Shown here: positions 1-64,000 of the stretch, piece by piece
How the letters are laid out: the number at the start of each line of letters is the position of its first letter
Numbering within the stretch: position 1 is the first letter of the stretch
Assembly: GCF_058153355.1 (NCBI RefSeq)
Contig: NZ_CM177019.1
Reading direction: 5' to 3' (one strand)
Length of the DNA: 64,000 nucleotides
Made by a program: the position numbers and the translations under genes
Notes under the pieces: model-generated
What the model was told of the DNA's origin: nothing
What the model saw: only the letters and a program-made list of their open reading frames with translations
Database searches by the model: none

Positions 1-26392: not shown

Positions 26393-27376
26393 CTAACGTT
26401 TATTCTTTTTTCTATTTACCAGTCTTACCATCCTCCAGAGAATATAGTTTTTTGATGCTAATATTTTTGCTCGCCTCTTATCTCTCTTGCCAAGAAGATT
26501 ACAATCTTTCAATTCTTTTTCATTGCTTTCAACTAATTGATTTAATAATTCAAAATCGCCATTAAGTAGAACATTCCATAAATAACGAGTTTTATGATAA
26601 GTTCTATTTTTACTCAATAATGTATGAATTTCTTCTTTCCGGTTACCTTTGTATAACTGCATCACAGAAGAGTAGATTCTTTCGTGCGCAAATGACTCAT
26701 GTCGATAATGAGTGATGGTTCTACATGAGTTCATTAAGGAATTTTCTCTATAGTTATGCTTATACATATAATATGGAACCGCATACATATCGCATGTAAT
26801 TAGCAGTCGATAGATAAAATCCAGATCTTCTCCTAGTCTTAAATCTTCATCAAAAAAAAGATTATTATCTTCCAGGAGTTGTTTTCTTATAAACAAGCAC
26901 CCTATATGGAATCTGACCTTTTTATAAAAAAAGTCGAAAAGTAAAGACCCTTCATTAAACTCTGTATTTATAGGTGAGTAAGTAACACCATTTTTTATAT
27001 GATGGCCATAAAGCCCACAATAAATCGCATCCCCTCCCGTCTCATGTTGTCTGGAATACATCTTCAGCAGATAGTTAGGATCTATCTCATCATCATCATC
27101 CATAAAACATATAAACTGTCCTTGCGCCTTGCGGATACCTGTATTCCTGGCAGACGAAACACCGCCATTTTCTTTATTGATAATAATTAATTGCGAGTGG
27201 GTTAACCCATACTCTCTCAAAACGTTTGATGTGTTATCTTTAGAACCATCATTAACAATAACAATTTCAAAATTTGGGTAAGTTTGTTTTTCTAATTTCG
27301 TTAGAGTTTCAGTAATGTAATCAGATGAATTATACGTCGGTATTATTATGGATACTAAAGGGTAATCATTGCTCAT
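26393..27376 (-). CDS. waaV: Family-2 glycosyltransferase of LPS outer core (WaaV-like)
   Basis: 327 aa; GT2 motifs SIIIPTYNSSDYI…IVIVNDGSKDNT…DDDD; symbol assigned by position in an R1-type gene order. Confidence 0.6.
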   Translation of the reverse strand: MSNDYPLVSIIIPTYNSSDYITETLTKLEKQTYPNFEIVIVNDGSKDNTSNVLREYGLTHSQLIIINKENGGVSSARNTGIRKAQGQFICFMDDDDEIDPNYLLKMYSRQHETGGDAIYCGLYGHHIKNGVTYSPINTEFNEGSLLFDFFYKKVRFHIGCLFIRKQLLEDNNLFFDEDLRLGEDLDFIYRLLITCDMYAVPYYMYKHNYRENSLMNSCRTITHYRHESFAHERIYSSVMQLYKGNRKEEIHTLLSKNRTYHKTRYLWNVLLNGDFELLNQLVESNEKELKDCNLLGKRDKRRAKILASKNYILWRMVRLVNRKKNKR

Positions 27377-27454
27377 CGTGTTCTCTTGCCTGAACTAATA
27401 AAATATGATAGTACTCATCCTTAATTATTATTGTAACTCAGACATCCATGATTT

Positions 27455-28483
27455 TTATTGCCCAAATAGTTTTCTTTTATACTTATTTAATTTGAATTTA
27501 ATGAAGTAAATGAAAGCGTTAAACGTATCACCATTTTTCTTTGCATGTTGGTATTTCACTTGATACTGCTTTTCATTCGTGGCTGGAATAAACGCCACAT
27601 CATTCCAGCAAGAAGCCTGATAAGCCTCATTAAAATACTTCTGGCAGGGATAATTTGTCCAGTCGTTCCAGGGCTTCGTTACGCCAACATAATGAATCAG
27701 CTTAGTATCATCGGTAATGGTCTTTTTATAATCTTCATTGCTTTTATTTTTTAACTCATAGTCAATGCCATAAAAGCAATCATAATCGCCGCTAATAAAA
27801 ATACAATGACCAAAGAACAGAATATTTAAAATATCCTGATCAAGGCATTTATATTTCGTGTGCTGCGGGTCACTTGCCAGCATAGCAATGGCTTTGTTCA
27901 TAAAATCATTTTTCGACCATGCTTCAAGCTGCAGATATACTACACCAGCGTTGAAATAATTCCCTGGAAGTCCCTCTATAGCCAGACGCTTCGCTGGTTT
28001 TTCCTGCATAAAAGGCACATCTTTAATAACAGCTGCAAACTTATCGCCGTCAAAATTAATATCAAGCAATCCAGCTAATGAGCCTTTACAGATGACATCA
28101 GCATCGATATATAACAGATTTTCAATAGTTTCACTCAGATACTGGAACGCAACTAAACGGAAGAATGTTGCATAAGACCACTGTTTCAGGCTGGGGAAGA
28201 TATCAATAAAGGCACTGGAGACTTTATAAATTCTTACTTCAACGTTAGCATTTTTGCTGGTAAAAGCGTTAACACGTTGTAGATAATCTTCATCAATGTA
28301 GTCGGTAAAGAGATGAAACTTAACCGCAAGGTCCGGGTTATGCATAACAACTGATTGCATAGATACTGCCGCACCAAATAAAAAATTACGGTCAATACCG
28401 TAAGCGATATTTAACACACGATCGGTGTTAGCAATTTCCCCAGAGACAGCGACTTCAGTAATACTCTCAGCTAATAAATCCAT
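27455..28483 (-). CDS. waaW: Family-8 glycosyltransferase of LPS outer core (WaaW-like)
   Basis: 342 aa; GT8 signature (NIAYGIDRNF…LYIDADV…HYVGVTKPW). Confidence 0.6.
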   Translation of the reverse strand: MDLLAESITEVAVSGEIANTDRVLNIAYGIDRNFLFGAAVSMQSVVMHNPDLAVKFHLFTDYIDEDYLQRVNAFTSKNANVEVRIYKVSSAFIDIFPSLKQWSYATFFRLVAFQYLSETIENLLYIDADVICKGSLAGLLDINFDGDKFAAVIKDVPFMQEKPAKRLAIEGLPGNYFNAGVVYLQLEAWSKNDFMNKAIAMLASDPQHTKYKCLDQDILNILFFGHCIFISGDYDCFYGIDYELKNKSNEDYKKTITDDTKLIHYVGVTKPWNDWTNYPCQKYFNEAYQASCWNDVAFIPATNEKQYQVKYQHAKKNGDTFNAFIYFIKFKLNKYKRKLFGQ

Positions 28484-28508
28484 GTTGGTTCCGTTTTGAC
28501 TGTGTGGT

Positions 28509-29201
28509 TTACGCTTTGCCTTTTAATTTTTTAATAAATTTGCGTAGTTTGGTTCTGTAGATTACTGAATAGTAGCCATAATCTTTTATTTCGTTGGCAA
28601 TACCCAGGTGACGTTCCATGGCCAGACGATCACGGGCTTTCCGCTCTGCCGTACAGCTTTTACCGGATAGGTCAATTATCCTGACACCATCTTTACTAAC
28701 GATAAAGTTACCCCGGTGTGGGTCGCCCGATAGCATATTTAAGGCATGCAATTTTTCCATTGAAGCCTTAATTTCTGCTTTAACATTTTCTGGAATAATC
28801 GGCATATCATTGAGCTCTACGCCCTCGACATACTCGATAAGCATGATAAAAACACTGGCATAGTTGAAAATTTTACGCTCAGCCAGAAAATAAAAATCAT
28901 TAGGAAAAGTAAGACCTGCACTTCTGACACGATCGGTTTCAACGATCAAATTCTGATAGTAGTCACCTTTTACAAAAGATTTTAAAAAACGTTCATTCCT
29001 TTTCGTTTTCGGGGCAAAGACTTTAAAAACATAGCGACCATATTTCGTATCAATCAACGATACTTTGGTATCATCAATATTACGTAATACTTTTACTGTT
29101 TTAAAATTATAGGCCAGTATTTCATCAAAGATTTCTTTATATTTATTATCGTTATCTTTGTAATAAAATGAGAAGCCGCGATAGCGTATACTTGTAATCA
29201 T
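28509..29201 (-). CDS. waaY: LPS core heptose II kinase
   Basis: 230 aa; kinase-like, paralogous to WaaP; MITSIRYRGFSFYYKD. Confidence 0.75.
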   Translation of the reverse strand: MITSIRYRGFSFYYKDNDNKYKEIFDEILAYNFKTVKVLRNIDDTKVSLIDTKYGRYVFKVFAPKTKRNERFLKSFVKGDYYQNLIVETDRVRSAGLTFPNDFYFLAERKIFNYASVFIMLIEYVEGVELNDMPIIPENVKAEIKASMEKLHALNMLSGDPHRGNFIVSKDGVRIIDLSGKSCTAERKARDRLAMERHLGIANEIKDYGYYSVIYRTKLRKFIKKLKGKA

Positions 29202-29210
29202 AAGAGTAAT

Positions 29211-30206
29211 TTATTTCTTAAGCTTGTACTTAATTAATGAAGTTATACCTTTAATATACTCACCATGGGCAAACAGATGCTTATATTGTTTCTGCATTTC
29301 TGCAACAGTCCGCGCCTCTTTAAGAGGATATTTCTTCCAGGGAGATTGTTCACGCGCGATATTAAAGTATGATACAGACGGATATCCAGCCCAGCTATGC
29401 CATGGTTTAGTTATCCCTGTATAGTGAATCAATACTGTTTTATCGGTAATGGTTTGCTGATACTTTCGATGACTACGATCATGAAGTTCGTTTTTCAGGG
29501 TATAAATAGTATCAAAATCCTTCGCGAGGTAGATATTATTCATATTAAATGCGATATTCAACGCATCCTGATCTAAATATTTAAGAGAGCCATATTTAGT
29601 TTCCCCTCGTAAAAGCGTGAGTAAATACGGTGTCAAATTTGCTTCATGCCATTTTTTAAGATTGACATAGATAACGCCTGCATTGAAATAACGTCCATTC
29701 ATTTCGGGAATGTTAAGACGTTTTGCACATGCCGCCTGAGTACTATCATTGTCAGGAATAACCGCAGCAAACTCATCTTTAAATATAATTTTTGTGAGAG
29801 GTTTCAGACTTCCTTTACAAACGACATCGGCATCCAGATACAGCAGTGTGGAAATACTTTCACTCAGATATTCAAAGGACAATACCCTGAAGTATGTCGC
29901 GTACGACCAAAACTGTGACGTCGGCAGATCAGCAAAGTATTTTGGGTCAATTAAATATACAATAATTGAGGTATTAAATTGTTTTGCTGTTTCATTAAAT
30001 GACTTTAAATAATCATCATCCACATAATCAGTGAAAACATGAAAGACAAAATTAATATCTGAATTATTAATCAAAACGGAAGAAATTGAAACGCCAGCAC
30101 CATACAAAAAATTCTTATCGATACCGTAGGAAACATTTAGCTCTGGGACGTTTTCTTTTTTATTATCTGCTAAATACGAAAACCGTTCTTTTATAAATTC
30201 ATTCAT
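29211..30206 (-). CDS. waaT: Family-8 glycosyltransferase of LPS outer core (WaaT-like)
   Basis: 331 aa; GT8 motifs (NVSYGIDKNF…LYLDADV…HYTGITKPW). Confidence 0.6.
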   Translation of the reverse strand: MNEFIKERFSYLADNKKENVPELNVSYGIDKNFLYGAGVSISSVLINNSDINFVFHVFTDYVDDDYLKSFNETAKQFNTSIIVYLIDPKYFADLPTSQFWSYATYFRVLSFEYLSESISTLLYLDADVVCKGSLKPLTKIIFKDEFAAVIPDNDSTQAACAKRLNIPEMNGRYFNAGVIYVNLKKWHEANLTPYLLTLLRGETKYGSLKYLDQDALNIAFNMNNIYLAKDFDTIYTLKNELHDRSHRKYQQTITDKTVLIHYTGITKPWHSWAGYPSVSYFNIAREQSPWKKYPLKEARTVAEMQKQYKHLFAHGEYIKGITSLIKYKLKK

Positions 30207-30222
30207 TTAAATTTTCTCAATG

Positions 30223-31239
30223 TCATTTTATTATCTTTAAATAAAAATAATAAATATAATTCATTATCCCGTTAATTGGTTTATTTTGTTTAAAATTATG
30301 CTTAGCGCAATAACGAGCATAATTTGAGTTAATTGGCCGCATTAACGGTTCATTTTTCCATGGCGATGCTTCTTTGGCTTTGATAAATGGCTGCGCGCTT
30401 GGATAACCGGCCCAGTAATGCCAGGGTTTTGTCGGGCCGACATAATGAATTAATACGGTTTCATCATTAATTGGACAAATAAATGATTTTTTTAATTCAT
30501 AATTTAAACTAAATTGCGTATTGTATTTAGCATCAATGAATTTAACTTTCCCTAACAGGATAAGATTTAGTATATCTTGATCCATATAGGTTAAACGGGA
30601 AACTACGGCTTTATCAGCAAGCATCGACATCGCTTTAGCAGAAACGGACTCCTGCGCCCACGCAAGTGTATTAATTAACAGGACACCTGAATTAAAGTAA
30701 CCCTTTTCAAGTTCATTACACTGCAGACTTTGAGCCCGTAACGACCACCAGTTAGCATCGCGTTCAGTAACAACAGCAGCAACGTTATTGGCAAGATCCA
30801 TTGTTATCAGCGGTTTTAAGGTTCCCTGACAGGCGATATCAGCATCCAGGTACAGGATCTTATCTTGTTGATCAATAAAGTAATCTGCAATTACAAAACG
30901 GAAATACATGGCAATAGACCAATTTTTGGTCGTCGGTAATACCTTAAGCCGTTCACAATTTACCAGATGGATCTGGATACAGGTATGATAGCTTTTCGCC
31001 AATTGGGATAAACGCTGGATATCGGCGTCAGGGATATCATCAATAAAAACGTGGAAGACAAAACTCACGTCGTTGTTATGTAACAAAACTGACGTGATTG
31101 AAACACCACAACCAAAAAGAAAGTTCTGATCAATGCCATAAGCAACATGGAATGATGATGCCACTGACGCCTCTGGCCTTTCATCGAAGATGATTGTCTT
31201 ATTGATCATCTCTTGTGGATTAAAATAGTGGGCACTCAT
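30223..31239 (-). CDS. waaO: Family-8 glycosyltransferase of LPS outer core (WaaO/WaaI-like)
   Basis: 338 aa; GT8 motifs (HVAYGIDQNF…LYLDADI…HYVGPTKPW). Confidence 0.65.
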   Translation of the reverse strand: MSAHYFNPQEMINKTIIFDERPEASVASSFHVAYGIDQNFLFGCGVSITSVLLHNNDVSFVFHVFIDDIPDADIQRLSQLAKSYHTCIQIHLVNCERLKVLPTTKNWSIAMYFRFVIADYFIDQQDKILYLDADIACQGTLKPLITMDLANNVAAVVTERDANWWSLRAQSLQCNELEKGYFNSGVLLINTLAWAQESVSAKAMSMLADKAVVSRLTYMDQDILNLILLGKVKFIDAKYNTQFSLNYELKKSFICPINDETVLIHYVGPTKPWHYWAGYPSAQPFIKAKEASPWKNEPLMRPINSNYARYCAKHNFKQNKPINGIMNYIYYFYLKIIK

Positions 31240-31254
31240 ATTTCTCTCCGGAAA

Positions 31255-32052
31255 TTACAACGATTTTCTAATCGTTCTTTCCCTGATTTTTGTGGCTTTT
31301 GCTTCTGCTTGCGACAGCAGCCCTTGTTCCTGCTTGAGAATGTCTTTAAGCGGGGCAGCAAAATACACCTTCATGAACCGCCAGATATCCCGCTGAGTCA
31401 GGCCAATATTCATCGAAGAAAAATAAAGCCCAATAAGATCTTTATCGCGCCAACGACGTGGAACGCGCGTGCGAAGCTGCGCCCGGTGCAGGTCAATTAC
31501 TGAAATTTTTAACTCCTCTTCCTTACCGGAAAAAGGCAAGTGCAGCAGGAAATGACAGATATAACAGTCACGGTGGTTAATGCCCGCAGCATGCATATCG
31601 CGCACCATCATCGCGACACGCTTAATAATCATACGCTTTACGCGAACATCTGGAGGGTTAGTCGCCCAGTCAGCACAGTAATCTTCCAGACTGATGGTTG
31701 GTGTCAGATCTTCGGTTATAATAAACGAGGTTCTGGTCAGCGGATTAATGCCTTTTTCGCCGAATGCCACCCCATACATAGTATCAACGCCGACATCCCG
31801 CAGTCGATGAATCGCATTCCATTCGCGGTCTGCACCTAATACTGGCATCCGCAATGAGAGTAAATTTTTGATTATCTCTTTCAGGGTCGTGCCGCGATGC
31901 CATTTGAGAAAATAGCTTTTGCCCGCCATTTCAAAGCGCAGAGTGCGGCGAGTTTCCAGTTCACGAAATACCTCACCCTGCAAGGTTTTAACTTCCTCAA
32001 AAGGATCTTTACCGCGCCATAACGTGGCAAACGGCTCTTTCAGTTCAACCAT
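31255..32052 (-). CDS. waaP: LPS core heptose I kinase
   Basis: ORF track 31255..32061; start trimmed to [21 protein letters not shown]. Confidence 0.88.
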
Positions 32053-33169
32053 CCAGACCACCCGTTATGATATCCGCCGCTTTCTCTGGCAGACTGTATA
32101 AATCTTGTGTATCAGCATAATGTCGCGCATTTTCCGCCCAGGCCTGGCGCAATGAAGATTGCGTTAACGCTTTGCGTAAAATCTCATTCAATGTTTCCTG
32201 GCGGAATGGCTCAACAATAGCCTCGCCGCAATTGGCGTCAACAATATAATGCGCATAGCCACAAACGGCTGTTGTTAGTACCGGTAATCCTGCAGTAATC
32301 GCTTCCAGCAGCACAATTCCCGCCGCTTCCTGGTAGGCAGGATGCAGTAATAAATCCGCCGCCGCCATTAATTCCGAGACATCGTTGCGCCCCGAGAAGA
32401 AGTGAACATTACTGCGCACGCCGCGTTTTTCTGCCAGCGCCTCAAATTTTCGCGGTTTATCCTGCCCAACAACATATAGCAATGTGTTGTGGCGCAGCGA
32501 ATCCGGTAATGAAGCAAGTGCTTCAATGGAACGATCGACACCTTTACGCGTGAAGTCTGAACCGACCTGCAACAATAAATATTGTTGTTCTGTTATTCCA
32601 TTTTTCTTACGAAAGCTTTCACGGCTATTGGCTGGCTGCTGGCTATATTTACGGTCAGGATAAATCCCCGGAGGCAAAATATGAAAACGCTCCGCTTCAG
32701 TCTGATAATGTTTCTGGAAATCGGCGATTTGCTTGTCCGTCAGCATCAGCAACTGTGTCGGCTTGCCCTGTTCAAAGGTTGCCCGCTCAAAGGCGGCATA
32801 ATGGCGATAACGTGACGTCAAGCGATAGAAAAAGCCTTTCTCCTGCGCCACTTTCTCGGCATAACAAACATCAGCGGCATAATAAACGTCCAGCCCTGGC
32901 ATTTTGTTGAATCCAACGACTCTATCGACCGGATGCTCGCGTAAGTGTTTTTGCACCCAGGCAAAATACTCCGCGTTACGCCCGTGATTGGTATGCGACT
33001 TAACCGGCACTTTGATCAGTTCAAACACATCAGGGCATTCGCCTTCCCATGACTGGGCATAAACCCGAACATGATGCCCTCGGGCCGCAACTGTCTGAGC
33101 AATACGCATAAAATCGCGTTGCAAACCGCCAAAGGGAAAATATTTATATAAACAGAAAGCAACGATCAT
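32045..33169 (-). CDS. waaG: LPS glucosyltransferase I (GT4)
   Basis: 374 aa; [25 protein letters not shown]. Confidence 0.9.
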
Positions 33170-34224
33170 AACGACGTACCTGTCGTGGAGGATGGCAATA
33201 ATTTATCAACAGCAGCAATGACATCTGCCGCCGGAATAACCGAAAGATACATCTCATTTCGGTCACGCTGATCGCGTGTTGGCATTTCCCGGTAATCTCC
33301 CGCCCAGAATTGAATCATGTTATTTGACCAGGGACGCCAGAAAATATGGTCTGTTGCACCAAACAGCGATATCAGCGGCGTATTAACTGCAGCGGCAATG
33401 TGCGCCGGTGCGGAATCAACGCCAATAAACAGCTGCGCATGATCGATTAACGCACCAAGTTCCGGGAAGGTTACCTTTCCGGCCAACGCCGTTACTGGTG
33501 GCGTCTGGCATCCCTGGGCAATTTCATTGACGCAGGCCAGATCGTCTTTATCCGGGCCGGACGTCAGAACGACTTCATAGCCACGTGTATGTAAGGCATC
33601 AATCACAGCGGAAAACTTAGCGTTGTCCCAGCATTTGAAGATTTGCCGCGCGGTAGGTTGGATAACCACATAATTTTGTCCAACACCTGCGTGATCCAGT
33701 TCGCGACGCATTCGTTTCCAGCTTGCAGGCGGGTAACTCATTGTTGTCTGCTTCACCAACGATTCGAGACCCAGTGGCGTCAGCACGGATAAGTTACTTT
33801 CCACCACATTTCCACCCTGCAACGGCACCAGATGGGTGAAGCTTTTACGCCAAAAAGCAGACTGCCGATGATGATAATCCTGGGAAATTTTCACACGGGC
33901 ATTTAATAAGCGAACCAGTATAGCAACCATCCATTGATCGGTAAGATTGACGATAAGGTCATACTTATTGGCACGTAATACCTTGATGAGATGAAAAAAG
34001 TTGGAAATTTTCTCTGAGGCTTTTGCTTTTTTATTTTTTATGCCGTAGAGCGCGTTAATCTCTGGATTTTCAGACAGAATCGGGATGGTATCCTGATAAA
34101 GCAGCACATCGATTTTTGCGTCAGGGTAATTTTTTTTCAGCGAACTAATGACGGGAGTAGTTAATAACATATCCCCATGAAAACGCATCTTAATGAGCAA
34201 AATTCTTCGAAATGGCTTATCCAC
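33166..34224 (-). CDS. waaQ: LPS heptosyltransferase III (GT9)
   Basis: 352 aa; first gene of the minus-strand core operon; GT9 fold. Confidence 0.85.
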   Translation of the reverse strand: MDKPFRRILLIKMRFHGDMLLTTPVISSLKKNYPDAKIDVLLYQDTIPILSENPEINALYGIKNKKAKASEKISNFFHLIKVLRANKYDLIVNLTDQWMVAILVRLLNARVKISQDYHHRQSAFWRKSFTHLVPLQGGNVVESNLSVLTPLGLESLVKQTTMSYPPASWKRMRRELDHAGVGQNYVVIQPTARQIFKCWDNAKFSAVIDALHTRGYEVVLTSGPDKDDLACVNEIAQGCQTPPVTALAGKVTFPELGALIDHAQLFIGVDSAPAHIAAAVNTPLISLFGATDHIFWRPWSNNMIQFWAGDYREMPTRDQRDRNEMYLSVIPAADVIAAVDKLLPSSTTGTSL

Positions 34225-34273
34225 AAGTAACTCTTTTTGTTGAGATTATCCGATTAAGGTGAAGCAGAAAAAG

Positions 34274-34285
34274 CACGCTACCGCC
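34274..34285 (-). promoter_or_regulatory. ops element (RfaH-dependent antitermination site) in waaQ operon leader
   Basis: Plus strand reads cacgctaccgcc, i.e. GGCGGTAGCGTG on the waaQ transcript strand, ~50 nt upstream of the waaQ start. Confidence 0.75.
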
Positions 34286-34636
34286 CCAGGCTCAACAGCT
34301 ACCTGAATACTGATACCGTACTGATATTGACGCGCTAGTGTATCACTTCTTTCGCGGCAATCCGATCCGAATGATTTTTAAGCACATCGTTGTTTTTCAA
34401 TAAAGAAATCAATCAAATAAAATCATTAGCAACAATATTCTTTCACTGTTGCTCCGCGATTCCTTACTGCACGTACTGCGGAAATCAATGAATCGTATAA
34501 AAATACAAAAAAAGTATAGATGTTCAGCAAGAATTGGCGGGTAAATTGCTATTTAAGTCAAAAACGGGAAAAGTAATGGTAAAGCCACAGCTAAATACAT
34601 AGAATCCCCAGCACATCCATAAGTCAGCTATTTACT

Positions 34637-36401
<1,765 letters not shown>

Positions 36402-36439
36402 CGTTTATGCCGGATGGTATGCCATCCGGCGCGCATCAA

Positions 36440-37249
36440 TTACTTCTGGCACTGCCGACAATAAAACGTTGCCCGCTGCGCATGTTTCGTCGCCACAATC
36501 GGCGTACCGCACACCCGACACGGCTCACCTTTTCGCCCGTAAACCTGCAATTCCTGAGCGAAATAGCCCGGTTTACCATCACTTTGCAGAAAATCTTTCA
36601 GAGTTGTACCGCCCTGCTCAATCGAACGCAGCAACACCGCTTTAATCACCCGAGCTAACAATTCACACTCCGCCAGCGACAGTGATGACGCCAGCCGATC
36701 CGGATGGATCCCCGCCGCAAACAGAGATTCGCTGGCATAGATATTCCCTACCCCTACCACCAGCTTGTTATCCATCAGCCACGGTTTAATCGCCGTTTTT
36801 TTCTTCGCGCACTTCTGATGCAGGTACTCACCGTTGAAATCGTCGCTAAGCGGCTCCGGTCCAAGGTGGGCCAGCACATTATGCCCTTCCAGCTCTTTGG
36901 TCCACAGCCAGGCACCAAATCGGCGAGGATCGGTATAGCGCAGTACTTTGCCGTTGCTCATCACCAAATCAACATGGTCATGCTTTTCGGGAGGAAGTTC
37001 TTCTGGAAGGATGCGTAGACTGCCAGACATCCCCAGATGAATAATAATCCAGCCCTCAGGCAGCTCCAGCAGCAGATATTTAGCCCGGCGCTGCACGCTA
37101 AGCACTGGTTGGTCGCTTAAACGGTAGATCTCTTCTGAAACCGGCCAGCGCAAGCGACCGTTGCGCACCACCGCATGAAGAATGGTTGCACCAACGAGAT
37201 GCGGTTCGATGCCGCGTCGGCTGGTTTCAACTTCGGGTAATTCAGGCAT
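36440..37249 (-). CDS. mutM: Formamidopyrimidine-DNA glycosylase
   Basis: 269 aa; N-terminal MPELPEVE and C-terminal zinc finger CxxC…CxxC. Confidence 0.92.
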
Positions 37250-37346
37250 AGCATCTCCGGGAATGAACAGATGCAGTCAATATGGGGGCAAGCAGATAAC
37301 AAAAAACCCCGCCGGAGCGAGGTTTTTCGTTACATCAAAGCGAGAA

Positions 37347-37517
<171 letters not shown>

Positions 37518-37534
37518 TTATTTCCTCTAAGTAC

Positions 37535-37792
<258 letters not shown>

Positions 37793-37987
37793 TTAGCTCG
37801 AGCTTCGTATGGGGTATTGGCGCCTCGTCAGGCTTTACAGCCCGGTCATCGCAGTTCTATGTGAACTCTCGATTGCCAGGCCCAAATGCCAAACCCGAGA
37901 TTCTCAAAGGTGGCGTAGTATACGCTGACTCAGCGATGTGCTCAAGTCCCGAACAGACAAAGATCCCGAAGGATCGCGTATAGCGGG

Positions 37988-38662
37988 TTAAATCCAGCCG
38001 CGTTCGGCAAAAGAAACATACTCTCCACGCCCAATCACGATATGGTCGAGCACGCGTAAATCCATGAACTGACAACTTTTTATTATCCGTTCGGTAATGA
38101 GTTTATCCGCTTTACTGGGTTCAGCACAACCCGAAGGGTGATTATGTGCAAGGATCAGCGCCGAGGCGTTTATTTTTATCGCTTCGCGGATAATTTCCCG
38201 AGGATGGACTTCAACATGGTTTAGCGTGCCGGAAAAAAGACGGCTATGCGTTATAACCCTGTGTTGGGAGTCGAGAAAGATCACCATAAAGATCTCCCGC
38301 TCCTCGCCCGTGAGCTGGCTTTGTAAAAATTCCCTCGTCATCTCCGGGCTGAGTAAAGGGCTTTCTTCACGCATCCGCACGTTGTAGTAACGCCGCGCCA
38401 GTTCAGCAATCCCCTTTAACTGAGCGAACTTCGCCACACCAATTCCATGAACACCGCTAAATTGTTCATATTCAGAGGTTAACAAGCCATAAAGAGAGCC
38501 GAAATTCTCCAGCATCTCTTTTGCCAGGGTTAATACATCTTTACCGCGCGTTCCGGTACGCAGAAATAGCGCCAGCAGCTCGACATCCGTTAAGGCGCTA
38601 ATACCAAACTTCAGCATTTTTTCGCGCGGCATCAACAGCTGTGCATTGTTTTTCACCTTCAC
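37988..38662 (-). CDS. yicR: UPF0758 / RadC-like JAMM-domain protein YicR
   Basis: 224 aa; HxHxxxxxxxS JAMM-like motif ([14 protein letters not shown]). Confidence 0.85.
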
Positions 38663-38827
38663 CTCCTTTGTGGTGCTCGCATCCTGTCATAGCCGTTCCG
38701 TTAAATCGACGGCCAGTTTTCAATCCTGGAAAGCGCCTCGCAAAGTGATTCTCAGGTGAAGGCACGACAACAAAAGTATTGTGATAAAATCGCCAACTTC
38801 TGGTGTCACCCAACAGGAAAAATCATC

Positions 38828-40048
38828 ATGAGCCTGGCCGGTAAAAAAATCGTTCTCGGCGTCAGCGGCGGCATTGCTGCCTATAAAACCCCTGAACTGG
38901 TGCGTCGTTTGCGCGATCGCGGGGCCGACGTCCGCGTAGCCATGACCGAAGCGGCAAAAGCCTTTATTACCCCACTTAGCTTGCAGGCAGTTTCGGGGTA
39001 TCCCGTTTCCGACAGTCTGCTTGACCCGGCAGCCGAAGCCGCTATGGGCCATATTGAGCTGGGTAAATGGGCTGATTTAGTGATTCTCGCCCCTGCCACG
39101 GCAGATTTGATTGCCCGTGTTGCTGCCGGAATGGCGAATGACCTGGTATCGACGATTTGCCTGGCTACACCTGCGCCTGTAGCCGTGCTCCCCGCCATGA
39201 ACCAGCAGATGTACCGTGCCGCCGCCACCCAGCATAATTTAGAGGTGCTTGCCTCGCGTGGTTTGCTCATCTGGGGGCCAGATAGCGGCAGTCAGGCTTG
39301 TGGTGATATCGGCCCTGGGCGAATGCTCGATCCGTTAACCATTGTTGATATGGCGGTAGCACATTTTTCGCCCGTCAACGACCTGAAACATCTGAACATT
39401 ATGATTACCGCCGGCCCGACGCGTGAACCGCTTGACCCGGTGCGTTATATCTCTAATCACAGCTCCGGCAAGATGGGGTTTGCTATCGCTGCTGCTGCTG
39501 CCCGTCGTGGCGCGAACGTCACACTGGTATCAGGTCCGGTTTCGCTACCGACGCCACCGTTTGTTAAACGTGTTGATGTAATGACTGCGCTGGAAATGGA
39601 AGCCGCCGTAAATGCTTCTGTACAGCAGCAAAATATTTTTATCGGTTGCGCCGCCGTGGCGGATTATCGCGCAGCTACCGTAGCCCCAGAGAAAATCAAA
39701 AAGCAGGCCACGCAGGGTGATGAATTAACAATAAAAATGGTTAAAAACCCCGATATCGTCGCAGGCGTTGCCGCACTAAAAGACCATCGACCCTACGTCG
39801 TTGGATTTGCCGCCGAAACAAATAATGTGGAAGAATACGCCCGGCAAAAACGTATCCGTAAAAACCTTGATCTGATCTGCGCGAACGATGTTTCCCAGCC
39901 AACTCAAGGATTTAACAGCGACAACAACGCATTACACCTTTTCTGGCAGGACGGAGATAAAGTCTTACCGCTTGAGCGCAAAGAGCTCCTTGGCCAATTA
40001 TTACTCGACGAGATCGTGACCCGTTATGATGAAAAAAATCGACGTTAA
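38828..40048 (+). CDS. coaBC: Bifunctional phosphopantothenoylcysteine decarboxylase / synthetase
   Basis: ORF track 38756..40048; start trimmed to [20 protein letters not shown] (flavoprotein N-domain). Confidence 0.9.
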
Positions 40049-40484
40049 GATTCTGGACCCGCGCGTTGGGAAGGAATTTCCGCTCCCGACTTATGCCACC
40101 TCTGGCTCTGCCGGACTTGACCTGCGTGCCTGTCTCGACGACGCCGTAGAACTGGCTCCGGGTGACACTACGCTGGTTCCGACCGGGCTGGCGATTCATA
40201 TTGCCGATCCTTCACTGGCGGCAATGATGCTGCCGCGCTCCGGATTGGGACATAAGCACGGTATCGTGCTTGGTAACCTGGTAGGATTGATCGATTCTGA
40301 CTATCAGGGCCAGTTGATGATTTCCGTGTGGAACCGTGGTCAGGACAGCTTCACCATTCAACCTGGCGAACGCATCGCCCAGATGATTTTTGTTCCGGTA
40401 GTACAGGCTGAATTTAATCTGGTGGAAGATTTCGACGCCACCGACCGCGGTGAAGGCGGCTTTGGTCACTCTGGTCGTCAGTAA
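40026..40484 (+). CDS. dut: dUTP diphosphatase
   Basis: 152 aa; [35 protein letters not shown]. Confidence 0.92.
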
Positions 40485-40590
40485 CACATACGCATCCGAA
40501 TAACGTCATAACATAGCCGCAAACATTTCGTTTGCGGTCATAGCGTGGGTGCCGCCTGGCAAGTGCTTATTTTCAGGGGTATTTTGTAAC

Positions 40591-41187
40591 ATGGCAGAAA
40601 AACAAACTGCGAAAAGGAACCGTCGCGAGGAAATACTTCAGTCTCTGGCGCTGATGCTGGAATCCAGCGATGGAAGCCAACGTATCACGACGGCAAAACT
40701 GGCCGCCTCTGTCGGCGTTTCCGAAGCGGCACTGTATCGCCACTTCCCCAGTAAGACCCGCATGTTCGATAGCCTGATTGAGTTTATCGAAGATAGCCTG
40801 ATTACTCGCATCAATCTGATTCTGAAAGATGAGAAAGACACCACAGCGCGCCTGCGTCTGATTGTGTTGCTGCTTCTCGGTTTTGGTGAGCGTAATCCTG
40901 GCCTGACCCGCATCCTCACTGGTCATGCACTAATGTTTGAACAGGATCGCCTGCAAGGGCGCATCAACCAGCTATTCGAGCGTATTGAAGCGCAGTTGCG
41001 TCAGGTATTGCGTGAAAAGAGAATGCGTGAGGGTGAAGGTTACACCACCGACGAAACCCTGCTGGCAAGCCAGATCCTGGCCTTCTGTGAAGGTATGCTG
41101 TCACGTTTTGTCCGCAGCGAATTTAAATACCGCCCGACGGATGATTTTGACGCCCGCTGGCCGCTAATTGCTGCACAGTTGCAGTAA
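40591..41187 (+). CDS. slmA: Nucleoid occlusion factor SlmA (TetR family)
   Basis: ORF track 40549..41187; start trimmed to [17 protein letters not shown]. Confidence 0.88.
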
Positions 41188-41191
41188 TATG

Positions 41192-41217
41192 ACGCCGGAT
41201 GACTTTTCATCCGGCGA
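41192..41217. terminator. Hairpin between convergent slmA and pyrE (bidirectional terminator candidate)
   Basis: gccggatga cttt tcatccggc perfect 9-bp stem. Confidence 0.5.
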
Positions 41218-41223
41218 GTTTCT

Positions 41224-41865
41224 TTAAACACCAAACTCTTCGCGATAGGCCTTAACCGCCGCCAGATGTTCCGCCATTTCCGGCTTCTCTTCAAGGTAAG
41301 CAATCAGGTCTTTCAGGGTGATGATAGAGATCACTTTGCAGTTGTAATCACGCTCAACTTCCTGAATCGCCGAAATCTCGCCGCGCCCGCGCTCCTGACG
41401 ATCGAGCGAAATTAACACACCAGCAAGCGTCGCGCCATTGGCCTGAATAATTTCCATCGACTCGCGGATCGCCGTTCCGGCGGTGATCACATCATCCACC
41501 AGCATTACGCGTCCTTGTAATGCGCTACCGACCAGATTGCCGCCTTCACCGTGATCTTTTGCTTCTTTGCGGTTAAAGCAGTACGGCAGGTCCAGGTCAT
41601 GATGCTCCGCCAGCGCTACAGCGGTAGTAGTGGCAATTGGGATCCCTTTGTAAGCAGGGCCAAACAGCAGATCGAACTCAATGCCGGAATCCACTAACGC
41701 TTCAGCGTAAAAACGGCCTAACAGTGCCAGATCGCGCCCGGTATTAAACAGCCCGGCGTTGAAGAAATAGGGGCTTTTGCGTCCGGACTTCAGCGTAAAC
41801 TCGCCAAACTTTAATACCTGCTTGCCAAGCGCAAATTCAATAAACTGGCGCTGATATGGTTTCAT
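41224..41865 (-). CDS. pyrE: Orotate phosphoribosyltransferase
   Basis: ORF track 41224..41880; start trimmed to [13 protein letters not shown]. Confidence 0.9.
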
Positions 41866-41894
41866 GCCTTCGCTCCTCATCTTACTTTTCTACA

Positions 41895-41926
41895 GACAAA
41901 AAAAAGGCGACTCATCAGTCGCCTTA
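41895..41926 (-). promoter_or_regulatory. rph-pyrE intercistronic attenuator (hairpin + U-tract)
   Basis: On the minus strand aaggcgactgatgagtcgcctt is followed by an 8-9 T run, between the rph stop and pyrE start. Confidence 0.7.
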
Positions 41927-41930
41927 AAAA

Positions 41931-42647
41931 TCAGTTTGCCAGCGCCGCCTTCTGCGTCGCTACAATGGATTCGATTCCCCCTCGGGCCAGCGCCAACAAG
42001 GTGAGTAGCTCTTCATGGGTAAACGGCTCGCCTTCTGCCGTCCCCTGCACTTCAATGATGCGCCCGTCTTCGGTCATCACCACGTTCATGTCCGTTTCAG
42101 CGGCAGAGTCTTCAACGTATTCCAGATCGCAAATTGCTTCGCCGTTAACAATACCGACAGAAACCGCGGCTACCATCCCTTTCATTGGATTAGTTTTCAG
42201 CTTGCCGTTTTCCACCAGCTTCTGTAACGCATCTGCCAGCGCCACGCAGGCACCCGTAATCGAAGCGGTACGCGTGCCACCATCAGCCTGAAGCACGTCG
42301 CAGTCCAGCGTAATGGTGAACTCACCCAGCGCTTTCAAATCTACTGCCGCGCGAAGTGCACGGGCGATCAGACGCTGGATTTCCATTGTGCGTCCACCCT
42401 GCTTACCTTTCGCTGCTTCACGAGCGTTACGGGTGTGGGTAGAACGTGGCAGCATGCCGTATTCTGCGGTGATCCAGCCCTGGCCCTGACCTTTCAGGAA
42501 GCGCGGCACGCCTTCTTCAATAGAGGCGGTACACAACACTTTGGTATCGCCAAATTCGACCAGCACCGAGCCTTCTGCATGTTTTGTATAGTTACGAGTC
42601 AGGGTAACGGGACGCACCTGATTATTGCTACGGCCTGCTGGACGCAT
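41931..42647 (-). CDS. rph: Ribonuclease PH (full-length reading frame; no K-12-type C-terminal frameshift evident)
   Basis: ORF track 41931..42671; start trimmed to [14 protein letters not shown]. Confidence 0.9.
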
Positions 42648-42773
42648 ATTGAAATCTCCGGCTTGAAACAAATGTGGCTGCGCATTATACGGACTTCCGG
42701 CGGTTATTCCTATCCTGACAAGGCATCGATGGCTATAATCCTTCCACCTCTCCTTTTATAAACAGGAACGTCT

Positions 42774-43637
42774 ATGATCCGCAGTATGACCGCCTACGCC
42801 CGGCGTGAAATCAAGGGTGAATGGGGGAGCGCAACCTGGGAAATGCGCTCGGTAAACCAGCGTTATCTGGAAACTTACTTTCGTCTGCCGGAGCAGTTCC
42901 GTAGCCTTGAACCTGTCGTTCGCGAGCGTATTCGTTCTCGCCTGACGCGCGGTAAAGTGGAATGTACCCTGCGTTATGAGCCAGATGTTAGCGCACAAGG
43001 TGAGCTGATCCTCAACGAAAAACTGGCTAAACAGCTGGTAACTGCCGCGAACTGGGTAAAAATGCAGAGTGACGAAGGGGAAATCAACCCGGTTGATATT
43101 CTCCGCTGGCCGGGCGTAATGGCAGCCCAGGAGCAGGATCTCGACGCGATTGCTGCTGAAATTCTCGCGGCGCTGGATGGTACGCTGGATGACTTTATCG
43201 TCGCGCGCGAAACCGAAGGTCAGGCGCTGAAAGCATTGATCGAGCAGCGTCTGGAAGGCGTTACCGCCGAAGTGGTCAAAGTCCGCGCCCATATGCCGGA
43301 AATCCTGCAATGGCAGCGTGAGCGTCTGGTCGCTAAGCTGGAAGATGCTCAGGTTCAGTTGGAGAACAACCGTCTGGAGCAGGAGTTGGTTCTGCTGGCA
43401 CAACGAATTGACGTTGCCGAAGAGTTGGACCGCCTCGAAGCGCATGTTAAAGAGACCTACAACATTCTGAAGAAAAAAGAAGCCGTTGGTCGTCGTCTGG
43501 ACTTTATGATGCAGGAGTTCAACCGCGAGTCAAACACCCTGGCCTCGAAGTCTATCAATGCCGAAGTGACAAACTCTGCCATCGAGCTGAAAGTGTTGAT
43601 CGAGCAGATGCGCGAGCAGATTCAGAACATTGAATAA
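42774..43637 (+). CDS. yicC: YicC-family stress-induced protein
   Basis: 287 aa; MIRSMTAYARREIKGEWGSATWE. Confidence 0.88.
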   Translation: MIRSMTAYARREIKGEWGSATWEMRSVNQRYLETYFRLPEQFRSLEPVVRERIRSRLTRGKVECTLRYEPDVSAQGELILNEKLAKQLVTAANWVKMQSDEGEINPVDILRWPGVMAAQEQDLDAIAAEILAALDGTLDDFIVARETEGQALKALIEQRLEGVTAEVVKVRAHMPEILQWQRERLVAKLEDAQVQLENNRLEQELVLLAQRIDVAEELDRLEAHVKETYNILKKKEAVGRRLDFMMQEFNRESNTLASKSINAEVTNSAIELKVLIEQMREQIQNIE

Positions 43638-43672
43638 CTTGTAACGCCAATTCTTACTTTTCAGCCTTCACA

Positions 43673-43706
43673 AATGCCGCCCACTCAAACAGAGCGGCAT
43701 TTTTCT
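43673..43706 (+). terminator. Rho-independent terminator downstream of yicC
   Basis: aatgccgc…gcggcatt stem followed by ttttctt. Confidence 0.45.
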
Positions 43707-43796
43707 TCCCCGCAACTTCAATTCTGTTTTGCGTGCCTGCTCCAGATTTTGCGATGTTTTTTTGCCCAGCACACTGAGAACGTGAGATACTCACAA

Positions 43797-43812
43797 CTGT
43801 ATATAAATACAG
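43797..43812. promoter_or_regulatory. LexA box (SOS operator) upstream of dinD
   Basis: CTGTATATAAATACAG matches the CTGT-N8-ACAG consensus, ~45 bp upstream of the dinD start. Confidence 0.8.
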
Positions 43813-43857
43813 TTACAGATTTACTTTCTTTGCAATCGATATCACATGGAGTGGGCA

Positions 43858-44682
43858 ATGAACGAACATCATCAACCTTTTGAAGAAATACGGCATTATG
43901 GCACTGAAGGGCAAGAATTTTGGTCAGCGAGAGAATTGGCACCGTTACTGGATTATCGGGACTGGCGCAATTTTCAAAAGGTACTGGCCCGCGCGACTCA
44001 AGCGTGCGAAGCCAGCAATCAAGCTGCATCTGACCATTTCGTTGAAACCACCAAAATGGTTGTATTAGGTTCAGGGGCTCAACGAGAACTTGAAGATGTT
44101 CATCTCTCCCGCTATGCCTGTTACCTGGTAGTACAAAACGGCGACCCTGCGAAACCGGTTATTGCGGCAGGGCAAACTTATTTTGCTATCCAGACCCGAC
44201 GGCAGGAGCTGGCTGACGATGAAGCTTTCAGGCAACTTCGTGAAGACGAAAAGCGTCTTTTTCTGAGAAATGAGTTGAAAGAACATAACAAACAATTAGT
44301 TGAGGCAGCGCAGCAAGCTGGGGTAGCGACAGCTATCGATTTCGCCATATTTCAGAATCATGGTTACCGGGGACTGTATGGTGGATTAGATCAGAAAGCC
44401 ATCCATCAGCGGAAGGGGCTGAAAAAGAGTCAGAAGATCCTGGATCATATGGGTTCAACAGAACTGGCGGCTAATCTCTTTCGAGCTACCCAAACAGAAG
44501 AAAAACTCAAGCGGGATGGCGTGAATTCAAAACAGCAAGCTAACACCACACACTTTGACGTGGGTCGCAAGGTGAGGCAAACCATTCAGGAACTTGGCGG
44601 AACCATGCCTGAGGAGTTGCCGACCCCGCAGGTTAGCATCAAGCAGTTGGAAAACAGTGTAAAAATTACAGAGAAAAAATAG
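43858..44682 (+). CDS. dinD: DNA-damage-inducible protein D
   Basis: ORF track 43846..44682; start trimmed to MNEHHQPFEEIRHYGTEGQEFWSAREL. Confidence 0.85.
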   Translation: MNEHHQPFEEIRHYGTEGQEFWSARELAPLLDYRDWRNFQKVLARATQACEASNQAASDHFVETTKMVVLGSGAQRELEDVHLSRYACYLVVQNGDPAKPVIAAGQTYFAIQTRRQELADDEAFRQLREDEKRLFLRNELKEHNKQLVEAAQQAGVATAIDFAIFQNHGYRGLYGGLDQKAIHQRKGLKKSQKILDHMGSTELAANLFRATQTEEKLKRDGVNSKQQANTTHFDVGRKVRQTIQELGGTMPEELPTPQVSIKQLENSVKITEKK

Positions 44683-44972
44683 CAGAAACTAAAAACTCTT
44701 TTTGTTGATTGAGACACCCGATGCGTAAGCCAAGGTCCAGGTGCAGTGAACACAATGGCTAACATTGCACCTTTCTTTTCCACCCCTCAGTTTTAACCTA
44801 CTTTTTCTTATGCATTTTCTCAGACAAGAAGTCAGAAGAATGCATCTACGCTACAGAAAACAACGATTTCACATAACTAAAAATTATCAATTCCCTCTCA
44901 CCTTAAAAAATCTCAATCGTGACAATGCGCACAAATCGCTACCCTGCCAGACAGATTTTTAGGGAGAGAACC

Positions 44973-47361
<2,389 letters not shown>

Positions 47362-47385
47362 GAATCGTCTTTATTGCAGTGAATC

Positions 47386-48150
<765 letters not shown>

Positions 48151-48204
48151 ACCTGATTTCAGTATCATGCCCAGTCATTTCTTCACCTGTGGAGCTTTTT
48201 AAGT

Positions 48205-48480
48205 ATGGCACGCGTAACTGTTCAGGACGCTGTAGAGAAAATTGGTAACCGTTTTGACCTGGTACTGGTCGCCGCGCGTCGCGCTCGTCAGATGCAGGTA
48301 GGCGGAAAGGATCCGCTGGTACCGGAAGAAAACGATAAAACCACAGTAATCGCGCTGCGCGAAATCGAAGAAGGTCTGATCAACAACCAGATCCTCGACG
48401 TTCGCGAACGCCAGGAACAGCAAGAGCAGGAAGCCGCTGAATTACAAGCCGTTACCGCTATTGCTGAAGGTCGTCGTTAA
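48205..48480 (+). CDS. rpoZ: RNA polymerase omega subunit
   Basis: 91 aa; [29 protein letters not shown]. Confidence 0.92.
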
Positions 48481-48498
48481 TCACAAAGCGGGTCGCCC

Positions 48499-50607
48499 TT
48501 GTATCTGTTTGAAAGCCTGAATCAACTGATTCAAACCTACCTGCCGGAAGACCAAATCAAGCGTCTGCGGCAGGCGTATCTCGTTGCACGTGATGCTCAC
48601 GAGGGGCAAACACGTTCAAGCGGTGAACCCTATATCACGCACCCGGTAGCGGTTGCCTGCATTCTGGCCGAGATGAAACTCGACTATGAAACGCTAATGG
48701 CGGCGCTGCTGCATGACGTGATTGAAGATACACCCGCCACCTACCAGGACATGGAACAGCTTTTTGGTAAAAGCGTCGCCGAGCTGGTAGAGGGGGTATC
48801 AAAGCTTGATAAACTCAAGTTCCGCGATAAGAAAGAGGCGCAGGCCGAAAACTTTCGCAAGATGATTATGGCGATGGTGCAGGATATCCGCGTCATTCTC
48901 ATCAAACTTGCCGACCGTACCCACAACATGCGCACGCTGGGCTCACTTCGCCCGGACAAACGTCGCCGCATCGCCCGTGAAACCCTCGAAATTTACAGCC
49001 CGCTGGCACACCGTTTAGGTATCCACCACATTAAAACCGAACTCGAAGAGCTGGGTTTTGAGGCGCTGTATCCCAACCGTTACCGCGTAATCAAAGAAGT
49101 GGTGAAAGCCGCACGCGGCAACCGTAAAGAGATGATCCAAAAAATCCTCTCGGAAATCGAAGGGCGTTTGCAGGAAGCGGGAATACCGTGCCGCGTCAGT
49201 GGTCGCGAGAAGCATCTTTATTCGATCTACTGCAAAATGGTGCTCAAAGAGCAGCGTTTTCACTCAATCATGGACATCTACGCCTTCCGCGTGATCGTCA
49301 ATGATTCCGACACCTGTTATCGCGTGCTCGGGCAAATGCATAGCCTGTACAAGCCGCGTCCGGGTCGCGTGAAAGACTACATCGCCATTCCAAAAGCGAA
49401 CGGATATCAGTCTTTGCACACCTCGATGATTGGCCCGCACGGCGTGCCGGTTGAAGTCCAGATCCGTACCGAAGATATGGATCAGATGGCAGAGATGGGT
49501 GTTGCCGCGCACTGGGCTTATAAAGAGCACGGCGAAACCAGTACTACCGCACAAATTCGCGCCCAGCGCTGGATGCAAAGCCTGCTGGAGCTGCAACAGA
49601 GTGCCGGTAGCTCATTTGAATTTATCGAGAGCGTTAAATCCGATCTCTTCCCGGATGAGATTTACGTTTTCACACCGGAAGGGCGCATTGTAGAGCTGCC
49701 TGCCGGTGCAACGCCCGTCGACTTCGCTTATGCGGTGCATACCGATATCGGTCATGCCTGCGTGGGCGCTCGCGTCGACCGTCAGCCTTACCCGCTGTCG
49801 CAGCCGCTCTCCAGTGGCCAAACCGTTGAAATCATTACCGCACCGGGCGCTCGCCCGAATGCCGCATGGCTGAACTTTGTCGTTAGCTCGAAAGCGCGCG
49901 CCAAAATTCGTCAGTTGCTGAAAAACCTCAAGCGTGATGATTCTGTAAGCCTGGGCCGTCGTCTGCTCAATCATGCGTTGGGTGGCAGCCGTAAGCTCAA
50001 TGAAATCCCGCCGGAAAATATTCAGCGCGAGCTGGACCGCATGAAGCTGGCAACGCTTGACGATCTGCTGGCTGAAATCGGCCTTGGTAACGCAATGAGC
50101 GTGGTGGTCGCGAAAAATCTGCAACATGGGGACGCCTCCATTCCGCCGGCGACTCAAAGCCACGGGCATCTGCCGATTAAAGGTGCTGATGGCGTGTTGA
50201 TCACCTTTGCGAAATGCTGCCGCCCCATTCCTGGCGACCCGATTATCGCCCACGTCAGCCCCGGTAAAGGTCTGGTGATCCACCATGAATCCTGCCGTAA
50301 CATCCGTGGCTACCAGAAAGAGCCAGAGAAATTTATGGCTGTGGAATGGGATAAAGAGACGGCACAGGAGTTCATCACCGAAATCAAGGTGGAGATGTTC
50401 AATCATCAGGGCGCGCTGGCAAACCTGACGGCGGCAATTAACACCACGACCTCGAATATTCAAAGTTTGAATACAGAAGAAAAAGATGGTCGCGTCTACA
50501 GCGCCTTTATTCGTCTGACCGCCCGTGACCGTGTGCATCTGGCGAATATCATGCGCAAAATCCGCGTGATGCCAGACGTGATTAAAGTCACCCGAAACCG
50601 AAATTAA
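48499..50607 (+). CDS. spoT: Bifunctional (p)ppGpp synthetase/hydrolase SpoT, predicted TTG start
   Basis: 702 aa beginning at TTG 48499; HD domain (HDVIEDT), synthetase and TGS/ACT domains. Confidence 0.9.
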   Translation: MYLFESLNQLIQTYLPEDQIKRLRQAYLVARDAHEGQTRSSGEPYITHPVAVACILAEMKLDYETLMAALLHDVIEDTPATYQDMEQLFGKSVAELVEGVSKLDKLKFRDKKEAQAENFRKMIMAMVQDIRVILIKLADRTHNMRTLGSLRPDKRRRIARETLEIYSPLAHRLGIHHIKTELEELGFEALYPNRYRVIKEVVKAARGNRKEMIQKILSEIEGRLQEAGIPCRVSGREKHLYSIYCKMVLKEQRFHSIMDIYAFRVIVNDSDTCYRVLGQMHSLYKPRPGRVKDYIAIPKANGYQSLHTSMIGPHGVPVEVQIRTEDMDQMAEMGVAAHWAYKEHGETSTTAQIRAQRWMQSLLELQQSAGSSFEFIESVKSDLFPDEIYVFTPEGRIVELPAGATPVDFAYAVHTDIGHACVGARVDRQPYPLSQPLSSGQTVEIITAPGARPNAAWLNFVVSSKARAKIRQLLKNLKRDDSVSLGRRLLNHALGGSRKLNEIPPENIQRELDRMKLATLDDLLAEIGLGNAMSVVVAKNLQHGDASIPPATQSHGHLPIKGADGVLITFAKCCRPIPGDPIIAHVSPGKGLVIHHESCRNIRGYQKEPEKFMAVEWDKETAQEFITEIKVEMFNHQGALANLTAAINTTTSNIQSLNTEEKDGRVYSAFIRLTARDRVHLANIMRKIRVMPDVIKVTRNRN

Positions 50608-50613
50608 TGTTTT

Positions 50614-51303
50614 ATGAACCCAACACGTTATGCACGCATCTGCGAAATGCTCGCCAGGCGGCAGCCTGATCTGACCGTCTGCATGGAGCAGGTCCACAAA
50701 CCCCATAACGTTTCTGCGATTATTCGTACCGCAGATGCCGTTGGCGTACATGAAGTTCATGCCGTCTGGCCTGGCAGCCGGATGCGCACCATGGCTTCGG
50801 CTGCGGCTGGCAGCAACAGTTGGGTACAGGTGAAAACGCACCGCACCATTGGCGATGCCGTTGCCCATCTGAAAGGCCAGGGAATGCAGATCCTGGCTAC
50901 ACATCTTTCTGATAACGCTGTCGATTTCCGCGAAATTGATTACACCCGCCCGACCTGTATTTTGATGGGTCAGGAGAAAACGGGTATCACGCAGGAAGCG
51001 TTAGCCCTGGCGGATCAGGACATCATCATTCCGATGATCGGCATGGTGCAGTCGCTGAATGTTTCCGTTGCCTCAGCCCTTATTCTTTACGAAGCCCAGC
51101 GTCAGCGGCAAAACGCAGGTATGTATCTGCGTGAAAACAGCATGTTGCCGGAAGCAGAGCAACAACGCCTGCTGTTTGAAGGCGGCTATCCAGTGCTGGC
51201 GAAAGTCGCAAAACGCAAAGGCCTACCTTACCCCCACGTTAATCAGCAAGGCGAAATTGAAGCCAATGCCGACTGGTGGGCCACTATGCAGGCAGCAGGT
51301 TAA
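50614..51303 (+). CDS. trmH: tRNA (Gm18) 2'-O-methyltransferase
   Basis: 229 aa; SPOUT methyltransferase; directly after spoT. Confidence 0.9.
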   Translation: MNPTRYARICEMLARRQPDLTVCMEQVHKPHNVSAIIRTADAVGVHEVHAVWPGSRMRTMASAAAGSNSWVQVKTHRTIGDAVAHLKGQGMQILATHLSDNAVDFREIDYTRPTCILMGQEKTGITQEALALADQDIIIPMIGMVQSLNVSVASALILYEAQRQRQNAGMYLRENSMLPEAEQQRLLFEGGYPVLAKVAKRKGLPYPHVNQQGEIEANADWWATMQAAG

Positions 51304-51308
51304 GCGCC

Positions 51309-53390
51309 ATGAAAGGTCGCCTGTTAGATGCTGTTCCGCTCAGTTCGCTAACGGGCGTTGGCGCGGCGCAAAGTAATAAGCTGGCGAAAATCAATCTGCA
51401 TACCGTGCAGGATTTACTCTTACACCTTCCTCTGCGCTACGAAGATCGCACCCATCTCTACCCCATCGGTGAGCTACTGCCAGGCGTTTATGCTACGGTG
51501 GAAGGCGAAGTGCTGAATTGCAATATCTCCTTCGGCGGTCGGCGAATGATGACCTGCCAGATCAGCGACGGTTCCGGCATTCTCACCATGCGCTTTTTCA
51601 ACTTCAACGCAGCAATGAAAAATAGCCTGGCGACGGGTCGCCGCGTGCTGGCCTATGGCGAAGCAAAGCGCGGTAAATACGGTGCGGAGATGATCCACCC
51701 GGAATACCGCGTGCAGGGCGATCTCAGTACGCCAGAGTTGCAGGAGACGCTCACGCCGGTTTATCCAACAACGGAAGGCGTAAAGCAGGCCACGCTGCGT
51801 AAATTAACCGACCAGGCGCTGGATCTGCTCGACACCTGCGCCATTGAAGAACTCCTCCCGCCGGAACTGTCACAAGGATTGATGACGCTGCCGGAAGCGT
51901 TGCGCACTTTGCACCGCCCGCCGCCGACGCTGCAGCTTAGCGATCTGGAAACCGGGCAGCATCCGGCACAACGCCGTCTGATTCTGGAAGAGTTGCTGGC
52001 GCATAACCTCAGCATGTTGGCGTTACGCGCTGGTGCACAACGTTTCCATGCCCAGCCGCTTAGCGCCAATGACGCGCTAAAAAATAAACTTCTTGCCGCC
52101 TTACCGTTTAAACCAACGGGCGCCCAGGCGCGTGTGGTGGCGGAGATCGAGCGCGATATGGCGCTGGATGTGCCAATGATGCGCCTGGTGCAGGGCGATG
52201 TAGGTTCCGGTAAAACGCTGGTTGCCGCCCTTGCAGCATTGCGTGCGATTGGGCACGGCAAACAGGTGGCATTGATGGCACCAACCGAATTACTCGCCGA
52301 GCAGCACGCCAATAACTTCCGTAACTGGTTTGCTCCGCTCGGTATCGAAGTGGGCTGGCTCGCCGGTAAACAGAAAGGTAAAGCACGACTGGCACAGCAG
52401 GAAGCCATCGCCAGCGGTCAGGTGCAGATGATTGTCGGTACACACGCCATCTTCCAGGAACAGGTGCAGTTTAACGGCCTGGCGCTGGTGATTATCGACG
52501 AACAGCATCGTTTTGGCGTGCATCAGCGTCTGGCGTTATGGGAGAAAGGCCAGCAGCAGGGCTTCCATCCGCATCAGTTGATCATGACCGCCACGCCGAT
52601 CCCCCGCACGCTGGCAATGACTGCATATGCCGATCTCGATACCTCGGTCATTGATGAGTTACCGCCAGGTCGTACGCCTGTGACGACGGTGGCTATCCCG
52701 GATACCCGCCGCAACGACATTATCGACCGCGTGCGCCACGCCTGCATGACTGAAGGTCGTCAGGCGTACTGGGTTTGTACGTTGATTGAAGAGTCAGAGT
52801 TACTGGAAGCGCAGGCAGCAGAAGCCACGTGGGAAGAGTTGAAACTGGCGCTACCAGAGTTGAATATTGGCCTGGTACACGGACGGATGAAGCCAGCCGA
52901 GAAGCAGGCCGTCATGGCATCATTTAAACAAGGCGAGTTACACCTGCTGGTTGCCACGACCGTTATTGAAGTCGGCGTTGATGTGCCTAACGCCAGCCTG
53001 ATGATCATCGAAAACCCGGAGCGTCTGGGTCTGGCGCAGTTGCACCAGCTACGTGGGCGTGTAGGTCGTGGCGCGGTGGCTTCTCACTGTGTGCTGCTCT
53101 ACAAAACGCCGCTCTCCAAAACCGCGCAAATCCGCCTGCAAGTGCTACGCGACAGCAACGACGGTTTTGTGATTGCACAAAAAGATCTGGAGATTCGCGG
53201 CCCTGGCGAATTGTTAGGCACGCGTCAGACGGGTAATGCTGAATTTAAAGTGGCGGATTTGCTGCGCGATCAGGCGATGATCCCGGAAGTTCAGCGCCTC
53301 GCACGCCATATTCACGAACGTTACCCACAGCAGGCAAAAGCCCTGATAGAACGCTGGATGCCGGAAACGGAACGTTACTCAAATGCGTAA
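51309..53390 (+). CDS. recG: ATP-dependent DNA helicase RecG
   Basis: ORF track 51276..53390; start trimmed to MKGRLLDAVPLSSLTGVG; wedge plus SF2 helicase motifs (GDVGSGKT, DEQH). Confidence 0.92.
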   Translation: MKGRLLDAVPLSSLTGVGAAQSNKLAKINLHTVQDLLLHLPLRYEDRTHLYPIGELLPGVYATVEGEVLNCNISFGGRRMMTCQISDGSGILTMRFFNFNAAMKNSLATGRRVLAYGEAKRGKYGAEMIHPEYRVQGDLSTPELQETLTPVYPTTEGVKQATLRKLTDQALDLLDTCAIEELLPPELSQGLMTLPEALRTLHRPPPTLQLSDLETGQHPAQRRLILEELLAHNLSMLALRAGAQRFHAQPLSANDALKNKLLAALPFKPTGAQARVVAEIERDMALDVPMMRLVQGDVGSGKTLVAALAALRAIGHGKQVALMAPTELLAEQHANNFRNWFAPLGIEVGWLAGKQKGKARLAQQEAIASGQVQMIVGTHAIFQEQVQFNGLALVIIDEQHRFGVHQRLALWEKGQQQGFHPHQLIMTATPIPRTLAMTAYADLDTSVIDELPPGRTPVTTVAIPDTRRNDIIDRVRHACMTEGRQAYWVCTLIEESELLEAQAAEATWEELKLALPELNIGLVHGRMKPAEKQAVMASFKQGELHLLVATTVIEVGVDVPNASLMIIENPERLGLAQLHQLRGRVGRGAVASHCVLLYKTPLSKTAQIRLQVLRDSNDGFVIAQKDLEIRGPGELLGTRQTGNAEFKVADLLRDQAMIPEVQRLARHIHERYPQQAKALIERWMPETERYSNA

Positions 53391-53435
53391 AAGGCGGCGG
53401 TGAGAAACCGCCATTTCAGGTTACCCTACCTTCCT

Positions 53436-53469
53436 GCCGGATGCGGCGTGAACGCCTTATCCGTCCTAC
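53436..53469. repeat. REP element between convergent recG and gltS
   Basis: gccggatgcggcgtgaacgccttatccgtcctac. Confidence 0.7.
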
Positions 53470-53578
53470 AAAAAAACTACAAATTCAATAAATTGTGAAT
53501 CAATACGCAGACTTGATAAGCGAAGCATATCAGACATTTGTCTTTGTTGCGGCGGCACTTATACCGCCGCTTCATCAA

Positions 53579-54784
53579 TTAACCCGCAAAAATCGGCAAC
53601 ATCAAATAGAGCTTAATCACCAGCGCGTTAACGATATCAATAAAGAACGCACCAACCATCGGCACGACCAAGAACGCCATGTGCGACGGGCCAAAGCGTT
53701 CGGTGATCGCCTGCATATTGGCGATTGCCGTTGGCGTTGCACCAAGGCCAAAACCACAGTGACCCGCAGCCAGCACCGCCGCATCGTAGTTTTTGCCCAT
53801 CATGCGCCAGGTAACGAAGATGGCATACAACGCCATGAAGATGGTCTGTACCACCAGAATCGCCAGCATCGGCAGCGCCAGCGAAGCCAGCTCCCATAGT
53901 TTCAGCCCCATCAGCGCCATCGCCAGGAACAACGACAGGCTTACGTTACCAAGCACGGATACCGCACGCTCAAAGACGCGGTAAAAACCCATCATTGACA
54001 GACCGTTGCTCAGAATCACGCCAACAAACAGTACACAGACGAAGGTCGGCAGTTCAAAAGCAGTGCCAGCCAAAAGTTGCGCAACAATTTTCCCCACCGT
54101 CAGGCAGATAGCAATCAGCGCGATAGTTTCAATCAGCACCAGCGAGGTGATCATGCGGCCCACATCCGGCTTTTCGAACGCCGTCGGGACTTCCTGGTCA
54201 TCCGGAATACCGTTCGGCGTGGTGGAGTGTTTCACCAGATAGCGCGCTACCGGACCGCCAATCAAGCCGCCCAGCACCAGACCAAACGTCGCACAGGCCA
54301 TCGCCACTTCCGTCGCATTGGAGAAGCCATAGCGTTCAATGAACAATTTACTCCAGGCAGCACCCGTACCGTGACCGCCCGAAAGCGTAATAGAACCAGC
54401 CAGCAGCCCCATCAGTGGATCAAGCCCTAACAGGCTAGCCATACCAATGCCAATGGCATTTTGCATCACCAATAGGCCAACAACCACAATCAGGAAAATA
54501 CCAACCACACGCCCACCAGCGCGCAGACTGGCAATGTTGGCGTTCAGGCCAATGGTGGCGAAGAAAGCCAGCATTAACGGATCGCGCAGGGACATATCAA
54601 AGTTGACTTCCCAGCCCATGCTTTTTTTCAGTACCAGTAGCGCCAGCGCCACCAACAAACCACCCGCAACAGGTTCCGGTATGGTGTATTTCTTCAAAAA
54701 GGAGACGGAATGGACCAACTTACGCCCGAGCAGCAACGTCAGCGTTGCGGCAACAAGCGTTGCTAAAGTATCGAGATGAAACAT
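53579..54784 (-). CDS. gltS: Sodium/glutamate symporter
   Basis: 401 aa; MFHLDTLATLVAATLTLLLGRKLVHSVSFLKKYTIPEP. Confidence 0.9.
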   Translation of the reverse strand: MFHLDTLATLVAATLTLLLGRKLVHSVSFLKKYTIPEPVAGGLLVALALLVLKKSMGWEVNFDMSLRDPLMLAFFATIGLNANIASLRAGGRVVGIFLIVVVGLLVMQNAIGIGMASLLGLDPLMGLLAGSITLSGGHGTGAAWSKLFIERYGFSNATEVAMACATFGLVLGGLIGGPVARYLVKHSTTPNGIPDDQEVPTAFEKPDVGRMITSLVLIETIALIAICLTVGKIVAQLLAGTAFELPTFVCVLFVGVILSNGLSMMGFYRVFERAVSVLGNVSLSLFLAMALMGLKLWELASLALPMLAILVVQTIFMALYAIFVTWRMMGKNYDAAVLAAGHCGFGLGATPTAIANMQAITERFGPSHMAFLVVPMVGAFFIDIVNALVIKLYLMLPIFAG

Positions 54785-54995
54785 AGTTACTCCTTTGTAT
54801 CCGCATCACTCTTTCATACTCGTCATACTTCATCGCGCAGTGGCAACTTCATGAAATATGACGGGTATCGAGTTATGCTTTCCTGGGTCAAATTCTCAGC
54901 TGTTAATGAACAAATGGCATGGATTTTAAGCAGAAAAATACCAAAAGTTATATAAAAAAGTGCATTTATCTCATTTAAATATTTAGCAGAGGCCG

Positions 54996-55011
54996 TGGCA
55001 AACGTTTGCTT
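54996..55011. promoter_or_regulatory. Putative PurR operator upstream of xanP
   Basis: tGGCAAACGTTTGCtt contains the palindromic PurR core GCAAACGTTTGC, ~55 bp upstream of the xanP start. Confidence 0.5.
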
Positions 55012-55063
55012 TTCTCTTTCGGTCAGCTAAAATGCCCGCTTTGCTACCACGGGATTGTTTTCG

Positions 55064-56453
55064 ATGTCTGTTTCCACCCTCGAGTCAGAAAATGCGCAAC
55101 CGGTTGCGCAGACTCAAAACAGCGAACTGATTTACCGTCTTGAAGATCGTCCGCCGCTTCCTCAAACTCTGTTTGCCGCCTGCCAGCATCTGCTGGCGAT
55201 GTTCGTTGCGGTGATCACGCCAGCGCTATTAATCTGCCAGGCGCTGGGTTTACCGGCACAAGACACGCAACACATTATTAGTATGTCGCTGTTTGCCTCC
55301 GGTGTGGCGTCGATTATTCAAATTAAGGCCTGGGGTCCGGTTGGCTCCGGGCTGTTGTCTATTCAGGGCACCAGCTTCAACTTTGTTGCCCCGCTGATTA
55401 TGGGCGGCACAGCGCTGAAGACCGGTGGTGCTGATGTTCCTACCATGATGGCGGCTTTGTTCGGCACGTTGATGCTGGCAAGTTGCACCGAGATGGTGAT
55501 CTCCCGTGTTCTGCATCTGGCGCGCCGCATTATTACGCCGCTGGTTTCTGGCGTTGTGGTGATGATTATCGGCCTGTCGCTAATTCAGGTTGGGCTAACA
55601 TCCATTGGCGGCGGTTACGCAGCCATGAGCGATAACACCTTCGGCGCACCGAAAAATCTGTTGCTGGCAGGCGTGGTCTTGGCCTTAATTATCCTGCTTA
55701 ACCGTCAGCGTAACCCATATTTGCGCGTGGCTTCACTGGTGATTGCGATGGCGGCAGGATATGCGCTGGCGTGGTTTATGGGCATGTTGCCAGAAAGCAA
55801 CGAACCGATGACGCAAGAACTGATTATGGTGCCAACCCCGCTCTACTACGGTCTTGGCATTGAATGGAGCCTGCTGCTGCCGCTGATGCTGGTCTTTATG
55901 ATCACTTCGCTGGAAACTATTGGCGATATCACGGCGACGTCTGACGTTTCCGAACAGCCTGTATCCGGTCCGCTATACATAACGTCTGAAAGGCGGCGTG
56001 CTGGCAAACGGTCTGAACTCGTTTGTCTCGGCGGTGTTTAACACCTTCCCGAACTCCTGCTTCGGACAGAACAACGGAGTGATCCAGTTGACCGGAGTTG
56101 CCAGCCGCTATGTCGGTTTTGTCGTCGCACTGATGTTGATCGTGCTGGGCCTATTCCCGGCAGTAAGTGGTTTTGTACAACACATTCCAGAACCGGTTCT
56201 GGGTGGCGCTACACTTGTGATGTTTGGCACCATCGCCGCCTCCGGTGTGCGCATTGTGTCTCGTGAGCCTCTGAACCGTCGAGCGATTCTGATTATCGCG
56301 CTGTCGCTGGCGGTCGGTCTGGGCGTTTCTCAGCAGCCGCTGATTTTGCAGTTTGCTCCTGAATGGCTGAAAAACCTGCTCTCTTCTGGGATCGCCGCGG
56401 GCGGTATTACTGCCATCGTGCTGAATCTGATTTTCCCACCAGAAAAACAGTAA
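55064..56453 (+). pseudogene. xanP: Xanthine permease XanP (NCS2 family) disrupted by a frameshift near 55981
   Basis: Two overlapping ORFs (55055..56041 frame 2, 55998..56453 frame 3) together cover one NCS2 transporter. The junction reads …[11 protein letters not shown]… where the intact protein would read [16 protein letters not shown], consistent with a 2-bp deletion. Confidence 0.7.
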
Positions 56454-56573
56454 TTCACTGACGGCGGTAAGATAATTACCGCCGCAGTCTCACCTCTTTC
56501 ACCATTCCCGCCTTGAGGATTGCGCGTAAATCGTGCATAACTCCCTTATGTGCATTTCACGGGATGGAAGACC

Positions 56574-58283
56574 ATGAAATTTATTGGGAAGCTGCTTCTC
56601 TACATTCTCATCGCTCTGTTAGTGGCGATCGCTGGCCTCTATTTCCTTCTGCAAACCCGCTGGGGAGCAGAACATATCAGCGCATGGGTTTCCGATAATA
56701 GCGACTATCATCTGGCCTTCGGGGCGATGGATCACCGTTTTTCCGCGCCATCTCATATCGTGCTGGAGAACGTCACGTTTGGTCGTGATGGTCAGCCCGC
56801 GACCCTGGTGGCAAAAAGTGTCGACATTGCGCTAAGCAGTCGCCAACTGACCGAACCACGCCATGTCGATACCATCCTACTGGAAAACGGGACGCTGAAT
56901 CTCACCGAGCAGACCGCGCCGCTACCGTTCAAAGCCGATCGTCTGCAACTGCGTGATATGGCGTTTAATAGCCCGAATAGCGAATGGAAACTGAGCGCGC
57001 AACGGGTAAATGGCGGCGTGGTTCCGTGGTCACCAGAAGCCGGTAAAGTGCTGGGTACGAAGGCGCAAATTCAATTCAGCGCCGGATCGCTTTCGCTCAA
57101 TAATGTTCCTGCAACTAATGTACTGATTGAAGGCAGTATTGATAACGATCGCGTTACGCTGACTAATCTGGGTGCCGACATCGCCCGCGGGACATTAACC
57201 GGAAACGCTCAGCGTAACGCCGATGGCAGCTGGCAGGTGGAAAATCTGCGGCTGGCGGATATCCGTCTACAAAGCGAAAAATCGCTAACCGACTTCTTTG
57301 CGCCATTACGCTCTGTCCCGTCGTTGCAGATTGGTCGCCTGGAAGTCATTGACGCTCGTCTGCAAGGTCCGGACTGGGCGGTGACCGACCTCGATCTCAG
57401 CTTGCGCAACATGACCTTCAGTAAAGATGACTGGCAGACACAGGAAGGCAAACTGTCGATGAACGCCAGCGAGTTCATTTATGGTTCGCTGCATTTATTT
57501 GACCCGATTATAAACGCGGAATTTTCCCCGCAGGGCGTAGCACTGCGCCAGTTCACCAGTCGCTGGGAAGGGGGCATGGTCAGAACGTCAGGGAACTGGT
57601 TGCGTGACGGGAAAATGTTGATCCTTGATGATGCGGCAATTGCCGGACTGGAATATACCTTGCCAAAAAACTGGCAACAGTTGTGGATGGAAACGACACC
57701 CGGTTGGTTAAACAGCCTGCAACTGAAGAGATTTAGCGCCAGCCGCAATCTGATCATTGATATCGACCCTGACTTCCCGTGGCAGCTCACCGCGCTCGAT
57801 GGTTACGGTGCCAATCTGACGCTGGTTACCGATCATAAATGGGGCGTCTGGAGTGGCTCGGCGAATCTGAATGCCGCCGCCGCAACGTTTAATCGTGTTG
57901 ATGTCCGTCGTCCGTCGCTGGCGCTAACTGCCAACAGCAGCACGGTGAATATCAGCGAACTGAGTGCATTTACTGAAAAAGGCATTCTGGAAGCCACCGC
58001 CAGTGTTTCACAAACGCCACAACGTCAGACCCATATCAGCCTGAATGGACGCGGTGTGCCGGTGAATATTTTGCAACAGTGGGGATGGCCTGAACTACCG
58101 TTGACTGGCGACGGCAATATTCAGCTTGCCGCCAGTGGCGATATTCAGGTCAATGTCCCGCTGAAACCTACGGTTAGCGGGCAATTGCATGCCGTGAATG
58201 CCGCAAAGCAGCAAGTGACTCAAACCATGAATGCGGGCGTAGTTTCCAGTGGTGAAGTTACGTCGACGGAGCCGGTGCAGTAA
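56574..58283 (+). CDS. yicH: AsmA-family outer-membrane biogenesis protein YicH
   Basis: ORF track 56550..58283; start trimmed to MKFIGKLLLYILIALLVAIAG. Confidence 0.85.
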   Translation: MKFIGKLLLYILIALLVAIAGLYFLLQTRWGAEHISAWVSDNSDYHLAFGAMDHRFSAPSHIVLENVTFGRDGQPATLVAKSVDIALSSRQLTEPRHVDTILLENGTLNLTEQTAPLPFKADRLQLRDMAFNSPNSEWKLSAQRVNGGVVPWSPEAGKVLGTKAQIQFSAGSLSLNNVPATNVLIEGSIDNDRVTLTNLGADIARGTLTGNAQRNADGSWQVENLRLADIRLQSEKSLTDFFAPLRSVPSLQIGRLEVIDARLQGPDWAVTDLDLSLRNMTFSKDDWQTQEGKLSMNASEFIYGSLHLFDPIINAEFSPQGVALRQFTSRWEGGMVRTSGNWLRDGKMLILDDAAIAGLEYTLPKNWQQLWMETTPGWLNSLQLKRFSASRNLIIDIDPDFPWQLTALDGYGANLTLVTDHKWGVWSGSANLNAAAATFNRVDVRRPSLALTANSSTVNISELSAFTEKGILEATASVSQTPQRQTHISLNGRGVPVNILQQWGWPELPLTGDGNIQLAASGDIQVNVPLKPTVSGQLHAVNAAKQQVTQTMNAGVVSSGEVTSTEPVQ

Positions 58284-58289
58284 AAATAA

Positions 58290-58320
58290 GGACGCTAGCG
58301 GATATCAGCGCTAGCGTTCC
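58290..58320. terminator. Hairpin between convergent yicH and the frz-like island
   Basis: gacgctagcg gatatca cgctagcgtt inverted repeat. Confidence 0.45.
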
Positions 58321-58326
58321 CCGTTA

Positions 58327-59007
58327 TTAGCGCAAAATTCCATACTCACTGCACAATAACCATTTCACCGGTTCATCTTCTTCTATCGCCGGAAAACGTC
58401 CTCCCGGCTCAAGAAAATAATTATCGTGTTGGTCATCATTTACCATCGAAATTTCCCAGCCGAGAACAAACGCTTTTTCCGCCCAGAAGCGATGATACAG
58501 ACGCGGCGGCAGGCAAATGCCCTGCCCCGGCTTTAGCACCAGCGTTTCACCAGGTTTCATGGTACGCCGCTGACCATCAACACTCACGGTAATGACTCGT
58601 TGATCATCACAGAGATTGGCTTCGTTGGCCCAGGCCAACTGCATGCATAAGTCTCCACCGCCCCGATTGAGGATATCTTCCATTTTGTGGGTGTGAAAAT
58701 GCCAGGGAGTCTGCTGATCTTGTTGGATCTGCAACATTTTCTCAGCATACGGTTTTGGATATGCCGCCGACCCCAGCGCGCCGTTGCGCATCGTTAGCAG
58801 TGTTAGTCCCGTTTGGTTGAAATCACCACGACCAAAATCGGTGATATCCCAACCGAGCTGTAAGTCGACTACTTCTTGCCAGTTATCCCGTTCCCGCTGC
58901 AGCCAGTCATCCACCGTAAAATAGGCGAACTCTGGCAAACAAACGCGGAAGGTCTGCGCAATGGCATGTGCTTTATCAATAACATAATTAATTTGTGAGC
59001 GTTTCAT
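58327..59007 (-). CDS. Cupin-superfamily sugar isomerase-like protein (D-lyxose/mannose isomerase-like)
   Basis: ORF track 58327..59046; likely start at MKRSQINYVIDKA (59007); the alternative is the upstream Met at 59046. Confidence 0.65.
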   Translation of the reverse strand: MKRSQINYVIDKAHAIAQTFRVCLPEFAYFTVDDWLQRERDNWQEVVDLQLGWDITDFGRGDFNQTGLTLLTMRNGALGSAAYPKPYAEKMLQIQQDQQTPWHFHTHKMEDILNRGGGDLCMQLAWANEANLCDDQRVITVSVDGQRRTMKPGETLVLKPGQGICLPPRLYHRFWAEKAFVLGWEISMVNDDQHDNYFLEPGGRFPAIEEDEPVKWLLCSEYGILR

Positions 59008-59076
59008 TGGCTTCTCCGTTGCGCATAGCAAGCCAGGCAGCGCCACGCATTCCGCTACTGTCGCCGTGCTGCGCTT

Positions 59077-59919
59077 TTACAATGGGAGTGGTGAATTGAT
59101 CGGTGAAAACCAGTGGAGCGACTTCTGCGTTAGATCGGTGATAAGCAGTTCCACATTCGAAAGCCCGCCGCCGATCACAATCACGCCAGGGTCAACAACG
59201 TTAACGATGGTTGCCAGCGTGCGGGCAAGCTGTTGGCGAAAACGTGCCACCTGCTGCATGGCACAAGCATCACCACGTTGTGCCAGGGTGACAATCGCCG
59301 CAGGAGTGAGCAAGTTACCAGTCATCTGTTGATAGCGTTCACTAAAACCGCTGCCGGAAACAAACGACTCCACGCAGTTGTGTTTGCCGCAATAGCAACT
59401 GACTGATGGACCATCTTCCTGCTCCGTATAGCCTGGCAACGTGATATGACCGCATTCGGCAGCATTTCCCCAGGCCCCTATAAACGGTCGTTGCTTGATG
59501 GCAATGCCACCGCCGCAGCCCGTGCCAAGCGTAATACCAAATACCACGTCATAATCTTGCCCGGCACCGTCGCAAGCTTCTGATAGCGCGAAACAGTTAC
59601 CATCATTGGCTATCACCACCGGTTGCCCAAGCAATTGCTGCAAATCAGCCTGTAACGCATGACCGTTAATCACCTGAATATTCGCATTTTTAATCAGGCC
59701 AGTGAGTGGCGAGATACTGCCGGGTAAGGCGATCCCTGTCAGCATCGGTCGTTGAACGTCCCGCCTAATCTGCTCGATAAGCGCCACAACGCATGAGACA
59801 AATTGTTGATATGTCGACTTTTGCGTCGGGCAGCGGTAACGGCGAATCTCCCAGCCATGCGCATCCATGACGACGGCGGCGATTTTGGTCCCACCAATAT
59901 CCAACCCCAGATAGTGCAT
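59077..59919 (-). CDS. ROK-family sugar kinase
   Basis: ORF track 59077..59952; start trimmed to MHYLGLDIGGTKIAAV (ROK ATP-binding motif); C-terminal CxCGxxxC zinc motif (CYCGKHNCVE). Confidence 0.8.
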   Translation of the reverse strand: MHYLGLDIGGTKIAAVVMDAHGWEIRRYRCPTQKSTYQQFVSCVVALIEQIRRDVQRPMLTGIALPGSISPLTGLIKNANIQVINGHALQADLQQLLGQPVVIANDGNCFALSEACDGAGQDYDVVFGITLGTGCGGGIAIKQRPFIGAWGNAAECGHITLPGYTEQEDGPSVSCYCGKHNCVESFVSGSGFSERYQQMTGNLLTPAAIVTLAQRGDACAMQQVARFRQQLARTLATIVNVVDPGVIVIGGGLSNVELLITDLTQKSLHWFSPINSPLPL

Positions 59920-59966
59920 ATCTCGTTCCTTGTTGCGTAAAAGGCGGGTCACCCCGCCCTTCTGGG

Positions 59967-60827
59967 TTAGTACAGTGATGCTTTACCGAGCGAACCGAAC
60001 AGTTTCATTTTGTGGCGAATGACTTCCCGCGCCGCGTTAATCGCATCCGGATAGATGACGTTCGGGTCCCACCAGCTCTCTTTAGCGAGAATTTCACGCA
60101 CTTTCTGGAAATAGGCGTATTTCATATCGCTGGAGATATTGATTTTGCCGACGCCGAGCGTAACTGATTCAGCAATCTCCGCGTCCGGGTTTGCCGAACC
60201 ACCGTGTAGCACCAGCGGAATATCAATACGTCCGGCAATGTCGCGCAAAATGTCCATTTGCAGCTTCGGTTGCATCCCTTTTGGATAGATGCCATGCGCT
60301 GTACCAATCGCCACAGCCAGTGTGTCGGCACCTGTACGAGCAATAAAATCGGCGGCCTGCGCCGGATCTGTGTAGGTCACTTGTGAAACACCACCTTCTA
60401 CCGACGTTCCTGTTTGTCCGATGGTTCCCAGTTCACCCTCAACCGACACGCCAACCGCGTGAGCGAGGCGAACCACTTCTGCGGTCAGCGCCACGTTTTC
60501 TTCATACGGCAGCAGCGAACCGTCGATCATTACTGAGGTAAATCCGCAGCGAATCGCACGCAAAACATGCTCTACAGAGGCACCATGATCGAGGTGCAGT
60601 ACAAACGGGACCGGACTACGCTGGGTAATTTCGCGAATGTGAGCGAAAAAAGCATCGCCCACAAAATCATGTTCGCTGGGATGGATGGCAATAATCGCCG
60701 GAGTATTTGTCGCTTCTGCTTCATCCACGACTGCGCGAAGGAAACAGTTATCCGCCACATTAAATGCGCCAATGGCAAAGCCGTGCTGGCGGGTAGGTTG
60801 CAGTAATTCTTTCATCGAAACTAACAT
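59967..60827 (-). CDS. Class II ketose-bisphosphate aldolase (tagatose/fructose-bisphosphate aldolase family, GatY/KbaY-like)
   Basis: 286 aa; zinc-ligand motifs LHLDHG, GTAHG, LVLHGGS. Confidence 0.85.
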   Translation of the reverse strand: MLVSMKELLQPTRQHGFAIGAFNVADNCFLRAVVDEAEATNTPAIIAIHPSEHDFVGDAFFAHIREITQRSPVPFVLHLDHGASVEHVLRAIRCGFTSVMIDGSLLPYEENVALTAEVVRLAHAVGVSVEGELGTIGQTGTSVEGGVSQVTYTDPAQAADFIARTGADTLAVAIGTAHGIYPKGMQPKLQMDILRDIAGRIDIPLVLHGGSANPDAEIAESVTLGVGKINISSDMKYAYFQKVREILAKESWWDPNVIYPDAINAAREVIRHKMKLFGSLGKASLY

Positions 60828-60907
60828 GTTAAATCTCCAGTTTCAGCGTGTAGTCCGCCCTGCCGGTGCGTTATTGCACTGGCATAAAGGCCATGACAGA
60901 AAATGAA

Positions 60908-61759
60908 TCAGGCTTTGCCGATAGAGCCGCTCGCCTGTAAATACGGTGTAATCGCTTCTTCGAAGGCCAGTTCCATAGCTTTCAGCGCGTCCACCAGTTC
61001 AATGGATATATCGTGACAGAGGGTATGCAGGAGCGCGGATTTCCCCCGTTCAAAAATGGCCGCCCCCACGTTGATTTTTGCTACCCCCAGCGTCGTACAG
61101 AGCTGGAGCTGATCGAACGGCGTACCGCTACCGCCATGTAATGCCAGAGGCACGCTCGAGCAGTGGAAAATCTCCGCCAGACGCTGAAAATCAATAGCAG
61201 GTACAACACCAGGCGCGTACATGCCGTGCGCCGTGCCTACCGAGACGGCCAGTAGATCAATGCCTGTCTGCGCGATAAACGGTTCCACATCAGTGGGTTG
61301 CGTCATCAGGTCTGCATTGGCGGCCTGGTCGTAACGCGGCGCATCTGCCAGATGGCCCAGTTCGCCTTCCACGCAGAGCTGCGCGCTGGCGGCGAGTTCC
61401 ACCACCGCCCTGGTCTGGCGCACGTTTTCCTCCAGGGGAAAAGCAGAAGCATCAATCATTAATCCGCTGAAACCAGCACGAAACGCCTGACGAATACAGT
61501 CCGGATTTTTGCCATGATCAAGCGCCAGAGCGACCGGTACTGAGGCAGATTCCGCGAGCGTTTTAACCACTGCCGCCGCGACGGGTGCAGGAAAATGCGC
61601 CAGATGCCCCTGATAGAGATTGAGAATGATCGGCGCGCGATTCTTCTCCGCCACGCGGATAGCTGCGTGAGCACTTTCCAGATTCATACAGTTGATCGCC
61701 AGCAAGGCGTAATGTTCATGCCAGGCTTTCATCACCATACTTTTCATATCGGCAAACAT
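60908..61759 (-). CDS. Second class II ketose-bisphosphate aldolase paralog
   Basis: 283 aa; ALDHG, GTAHG, LALHGGSG motifs retained; start may be an internal Met. Confidence 0.8.
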   Translation of the reverse strand: MFADMKSMVMKAWHEHYALLAINCMNLESAHAAIRVAEKNRAPIILNLYQGHLAHFPAPVAAAVVKTLAESASVPVALALDHGKNPDCIRQAFRAGFSGLMIDASAFPLEENVRQTRAVVELAASAQLCVEGELGHLADAPRYDQAANADLMTQPTDVEPFIAQTGIDLLAVSVGTAHGMYAPGVVPAIDFQRLAEIFHCSSVPLALHGGSGTPFDQLQLCTTLGVAKINVGAAIFERGKSALLHTLCHDISIELVDALKAMELAFEEAITPYLQASGSIGKA

Positions 61760-61770
61760 AGGGCCTCCGG

Positions 61771-62862
61771 TTATTCGAGGGTGAAAGTGATCTCTTCATC
61801 TTTCAGCTTTTGATCGCTCAGTTCGTCAAACTCTTCGTCGCGTTCCGTTACCGGTTTCTTCCAGAGTGAAAGCATCACGCCACAAATCACCGTGCCTATA
61901 CCCAGCGCCAGGCAAAACAGCAGAGGATGGGTGAAAAGAGGCACAACAAACAGGCCGCCATGCGGAACCGGACTCTCCACGCCCCACACCATGATCAAGC
62001 CGCCCGCGACCGCCGAGGCCACCACACAAGATCCCACTACTCGCAGCAAGTCACGCGCGGCGATCGGAATGACTCCTTCAGTGATCATGCAGATCCCCAT
62101 CGGAAACGCGGCTTTCAGCGCCTCGCGCTCCGCACGGGTGTATTTATGGCGTGTCAGTAAGAACGAAAGTGTGATGCCAAACGGAGGGATGATTGAGCCG
62201 ACAAATTTCACGGCTTCTGGCCCGTAGACGCCGCTGACCAGCAAGCCATCGGAAAACAACGACATTGTTTTATTTACCGGACCACCGAAATCGAAGGTTG
62301 CCATCGCGCCAAGTATGGCCCCCATCAGGAAGCGCGATCCGCCCTGCATCGACTCGAGCAAATGAATCAGTGCTTCTTGTAACCAGGCGATGGGTTTACC
62401 AATCAGCGTCATCATTAACAGCCCACCGATAATGGTGCTTAATACCGGCAACACCATGATTGGCATGAGTCCTTGCATCGACTGCGGCAGGCGGATATAG
62501 CGTTTAAGTAGCAAAATGGTGTAGCCCACCAGGAAACCACCCAACATACCGCCAATAAATCCGGTATGGATTTGCCCGCAGAGAAAGCCGACAATCAGGC
62601 CCGGGGCAAATCCGGGACGATCGGCAATAGAATAGGCAATTGCCGCGCTAATCAGCGGCACAATCAGCCCCATTCCCCAGCCGCCAATCTGATTAAGCAT
62701 CCACGGGATTGTTCCTGTTTTTTCACCAACATCTGTACCACCAAGAACTTGCCCCAACGCAATACATATCCCGGCGGCCACAATAAGGGGTATCATCCAC
62801 GAGATGCCGGTTAATAAATGTTTTTTAATTTCCTGTGAAACCGGAATTTTATTGTCTTTCAT
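61771..62862 (-). CDS. PTS fructose-family EIIC component
   Basis: 363 aa polytopic membrane protein; FrwC/FrvB-like. Confidence 0.85.
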   Translation of the reverse strand: MKDNKIPVSQEIKKHLLTGISWMIPLIVAAGICIALGQVLGGTDVGEKTGTIPWMLNQIGGWGMGLIVPLISAAIAYSIADRPGFAPGLIVGFLCGQIHTGFIGGMLGGFLVGYTILLLKRYIRLPQSMQGLMPIMVLPVLSTIIGGLLMMTLIGKPIAWLQEALIHLLESMQGGSRFLMGAILGAMATFDFGGPVNKTMSLFSDGLLVSGVYGPEAVKFVGSIIPPFGITLSFLLTRHKYTRAEREALKAAFPMGICMITEGVIPIAARDLLRVVGSCVVASAVAGGLIMVWGVESPVPHGGLFVVPLFTHPLLFCLALGIGTVICGVMLSLWKKPVTERDEEFDELSDQKLKDEEITFTLE

Positions 62863-62886
62863 ATTAAGATCCCTCCAGTATAAGGA

Positions 62887-63201
62887 TCATTTGTTTCCCA
62901 GTGATTTTTCGACCTTTTCAAGAAATTGAACGGGCGATTTAATGACGATCTCTGTCTTTACTCGCACAATACGTTTATTGGTGAAGCGTTCTTCTCCTTT
63001 TATTTTCACATCTACAGCAAGAATCACGACGTCAGCAGCAGAGATATCTGCCGCCTGTAATTCATTTTCTGTACCAATGGTTCCCTGGGTTTCAACTTTA
63101 ATGGTATGGCCCAGAGCTTTTGCTCCTTTGATTAACTTTTCACGAGCAATATAGGTATGAGCAATACCCGCCGTACAGGCGGCAACACAGACAATATTCA
63201 T
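62887..63201 (-). CDS. PTS fructose-family EIIB component
   Basis: 104 aa; N-terminal phospho-cysteine motif (VCVAACTAGIAHTY). Confidence 0.85.
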   Translation of the reverse strand: MNIVCVAACTAGIAHTYIAREKLIKGAKALGHTIKVETQGTIGTENELQAADISAADVVILAVDVKIKGEERFTNKRIVRVKTEIVIKSPVQFLEKVEKSLGNK

Positions 63202-63218
63202 GACATACTCTCTGTTAT

Positions 63219-63689
63219 TTAGCAGACATCGGATTGTGCATACTGACTAAAGAGATCAATGATTTTTTGCGGACTCGTCTCAACTAACAATTGTTCTATG
63301 ATGTCATCATCCGCCAGCGCGCCCGCGACCTGGGAAAGTAAACGGATATGGGTGGTATTTTGATCTTCAAGACGTACCGCAAATAAAATAATACAGCGCA
63401 CGCTACTGCCATCCAGCGTTTCCCAGGGAATATCCTGCCGGGTACGGCCAATTGCCAGCGTAGTATTAATCACAGCTGAAGATTTACCATGCGGGATCGC
63501 AATATGATTTTCAAAACCAGTCGAGCCTTCCGCTTCGCGCTGCCAGACATCTTTAATAAAGGTTTCCCGACAATCGATCGCACCATCTTTTTTGAGAAGA
63601 TTAGTTAATTCTTCAATCGCCTCCGCTTTATTCGTCGCTTGCATATCTAAAATAACGCGATTCGTATTCAGGATTTTTGTTATGTCCAT
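63219..63689 (-). CDS. PTS fructose/mannitol-family EIIA component
   Basis: 156 aa; IAIPHGK phospho-histidine motif. Confidence 0.85.
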   Translation of the reverse strand: MDITKILNTNRVILDMQATNKAEAIEELTNLLKKDGAIDCRETFIKDVWQREAEGSTGFENHIAIPHGKSSAVINTTLAIGRTRQDIPWETLDGSSVRCIILFAVRLEDQNTTHIRLLSQVAGALADDDIIEQLLVETSPQKIIDLFSQYAQSDVC

Positions 63690-63722
63690 TCGTCATACCT
63701 CATAAAATTCTGACATTAAATT

Positions 63723-64000: not shown

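What the first reader, a model, noticed from the sequence alone, without database searches (positions are those of the whole stretch)
34274..34285. ops (RfaH-recruitment) element in the waaQ leader
GGCGGTAGCGTG is present on the waaQ transcript strand within the 410-bp divergent waaQ/waaA intergenic region, as expected for RfaH-dependent antitermination of the long core operon.
Basis: partly seen in the sequence, partly recalled or inferred. Interest (0 to 1): 0.3.

Follow-up and report, generated by a model that had tools for sequence, protein, structure and literature searches.

The report
RfaH loading site before waaQ operon
This is the well-known ops/JUMPstart signal in the untranslated leader of the E. 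coli LPS-core (waaQ) operon, where the anti-termination factor RfaH boards RNA polymerase so that the whole nine-gene operon is transcribed; it is real but ordinary.

Summary
The 12-mer GGCGGTAGCGTG is at 34274..34285 on the minus strand, the waaQ coding (non-template) strand. It is the only exact copy in the window (0 of 100 shuffles). It forms the 3' end of a full 39-nt JUMPstart element (34274..34312), which scores 55.2 bits against an Rfam cut-off of 35.

It lies about 46 nt downstream of the transcription start inferred from MG1655 rirA, and 50 nt upstream of the waaQ GTG. The operon behind it has nine genes over 9.2 kb (waaQ to the O-antigen ligase gene), and its distal two-thirds is 31-39% GC.

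The leader is present in 5424 of 5426 complete E. coli genomes. It differs at one base from that of CFT073, where published ChIP-seq shows RfaH loading at this ops site and loss of distal RNA polymerase in an rfaH mutant. ops plus JUMPstart precede waaQ in 40 other Enterobacterales species.

Additions: the leader corresponds to the RirA sRNA, published Term-seq 3' ends in K-12 map to ops G10/U11, and the promoter and GTG start are conserved. A possible conserved outer RNA helix followed by a U-run remains speculative.

The parts
34274..34285 (-). ops element GGCGGTAGCGTG (G1 = 34285, T6 = 34280, pause position U11 = 34275, G12 = 34274)
   Evidence: Exact match and unique in the window. Identical in MG1655, CFT073 and two sampled variant alleles. 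Positions 9-12 were not required by the scan, yet the full 12-mer is present in 39 of 40 other species.
34274..34312 (-). 39-nt JUMPstart element, with ops as its 3' third
   Evidence: Rfam RF01707, 55.2 bits against gathering 35, full-length match. Exact in 4907 E. coli records and one mismatch in 496.
34287..34305 (-). JUMPstart stem-loop: CAGGT (34305..34301) pairs with GCCTG (34291..34287) around a 9-nt loop
   Evidence: Rfam structure line. RNAalifold recovers it, and it is 100% paired in 41 sequences with AU/GU/GC at the second pair. The E. coli one-mismatch alleles carry A->G, which turns A-U into G.U.
34337..34345 (-). Extended -10 promoter TGaTACACT (TG 34345..34344, hexamer 34342..34337)
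   Evidence: Nearly invariant in 41 waaQ leaders from about 40 species. It lies 7 nt upstream of the position homologous to the MG1655 rirA/waaQ 5' end. That it is the promoter is an inference.
34330..34330 (-). Inferred transcription start, homologous to the 5' end of MG1655 rirA, which reviews say is shared with waaQ mRNA
   Evidence: MG1655 annotates ncRNA rirA b4760 at 3808166..3808238 (-). It was mapped to the window through alignment A1. The shared start is stated in PMC8745692.
34258..34330 (-). Equivalent of the 73-nt RirA sRNA (waaQ 5' UTR RNA containing JUMPstart and ops)
   Evidence: Ungapped homology to MG1655 rirA. Present in 5424 of 5426 E. coli genomes at 90% identity or more. 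RirA function is described in PMC6358824 and PMC5736990.
34268..34272 (-). T5 run one base after ops (C at 34273 lies between)
   Evidence: Read from the sequence. T-rich in most but not all of the 41 leaders. Its role is unknown.
34222..34235 (-). AAGAG (34235..34231), 6-nt spacer, then the GTG start codon of waaQ (34224..34222)
   Evidence: GAG and the GT of GTG are invariant, and the flanking AA and final G nearly invariant, across 41 leaders, although the scan did not require them. The NCBIfam RfaQ equivalog aligns from residue 1 of the GTG-started protein.
33166..34224 (-). waaQ (rfaQ), first gene of the operon
   Evidence: NCBIfam NF007742 RfaQ, 713.5 bits against cut-off 467. Annotated rfaQ in a 99.8% identical genome.
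25094..33169 (-). Eight downstream genes: waaG, waaP, waaO-like GT8, GT8, waaY, GT8, GT2, and the O-antigen ligase waaL (25094..26347). Gaps between genes are 78 nt or less, or the genes overlap.
   Evidence: ORF list, NCBIfam, Pfam Wzy_C for the last gene. Collinear with and 98.2% identical to the CFT073 rfa operon. GC is 31-39% over 25000..31000.
34637..35914 (+). waaA (kdtA), the divergent neighbour that bounds the intergenic region
   Evidence: NCBIfam NF004385, 904.9 bits against cut-off 590.

Best explanation
The 12-mer is the functional ops site of the waaQ (rfaQ) LPS-core operon of an E. coli strain with a CFT073-like (R1-type) core cluster.

Transcription starts about 46 nt upstream, from a conserved extended -10 promoter. 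When RNA polymerase has transcribed to ops U11 (34275) it pauses. The exposed non-template strand folds into a small hairpin (C3:G8 stem, T6 flipped out). Autoinhibited RfaH recognises this hairpin through G5/T6. RfaH opens, its N-terminal domain locks onto the polymerase, and its C-terminal domain refolds into a beta-barrel that can recruit a ribosome.

The RfaH-modified complex then excludes NusG. It resists pausing, Rho-dependent termination and H-NS/StpA roadblocks, and so reaches the distal AT-rich outer-core and ligase genes about 9 kb away.

Shown here: the sequence, strand, position, JUMPstart context, operon architecture and conservation. Taken from the literature on identical or near-identical alleles: RfaH binding, pausing and polarity. 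Inferred: that this particular strain behaves the same way.
For: 1. Exact ops 12-mer, unique in the window and absent from shuffles.
2. Full JUMPstart at 55.2 bits, the only Rfam hit.
3. On the waaQ coding strand, 50 nt before the GTG. This is within the 40-67 nt ops-to-start distance reported for wzx, kps and rfa. It is downstream of the TSS homologous to MG1655 rirA.
4. Nine tightly packed genes over 9.2 kb, ending in a Wzy_C ligase. The distal 6 kb is 31-39% GC against about 52% in the flanks, which fits H-NS/Rho-sensitive DNA.
5. The leader is present in 5424 of 5426 E. coli genomes. The JUMPstart is exact or has one mismatch in 5402 genomes. The sampled variants change only a stem base, A-U to G.U.
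6. Forty other Enterobacterales species carry ops plus JUMPstart 70-100 nt before waaQ. CGTG, the hairpin and the -10 element are conserved although the scan did not require them.
7. The CFT073 operon is 98.2% identical and its leader differs at 1 nt. In CFT073, RfaH ChIP-seq signal begins at the rfa ops and the delta-rfaH strain loses distal RNAP (RfaH-dependent traveling ratio 0.34 or lower) (PMC9765446).
8. Term-seq in MG1655 shows abundant RNA 3' ends at 3808184 and 3808183, which are ops G10 and U11, with no Rho signature (PMC7815308 supplementary file 3).
9. The structural mechanism comes from PMC5995543 and PMC11001881.
Against: No experiment exists on this exact strain. rfaH itself lies outside the 64-kb window, so its presence is assumed. 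The cross-species scan required GGCGGTAG, so it cannot say how many waaQ leaders lack ops. The TSS is transferred by homology from the MG1655 annotation, not measured. Reviews state that waaQ lacks a canonical RBS, yet a conserved AAGAG-N6-GTG is present. The ribosome-recruitment part of the model may therefore matter less here.
Confidence: 0.95

Rival explanations
1. The element acts mainly as RNA. The leader is released as the RirA sRNA (34330..34258), whose ops/JUMPstart sequence binds RfaH with RNAP and titrates it. On this reading the motif is chiefly a negative feedback decoy rather than a DNA loading site.
For: MG1655 annotates the 73-nt rirA over the homologous stretch. Reviews report that RirA overexpression mimics a delta-rfaH strain and that binding to RfaH needs the ops sequence (PMC6358824, PMC5736990, PMC8745692). 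Abundant short RNAs end within the leader in K-12.
Against: Structural, biochemical and ChIP data show RfaH reading ops in non-template DNA of the paused complex. The RirA effects come from overexpression. The two roles are not exclusive, so RirA is better seen as an added layer than as a replacement. The primary RirA paper (PMC5087721) could not be read.
Confidence: 0.03
2. ops is embedded in a terminator- or attenuator-like RNA hairpin. AGUACG (34322..34317) pairs with CGUGCU (34277..34272), which is ops positions 9-12 plus the next C and the first U of the run. This helix encloses the JUMPstart hairpin and runs into the U5 tract. Polymerases that fail to load RfaH terminate there and produce RirA.
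For: The RNAfold MFE of the 73-mer is this hairpin, at -20.3 kcal/mol. The outer helix is 92.7% paired in 41 leaders; its 5' arm varies U/C opposite G and G/A opposite U, and two pairs show two-sided changes. A T-run follows ops in most species. The Term-seq intrinsic-terminator score is 6.28 and there is no Rho dependence at the K-12 site.
Against: The folding z-score is only -1.2. RNAalifold does not recover the outer helix. The 3' arm is invariant ops sequence, so covariation is necessarily weak. The structure was derived from one of the sequences, which inflates the slid controls. The T-run is absent in several species. The Term-seq 3' ends map to G10/U11, inside the proposed stem. That fits a pause better than termination after the U-run.
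Confidence: 0.1
3. A chance occurrence of a GC-rich 12-mer, or merely a consensus pause site with no dedicated factor.
For: The 8-nt core occurs five more times in the window inside genes. ops matches the general consensus pause (PMC5995543).
Against: The exact 12-mer is absent from all shuffles. There is a full JUMPstart covariance-model hit. Position and sequence are conserved across about 40 species. RfaH ChIP has been done on the near-identical CFT073 allele.
Confidence: 0.01

Closest known systems
ops element / JUMPstart of the E. coli CFT073 rfa (waaQ) operon (RfaH ChIP-seq target, PMC9765446)
   Same: Same locus, same R1-type gene order and gene lengths, 98.2% identity over 10 kb. The 412-bp intergenic region is collinear with 12 substitutions. 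The transcribed leader is identical except for position 34319 (A versus G). ops and JUMPstart are identical.
   Different: A different strain. The nearest genome is a bovine isolate, NZ_CP043414.1, at 99.8%. There are no experimental data for this strain.
E. coli K-12 MG1655 waaQ leader / rirA (b4760)
   Same: The JUMPstart plus ops 39-mer, the extended -10 and the TSS position are identical. The leader is about 90% identical overall.
   Different: K-12 has a different core type: waaS, B, J, Z and U are in the operon and waaL is in the hldD operon. The central intergenic block (window about 34375..34547) is unrelated. K-12 has T6 rather than T5 after ops. Its waaQ is annotated from an ATG 36 nt downstream of the conserved GTG.
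Other RfaH-dependent leaders (rfb/wzx, kps, hlyCABD, F tra) carrying ops/JUMPstart
   Same: The same 12-nt ops on the non-template strand of a 5' leader in front of a long, AT-rich, H-NS-bound envelope or virulence operon (PMC9765446; PMC5995543).
   Different: Different operons and flanking leader sequence. They were not compared at sequence level here.

Membership tests
ops (operon polarity suppressor) RfaH-recruitment element | 12-nt sequence GGCGGTAGnnTG, with C3, G4, G5, T6, A7, G8 needed for RfaH and T11-G12 needed for the pause | tested here: met
   Exact GGCGGTAGCGTG at 34285..34274. Base requirements are from PMC5995543.
ops (operon polarity suppressor) RfaH-recruitment element | Lies on the non-template strand of a transcribed region | tested here: met
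   Same strand as waaQ. It is downstream of the position homologous to the MG1655 rirA/waaQ 5' end. The TSS is transferred by homology, not measured.
ops (operon polarity suppressor) RfaH-recruitment element | Located in the untranslated 5' leader, not inside a translated ORF | tested here: met
   No long ORF covers it. It lies 50 nt before the conserved GTG start. Intragenic ops-like sites do not bind RfaH in CFT073.
ops (operon polarity suppressor) RfaH-recruitment element | Precedes a long operon for cell-envelope or virulence functions | tested here: met
   Nine LPS-core genes over 9.2 kb, with the distal part at 31-39% GC.
ops (operon polarity suppressor) RfaH-recruitment element | RNAP pauses at U11 | not testable with these tools
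   Indirect only. K-12 Term-seq 3' ends fall at the homologous G10/U11 positions (PMC7815308 supplementary file 3).
ops (operon polarity suppressor) RfaH-recruitment element | RfaH binds from this site and distal gene expression depends on rfaH | not testable with these tools
   Shown by ChIP-seq with and without rfaH in CFT073, whose leader differs at 1 nt. Not done for this strain.
ops (operon polarity suppressor) RfaH-recruitment element | rfaH gene present in the same genome | not testable with these tools
   rfaH lies elsewhere on the E. coli chromosome, near ubiD (see, the row at 4024941). It is outside this window.
JUMPstart (Rfam RF01707) | Covariance-model score at or above the gathering threshold over the full model | tested here: met
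   55.2 bits against 35, model positions 1-38 of 38.
JUMPstart (Rfam RF01707) | Conserved 5-bp stem-loop upstream of ops, supported by structure-preserving variation | tested here: met
   100% of cells paired in 41 leaders. The second pair is AU in 26, GU in 13 and GC in 2.
RirA sRNA (MG1655 b4760) | Sequence homologous to the annotated 73-nt rirA, sharing the waaQ 5' end | tested here: met
   Ungapped alignment of window 34330..34258 to rirA, with the JUMPstart/ops core identical.
RirA sRNA (MG1655 b4760) | Accumulates as a discrete small RNA that binds RfaH-RNAP | not testable with these tools
   Known only from reviews of K-12 work. The primary paper is not held.

The most novel reading that the evidence does not exclude
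The waaQ leader may be more than a DNA loading site. It may be a composite RNA/DNA pause-and-attenuation device.
- The JUMPstart RNA hairpin (5-bp stem, 9-nt loop) ends 12 nt upstream of the ops pause nucleotide U11. From memory, this geometry resembles the his-type pause hairpin.
- A second, conserved outer helix pairs ops positions 9-12 with +9..+14 and is followed by a U-run.

Together these could set how long RNAP waits for RfaH, and could release RirA-like short RNAs when RfaH is limiting. That would close a feedback loop on LPS-core and O-antigen expression.
Probability: 0.12. Interest if true: 0.4.

Novelty: already known. Interest (0 to 1): 0.08.

Why it matters
The finding confirms that this strain's LPS core operon, including its O-antigen ligase gene, is wired to RfaH in the standard way. 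An rfaH or ops defect would therefore be expected to give a truncated core and loss of O-antigen attachment, with the usual effects on serum resistance, phage susceptibility and virulence. It adds no new biology. Its value is as a correct annotation (ops, JUMPstart, RirA-equivalent, promoter, GTG start) that genome annotation pipelines leave blank: the BLAST hits show 'none' under this stretch.

Tried and rejected
- The primary RirA paper (PMC5087721) is not held, so RirA details rest on reviews.
- A literature search for rirA plus Term-seq found nothing. The waaQ entry was found in the supplementary tables of PMC7815308 instead.
- I first tried to name the genes under the other GGCGGTAG sites by assuming collinearity with NZ_CP043414.1. 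This failed because the window has two IS insertions and lacks a reverse-transcriptase gene. I used stop-to-stop frames and BLAST offsets instead.
- The generic promoter scan proposed TTGAAA-18-AATCAT at 34400..34371 (-). I did not adopt it, because the MG1655 rirA 5' end and the cross-species conservation point to the extended -10 at 34345..34337. An additional upstream promoter is not excluded.
- Folding energies of the leader are not significantly better than shuffles: z = -1.2 for the 73-mer and -0.3 for the 109-mer.
- RNAalifold recovered only the JUMPstart hairpin and a small ops-internal helix, not the outer helix.
- One of the 41 genome-scan hits (L023, Eggerthellaceae) is a chance match with no JUMPstart and no waaQ, and was dropped.
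- The terminator-like hairpin at 34428..34453 lies upstream of the promoter in the strain-variable block and was not pursued.

Full report
OBSERVATION. The sequence GGCGGTAGCGTG is present at window 34274..34285, reading 5'->3' on the minus strand. It is the only exact copy in the 64-kb window. None of 100 dinucleotide-preserving shuffles contained one. The flanking ORFs are a 352-aa minus-strand ORF at 33166..34224 and a 425-aa plus-strand ORF at 34637..35914. NCBIfam identifies them as RfaQ/WaaQ (713.5 bits, cut-off 467) and WaaA (904.9 bits, cut-off 590). The 8-nt core GGCGGTAG on its own is not diagnostic. It occurs six times against 1.5 expected, and the other five copies lie inside long ORFs.

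WHAT SURROUNDS IT. A scan of the whole window against Rfam at gathering thresholds gave one hit: JUMPstart (RF01707) at 34274..34312 (-). It scores 55.2 bits against a threshold of 35, with E = 6e-10, over the full model. The ops 12-mer is the 3' third of this 39-nt element. Upstream of it is the 5-bp JUMPstart stem-loop, CAGGT 34305..34301 paired with GCCTG 34291..34287.

The window is E. coli chromosome. It is 99.8% identical around the site to NZ_CP043414.1, and the site has homologues in 5424 of 5426 complete genomes.

MG1655 annotates a 73-nt ncRNA, rirA (b4760), in the waaQ leader. Pairwise alignment places its equivalent at window 34330..34258 without gaps. Reviews state that rirA and waaQ mRNA share their 5' end (PMC8745692). 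I therefore take 34330 as the inferred transcription start. An extended -10 element (TG 34345..34344, TACACT 34342..34337) sits 7 nt upstream of it. ops then occupies +46..+57 of the transcript, and the pause nucleotide U11 is 34275. The waaQ GTG (34224) is 50 nt beyond ops G12. This is within the 40-67 nt ops-to-start distances reported for wzx, kps and rfa in CFT073 (PMC9765446).

THE OPERON. Downstream on the minus strand lie nine ORFs with overlaps or gaps of 78 nt or less:
- waaQ
- a GT4 glycosyltransferase (waaG)
- RfaP
- a GT8 that passes the 3-alpha-galactosyltransferase equivalog
- a second GT8
- RfaY
- a third GT8
- a GT2
- a 417-aa protein with the Wzy_C O-antigen-ligase domain at 25094..26347

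This differs from K-12, where waaL is in the other operon. The CFT073 rfa cluster has the same gene order and gene lengths. It is 98.2% identical and collinear over window 25001..35000. From memory, this arrangement is the R1 core type. The distal 6 kb (25000..31000) is 31-39% GC against about 52% in the flanks. That is the kind of DNA that H-NS and Rho silence and that RfaH counter-silences (PMC9765446).

CONSERVATION.
- Within E. coli, the 73-nt leader is found once per genome in 5424 of 5426 genomes at 90% identity or more.
- The 39-nt JUMPstart is exact in 4907 records and has one mismatch in 496.
- Two sampled one-mismatch alleles carry A->G in the hairpin stem (A-U to G.U), with ops untouched.
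- A DNA-pattern scan of one genome per species asked for GGCGGTAG, then 70-100 nt, then the codons for M-R-x-H-G-D-M of WaaQ. It returned 41 loci.
- Forty of them are true waaQ leaders, from Escherichia, Salmonella, Citrobacter, Kluyvera, Kosakonia, Pluralibacter, Cedecea, Buttiauxella, Shimwellia, Pseudescherichia, Pseudocitrobacter, Silvania, Intestinirhabdus and Leminorella. The remaining locus (Eggerthellaceae) is a chance match.

In the alignment of these leaders with the window (A2), several features the scan did not require are invariant or nearly so. These are ops positions 9-12 (CGTG in 39 of 40), the JUMPstart hairpin, the extended -10 TGnTACACT, and AAGAG-N6-GTG at the waaQ start. 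The JUMPstart stem is 100% paired, with AU, GU and GC at one pair. Because the scan demanded ops, it gives breadth but no denominator.

MECHANISM. The steps below are literature-based unless stated otherwise.
1. RNAP pauses at ops U11 in a swiveled, pre-translocated state. [quoted passage not shown]
2. Autoinhibited RfaH docks on that hairpin through G5 and the flipped-out T6.
3. [quoted passage not shown]
4. The pause is hyper-stabilised, and escape needs anti-backtracking factors such as GreA or Mfd (PMC5995543; PMC11001881).
5. RfaH then stays on the polymerase throughout the transcription unit and excludes NusG. This suppresses Rho-dependent termination and allows passage through H-NS/StpA filaments (PMC9765446).

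In CFT073 the transcribed leader differs from the window at one base (34319, outside ops/JUMPstart). There, RfaH ChIP-seq signal starts at the rfa ops site. RNAP occupancy 5.4 kb downstream falls to 0.34 or less of wild type in the delta-rfaH strain. Of the 34 ops-like sites inside coding regions, the 22 on the non-template strand all lacked RfaH signal.

In MG1655, Term-seq tables list abundant 3' ends at 3808184 (62,669 reads in LB at OD 0.4; Rho score 1.04, not Rho-dependent; intrinsic-terminator score 6.28) and at 3808183 (116,952 reads, another condition) (PMC7815308 supplementary file 3). rirA spans 3808238..3808166 and ops is at +46..+57, so these coordinates are ops G10 and U11. That mapping is my own arithmetic. 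It fits a very long-lived pause at this exact sequence. The equivalent window positions are 34276 and 34275.

AN ADDED LAYER. The same leader RNA is described as RirA. When overexpressed it binds RfaH-RNAP in an ops-dependent way and mimics a delta-rfaH strain (PMC6358824, PMC5736990, PMC8745692). I could not read the primary paper. This complements the DNA-loading model and does not compete with it.

SPECULATIVE OBSERVATIONS. RNAfold folds the RirA-equivalent as one long hairpin. AGUACG (34322..34317) pairs with CGUGCU (34277..34272), enclosing the JUMPstart hairpin, and a U5 run follows.
- In favour: across the 41 leaders this outer helix is 92.7% paired, with wobble-compatible variation in the 5' arm and two pairs with two-sided changes. 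Slid controls pair far less.
- Against: the fold is not better than shuffles (z = -1.2). RNAalifold does not find the helix. The 3' arm is invariant ops, so covariation cannot be strong. The U-run is missing in several species. The K-12 3' ends fall inside the proposed stem.

I rate an attenuator role at about 0.1. Separately, the JUMPstart stem ends 12 nt upstream of U11. From memory, this resembles the spacing of the his pause hairpin. I found no paper that discusses this, and I did not test it.

VERDICT. This is the textbook ops/JUMPstart of the waaQ operon, already known in K-12 and CFT073, here in a CFT073-like (R1-type) allele. Novelty: already known. Interest: low.

Noticed in passing
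window 3689..4968 and 18205..19482 (+): Two insertions of about 1.28 kb, absent from both NZ_CP043414.1 and CFT073 and 98% identical to each other. Each encodes a 326-aa IS110-family transposase (Pfam DEDD_Tnp_IS110 plus Transposase_20) and has REP-like flanks. Size, family and target resemble IS621 (from memory; not tested). They carry the ops near-matches GGCAGTAGTGTG at 4605 and 19120.
   Followed up: partly
window 6741..6748 (-), 6853..6860 (+), 39352..39359 (+), 45178..45185 (-), 61128..61135 (-), 63399..63410 (-): Five further GGCGGTAG cores (6 in total against 1.5 expected from shuffles) and one 12-mer with G4A. All are inside long ORFs: lldP twice, coaBC, yicG, a class II fructose-bisphosphate aldolase gene, and an ORF at 63219..63692. 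Three of the cores and the G4A 12-mer are on the coding strand. None has a JUMPstart. Published CFT073 ChIP-seq found no RfaH signal at intragenic ops-like sites on the non-template strand.
   Followed up: partly
window 25000..31000: The distal two-thirds of the waaQ operon (outer-core glycosyltransferases, waaY, ligase) is 31-39% GC against about 52% in the flanks. The change is sharp at the waaC/waaL junction and near waaP.
   Followed up: no
window 34222..34235 (-) and 34188: AAGAG-N6-GTG is invariant or nearly invariant in 41 waaQ leaders, and the NCBIfam RfaQ model aligns from the GTG-started residue 1. The MG1655 annotation starts waaQ at an ATG 36 nt downstream. Reviews say waaQ lacks a canonical ribosome-binding site, yet this weak SD-like motif is conserved.
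   Followed up: partly
window about 34375..34547: The central block of the waaQ-waaA intergenic region is essentially unrelated between this window (CFT073-like) and K-12. The waaA-proximal 114 nt and the waaQ promoter/leader are conserved. The variable block contains a terminator-like hairpin at 34428..34453 (-).
   Followed up: no
window about 41188..41223; L001 21332..22291: The closest genome (NZ_CP043414.1) has a 'reverse transcriptase family protein' gene inserted between slmA and pyrE. The window and CFT073 lack this insertion of about 1.3 kb.
   Followed up: no
MG1655 3808183/3808184 (-), equivalent to window 34275/34276: Published Term-seq tables list very abundant, Rho-independent RNA 3' ends at exactly ops U11/G10 of the waaQ leader. 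This is 17-18 nt upstream of the annotated RirA 3' end (3808166), so the predominant in vivo leader species may be shorter than the annotated 73 nt.
   Followed up: partly

What the first reader, a model, noticed from the sequence alone, without database searches (positions are those of the whole stretch)
41895..41926. pyrE attenuator in the rph-pyrE intercistronic region, with an intact rph frame
A GC-rich hairpin followed by a T-run on the transcribed (minus) strand lies between the rph stop and pyrE start, the architecture of UTP-sensitive attenuation. Unlike K-12 rph-1, the rph frame here is full length, so pyrE expression should not suffer the K-12 polarity defect.
Basis: partly seen in the sequence, partly recalled or inferred. 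Interest (0 to 1): 0.3.

Follow-up and report, generated by a model that had tools for sequence, protein, structure and literature searches.

The report
Known pyrE attenuator, intact rph
This is the long-known transcription stop signal between the rph and pyrE genes of Escherichia coli, which lets cells make more of a pyrimidine-synthesis enzyme when UTP runs low; here it sits behind a normal, full-length rph gene, as in almost all strains other than the laboratory K-12 line, so it is ordinary.

Summary
The observation and the interpretation both hold, but the feature is already known.

**What is there (minus strand)**
- rph (42647-41931, 238 aa) ends at TGA 41933-41931.
- A UUUUU spacer follows.
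- Next is a 9-bp stem with a 4-nt loop, AAGGCGACU-GAUG-AGUCGCCUU (41925-41904). Its free energy is -16.6 kcal/mol and its z-score is -5.7.
- A T8 run (41905-41898) follows the stem.
- Only 32 nt later comes the pyrE ATG (41865).

**Comparison with E. coli**
- The 83-nt junction is 100% identical to K-12 and is at least 99% identical in 4565 of 5424 complete E. coli genomes.
- rph carries GGGGG (41981-41977), whereas K-12 MG1655 has GGGG, the rph-1 -1 frameshift that gives a 228-aa product.
- The window's RNase PH is identical to the wild-type protein WP_001247089.1.
- The exact K-12 allele is found in only 167 of 5354 genomes, so an intact rph is the norm.

**Comparison across species**
- In 116 of 117 enterobacterial species with an intact rph, the hairpin starts 2-7 nt after the rph stop.
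- The spacer from the T-run to pyrE varies from 25 to 166 nt.
- This pattern fits the published mechanism, in which a ribosome reaching the rph stop codon masks the terminator when low UTP slows RNA polymerase.

UTP dependence itself could not be tested here. Novelty: already known. Interest: low.

The parts
41931..42647 (-). rph (RNase PH), intact, 238 aa, stop TGA at 41933-41931
   Evidence: ORF list. Protein 100% identical to WP_001247089.1 of strains VE-V11-M and BL21. Annotated as rph in 5424 E. coli genomes.
41977..41981 (-). G5 homopolymer in rph (codons Arg-Gly-Gly); this is the site of the K-12 rph-1 -1 frameshift, and all five Gs are present here
   Evidence: Alignment with MG1655: GGGGG here against GGGG in K-12. 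A run of at least 5 G at this site occurs in 99 of 117 species with an intact rph.
41960..41962 (-). TAG that becomes the premature stop in K-12 rph-1; it is out of frame here and lies 34 nt upstream of the hairpin
   Evidence: the L001 peptide ends GESNPL then TAG.
41926..41930 (-). UUUUU spacer between the rph stop codon and the hairpin; T-rich in most of the species examined
   Evidence: intergenic sequences of 119 loci.
41904..41925 (-). Attenuator hairpin AAGGCGACU-GAUG-AGUCGCCUU (9 bp, 5 G-C, 4-nt loop)
   Evidence: It persists in the 181-nt context fold. The core GCGAC/GTCGC is invariant and the flanking pairs covary without breaks in 93 unique sequences.
41898..41905 (-). T8 run (U-tract of the intrinsic terminator), overlapping the last two stem positions
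   Evidence: The T-run is 6-9 nt in 114 of 116 species.
41873..41878 (-). pyrE Shine-Dalgarno GAGGAG, 7 nt before the ATG
   Evidence: Read from the sequence. GAGGAG or AGGAG is conserved in the intergenic sequences.
41224..41865 (-). pyrE (orotate phosphoribosyltransferase), 213 aa, ATG at 41865
   Evidence: One amino-acid difference (G14 against S14) from WP_000806177.1.
42029..42038 (-). Upstream copy of the 10-bp direct repeat GCAGAAGGCG; the second copy is at 41946-41955. Slippage between the copies gives the recurrent 82-bp rph-pyrE deletion in evolved K-12.
   Evidence: The deletion junction is seen in strain NBRC 3301. Described in PMC2784333.
41946..41955 (-). Downstream copy of the 10-bp direct repeat GCAGAAGGCG

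Best explanation
This is the classical rph-pyrE intercistronic attenuator of Escherichia. It is a Rho-independent terminator placed 5 nt after the rph stop codon and 32 nt before the pyrE start. pyrE is transcribed by read-through from the rph promoter region. When UTP is plentiful, RNA polymerase runs ahead of the ribosome that is translating the end of rph. The hairpin then forms while the polymerase sits on the U-tract, and transcription stops. When UTP is scarce, the polymerase slows on U-rich stretches and the leading ribosome catches up. A ribosome sitting at or near the rph stop codon covers roughly the next 9-12 nt, which includes the first G-C pairs of the 5' arm. The terminator cannot form and transcription continues into pyrE. 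Because rph is in frame to its natural stop here, this coupling is intact. In K-12 rph-1, ribosomes instead release 34 nt upstream of the hairpin, and termination is constitutively high. Shown here: the anatomy, identity with the characterised element, the intact frame, and the evolutionary constraint on stop-to-hairpin distance. Inferred: UTP dependence, ribosome occlusion, and normal pyrE expression.
For: The anatomy and the stability of the hairpin are shown. The 83-nt junction is 100% identical to E. coli including K-12, and 4565 of 5424 genomes match at 99% or more. The rph frame is intact, with G5 against the G4 of K-12 and a protein identical to wild type. None of the 39 mismatches to the closest E. 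coli falls in the 65-nt intergenic region. Among 116 of 117 species with an intact rph, the hairpin begins 2-7 nt after the stop. The G-C core begins 5-8 nt after the stop in 108 of them. The downstream spacer ranges from 25 to 166 nt. This is the pattern expected if proximity of the stop codon to the hairpin, rather than of the hairpin to pyrE, is what selection holds. Compensatory changes occur in the flanking stem pairs and none is broken. No competing antiterminator structure appears in the 181-nt fold. No promoter-like site lies between the T-run and pyrE. Published work supports the mechanism. [quoted passage not shown] All 26 selected pyrE/rph mutations shifted the rph stop codon (PMC4166923). 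pyrBI and pyrE are controlled by UTP through pausing and attenuation (PMC7818426).
Against: Nothing in the sequence contradicts this explanation. UTP-dependent read-through, pausing sites and ribosome occlusion were not and cannot be measured with these tools. The primary papers (Bonekamp 1984, Jensen 1993, Andersen 1992) were not held in the library, so the mechanism rests on secondary citations and on my own knowledge. The window is only about 96.7% identical to most E. coli over 24 kb, so the strain background differs from those studied, although the regulatory region itself is identical. The promoter scan is a crude consensus test.
Confidence: 0.93

Rival explanations
1. The hairpin is simply the constitutive terminator of a monocistronic rph transcript, and pyrE is expressed from its own promoter, so the hairpin has no regulatory role.
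For: It has every feature of an ordinary intrinsic terminator. Such terminators are common after genes.
Against: Only 32 nt separate the T-run from the pyrE ATG, and 6 of them are the Shine-Dalgarno sequence, so there is no room for a promoter downstream of the terminator. No promoter-like site was found there. Selection holds the hairpin 2-7 nt from the stop codon in 116 species, which a plain terminator does not require. Mutations that shift the rph stop codon change pyrE-dependent growth (PMC4166923; PMC2784333).
Confidence: 0.03
2. The hairpin acts mainly as an RNA 3'-end stabiliser or processing signal for rph mRNA, rather than as a decision point for transcription.
For: Terminated transcripts would end in a stable stem-loop. 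Processing of the dicistronic rph-pyrE mRNA has been reported (Andersen et al. 1992, cited in PMC10087573).
Against: The conserved T-run (6-9 T in 114 of 116 species) is a termination feature and is not needed for stability. This role is compatible with attenuation and secondary to it, not an alternative.
Confidence: 0.03
3. The inverted repeat is a chance feature in an AT-rich intergenic spacer.
For: The simple terminator scan found no more sites in the 2-kb region than in shuffles: 2 sites against a shuffle mean of 2.0.
Against: The fold has z = -5.7 and 0 of 200 shuffles fold as well. The hairpin is present at the same position in 116 of 117 species, with compensatory changes.
Confidence: 0.01

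Closest known systems
E. coli rph-pyrE (orfE-pyrE) intercistronic attenuator (Poulsen/Bonekamp/Jensen 1983-1993)
   Same: Same locus, same gene order (yicC | rph-pyrE | slmA-dut), and a 100% identical 83-nt junction comprising the stop codon, UUUUU spacer, hairpin, T8 run, spacer and pyrE start.
   Different: Nothing differs in the element itself. The flanking coding sequence carries about 2.6% mostly synonymous differences from the nearest complete E. coli genome.
K-12 rph-1 allele (MG1655, W3110)
   Same: Identical attenuator and intergenic sequence.
   Different: K-12 lacks one G of the G5 run. Its rph ends 10 codons early at a TAG 34 nt upstream of the hairpin and gives a 228-aa product. 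The window has the full 238-aa frame.
pyrBI leader attenuator of E. coli
   Same: Same logic: a UTP-sensitive polymerase rate, a coupled ribosome that physically blocks a terminator hairpin, and no alternative antiterminator RNA (own knowledge; PMC7818426; for the absence of a competing fold here).
   Different: pyrBI uses a dedicated short leader peptide and additionally uses reiterative transcription at the promoter. pyrE uses the 3' end of a full-length upstream enzyme gene.
PyrR-dependent pyr attenuation (Bacillus and other Firmicutes; Rfam PyrR binding site)
   Same: It is also transcription attenuation that responds to pyrimidine nucleotides.
   Different: It is mediated by a protein that binds an anti-antiterminator RNA. 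No Rfam family matched here, even at E <= 1; the only hit on the hairpin was a sub-threshold chance match to RyhB.

Membership tests
rph-pyrE translation-coupled UTP-sensitive attenuator (Enterobacteriaceae) | Lies between a co-oriented rph stop and the pyrE start | tested here: met
   rph 42647-41931 and pyrE 41865-41224 are both on the minus strand, with the hairpin at 41925-41904.
rph-pyrE translation-coupled UTP-sensitive attenuator (Enterobacteriaceae) | G+C-rich hairpin immediately followed by a U-run (intrinsic terminator) | tested here: met
   9 bp with 5 G-C pairs, then T8. Free energy -16.6 kcal/mol, z = -5.7.
rph-pyrE translation-coupled UTP-sensitive attenuator (Enterobacteriaceae) | The rph stop codon is close enough for a terminating ribosome to cover the 5' arm | tested here: met
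   5 nt from TGA to the stem and 7 nt to the first G-C pair. The distance is 2-7 nt in 116 species. The ribosome reach of about 9-12 nt past the stop codon comes from general knowledge.
rph-pyrE translation-coupled UTP-sensitive attenuator (Enterobacteriaceae) | Sequence identity with the experimentally characterised E. coli element | tested here: met
   100% over 83 nt against K-12 RV308 and other strains. All four sequences are identical from upstream of the rph stop through the pyrE start (columns 103-242 of the alignment).
rph-pyrE translation-coupled UTP-sensitive attenuator (Enterobacteriaceae) | pyrE has no promoter of its own downstream of the terminator | tested here: inconclusive
   The spacer is only 32 nt and the consensus scan finds no promoter-like site. 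The scan is crude and no transcript data are available.
rph-pyrE translation-coupled UTP-sensitive attenuator (Enterobacteriaceae) | No alternative antiterminator RNA structure; the ribosome itself is the antiterminator | tested here: met
   The 181-nt context fold keeps the terminator hairpin in both the MFE and the centroid structure. The surrounding fold is no better than shuffles, z = -1.1.
rph-pyrE translation-coupled UTP-sensitive attenuator (Enterobacteriaceae) | Read-through rises when the UTP (and GTP) pool falls | not testable with these tools
   This needs expression or in vitro transcription measurements. It is known for the identical E. coli sequence only from the literature.
K-12 rph-1 allele | A -1 frameshift in the G5 run, giving a 228-aa RNase PH that ends GESNPL | tested here: not met
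   The window has GGGGG and a 238-aa product. The window is rph+.
PyrR-binding RNA attenuator | Match to the Rfam PyrR binding-site model | tested here: not met
   No such hit at E <= 1 in 40500-43500.

The most novel reading that the evidence does not exclude
The G5-G8 homopolymer in the last 15 codons of rph might act as a recurrent slippage site that toggles pyrE attenuation. A run of at least 5 G is kept in 99 of 117 species with an intact rph, even though synonymous codons could break it. A -1 slip moves the rph stop 30 nt away from the hairpin and lowers pyrE. The same G5-to-G4 frameshift, giving the same ...ARGESNPL* end, is seen independently in K-12 and in the complete genome of Kluyvera genomosp. 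3 YDC799.
Probability: 0.05. Interest if true: 0.3.

Novelty: already known. Interest (0 to 1): 0.06.

Why it matters
It matters little as a discovery, because the element is a long-studied example of attenuation by transcription-translation coupling. There are two practical points. First, this genome is rph+, so the pyrimidine limitation of K-12 laboratory strains should not apply to it. Second, the cross-species survey done here gives a clean comparative signature of the ribosome-occlusion mechanism. The stop-to-hairpin distance is held at 2-7 nt, while the hairpin-to-pyrE distance drifts from 25 to 166 nt.

Tried and rejected
- **Rfam.** A search of 40500-43500 at E <= 1 found no curated family for this attenuator. 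The only match on the hairpin was a sub-threshold RyhB hit (24.5 bits against a gathering score of 55), which I take to be chance.
- **Primary papers and reviews.** Jensen 1993, Bonekamp 1984 and 1985, Turnbough & Switzer 2008 and Turnbough 2019 are not held in the library. The mechanism is therefore cited through secondary open-access papers.
- **PMC3071312 and PMC13192712.** Neither contained anything useful on the attenuator.
- **RNAalifold on a MAFFT alignment of 91 unique junctions.** MAFFT misaligned the variants with a short loop (GGGCGAC-GTTG-GTCGCCC), so the consensus was weak at -2.0 kcal/mol with 6 pairs. I replaced it with a count anchored on the invariant GCGAC/GTCGC core.
- **Terminator consensus scan as a significance test.** It is uninformative, with 2 sites found against 2.0 expected. 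I used the fold z-score and conservation instead.
- **Own promoter for pyrE.** I considered this and rejected it because there is no room and no site.
- **Alternative antiterminator fold.** I considered this and rejected it.

Full report
**Observation**

On the minus strand the window encodes rph (42647-41931, 238 aa, stop TGA at 41933-41931) and pyrE (ATG at 41865, ending at 41224). They are separated by 65 nt:

UUUUU-AAGGCGACU-GAUG-AGUCGCCUU-UUUUUU-GUCUGUAGAAAAGUAAGAUGAGGAGCGAAGGC

- The terminator scan reports the site with 9 pairs, 5 of them G-C, and a 4-nt loop. That scan finds as many sites in shuffled sequence, so it carries no statistical weight.
- The fold does carry weight: -16.6 kcal/mol against -5.6 ± 1.9 for shuffles, z = -5.7, with 0 of 200 shuffles as stable.

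**Identity of the locus**

A 1.5-kb query covering both genes matches 5424 of 5426 complete E. coli genomes once each. The match is always on the chromosome and is annotated rph and pyrE. The neighbours are yicC on one side and slmA-dut on the other.

The 83 nt from the end of rph through the pyrE ATG are 100% identical to many E. coli strains, including a K-12 strain. They are at least 99% identical in 4565 of 5424 genomes. The element is therefore, base for base, the one studied experimentally in E. coli.

**The rph frame**

I aligned the window with MG1655, BL21 and strain VE-V11-M. The window has GGGGG (41981-41977) where MG1655 has GGGG. No other indel falls between rph codon 190 and the pyrE start.

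- The MG1655 product is 228 aa and ends ...ARGESNPL.
- The window's product is 238 aa, ends ...[18 protein letters not shown], and is 100% identical to wild-type WP_001247089.1.

That is the usual state. The exact K-12 60-mer around the frameshift occurs in only 167 of 5354 genomes.

**Comparative evidence for the mechanism**

A degenerate DNA pattern for the pyrE N-terminus pulled 120 loci from species-representative genomes of Enterobacteriaceae and Budviciaceae. Of these, 115 had enough upstream sequence to analyse. The E. coli references and the window were analysed alongside them, giving 119 loci in all.

| Feature | Result across species with an intact rph |
|---|---|
| G+C-rich hairpin with a T-run after the rph stop | present in 116 of 117; the exception is Budvicia diplopodorum, which has no T-run |
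| Distance from stop codon to stem | 2-7 nt, median 4 |
| Distance from stop codon to G-C core | 5-8 nt in 108 of 116 |
| Stem length | 7-12 bp |
| T-run length | 6-9 in 114 of 116 |
| Hairpin free energy | -10 to -20 kcal/mol |
| Distance from T-run to pyrE ATG | 25-166 nt, through insertions |

Selection has therefore held the hairpin against the stop codon, not against pyrE. This is what a ribosome-occlusion mechanism predicts.

I then counted base pairs anchored on the stem core in 93 unique sequences:

- The five core pairs, GCGAC/GTCGC, are essentially invariant, so they are uninformative.
- The next pair outward is G-C in 82, A-T in 7 and G-T in 4.
- The pair beyond that is A-T in 73, G-C in 18 and G-T in 2. 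Neither of these two pairs is ever broken.
- The apical pair is T-A in 54, G-C in 5, C-G in 3 and T-G in 4.

Within the window, none of the 39 differences from the closest E. coli falls in the intergenic region; 16 are in rph and 22 in pyrE.

**Mechanism**

The parts shown here are these:

- An intrinsic terminator lies 5 nt after a translated stop codon.
- There is no room for a promoter, and no promoter-like site, in the 32 nt before pyrE.
- No competing antiterminator fold appears in the 181-nt context.

The parts inferred from the literature on the identical sequence and from general knowledge are these:

- At high UTP the polymerase outruns the ribosome, the hairpin forms over the U-tract, and transcription ends.
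- At low UTP the polymerase slows and the ribosome follows closely. When the ribosome reaches the rph stop it covers roughly the next 9-12 nt. That includes AAGG(C) of the 5' arm and leaves too short a stem to terminate, so pyrE is transcribed.
- In K-12 rph-1 the ribosome leaves at a TAG (41962-41960 in window coordinates) that lies 34 nt upstream of the stem. Termination is therefore high regardless of UTP.

The open-access literature agrees:

- The 1-bp deletion lowers OPRTase, and moving the stop codon back toward the attenuator restores regulation (PMC2784333).
- Every one of 26 selected pyrE/rph mutations shifted the rph stop codon (PMC4166923).
- pyrBI and pyrE respond to UTP through pausing and attenuation (PMC7818426).
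- The deletion or an intergenic C-to-T change fixes first in minimal-medium evolution (PMC6941894).

**Rivals**

- A plain rph terminator with an independent pyrE promoter is unlikely. There is no space or site for a promoter, the stop-to-hairpin distance is constrained, and the genetics points the other way.
- A purely RNA-stabilising hairpin does not explain the conserved U-tract.
- Chance is excluded by the conservation data.

**Comparison with known systems and novelty**

This is a member of the rph-pyrE attenuator family, and in fact the same sequence as the characterised element. Every feature that can be tested from sequence is met. UTP responsiveness cannot be tested here.

It works like the pyrBI attenuator but uses the 3' end of a real upstream gene in place of a leader peptide. 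It is unrelated to PyrR RNA switches, and Rfam has no family that matches it.

The finding is correct but already known, and an intact rph is the norm. Interest is low.

**Limits**

No expression data are available and the primary papers were not readable. The ribosome footprint figure comes from general knowledge.

Noticed in passing
L071 (Kluyvera genomosp. 3 YDC799, CP022114.1), rph 3' end: This complete genome carries the same G5-to-G4 -1 frameshift as K-12 rph-1. It gives the identical ...ARGESNPL* ending and a stop 30 nt upstream of the normal one. It is either an independent natural rph-1-like mutation or a homopolymer sequencing error. A run of at least 5 G at this site is kept in 99 of 117 species with an intact rph.
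   Followed up: partly
L124 3040-3760 (E. coli 23CRST050, NZ_AP045825.1); corresponds to window ~41898: An IS200/IS605-family element of about 0.7 kb is inserted directly after the attenuator T-run, separating the attenuator from pyrE. The places-versus-genomes counts imply 17 E. coli genomes in which the 83-nt junction matches as two places. Only this one was inspected. The effect on pyrE expression is unknown.
   Followed up: partly
window 42029-42038 and 41946-41955 (minus strand); L125 (E. coli NBRC 3301): The 10-bp direct repeat GCAGAAGGCG that mediates the recurrent 82-bp rph-pyrE deletion of evolved K-12 is present in the window, with 83-bp spacing here because of the extra G. The K-12 stock NBRC 3301 already carries that deletion in its deposited genome.
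   Followed up: yes
window 30000-54000 and 41200-42700: The window is unusually divergent for E. coli. It is about 96.7% identical to most complete genomes over 24 kb, and 98.4-98.5% to three of them (N96 from a Tibetan pig, 2020CK-00188, EC42405). No genome exceeds 97.4% over rph-pyrE. It is still closer to E. coli than to E. albertii (93.5%) or to Escherichia sp. MOD1-EC7003 (95.2%) and E1V33 (94.7%). It probably comes from a deep-branching E. coli or cryptic-clade lineage.
   Followed up: partly
window 41193-41216: A 10-bp G+C-rich hairpin (CGCCGGATGA-CTTT-TCATCCGGCG) lies between the convergent pyrE and slmA genes. The scan calls it terminator-like on the plus strand, after slmA. It has no clear T-run on the pyrE side.
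   Followed up: no
H54 (E. coli O16:H48 PG20180173, mouse gut): A strain of the K-12 serotype (O16:H48) matches the K-12 rph-1 60-mer over 61 nt at 98.4% identity. That is, it has one extra base, which suggests a reversion of rph-1 to rph+ during gut colonisation. I did not inspect it further.
   Followed up: no
L024 (Budvicia diplopodorum), rph-pyrE intergenic: This is the only species of 117 in which the post-stop hairpin lacks a T-run. Its intergenic region is 164 nt. Attenuation may have been lost or replaced there.
   Followed up: no

What the first reader, a model, noticed from the sequence alone, without database searches (positions are those of the whole stretch)
43797..43812. Canonical LexA operator upstream of dinD
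CTGTATATAAATACAG fits CTGT-(AT)4-ACAG and overlaps the probable dinD promoter, consistent with SOS control.
Basis: partly seen in the sequence, partly recalled or inferred. Interest (0 to 1): 0.3.

Follow-up and report, generated by a model that had tools for sequence, protein, structure and literature searches.

The report
Known LexA operator of dinD

Summary
CTGTATATAAATACAG lies exactly at 43797-43812, inside the 20-mer AACTGTATATAAATACAGTT (43795-43814), 43 nt upstream of the dinD start codon (43858).

The window is an E. coli chromosome (pyrE-rph-yicC-dinD-yicG-ligB). The box and the 125 bp upstream of it are identical to K-12 MG1655.

A LexA matrix built from 17 other K-12 SOS boxes scores the site at 25.4 bits; the next best site in 64 kb scores 12.8. 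My own heterology-type index is 2.95, fifth best of 18 known boxes.

Published work lists this exact sequence upstream of dinD. It shows LexA-dependent UV induction (PMC3009722), ciprofloxacin induction (PMC11002266) and routine use of dinD1::lacZ as an SOS reporter (PMC2504298).

The verdict is: already known, low interest. The one soft point is the promoter. The best sigma-70 candidate (TTGCCC-18-GATACT) places the box across +1, but it scores no better than chance and I found no TSS data.

Side observations:
- 217 E. coli genomes carry an ISL3-family element inside the box.
- About 13% of genomes lack dinD and the box altogether.
- dinD homologues elsewhere mostly sit inside type I restriction-modification operons without an SOS box, so LexA control looks lineage-restricted.

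The parts
43795..43814 (.). LexA operator (SOS box) AACTGTATATAAATACAGTT; the core CTGT-N8-ACAG lies at 43797-43812
   Evidence: Sequence read. Held-out PWM score 25.4 bits. Heterology-type index 2.95. Identical to K-12. The exact sequence is listed upstream of dinD in PMC3009722 Tables 4 and 7.
43762..43767 (+). Candidate -35 hexamer TTGCCC (inference only)
   Evidence: Part of the best sigma-70-like pair in 43700-43860 (6.7 bits). This is not above chance: the null median is 5.7 and the 90th percentile is 8.2. The hexamer is invariant in six intact E. coli alleles. The tool's own promoter scan reported nothing on the + strand.
43786..43791 (+). Candidate -10 hexamer GATACT, 18-bp spacer (inference only). 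It predicts a start near 43798, inside the box.
   Evidence: No experimental TSS could be retrieved.
43672..43709 (+). Terminator-like hairpin (AAAUGCCGC...GCGGCAUUU) with a T-run after yicC. It separates dinD from upstream transcription.
   Evidence: RNA fold of -12.4 kcal/mol, z = -2.2.
43848..43851 (+). Shine-Dalgarno GGAG, 6 nt before the annotated ATG
   Evidence: Read directly from the sequence. It supports the start at 43858 rather than the upstream in-frame ATG at 43846.
43858..44682 (+). dinD coding sequence (274 aa, N-terminal Bro-N domain)
   Evidence: NCBIfam NF008573 equivalog, 505 bits. Pfam Bro-N over residues 10-105. RefSeq annotation in near-identical genomes.

Best explanation
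The palindrome is the single high-affinity LexA operator of the dinD (pcsA) gene.

In undamaged cells a LexA dimer binds the two CTGT/ACAG half-sites, which lie in the dinD promoter region between the yicC terminator and the dinD ribosome-binding site, and blocks transcription initiation. After DNA damage, RecA filaments on single-stranded DNA stimulate LexA self-cleavage. The operator is vacated and dinD is transcribed.

Shown here or in the cited papers: the sequence and its score, its identity to the K-12 site, and the LexA- and damage-dependence of dinD expression in K-12. Inferred: the exact promoter hexamers. It follows that I also infer, rather than show, whether LexA occludes the start site (box at about -4 to +16 relative to TTGCCC-18-GATACT) or the -10 element.
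For: - Exact sequence and coordinates.
- It is the only near-consensus 20-mer in the window, with none in 100 shuffles.
- The held-out PWM gives 25.4 bits, within the 13-28 bit range of 17 known boxes, with the runner-up at 12.8 bits.
- The heterology-type index is 2.95, fifth best of 18 known boxes.
- The box and 125 bp upstream are identical to MG1655.
- The downstream gene is dinD.
- PMC3009722 lists ACAACTGTATATAAATACAGTTACA upstream of dinD and confirms by RT-qPCR, in lexA(Def) and lexA3(Ind-) strains, that UV induction of dinD depends on LexA.
- PMC11002266 reports dinD mRNA at log2FC 4.5 and DinD protein at 5.3-5.8 after ciprofloxacin.
- PMC6590174 lists dinD among genes with a known SOS box.
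- Within E. coli, the 58 bp around the box are 100% identical in 3430 genomes. The common variant (T to C next to the ACAG arm) keeps both arms, with an index of 3.3.
- Where dinD has decayed to a pseudogene (strain HH45), the box has decayed too, with an index of 15.5.
Against: - Nothing contradicts the operator assignment.
- The promoter geometry is unproven. The tool scan found no sigma-70-like site on the + strand, and my best candidate is no better than random 161-bp stretches of the window.
- LexA binding was not measured on this strain's DNA. The argument rests on sequence identity with K-12.
- Most dinD homologues in other species have no SOS box, so conservation across species does not support the site. 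That is evidence for lineage-specific regulation rather than against function in E. coli.
Confidence: 0.95

Rival explanations
1. Same operator, different geometry. The true -10 element lies inside the box (TATAAA at 43802-43807, or TATATA at 43800-43805), so LexA competes directly with sigma-70 for the -10 region instead of covering the start site downstream of GATACT.
For: The box contains TATAAA, a 5/6 match to TATAAT. In the two other homologues that carry SOS boxes, the best -10-like hexamers fall inside the box, by my reading: Citrobacter TTGTTG-17-TAAAAA and Paraburkholderia TTGCAC-16-TAAAAA. The TTGCCC/GATACT candidate is not above chance.
Against: No acceptable -35 lies 16-18 bp upstream of the in-box hexamers (AACGTG and its neighbours). 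These hexamers lack the conserved T at position 6, and the in-box pairs score 3.0 bits or less. TTGCCC and GATACT are both invariant across diverged E. coli alleles, while the spacer between them varies.
Confidence: 0.25
2. The palindrome is a chance AT-rich inverted repeat or a generic promoter element, and dinD induction is driven from elsewhere.
For: The core pattern CTGT-N8-ACAG alone occurs about as often as chance predicts in the window. Intergenic regions are AT-rich.
Against: The full 20-mer scores 12.6 bits above anything else in 64 kb, and none of 100 shuffles comes within 3 mismatches of the consensus. There is no other candidate box within the yicC-dinD gap. Published LexA dependence exists for the identical K-12 sequence.
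Confidence: 0.02
3. The box is chiefly a structural feature of a mobile or imported cassette, for example a recombination or transposition target, and LexA binding is incidental.
For: dinD and the box form a roughly 1.1 kb presence/absence unit: about 13% of E. coli genomes have only a 251-bp yicC-yicG gap. An ISL3-family element has inserted into the AT-rich spacer, with target duplication ATATAAAT, in 217 genomes. The dinD family is spread widely by horizontal transfer.
Against: No terminal repeats or integrase flank the cassette. Insertion sequences preferring AT-rich palindromes explains the hit without giving the box a mobility role. The functional data show real LexA control. The box is absent from most transferred copies.
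Confidence: 0.03

Closest known systems
E. coli K-12 dinD (pcsA) SOS box. From my own knowledge: Lewis et al. 1994 J Mol Biol and Fernandez de Henestrosa et al. 2000 Mol Microbiol. Tabulated in PMC3009722 and PMC6590174.
   Same: The 20-mer is identical, as are 125 bp upstream and 21 bp downstream. The locus (yicC-dinD-yicG) and the distance to the start codon are the same.
   Different: There are a few substitutions and indels in the distal intergenic region. The downstream dinD allele is a mosaic: nt 30-255 are only 56% identical to K-12, and the proteins are 84% identical.
Other high-affinity E. coli SOS boxes (sbmC, umuDC, recN, istR-2/tisB)
   Same: CTGT-N8-ACAG arms, an AT-rich spacer, and a low heterology index. 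dinD ranks fifth of 18 in my calculation.
   Different: The outer flanks are AA...TT instead of TA...TA. It is a single box, not a tandem pair as at lexA or recN (the tandem arrangement is from my own knowledge).
LexA-controlled phage antirepressors (the Ant/Tum type, with Bro-N/KilA-N-like N-termini). This is a lead only.
   Same: DinD has a Bro-N domain and weak matches to PHROG 'anti-repressor Ant' families (E about 3e-4). It is placed under a LexA operator.
   Different: The strong family match is to the DinD equivalog, to PHROG 8036 (function unknown) and to PADLOC candidate PDC-S13. There is no prophage context in the window. The reported activity of DinD is inhibition of RecA filaments (Uranga et al. 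2011 JBC, from my own knowledge).

Membership tests
E. coli-type LexA operator (SOS box) | 16-bp inverted repeat CTGT-N8-ACAG with an AT-rich spacer, close to TACTG(TA)5CAGTA | tested here: met
   both arms are perfect and there are 3 mismatches to the 20-mer consensus, two of them in the outermost flank positions.
E. coli-type LexA operator (SOS box) | Matrix score or heterology index within the range of proven boxes | tested here: met
   Held-out PWM score 25.4 bits, against a known range of 13-28. Heterology-type index 2.95, against a known range of 0.6-12.8 in my calculation.
E. coli-type LexA operator (SOS box) | Position in the promoter region of a gene, overlapping or adjacent to the -35, -10 or +1 elements | tested here: inconclusive
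   The site is intergenic, 43 nt before the start codon and downstream of a terminator-like hairpin. The promoter hexamers are only predicted and are not above chance.
E. coli-type LexA operator (SOS box) | Physical binding of LexA | not testable with these tools
   Binding is established in the literature for the identical K-12 sequence (Lewis et al. 1994, from my own knowledge). PMC6590174 lists dinD under 'known SOS box'.
E. coli-type LexA operator (SOS box) | LexA- and RecA-dependent induction of the downstream gene by DNA damage | not testable with these tools
   Published for K-12: RT-qPCR in lexA(Def) and lexA3 strains (PMC3009722), a ciprofloxacin time course (PMC11002266) and the dinD1::lacZ reporter (PMC2504298).
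E. coli-type LexA operator (SOS box) | Conservation upstream of orthologues | tested here: inconclusive
   The box is conserved within E. coli. It is absent upstream of 77 of 80 homologues from other species, including eight other Enterobacterales. It is present in Citrobacter werkmanii and Paraburkholderia madseniana in different contexts.
DinD (DNA damage-inducible protein D) family | Full-length match to the curated equivalog model above its cut-off | tested here: met
   NF008573 scores 504.7 bits against a cut-off of 242, covering residues 1-274.

The most novel reading that the evidence does not exclude
LexA control of dinD may be a lineage-restricted rewiring rather than an ancestral property of the family.

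The dinD family is very highly conserved (64-82% amino-acid identity across phyla). It is usually embedded in type I restriction-modification operons: 44 of 80 sampled species have hsdM beside it. It is catalogued only as an untested phage-defence candidate (PADLOC PDC-S13). In E. coli a stand-alone copy sits with its own SOS box on a roughly 1.1 kb presence/absence cassette.

If this reading holds, SOS-induced DinD could link DNA damage to restriction, defence or RecA modulation, for example by protecting repaired or unmodified DNA. The 217 natural insertion-sequence disruptions of the operator would then be ready-made regulatory mutants.
Probability: 0.2. Interest if true: 0.45.

Novelty: already known. 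Interest (0 to 1): 0.08.

Why it matters
The operator itself adds nothing new. It is one of the classic SOS boxes, and dinD fusions have been used as DNA-damage reporters since 1980.

The context is mildly more interesting. The operator-plus-gene unit is dispensable in about 13% of E. coli genomes and is split by an insertion sequence in another 4%. Homologues elsewhere lack the box and sit inside restriction-modification operons. That frames a testable question about what DinD does and why E. coli wired it to the SOS response.

Tried and rejected
**Transcription start site**
- I looked for an experimental TSS or promoter for dinD. The J Bacteriol papers by Ohmori 1995 and Lundegaard & Jensen 1994, and Thomason 2015, are not held.
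- The supplements of Mendoza-Vargas 2009 and Kim 2012 contain no dinD entry.
- The phrase 'dinD promoter' occurs in no held paper.

**Promoter prediction**
- The built-in promoter/terminator scan found no + strand promoter and no terminator near the box.
- My own sigma-70 scoring gave one best candidate that is not above chance, so I report the promoter as inference only.

**Phylogenetic footprinting**
- Footprinting across species did not support the box, because most homologues lack it. I read this as lineage-specific regulation, not as evidence against function.

**Sites considered and rejected**
- The second CTGT-N8-ACAG match at 33351 has a GC-rich spacer and an index of 17.7.
- The PWM runners-up at 30664, 32637 and 33138 score 10-13 bits and lie in the AT-rich waa gene cluster.

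**Other searches**
- A sequence search of the PDB with DinD found no solved relative.
- The Payne et al. 2024 preprint explains what PDC candidates are, but its main text names neither DinD nor PDC-S13.

Full report
**Observation**

Reading the window shows CTGTATATAAATACAG at exactly 43797-43812. The palindrome extends to AACTGTATATAAATACAGTT (43795-43814). The spacer ATATAAAT differs from (AT)4 at one base.

The bare pattern CTGT-N8-ACAG is not informative. It occurs twice in the window, with 0.82 expected, and 18 of 100 shuffles reach two. The second hit, at 33351, has a GC-rich spacer.

The full site is a clear outlier:
- It is the only 20-mer within three mismatches of TACTG(TA)5CAGTA, and none appears in 100 shuffles.
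- With a weight matrix built from the 17 other K-12 SOS boxes printed in PMC3009722 Table 4 (dinD left out), it scores 25.4 bits. The next best site in the window scores 12.8, and the known boxes range over 13-28 bits.
- A Berg-von Hippel-type heterology index that I computed from the same 18 boxes gives 2.95, fifth best of 18. The next best window site gives 11.45. This is my own calculation, not the published HI value.

**Context**

The window is an E. coli chromosome. A 1.1 kb query around the site matches 4714 of 5426 complete E. coli genomes, and RefSeq annotates yicC and dinD there. The gene order is pyrE-rph-yicC-dinD-yicG-ligB. rph is intact, so the strain is not K-12.

The ORF downstream of the box is DinD:
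- It has 274 aa from the ATG at 43858, which is preceded by GGAG at 43848-43851.
- It matches NCBIfam equivalog NF008573 at 505 bits, against a cut-off of 242.
- Pfam finds a Bro-N domain over residues 10-105.

Upstream, yicC ends at 43637. It is followed by a terminator-like hairpin and T-run at 43672-43709. dinD should therefore have its own promoter in the last 150 bp or so.

**Identity with the characterised site**

Alignment with MG1655 shows that the box, the 125 bp upstream and the 21 bp downstream are identical.

The published evidence for this sequence in K-12 is as follows:
- PMC3009722 lists ACAACTGTATATAAATACAGTTACA upstream of dinD. [quoted passage not shown]
- PMC6590174 lists dinD among genes with a known SOS box.
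- PMC11002266 reports induction by ciprofloxacin, with mRNA at log2FC 4.5 and protein at 5.3-5.8.

From my own knowledge, the site was defined as a high-affinity LexA site by Lewis et al. (1994). dinD was one of the original Kenyon and Walker (1980) din fusions.

**Mechanism**

A LexA dimer bound to the two half-sites represses dinD. RecA-stimulated LexA self-cleavage after DNA damage relieves the repression. This is established SOS biology.

The exact geometry is inferred:
- The best sigma-70-like pair in 43700-43860 is TTGCCC (43762-43767), an 18-bp spacer, and GATACT (43786-43791).
- That pair predicts a start near 43798 and places the box at about -4 to +16, which would mean occlusion of the start site.
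- Both hexamers are invariant in six intact E. coli alleles whose intervening spacer varies.
- However, the pair scores 6.7 bits, within what random 161-bp stretches of the window give (median 5.7, 90th percentile 8.2). The tool's own scan reported nothing on the + strand.
- The alternative is a -10 inside the box (TATAAA at 43802-43807). It has no usable -35.
- I could not retrieve any TSS data.

**Variation within E. coli**

- The 58 bp centred on the box are 100% identical in 3430 genomes.
- About 820 genomes, including ATCC 25922 and APEC O1:K1:H7, fall in the 80-90% identity band for those 58 bp. The two diverged alleles I aligned (RM14516, SCU-204) carry AACTGTATATAAACACAGTT, which keeps both arms (index 3.3).
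- In 217 genomes an ISL3-family (ISKox3-like) element sits inside the spacer, flanked by an 8-bp duplication ATATAAAT. It splits the operator into two dead halves, with indices of 17-18.
- About 13% of genomes have no dinD and no box. yicC and yicG are then 251 bp apart, so the operator and gene behave as a roughly 1.1 kb presence/absence unit.
- In strain HH45 a diverged dinD pseudogene retains only CTGTAGAAAATTAATG (index 15.5). Gene and operator have decayed together.

**Beyond E. coli**

DinD is very highly conserved and patchily distributed. It shows 64-82% identity in Chlorobi, Chlamydiae, Firmicutes, Spirochaetes, Epsilonproteobacteria and a Methanolobus genome bin.

I scanned the 250 bp upstream of 80 homologues with the held-out matrix. 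Only Citrobacter werkmanii and Paraburkholderia madseniana have a gamma/beta-type SOS box:
- Citrobacter werkmanii: CACTGTAAAAATATCCAGTA, 23.1 bits. The gene lies after what I take from memory to be ibpB, and carries an in-frame stop.
- Paraburkholderia madseniana: ACCTGTATAAAAACACAGTA, 20.3 bits.

Eight other Enterobacterales score below 10 bits anywhere within about 3 kb.

Clustering the neighbouring ORFs shows HsdM next to dinD in 44 of 80 loci and HsdS in 42, with HsdR and RhuM recurring. This embedding has been noted anecdotally (PMC9881135, PMC4996451). The family also matches PADLOC's untested 'phage defence candidate' PDC-S13 and an HsdS-fusion model. Such candidates were derived by guilt-by-embedding in R-M and BREX systems (bioRxiv 10.1101/2024.01.29.577857).

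LexA control therefore looks like a lineage-restricted feature of stand-alone copies. This does not weaken the E. coli assignment.

**Verdict**

The feature is already known, and the finding itself is of low interest. The population and family context is recorded as side observations.

Noticed in passing
L003 4160-5500 (NZ_CP086500.1); corresponds to window 43801-43808: An ISL3-family (ISKox3-like) insertion sequence sits inside the AT-rich spacer of the SOS box, with an 8-bp target duplication ATATAAAT. It splits the operator into two non-functional halves. The identical junction is present in 217 of 5426 complete E. coli genomes.
   Followed up: partly
L086 838-1090 (NZ_CP015159.1, strain Eco889); corresponds to window about 43638-44770: About 13% of complete E. 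coli genomes (712-720 of 5426) lack dinD, its operator and the whole yicC-dinD spacer. yicC and yicG are then separated by only 251 bp. dinD and the box therefore behave as a roughly 1.1 kb presence/absence cassette.
   Followed up: partly
L087 and L088 (RM14516, SCU-204); corresponds to window 43808: A variant operator AACTGTATATAAACACAGTT (T to C next to the right arm) occurs in the two diverged alleles I aligned. About 820 genomes, including ATCC 25922 and APEC O1:K1:H7, show the same degree of divergence over the 58 bp around the box and probably share it. Both arms are kept and the heterology-type index is 3.3.
   Followed up: partly
L004 3140-4015 (NZ_CP116411.1, strain HH45): A strongly diverged dinD pseudogene (frameshift and internal stop) at the same locus has a decayed box, CTGTAGAAAATTAATG. 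The operator and the gene appear to have degraded together.
   Followed up: partly
window 43887-44112 (dinD nt 30-255, residues about 11-85, Bro-N domain): There is a sharp allelic mosaic. This segment is only 56% identical in DNA to K-12 dinD, whereas the rest of the gene is 97% identical and the promoter region is essentially identical. The proteins are 84% identical overall. Both allele classes are common in E. coli, which suggests recombinational replacement of part of the Bro-N domain.
   Followed up: partly
L005-L084 (80 species-level genomes): DinD homologues are 64-82% identical across very distant phyla, including a Methanolobus bin. In 44 of 80 loci they lie beside hsdM, and in 42 beside hsdS, within type I R-M operons, often with RhuM. 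The family matches PADLOC candidate PDC-S13 and an HsdS-DinD fusion model.
   Followed up: partly
L017 2944-2963 and L043 2886-2905: Only two of 80 non-E. coli homologues carry an SOS box upstream: Citrobacter werkmanii (apparently next to ibpB, with dinD interrupted by an in-frame stop) and Paraburkholderia madseniana. Serratia, Pectobacterium, Yersinia, Providencia, Photorhabdus, Morganella, Enterobacter and Pseudocitrobacter copies have none. The name 'DNA damage-inducible' may therefore not apply to them.
   Followed up: partly
window 44634-44649: The 16-nt stretch at the 3' end of dinD reported to be complementary to tisAB RNA in K-12 (PMC2577331) carries one mismatch in this strain: TAGCATCAAGCAGTTG instead of CAGCATCAAGCAGTTG.
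   Followed up: no
window 34274-34312 (- strand): Rfam JUMPstart element (RF01707, 55 bits), the only Rfam match in the window at gathering threshold. It lies between waaA (34637-35914) and the start of the waaQ (rfaQ) LPS-core operon, where it is expected.
   Followed up: no
window 58327-63700: An accessory sugar-utilisation cluster lies downstream of yicH: PTS fructose-type IIC/IIB/IIA, a ROK protein, two aldolases and a D-lyxose/D-mannose isomerase. It is present in 1605 of 5426 E. coli genomes, including LF82 and NRG 857C. It resembles the ExPEC 'frz' operon (name from memory). No tRNA genes were found in the window.
   Followed up: partly
L001 1-326 (NZ_ABACVG020000001.1): In strain 2020CK-00188, the closest dinD match, a reverse-transcriptase-family pseudogene lies next to pyrE. 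The window has slmA there instead (40549-41187).
   Followed up: no
window 33351-33366: The second CTGT-N8-ACAG match (CTGTTGCACCAAACAG) lies inside the waa region. It has a GC-rich spacer and a heterology-type index of 17.7, so it is a chance match and not an SOS box.
   Followed up: yes

What the first reader, a model, noticed from the sequence alone, without database searches (positions are those of the whole stretch)
59967..61759. Two adjacent, both apparently catalytic, class II aldolase paralogs
ORFs 59967..60827 and 60908..61759 both retain the DHG / AHG / HGGS zinc-ligand motifs yet are clearly diverged from each other. This differs from GatYZ/KbaYZ systems, where the partner is a non-catalytic subunit, and suggests two substrate specificities or heteromeric function.
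Basis: inference. Interest (0 to 1): 0.35.

Follow-up and report, generated by a model that had tools for sequence, protein, structure and literature searches.

The report
Two aldolase genes of frz operon
The two neighbouring zinc-aldolase genes are real, both look like working enzymes, and they belong to the already described "frz" sugar-uptake operon of pathogenic E. coli, whose sugar is still unknown.

Summary
ORFs 59967-60827 (286 aa, "Frz286") and 60908-61759 (283 aa, "Frz283") on the minus strand are both Pfam PF01116 class II aldolases and share 33% identity. Both keep the three zinc histidines and the Asp, Glu and Asn catalytic residues.

They are not a new discovery. The locus is the frz operon of extraintestinal pathogenic E. 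coli, inserted between yicH and yicI. It is about 99% identical in 1605 of 5426 complete E. coli genomes. A homologous operon, lmo2133-2138, is known in Listeria.

New points from this work:
- The regulator-IIA-IIB-IIC-Frz283-Frz286 cassette keeps its order in 61 of 62 informative Enterobacterales genomes (Frz283 and Frz286 adjacent in all 62). It recurs in Enterococcus, Pediococcus, Lactobacillus, Streptococcus and Marinilactibacillus.
- The two proteins form separate old clades. Neither is a GatY/KbaY, YdjI or FbaA orthologue.
- Both are under purifying selection (dN/dS 0.066 and 0.006), and Frz283 evolves about twice as fast.
- Both lack the partner-subunit arginine (E. coli FbaA Arg331) that binds the distal phosphate. 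This argues against the annotated "ketose-bisphosphate" substrates and for ketose-1-phosphates.
- The position of the catalytic-loop glutamate is not conserved. Frz283 has no universally conserved loop acid.

Two specificities are plausible. A heteromer was not tested.

The parts
58292..58317 (-). Terminator-like hairpin (9-bp stem followed by a T-run) directly after the last frz gene and facing the end of yicH. Probable 3' end of the operon.
58327..59046 (-). Cupin sugar isomerase of the D-lyxose/D-mannose isomerase family. It is annotated as 58327-59007 (226 aa) in LF82. An accessory gene of the operon.
   Evidence: PF07385 E = 5.5e-87. NF051472 scores 271.7, below its cut-off of 350. LF82 annotation.
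59077..59952 (-). ROK-family sugar kinase gene. In this window it is frameshifted near its 3' end by a 1-bp deletion at 59131 relative to LF82, giving 291 aa where the LF82 annotation has 310 aa.
   Evidence: PF00480 E = 4.9e-65. Best NCBIfam match is fructokinase PRK09557 at 276 bits, below its cut-off of 443. Indel located.
59967..60827 (-). Frz286, a class IIb zinc aldolase. Key residues: N23, D80, H81, E130, E132, loop E144, H178, H208, S211, K228, N230. An invariant W253-D254-P255-N256 stands where FBP/TBP aldolases have DPR.
   Evidence: (NF006042 at 524.8 bits, above its cut-off of 405)
60828..60907 (-). 80-nt spacer between the two aldolase genes. It holds a hairpin whose sequence is conserved in other enteric genera, followed by a GGAG ribosome-binding site before Frz286. 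It has no T-run, so it is not a terminator.
   Evidence: (-21.8 kcal/mol, z = -1.78)
60908..61759 (-). Frz283, a class IIb zinc aldolase paralogue. Key residues: N23, D81, H82, E131, E133, loop D139, H178, H208, S211, K228, N230. It has G232-A233 in place of D288-T289 and no DPR/Arg equivalent.
   Evidence: (no NCBIfam cut-off reached)
61771..62862 (-). PTS EIIC of the fructose family.
   Evidence: TIGR01427 at 312 bits, above its cut-off of 157.55
62887..63201 (-). PTS EIIB of the fructose family.
   Evidence: TIGR00829 at 100 bits, above its cut-off of 76.85
63219..63689 (-). PTS EIIA of the fructose family.
   Evidence: TIGR00848 at 127 bits, above its cut-off of 103.5
63716..64000 (-). Last 94 codons of the Mga/PRD-type PTS regulator gene (frzR). 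The gene runs off the window end.
   Evidence: Translation ends in a stop codon. The LF82 homologue is a 517-aa protein with HTH, Mga, PRD and IIB-like domains.

Best explanation
The two ORFs are the two class II (subclass IIb) zinc-dependent, DHAP-forming aldolase genes of the known frz operon. This accessory carbohydrate operon lies between yicH and yicI in E. coli. Both proteins are most likely active enzymes that are not redundant with each other.

Proposed mechanism (steps 1-4 are inference):
1. The fructose-family PTS (IIA/IIB/IIC) takes up an unidentified ketose and phosphorylates it at C1.
2. Frz286 and Frz283 cleave the resulting ketose-1-phosphate(s) directly. The zinc site (three His), Asp80/81 and a flexible-loop acid carry out the reaction, giving DHAP and an unphosphorylated aldehyde or aldose.
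3. The two enzymes serve different substrates or different C3/C4 stereochemistries.
4. Where the cupin isomerase and the ROK kinase are present, they return the released aldose to glycolysis.

Shown here: the identity of the locus; retention and deep conservation of the catalytic core in both proteins; co-inheritance of the pair; purifying selection; absence of the distal-phosphate arginine.

Inferred: phosphorylation at C1; monophosphate substrates; separate specificities; the role of the accessory enzymes.
For: Identity of the locus:
- The window block is 99.4% identical to E. coli LF82, where the island yicH | isomerase-ROK-aldolase-aldolase-IIC-IIB-IIA-regulator | yicI is annotated.
- Published frz PCR primers (PMC6238794) match the LF82 regulator gene exactly, 843 bp apart as published.
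- PMC12928451 and PMC2996996 describe frz and its Listeria homologue lmo2133-2138.

Catalytic core:
- All zinc ligands plus Asp109, Glu172/174, Asn286, Ser267 and Asn35 are kept in both proteins.
- They stay invariant across 71 Frz283-type and 67 Frz286-type sequences, down to about 35% and 52% identity.
- The roles of these residues are given in PMC11194214.
- Both fold models are confident barrels that match class IIb aldolases.

Selection:
- dN/dS against Escherichia sp. L009 is 0.066 for Frz283 and 0.006 for Frz286.

Co-inheritance:
- The pair is present in 62 of 62 informative Enterobacterales loci and in 7 Firmicutes loci, in the same order.
- The clade topologies mirror each other.

Non-redundancy:
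- The two proteins form two separate clades: bootstrap 100 for Frz286, 71 for Frz283 (87 when the single-aldolase operons are included).
- Their distal-pocket motifs differ.

Monophosphate substrates:
- Arg331/Arg257 (the DPR motif) is present only in FbaA, GatY and KbaY. It is an invariant Asn in Frz286 and absent in Frz283, as in YdjI.
- SqiA, which cleaves a ketose-1-phosphate, has also lost this arginine (PMC10665668).
- The conserved core cassette has no second kinase.
- The cupin isomerase, ROK kinase and, once, a phosphomannose isomerase recur next to the pair even in Firmicutes and in metagenome contigs.
Against: - No biochemical data for either protein were found.
- Glu182 of the mobile loop, which deprotonates DHAP in FbaA, is not conserved in position. 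Frz283 of Pediococcus has no acidic residue in the aligned loop (GAVKNNQFTK).
- Frz283 has Ala where FbaA has Thr289, a residue that binds the DHAP phosphate.
- Frz283 evolves about twice as fast as Frz286.
- Frz283 is frameshifted in a minority of E. coli assemblies while Frz286 stays intact. It could therefore be a weaker or auxiliary partner.
- A host kinase such as FruK or Pfk could still make a bisphosphate. Loss of one arginine does not prove monophosphate specificity.
- C1 phosphorylation is known for FruA only and is extrapolated here.
Confidence: 0.6

Rival explanations
1. The annotation is correct. Both are ordinary ketose-1,6-bisphosphate aldolases, one of fructose type and one of tagatose type. 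They act after a host kinase adds the second phosphate to the PTS product.
For: RefSeq names them 'ketose-bisphosphate aldolase' and 'class II fructose-bisphosphate aldolase'. The best NCBIfam similarities are to FBP and TBP aldolase models. The nearest solved structures include FBP and TBP aldolases.
Against: Neither protein reaches any FBP or TBP equivalog cut-off. Neither groups with GatY/KbaY or FbaA in the tree. The distal-phosphate Arg (Arg331 in FbaA, Arg257 in GatY/KbaY) is replaced in both families throughout their range. The conserved cassette has no 1-phosphofructokinase-type gene.
Confidence: 0.17
2. The two proteins form an obligate heteromer. Frz286 is the main catalytic subunit. 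Frz283 is a slower-evolving-core, faster-evolving-surface partner that tunes specificity or stability.
For: The genes are strictly adjacent and co-inherited across phyla. Evolutionary rates are asymmetric: 80% versus 60% identity in Pantoea, 65% versus 42% in Marinilactibacillus. Class II aldolases are dimers or tetramers whose active site receives a residue from the partner subunit (PMC10665668). The cross-subunit segment is invariant in Frz286 (WDPN) and variable in Frz283.
Against: Frz283 keeps a full set of catalytic residues, which would be unnecessary for a purely structural partner. Relatives of each lineage occur as the only aldolase of related PTS operons: L006 654-1532 for the Frz286 type, and the Erysipelotrichia/Clostridia loci for the Frz283 type. 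No multimer prediction or interaction data were available.
Confidence: 0.13
3. Frz283 is not a net aldolase. It uses the retro-aldol machinery to epimerise or isomerise the PTS product, for example as a C4 epimerase of a ketose-1-phosphate, and feeds Frz286.
For: Frz283 has a full metal/Asp/Asn core but an altered catalytic loop that AlphaFold predicts to be more ordered (pLDDT 70-80, against below 50 in Frz286). Its DHAP-phosphate pocket is altered to G-A. From my own knowledge, not tested here: TIM-barrel relatives of class II aldolases in the GatZ family act as tagatose-6-phosphate 4-epimerases.
Against: No direct evidence. The single-aldolase operons that carry Frz283-type enzymes imply that lineage can carry out the cleavage step itself.
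Confidence: 0.07
4. One copy is a redundant or decaying duplicate.
For: Frz283 is frameshifted in some E. coli assemblies. Other genes of the operon decay in places, including the ROK gene in this window and the Sodalis locus L069.
Against: The split between the two proteins is ancient (33% identity, separate clades). Both are full length here, dN/dS is 0.066 or lower, and the catalytic residues are invariant across phyla.
Confidence: 0.03

Closest known systems
frz operon of ExPEC/APEC strain BEN2908 (Rouquet et al. 2009, J Bacteriol 191:4427; cited in PMC12928451, PMC8777976 and PMC6238794)
   Same: It is the same locus. It has the same yicH-side junction, the same gene order, and about 99% DNA identity to the LF82 and UTI89 copies. 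The frz diagnostic primers match the adjacent regulator gene in LF82.
   Different: Nothing essential differs. In this window the ROK gene carries a 1-bp deletion. The primary paper could not be read, so its description of 'two type II ketose-1,6-bisphosphate aldolases' is from my memory. The substrate was still listed as unknown in a 2021 review.
Listeria monocytogenes lmo2133-lmo2138
   Same: It has two adjacent genes annotated as 'fructose-1,6-bisphosphate aldolase type II', then fructose-type IIC, IIB and IIA and a regulator. PMC2996996 states it is the homologue of the E. coli operon.
   Different: It is in a Gram-positive host. No Listeria locus was retrieved here, so the correspondence to Frz283 and Frz286 was not checked directly. 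Other Firmicutes (Enterococcus, Pediococcus, Lactobacillus, Streptococcus, Marinilactibacillus) were checked.
YdjI of E. coli K-12 (L-glycero-L-galacto-octuluronate-1-phosphate aldolase, PDB 6OFU)
   Same: It is a class IIb zinc aldolase with the same core residues. It also lacks the DPR arginine and acts on a ketose-1-phosphate rather than a bisphosphate.
   Different: It is not an orthologue. FbaA is 24% identical to YdjI and to Frz286 and 25% to Frz283; YdjI-Frz identity was not computed, but YdjI branches apart from both Frz clades. YdjI is fed by a kinase and an MFS transporter, not a PTS.
SqiA, class II sulfofructose-1-phosphate aldolase (PDB 8Q57-8Q5A; PMC10665668)
   Same: It is among the best structural matches, at TM about 0.9. 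Its substrate is a ketose-1-phosphate, and the partner-subunit Arg is replaced by Ala257.
   Different: It is KbaY-like in sequence and shares 30-37% identity with the Frz proteins. It belongs to sulfoglycolysis clusters. The frz operon has no sulfolactaldehyde-handling or exporter genes.
GatY/GatZ and KbaY/KbaZ tagatose-1,6-bisphosphate aldolase systems
   Same: Each has a PF01116 class IIb aldolase in a PTS-linked operon with a second, neighbouring 'aldolase subunit' gene.
   Different: The partner GatZ/KbaZ is a 420-aa PF08013 protein, not a PF01116 paralogue. GatY and KbaY keep Arg257. The PTS belongs to the galactitol or mannose family.
FbaA, glycolytic class IIa FBP aldolase of E. coli
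   Same: It has the same fold and the same zinc/Asp/Glu/Asn catalytic set.
   Different: It is 24-25% identical. It carries the class IIa insertions, the GGEED loop with Glu182, and the Arg331, Ser61 and Lys325 distal-phosphate site, all of which are absent or changed in the Frz proteins.

Membership tests
Class II (metal-dependent) DHAP aldolase, Pfam PF01116 | Full-length match to the family profile | tested here: met
   Both proteins match: 304.3 and 253.6 bits against a cut-off of 25.5, covering profile positions 1-277 and 2-277.
Class II (metal-dependent) DHAP aldolase, Pfam PF01116 | Three His zinc ligands (FbaA His110, His226, His264) plus Glu174 | tested here: met
   Frz286 has H81, H178, H208 and E132. 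Frz283 has H82, H178, H208 and E133. These are invariant in all orthologues examined. Residue roles are from PMC11194214.
Class II (metal-dependent) DHAP aldolase, Pfam PF01116 | Asp109 (acid/base at the C4 hydroxyl) and Asn286 | tested here: met
   D80 and N230 in Frz286, D81 and N230 in Frz283. All are invariant.
Class II (metal-dependent) DHAP aldolase, Pfam PF01116 | Mobile-loop glutamate (Glu182) that deprotonates DHAP | tested here: inconclusive
   It does not align in either protein. Frz286 has Glu144, conserved in at least 90% of sequences, four residues further along a loop with pLDDT below 50. Frz283 has Asp139 in Enterobacterales but no universally conserved acid; Pediococcus has none.
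Class II (metal-dependent) DHAP aldolase, Pfam PF01116 | (beta/alpha)8 barrel fold | tested here: met
   AlphaFold2 mean pLDDT is 91.7 and 87.0. Foldseek TM is about 0.9 to 1GVF, 1RV8, 3Q94, 8Q57 and 6OFU.
Class II (metal-dependent) DHAP aldolase, Pfam PF01116 | Zinc-dependent aldol cleavage activity | not testable with these tools
   This needs enzymology.
Ketose-1,6-bisphosphate aldolases (FbaA, GatY, KbaY) | Partner-subunit arginine that binds the distal phosphate (FbaA Arg331, GatY/KbaY Arg257, in the DPR motif) | tested here: not met
   Frz286 has an invariant WDPN (Asn256). Frz283 has no equivalent. The role of this Arg and its loss in a monophosphate aldolase are described in PMC10665668.
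Ketose-1,6-bisphosphate aldolases (FbaA, GatY, KbaY) | Score above an NCBIfam equivalog cut-off for FBP or TBP aldolase | tested here: not met
   The best scores are 278 against a cut-off of 423 (Frz286) and 210 against 343 (Frz283). Frz286 passes only the generic TIGR00167 subfamily model and NF006042.
Ketose-1,6-bisphosphate aldolases (FbaA, GatY, KbaY) | Phylogenetic placement with GatY/KbaY or FbaA | tested here: not met
   In the neighbour-joining tree both Frz clades lie outside GatY+KbaY and FbaA. Outgroup sampling was limited.
GatYZ/KbaYZ-type two-gene aldolase | Second gene is a GatZ/KbaZ (PF08013) protein | tested here: not met
   The second gene here is PF01116. GatZ is PF08013 and 420 aa long.
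frz operon (ExPEC) | Insertion between yicH and yicI with gene order regulator-IIA-IIB-IIC-aldolase-aldolase-ROK-cupin | tested here: met
   The window shows yicH (56550-58283) followed by the block described. The yicI side lies beyond the window end but is present in the LF82 locus, which is 99.4% identical over the compared block 58300-64000.
frz operon (ExPEC) | Match to the published frz diagnostic PCR primers (843-bp amplicon) | tested here: met
   Both primers match LF82 L001 exactly at 11724 and 12566, 843 bp apart, inside the regulator gene. The sites lie just outside the window, so they gave no hit in it.
NCBIfam NF006042 (PRK08185, unnamed subfamily) | Score above the curated cut-off | tested here: met
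   Frz286 scores 524.8 against a cut-off of 405. Frz283 scores 172, so it is not a member.
YdjI orthologues | Phylogenetic grouping with YdjI and its kinase/dehydrogenase gene context | tested here: not met
   YdjI sits on a separate branch. The gene context is different.

The most novel reading that the evidence does not exclude
The frz aldolases are not ketose-bisphosphate aldolases. They are an anciently co-inherited pair of ketose-1-phosphate aldolases, or an aldolase with a retro-aldol epimerase or heteromeric partner. They cleave the PTS product directly to DHAP and a free aldose. The cupin isomerase and ROK kinase then salvage that aldose. This would define a new PTS-linked pathway for a still unidentified ketose. 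The ketose could be a rare hexulose or a plant higher-carbon (C7-C9) ketose, given that the cassette is common in plant-associated Pantoea, Erwinia, Pectobacterium and Brenneria.
Probability: 0.35. Interest if true: 0.55.

Novelty: already known. Interest (0 to 1): 0.28.

Why it matters
The frz operon is used as a marker of ExPEC/APEC virulence and has been linked to fitness in serum and gut and to type 1 fimbria expression. Its substrate and enzymology were still listed as unknown in 2021.

Three results narrow the search for that substrate. Both aldolases are constrained, intact enzymes. Both lack the distal-phosphate arginine. The minimal conserved unit is the PTS plus the two aldolases. 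Together these point to ketose-1-phosphates, not FBP or TBP, and give concrete residues to mutate.

As a genome feature, however, it is a well-annotated, common accessory locus and not a discovery.

Tried and rejected
- **frz primers in the window:** the search found nothing because the amplicon lies in the regulator gene beyond the window end. This was resolved on the LF82 locus.
- **Primary papers:** the frz paper (Rouquet 2009) and the YdjI paper are not in the held library. Statements about their content are from memory or from citing papers.
- **Z5688:** I first recalled the crystallised O157:H7 lyxose isomerase Z5688 as part of this cluster. I dropped this because I could not verify it, and the window protein scores below the NCBIfam equivalog cut-off.
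- **Are the paralogues sister clades from a local duplication?** The tree does not resolve this; the joint node has bootstrap 44.
- **Spacer hairpin:** it is conserved in sequence but only modestly stable (z = -1.78), with almost no covariation. I list it as an aside, not as a claimed element.
- **Structure models:** they confirm the fold but give no residue geometry, so they cannot settle which loop residue is the base. No multimer prediction was available for the heteromer question.
- **Literature searches for a known substrate** of frz or of lmo2133-2138 found none.
- **Sampling bias:** the genome scan used Frz283-derived peptide patterns. Co-occurrence is therefore measured given that Frz283 is present. 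Frz286-type genes without Frz283 are under-sampled.
Full report
**1. The observation**

The window is E. coli chromosome. The region reads recG, gltS, xanP, yicH and then a minus-strand block.

Both match Pfam PF01116 (class II fructose-bisphosphate aldolase) over the full profile, with E = 1.2e-90 and 3.4e-75. They are 33% identical to each other.

**2. What the locus is**

The block 58300-64000 is 99.4% identical to E. coli LF82, NRG857c and the type strain ATCC 11775, and the aldolase pair is 99.3-99.6% identical to UTI89, ST131 and Nissle. It occurs in 1605 of 5426 complete E. coli genomes, and 1604 of them carry the aldolase pair at full length.

In LF82 the annotated order is:
- yicH
- D-lyxose/D-mannose-family isomerase
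- ROK protein
- ketose-bisphosphate aldolase
- class II fructose-bisphosphate aldolase
- PTS fructose IIC, IIB, IIA
- BglG/Mga-type regulator
- yicI

This is the frz operon of ExPEC/APEC strain BEN2908, genomic region GR27 in PMC12928451. I tied the name to the sequence with the published frz diagnostic primers (PMC6238794). They match the LF82 regulator gene exactly and lie 843 bp apart, which is the published amplicon size. They give no hit in the window only because that gene runs off its end.

PMC2996996 states that Listeria lmo2133-lmo2138 is the homologue of this operon. That locus has two "fructose-1,6-bisphosphate aldolase type II" genes plus fructose-type IIC, IIB, IIA and a regulator. 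The pair is therefore already described and routinely annotated. Its substrate was still listed as unknown in a 2021 review.

**3. Are both catalytic?**

I aligned both proteins with the four characterised E. coli K-12 class II aldolases: FbaA, GatY, KbaY and YdjI.

*Core residues.* The invariant columns include Asn35, Asp109, His110, Glu172, Glu174, His226, Gly227, His264, Gly265, Ser267, Lys284 and Asn286 in mature FbaA numbering. His110, His226, His264 and Glu174 are the zinc ligands and Asp109 is the acid/base (PMC11194214). In window numbering:

| Protein | Residues |
|---|---|
| Frz286 | N23, D80, H81, E130, E132, H178, H208, S211, K228, N230 |
| Frz283 | N23, D81, H82, E131, E133, H178, H208, S211, K228, N230 |

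These residues stay invariant in 67 Frz286-type and 71 Frz283-type sequences from Enterobacterales and Firmicutes.

*Fold.* AlphaFold2 models are confident (beta/alpha)8 barrels, with pLDDT 91.7 for Frz283 and 87.0 for Frz286. Confidence is lower only in the two loops known to be mobile in this family. Foldseek places both at TM about 0.9 on class IIb aldolases, including KbaY/AgaY 1GVF, Thermus FBA 1RV8, Bacillus FBA 3Q94, YdjI 6OFU and the sulfofructose-1-phosphate aldolase SqiA 8Q57-8Q5A.

*Selection.* Both genes are under purifying selection. Against Escherichia sp. L009, dN/dS is 0.066 for Frz283 and 0.006 for Frz286. In more distant, dS-saturated comparisons the values are 0.06-0.13 and 0.02-0.04.

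*Three qualifications.*
1. **Loop glutamate.** Glu182, which deprotonates DHAP in FbaA, sits in a GG[EQ]ED motif that neither Frz protein has. Frz286 has GTIGxTGTxxEGG, with Glu144 conserved in at least 90% of sequences, on a loop predicted to be disordered. Frz283 has HLADAPxY, with Asp139 conserved in Enterobacterales. Its Firmicutes orthologues have no conserved acid there, and Pediococcus has none (GAVKNNQFTK).
2. **DHAP-phosphate pocket.** FbaA has D288-T289 here. Frz286 has S-S. Enterobacterial Frz283 has G-A.
3. **Rate and decay.** Frz283 evolves about twice as fast. It also carries independent 1-bp frameshifts at codons 108 and 111 in a minority of E. coli assemblies in which Frz286 is intact.

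None of these removes the catalytic core. I judge that both are probably active, with Frz283 the less certain of the two.

**4. What kind of aldolase?**

Neither protein reaches any NCBIfam equivalog cut-off for FBP or TBP aldolase. Frz286 is a member of NF006042 (PRK08185, an unnamed subfamily; 524.8 bits against a cut-off of 405). Frz283 reaches no cut-off at all.

In a neighbour-joining tree with 200 bootstraps, Frz286-type proteins form one clade (bootstrap 100). Frz283-type proteins form another (bootstrap 71, or 87 when single-aldolase PTS operons of Erysipelotrichia and Clostridia are included). Both lie apart from GatY+KbaY, YdjI and FbaA. Whether the two clades are sisters is unresolved (bootstrap 44).

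The most informative difference concerns the distal phosphate. In bisphosphate aldolases an arginine from the partner subunit binds it: Arg331 in FbaA and Arg257 in GatY/KbaY, within a DPR motif. Among the sequences compared, only FbaA, GatY and KbaY have it. Frz286 has an invariant WDPN (Asn256). Frz283 has a variable segment with no basic residue. YdjI also lacks it.

PMC10665668 describes this arginine binding the 6-phosphate of FBP (Arg280 in H. pylori numbering). The same paper reports its replacement by Ala257 in SqiA, which cleaves a ketose-1-phosphate. The Ser61-region residues also differ between the two Frz families and are conserved within each: IHP[ST]E in Frz286 and [LV][YL]Q.H in Frz283. 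This supports two distinct and non-standard distal-site specificities.

**5. Context across genomes**

A scan of one genome per species, using Frz283 patterns, returned 80 loci.

- *Enterobacterales.* In 62 of 62 informative loci, a Frz286 orthologue immediately follows Frz283. The loci come from Escherichia, Citrobacter, Klebsiella, Kosakonia, Phytobacter, Buttiauxella, Mangrovibacter, Pantoea, Erwinia, Pectobacterium, Brenneria, Sodalis and others. In 61 of them the order IIA-IIB-IIC-Frz283-Frz286 is intact, and the regulator gene is present in 61 of the 62.
- *Firmicutes.* The same tandem occurs in Marinilactibacillus, Enterococcus, Pediococcus, Lactobacillus and Streptococcus, and in metagenome contigs L006-L008.
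- *Accessory genes.* The ROK kinase (21 of 63 loci) and the cupin isomerase (24 of 63) are not universal in Enterobacterales. They recur in distant hosts: a cupin in Marinilactibacillus; ROK in Enterococcus sp. and Lactobacillus; cupin, ROK and a type I phosphomannose isomerase together in L006.
- *Minimal unit.* The conserved core is regulator, PTS and two aldolases, with no second kinase.

**6. Proposed mechanism (inference)**

1. A fructose-family PTS phosphorylates its ketose at C1. This is extrapolated from FruA.
2. The aldolases cleave the ketose-1-phosphate to DHAP and a free aldehyde or aldose.
3. Two enzymes cover two substrates or two C3/C4 configurations.
4. The cupin aldose-ketose isomerase and the ROK kinase recycle the aldose.

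Alternatives are: true bisphosphate aldolases fed by a host kinase; an obligate heteromer; Frz283 acting as a retro-aldol epimerase; or a decaying duplicate. They are listed with their evidence under the rival explanations. None of them can be excluded without enzymology, except the decaying duplicate, which conflicts with the selection data.

**7. Verdict**

The finding is real but ordinary as a genome feature, because it is a known and common accessory operon. Heteromeric function remains untested.

The useful additions from this work are the loss of the distal-phosphate arginine in both proteins, the deep co-inheritance of the pair, and the asymmetry between the two proteins. Interest is low to moderate.

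Noticed in passing
window 55055-56453 (indel at 55980): xanP is split into two overlapping ORFs (55055-56041 and 55998-56453) by a 2-bp deletion relative to LF82, where the gene is intact at 463 codons. This is either a pseudogene or an assembly error.
   Followed up: partly
window 59077-59952 (indel at 59131): The frz ROK kinase gene has a 1-bp deletion relative to LF82 and every top hit. The ORF stops 89 nt early and loses about the last 35 positions of the kinase profile. Two frameshifts within 4 kb may point to a decaying strain or to sequencing errors.
   Followed up: partly
window 60828-60907 (- strand): The 80-nt spacer between the two aldolase genes contains a hairpin (UGCC.GUGC / GCAC.GGCA inside GCC/GGC). 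Its sequence is conserved in the 72-81-nt spacers of Citrobacter, Klebsiella, Phytobacter, Buttiauxella, Izhakiella, Superficieibacter and Mangrovibacter. Stability is modest (z = -1.78), there is almost no covariation, and there is no T-run. It may be an mRNA processing or stability element that sets the ratio of the two enzymes.
   Followed up: partly
L089, L090, L091 (E. coli assemblies), gene at 2666-3516: Frz283 is frameshifted by two different 1-bp indels at codons 108 and 111, next to short C and A runs. Frz286 stays intact. L089 and L091 also have broken IIA, IIB or cupin genes. The protein cluster P0040 (171 aa) is seen on 59 contigs.
   Followed up: partly
L006-L008 (metagenome contigs), 1-3470: Directly upstream of the frz-like cassette lies a second PRD regulator, a single Frz286-type aldolase (53% identity) and a fused IIABC fructose-type PTS. 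This shows that a Frz286-type enzyme can serve a PTS operon alone.
   Followed up: no
L073, L076, L079-L081, L083, L084, L086, L087: Erysipelotrichia and Clostridia have regulator-IIA-IIB-IIC operons with a single aldolase. That aldolase groups with the Frz283 clade (bootstrap 87) and has an acidic DGD loop and a C-T-D phosphate motif.
   Followed up: partly
L069 (Candidatus Sodalis endolongispinus): The PTS IIC gene is fragmented and the regulator, IIA and IIB were not detected, yet both aldolase ORFs remain full length. This looks like operon decay in an endosymbiont.
   Followed up: no
window 26000-32000: GC content drops to 0.34-0.40 against about 0.52 elsewhere, which suggests a horizontally acquired or surface-polysaccharide gene cluster.
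   Followed up: no
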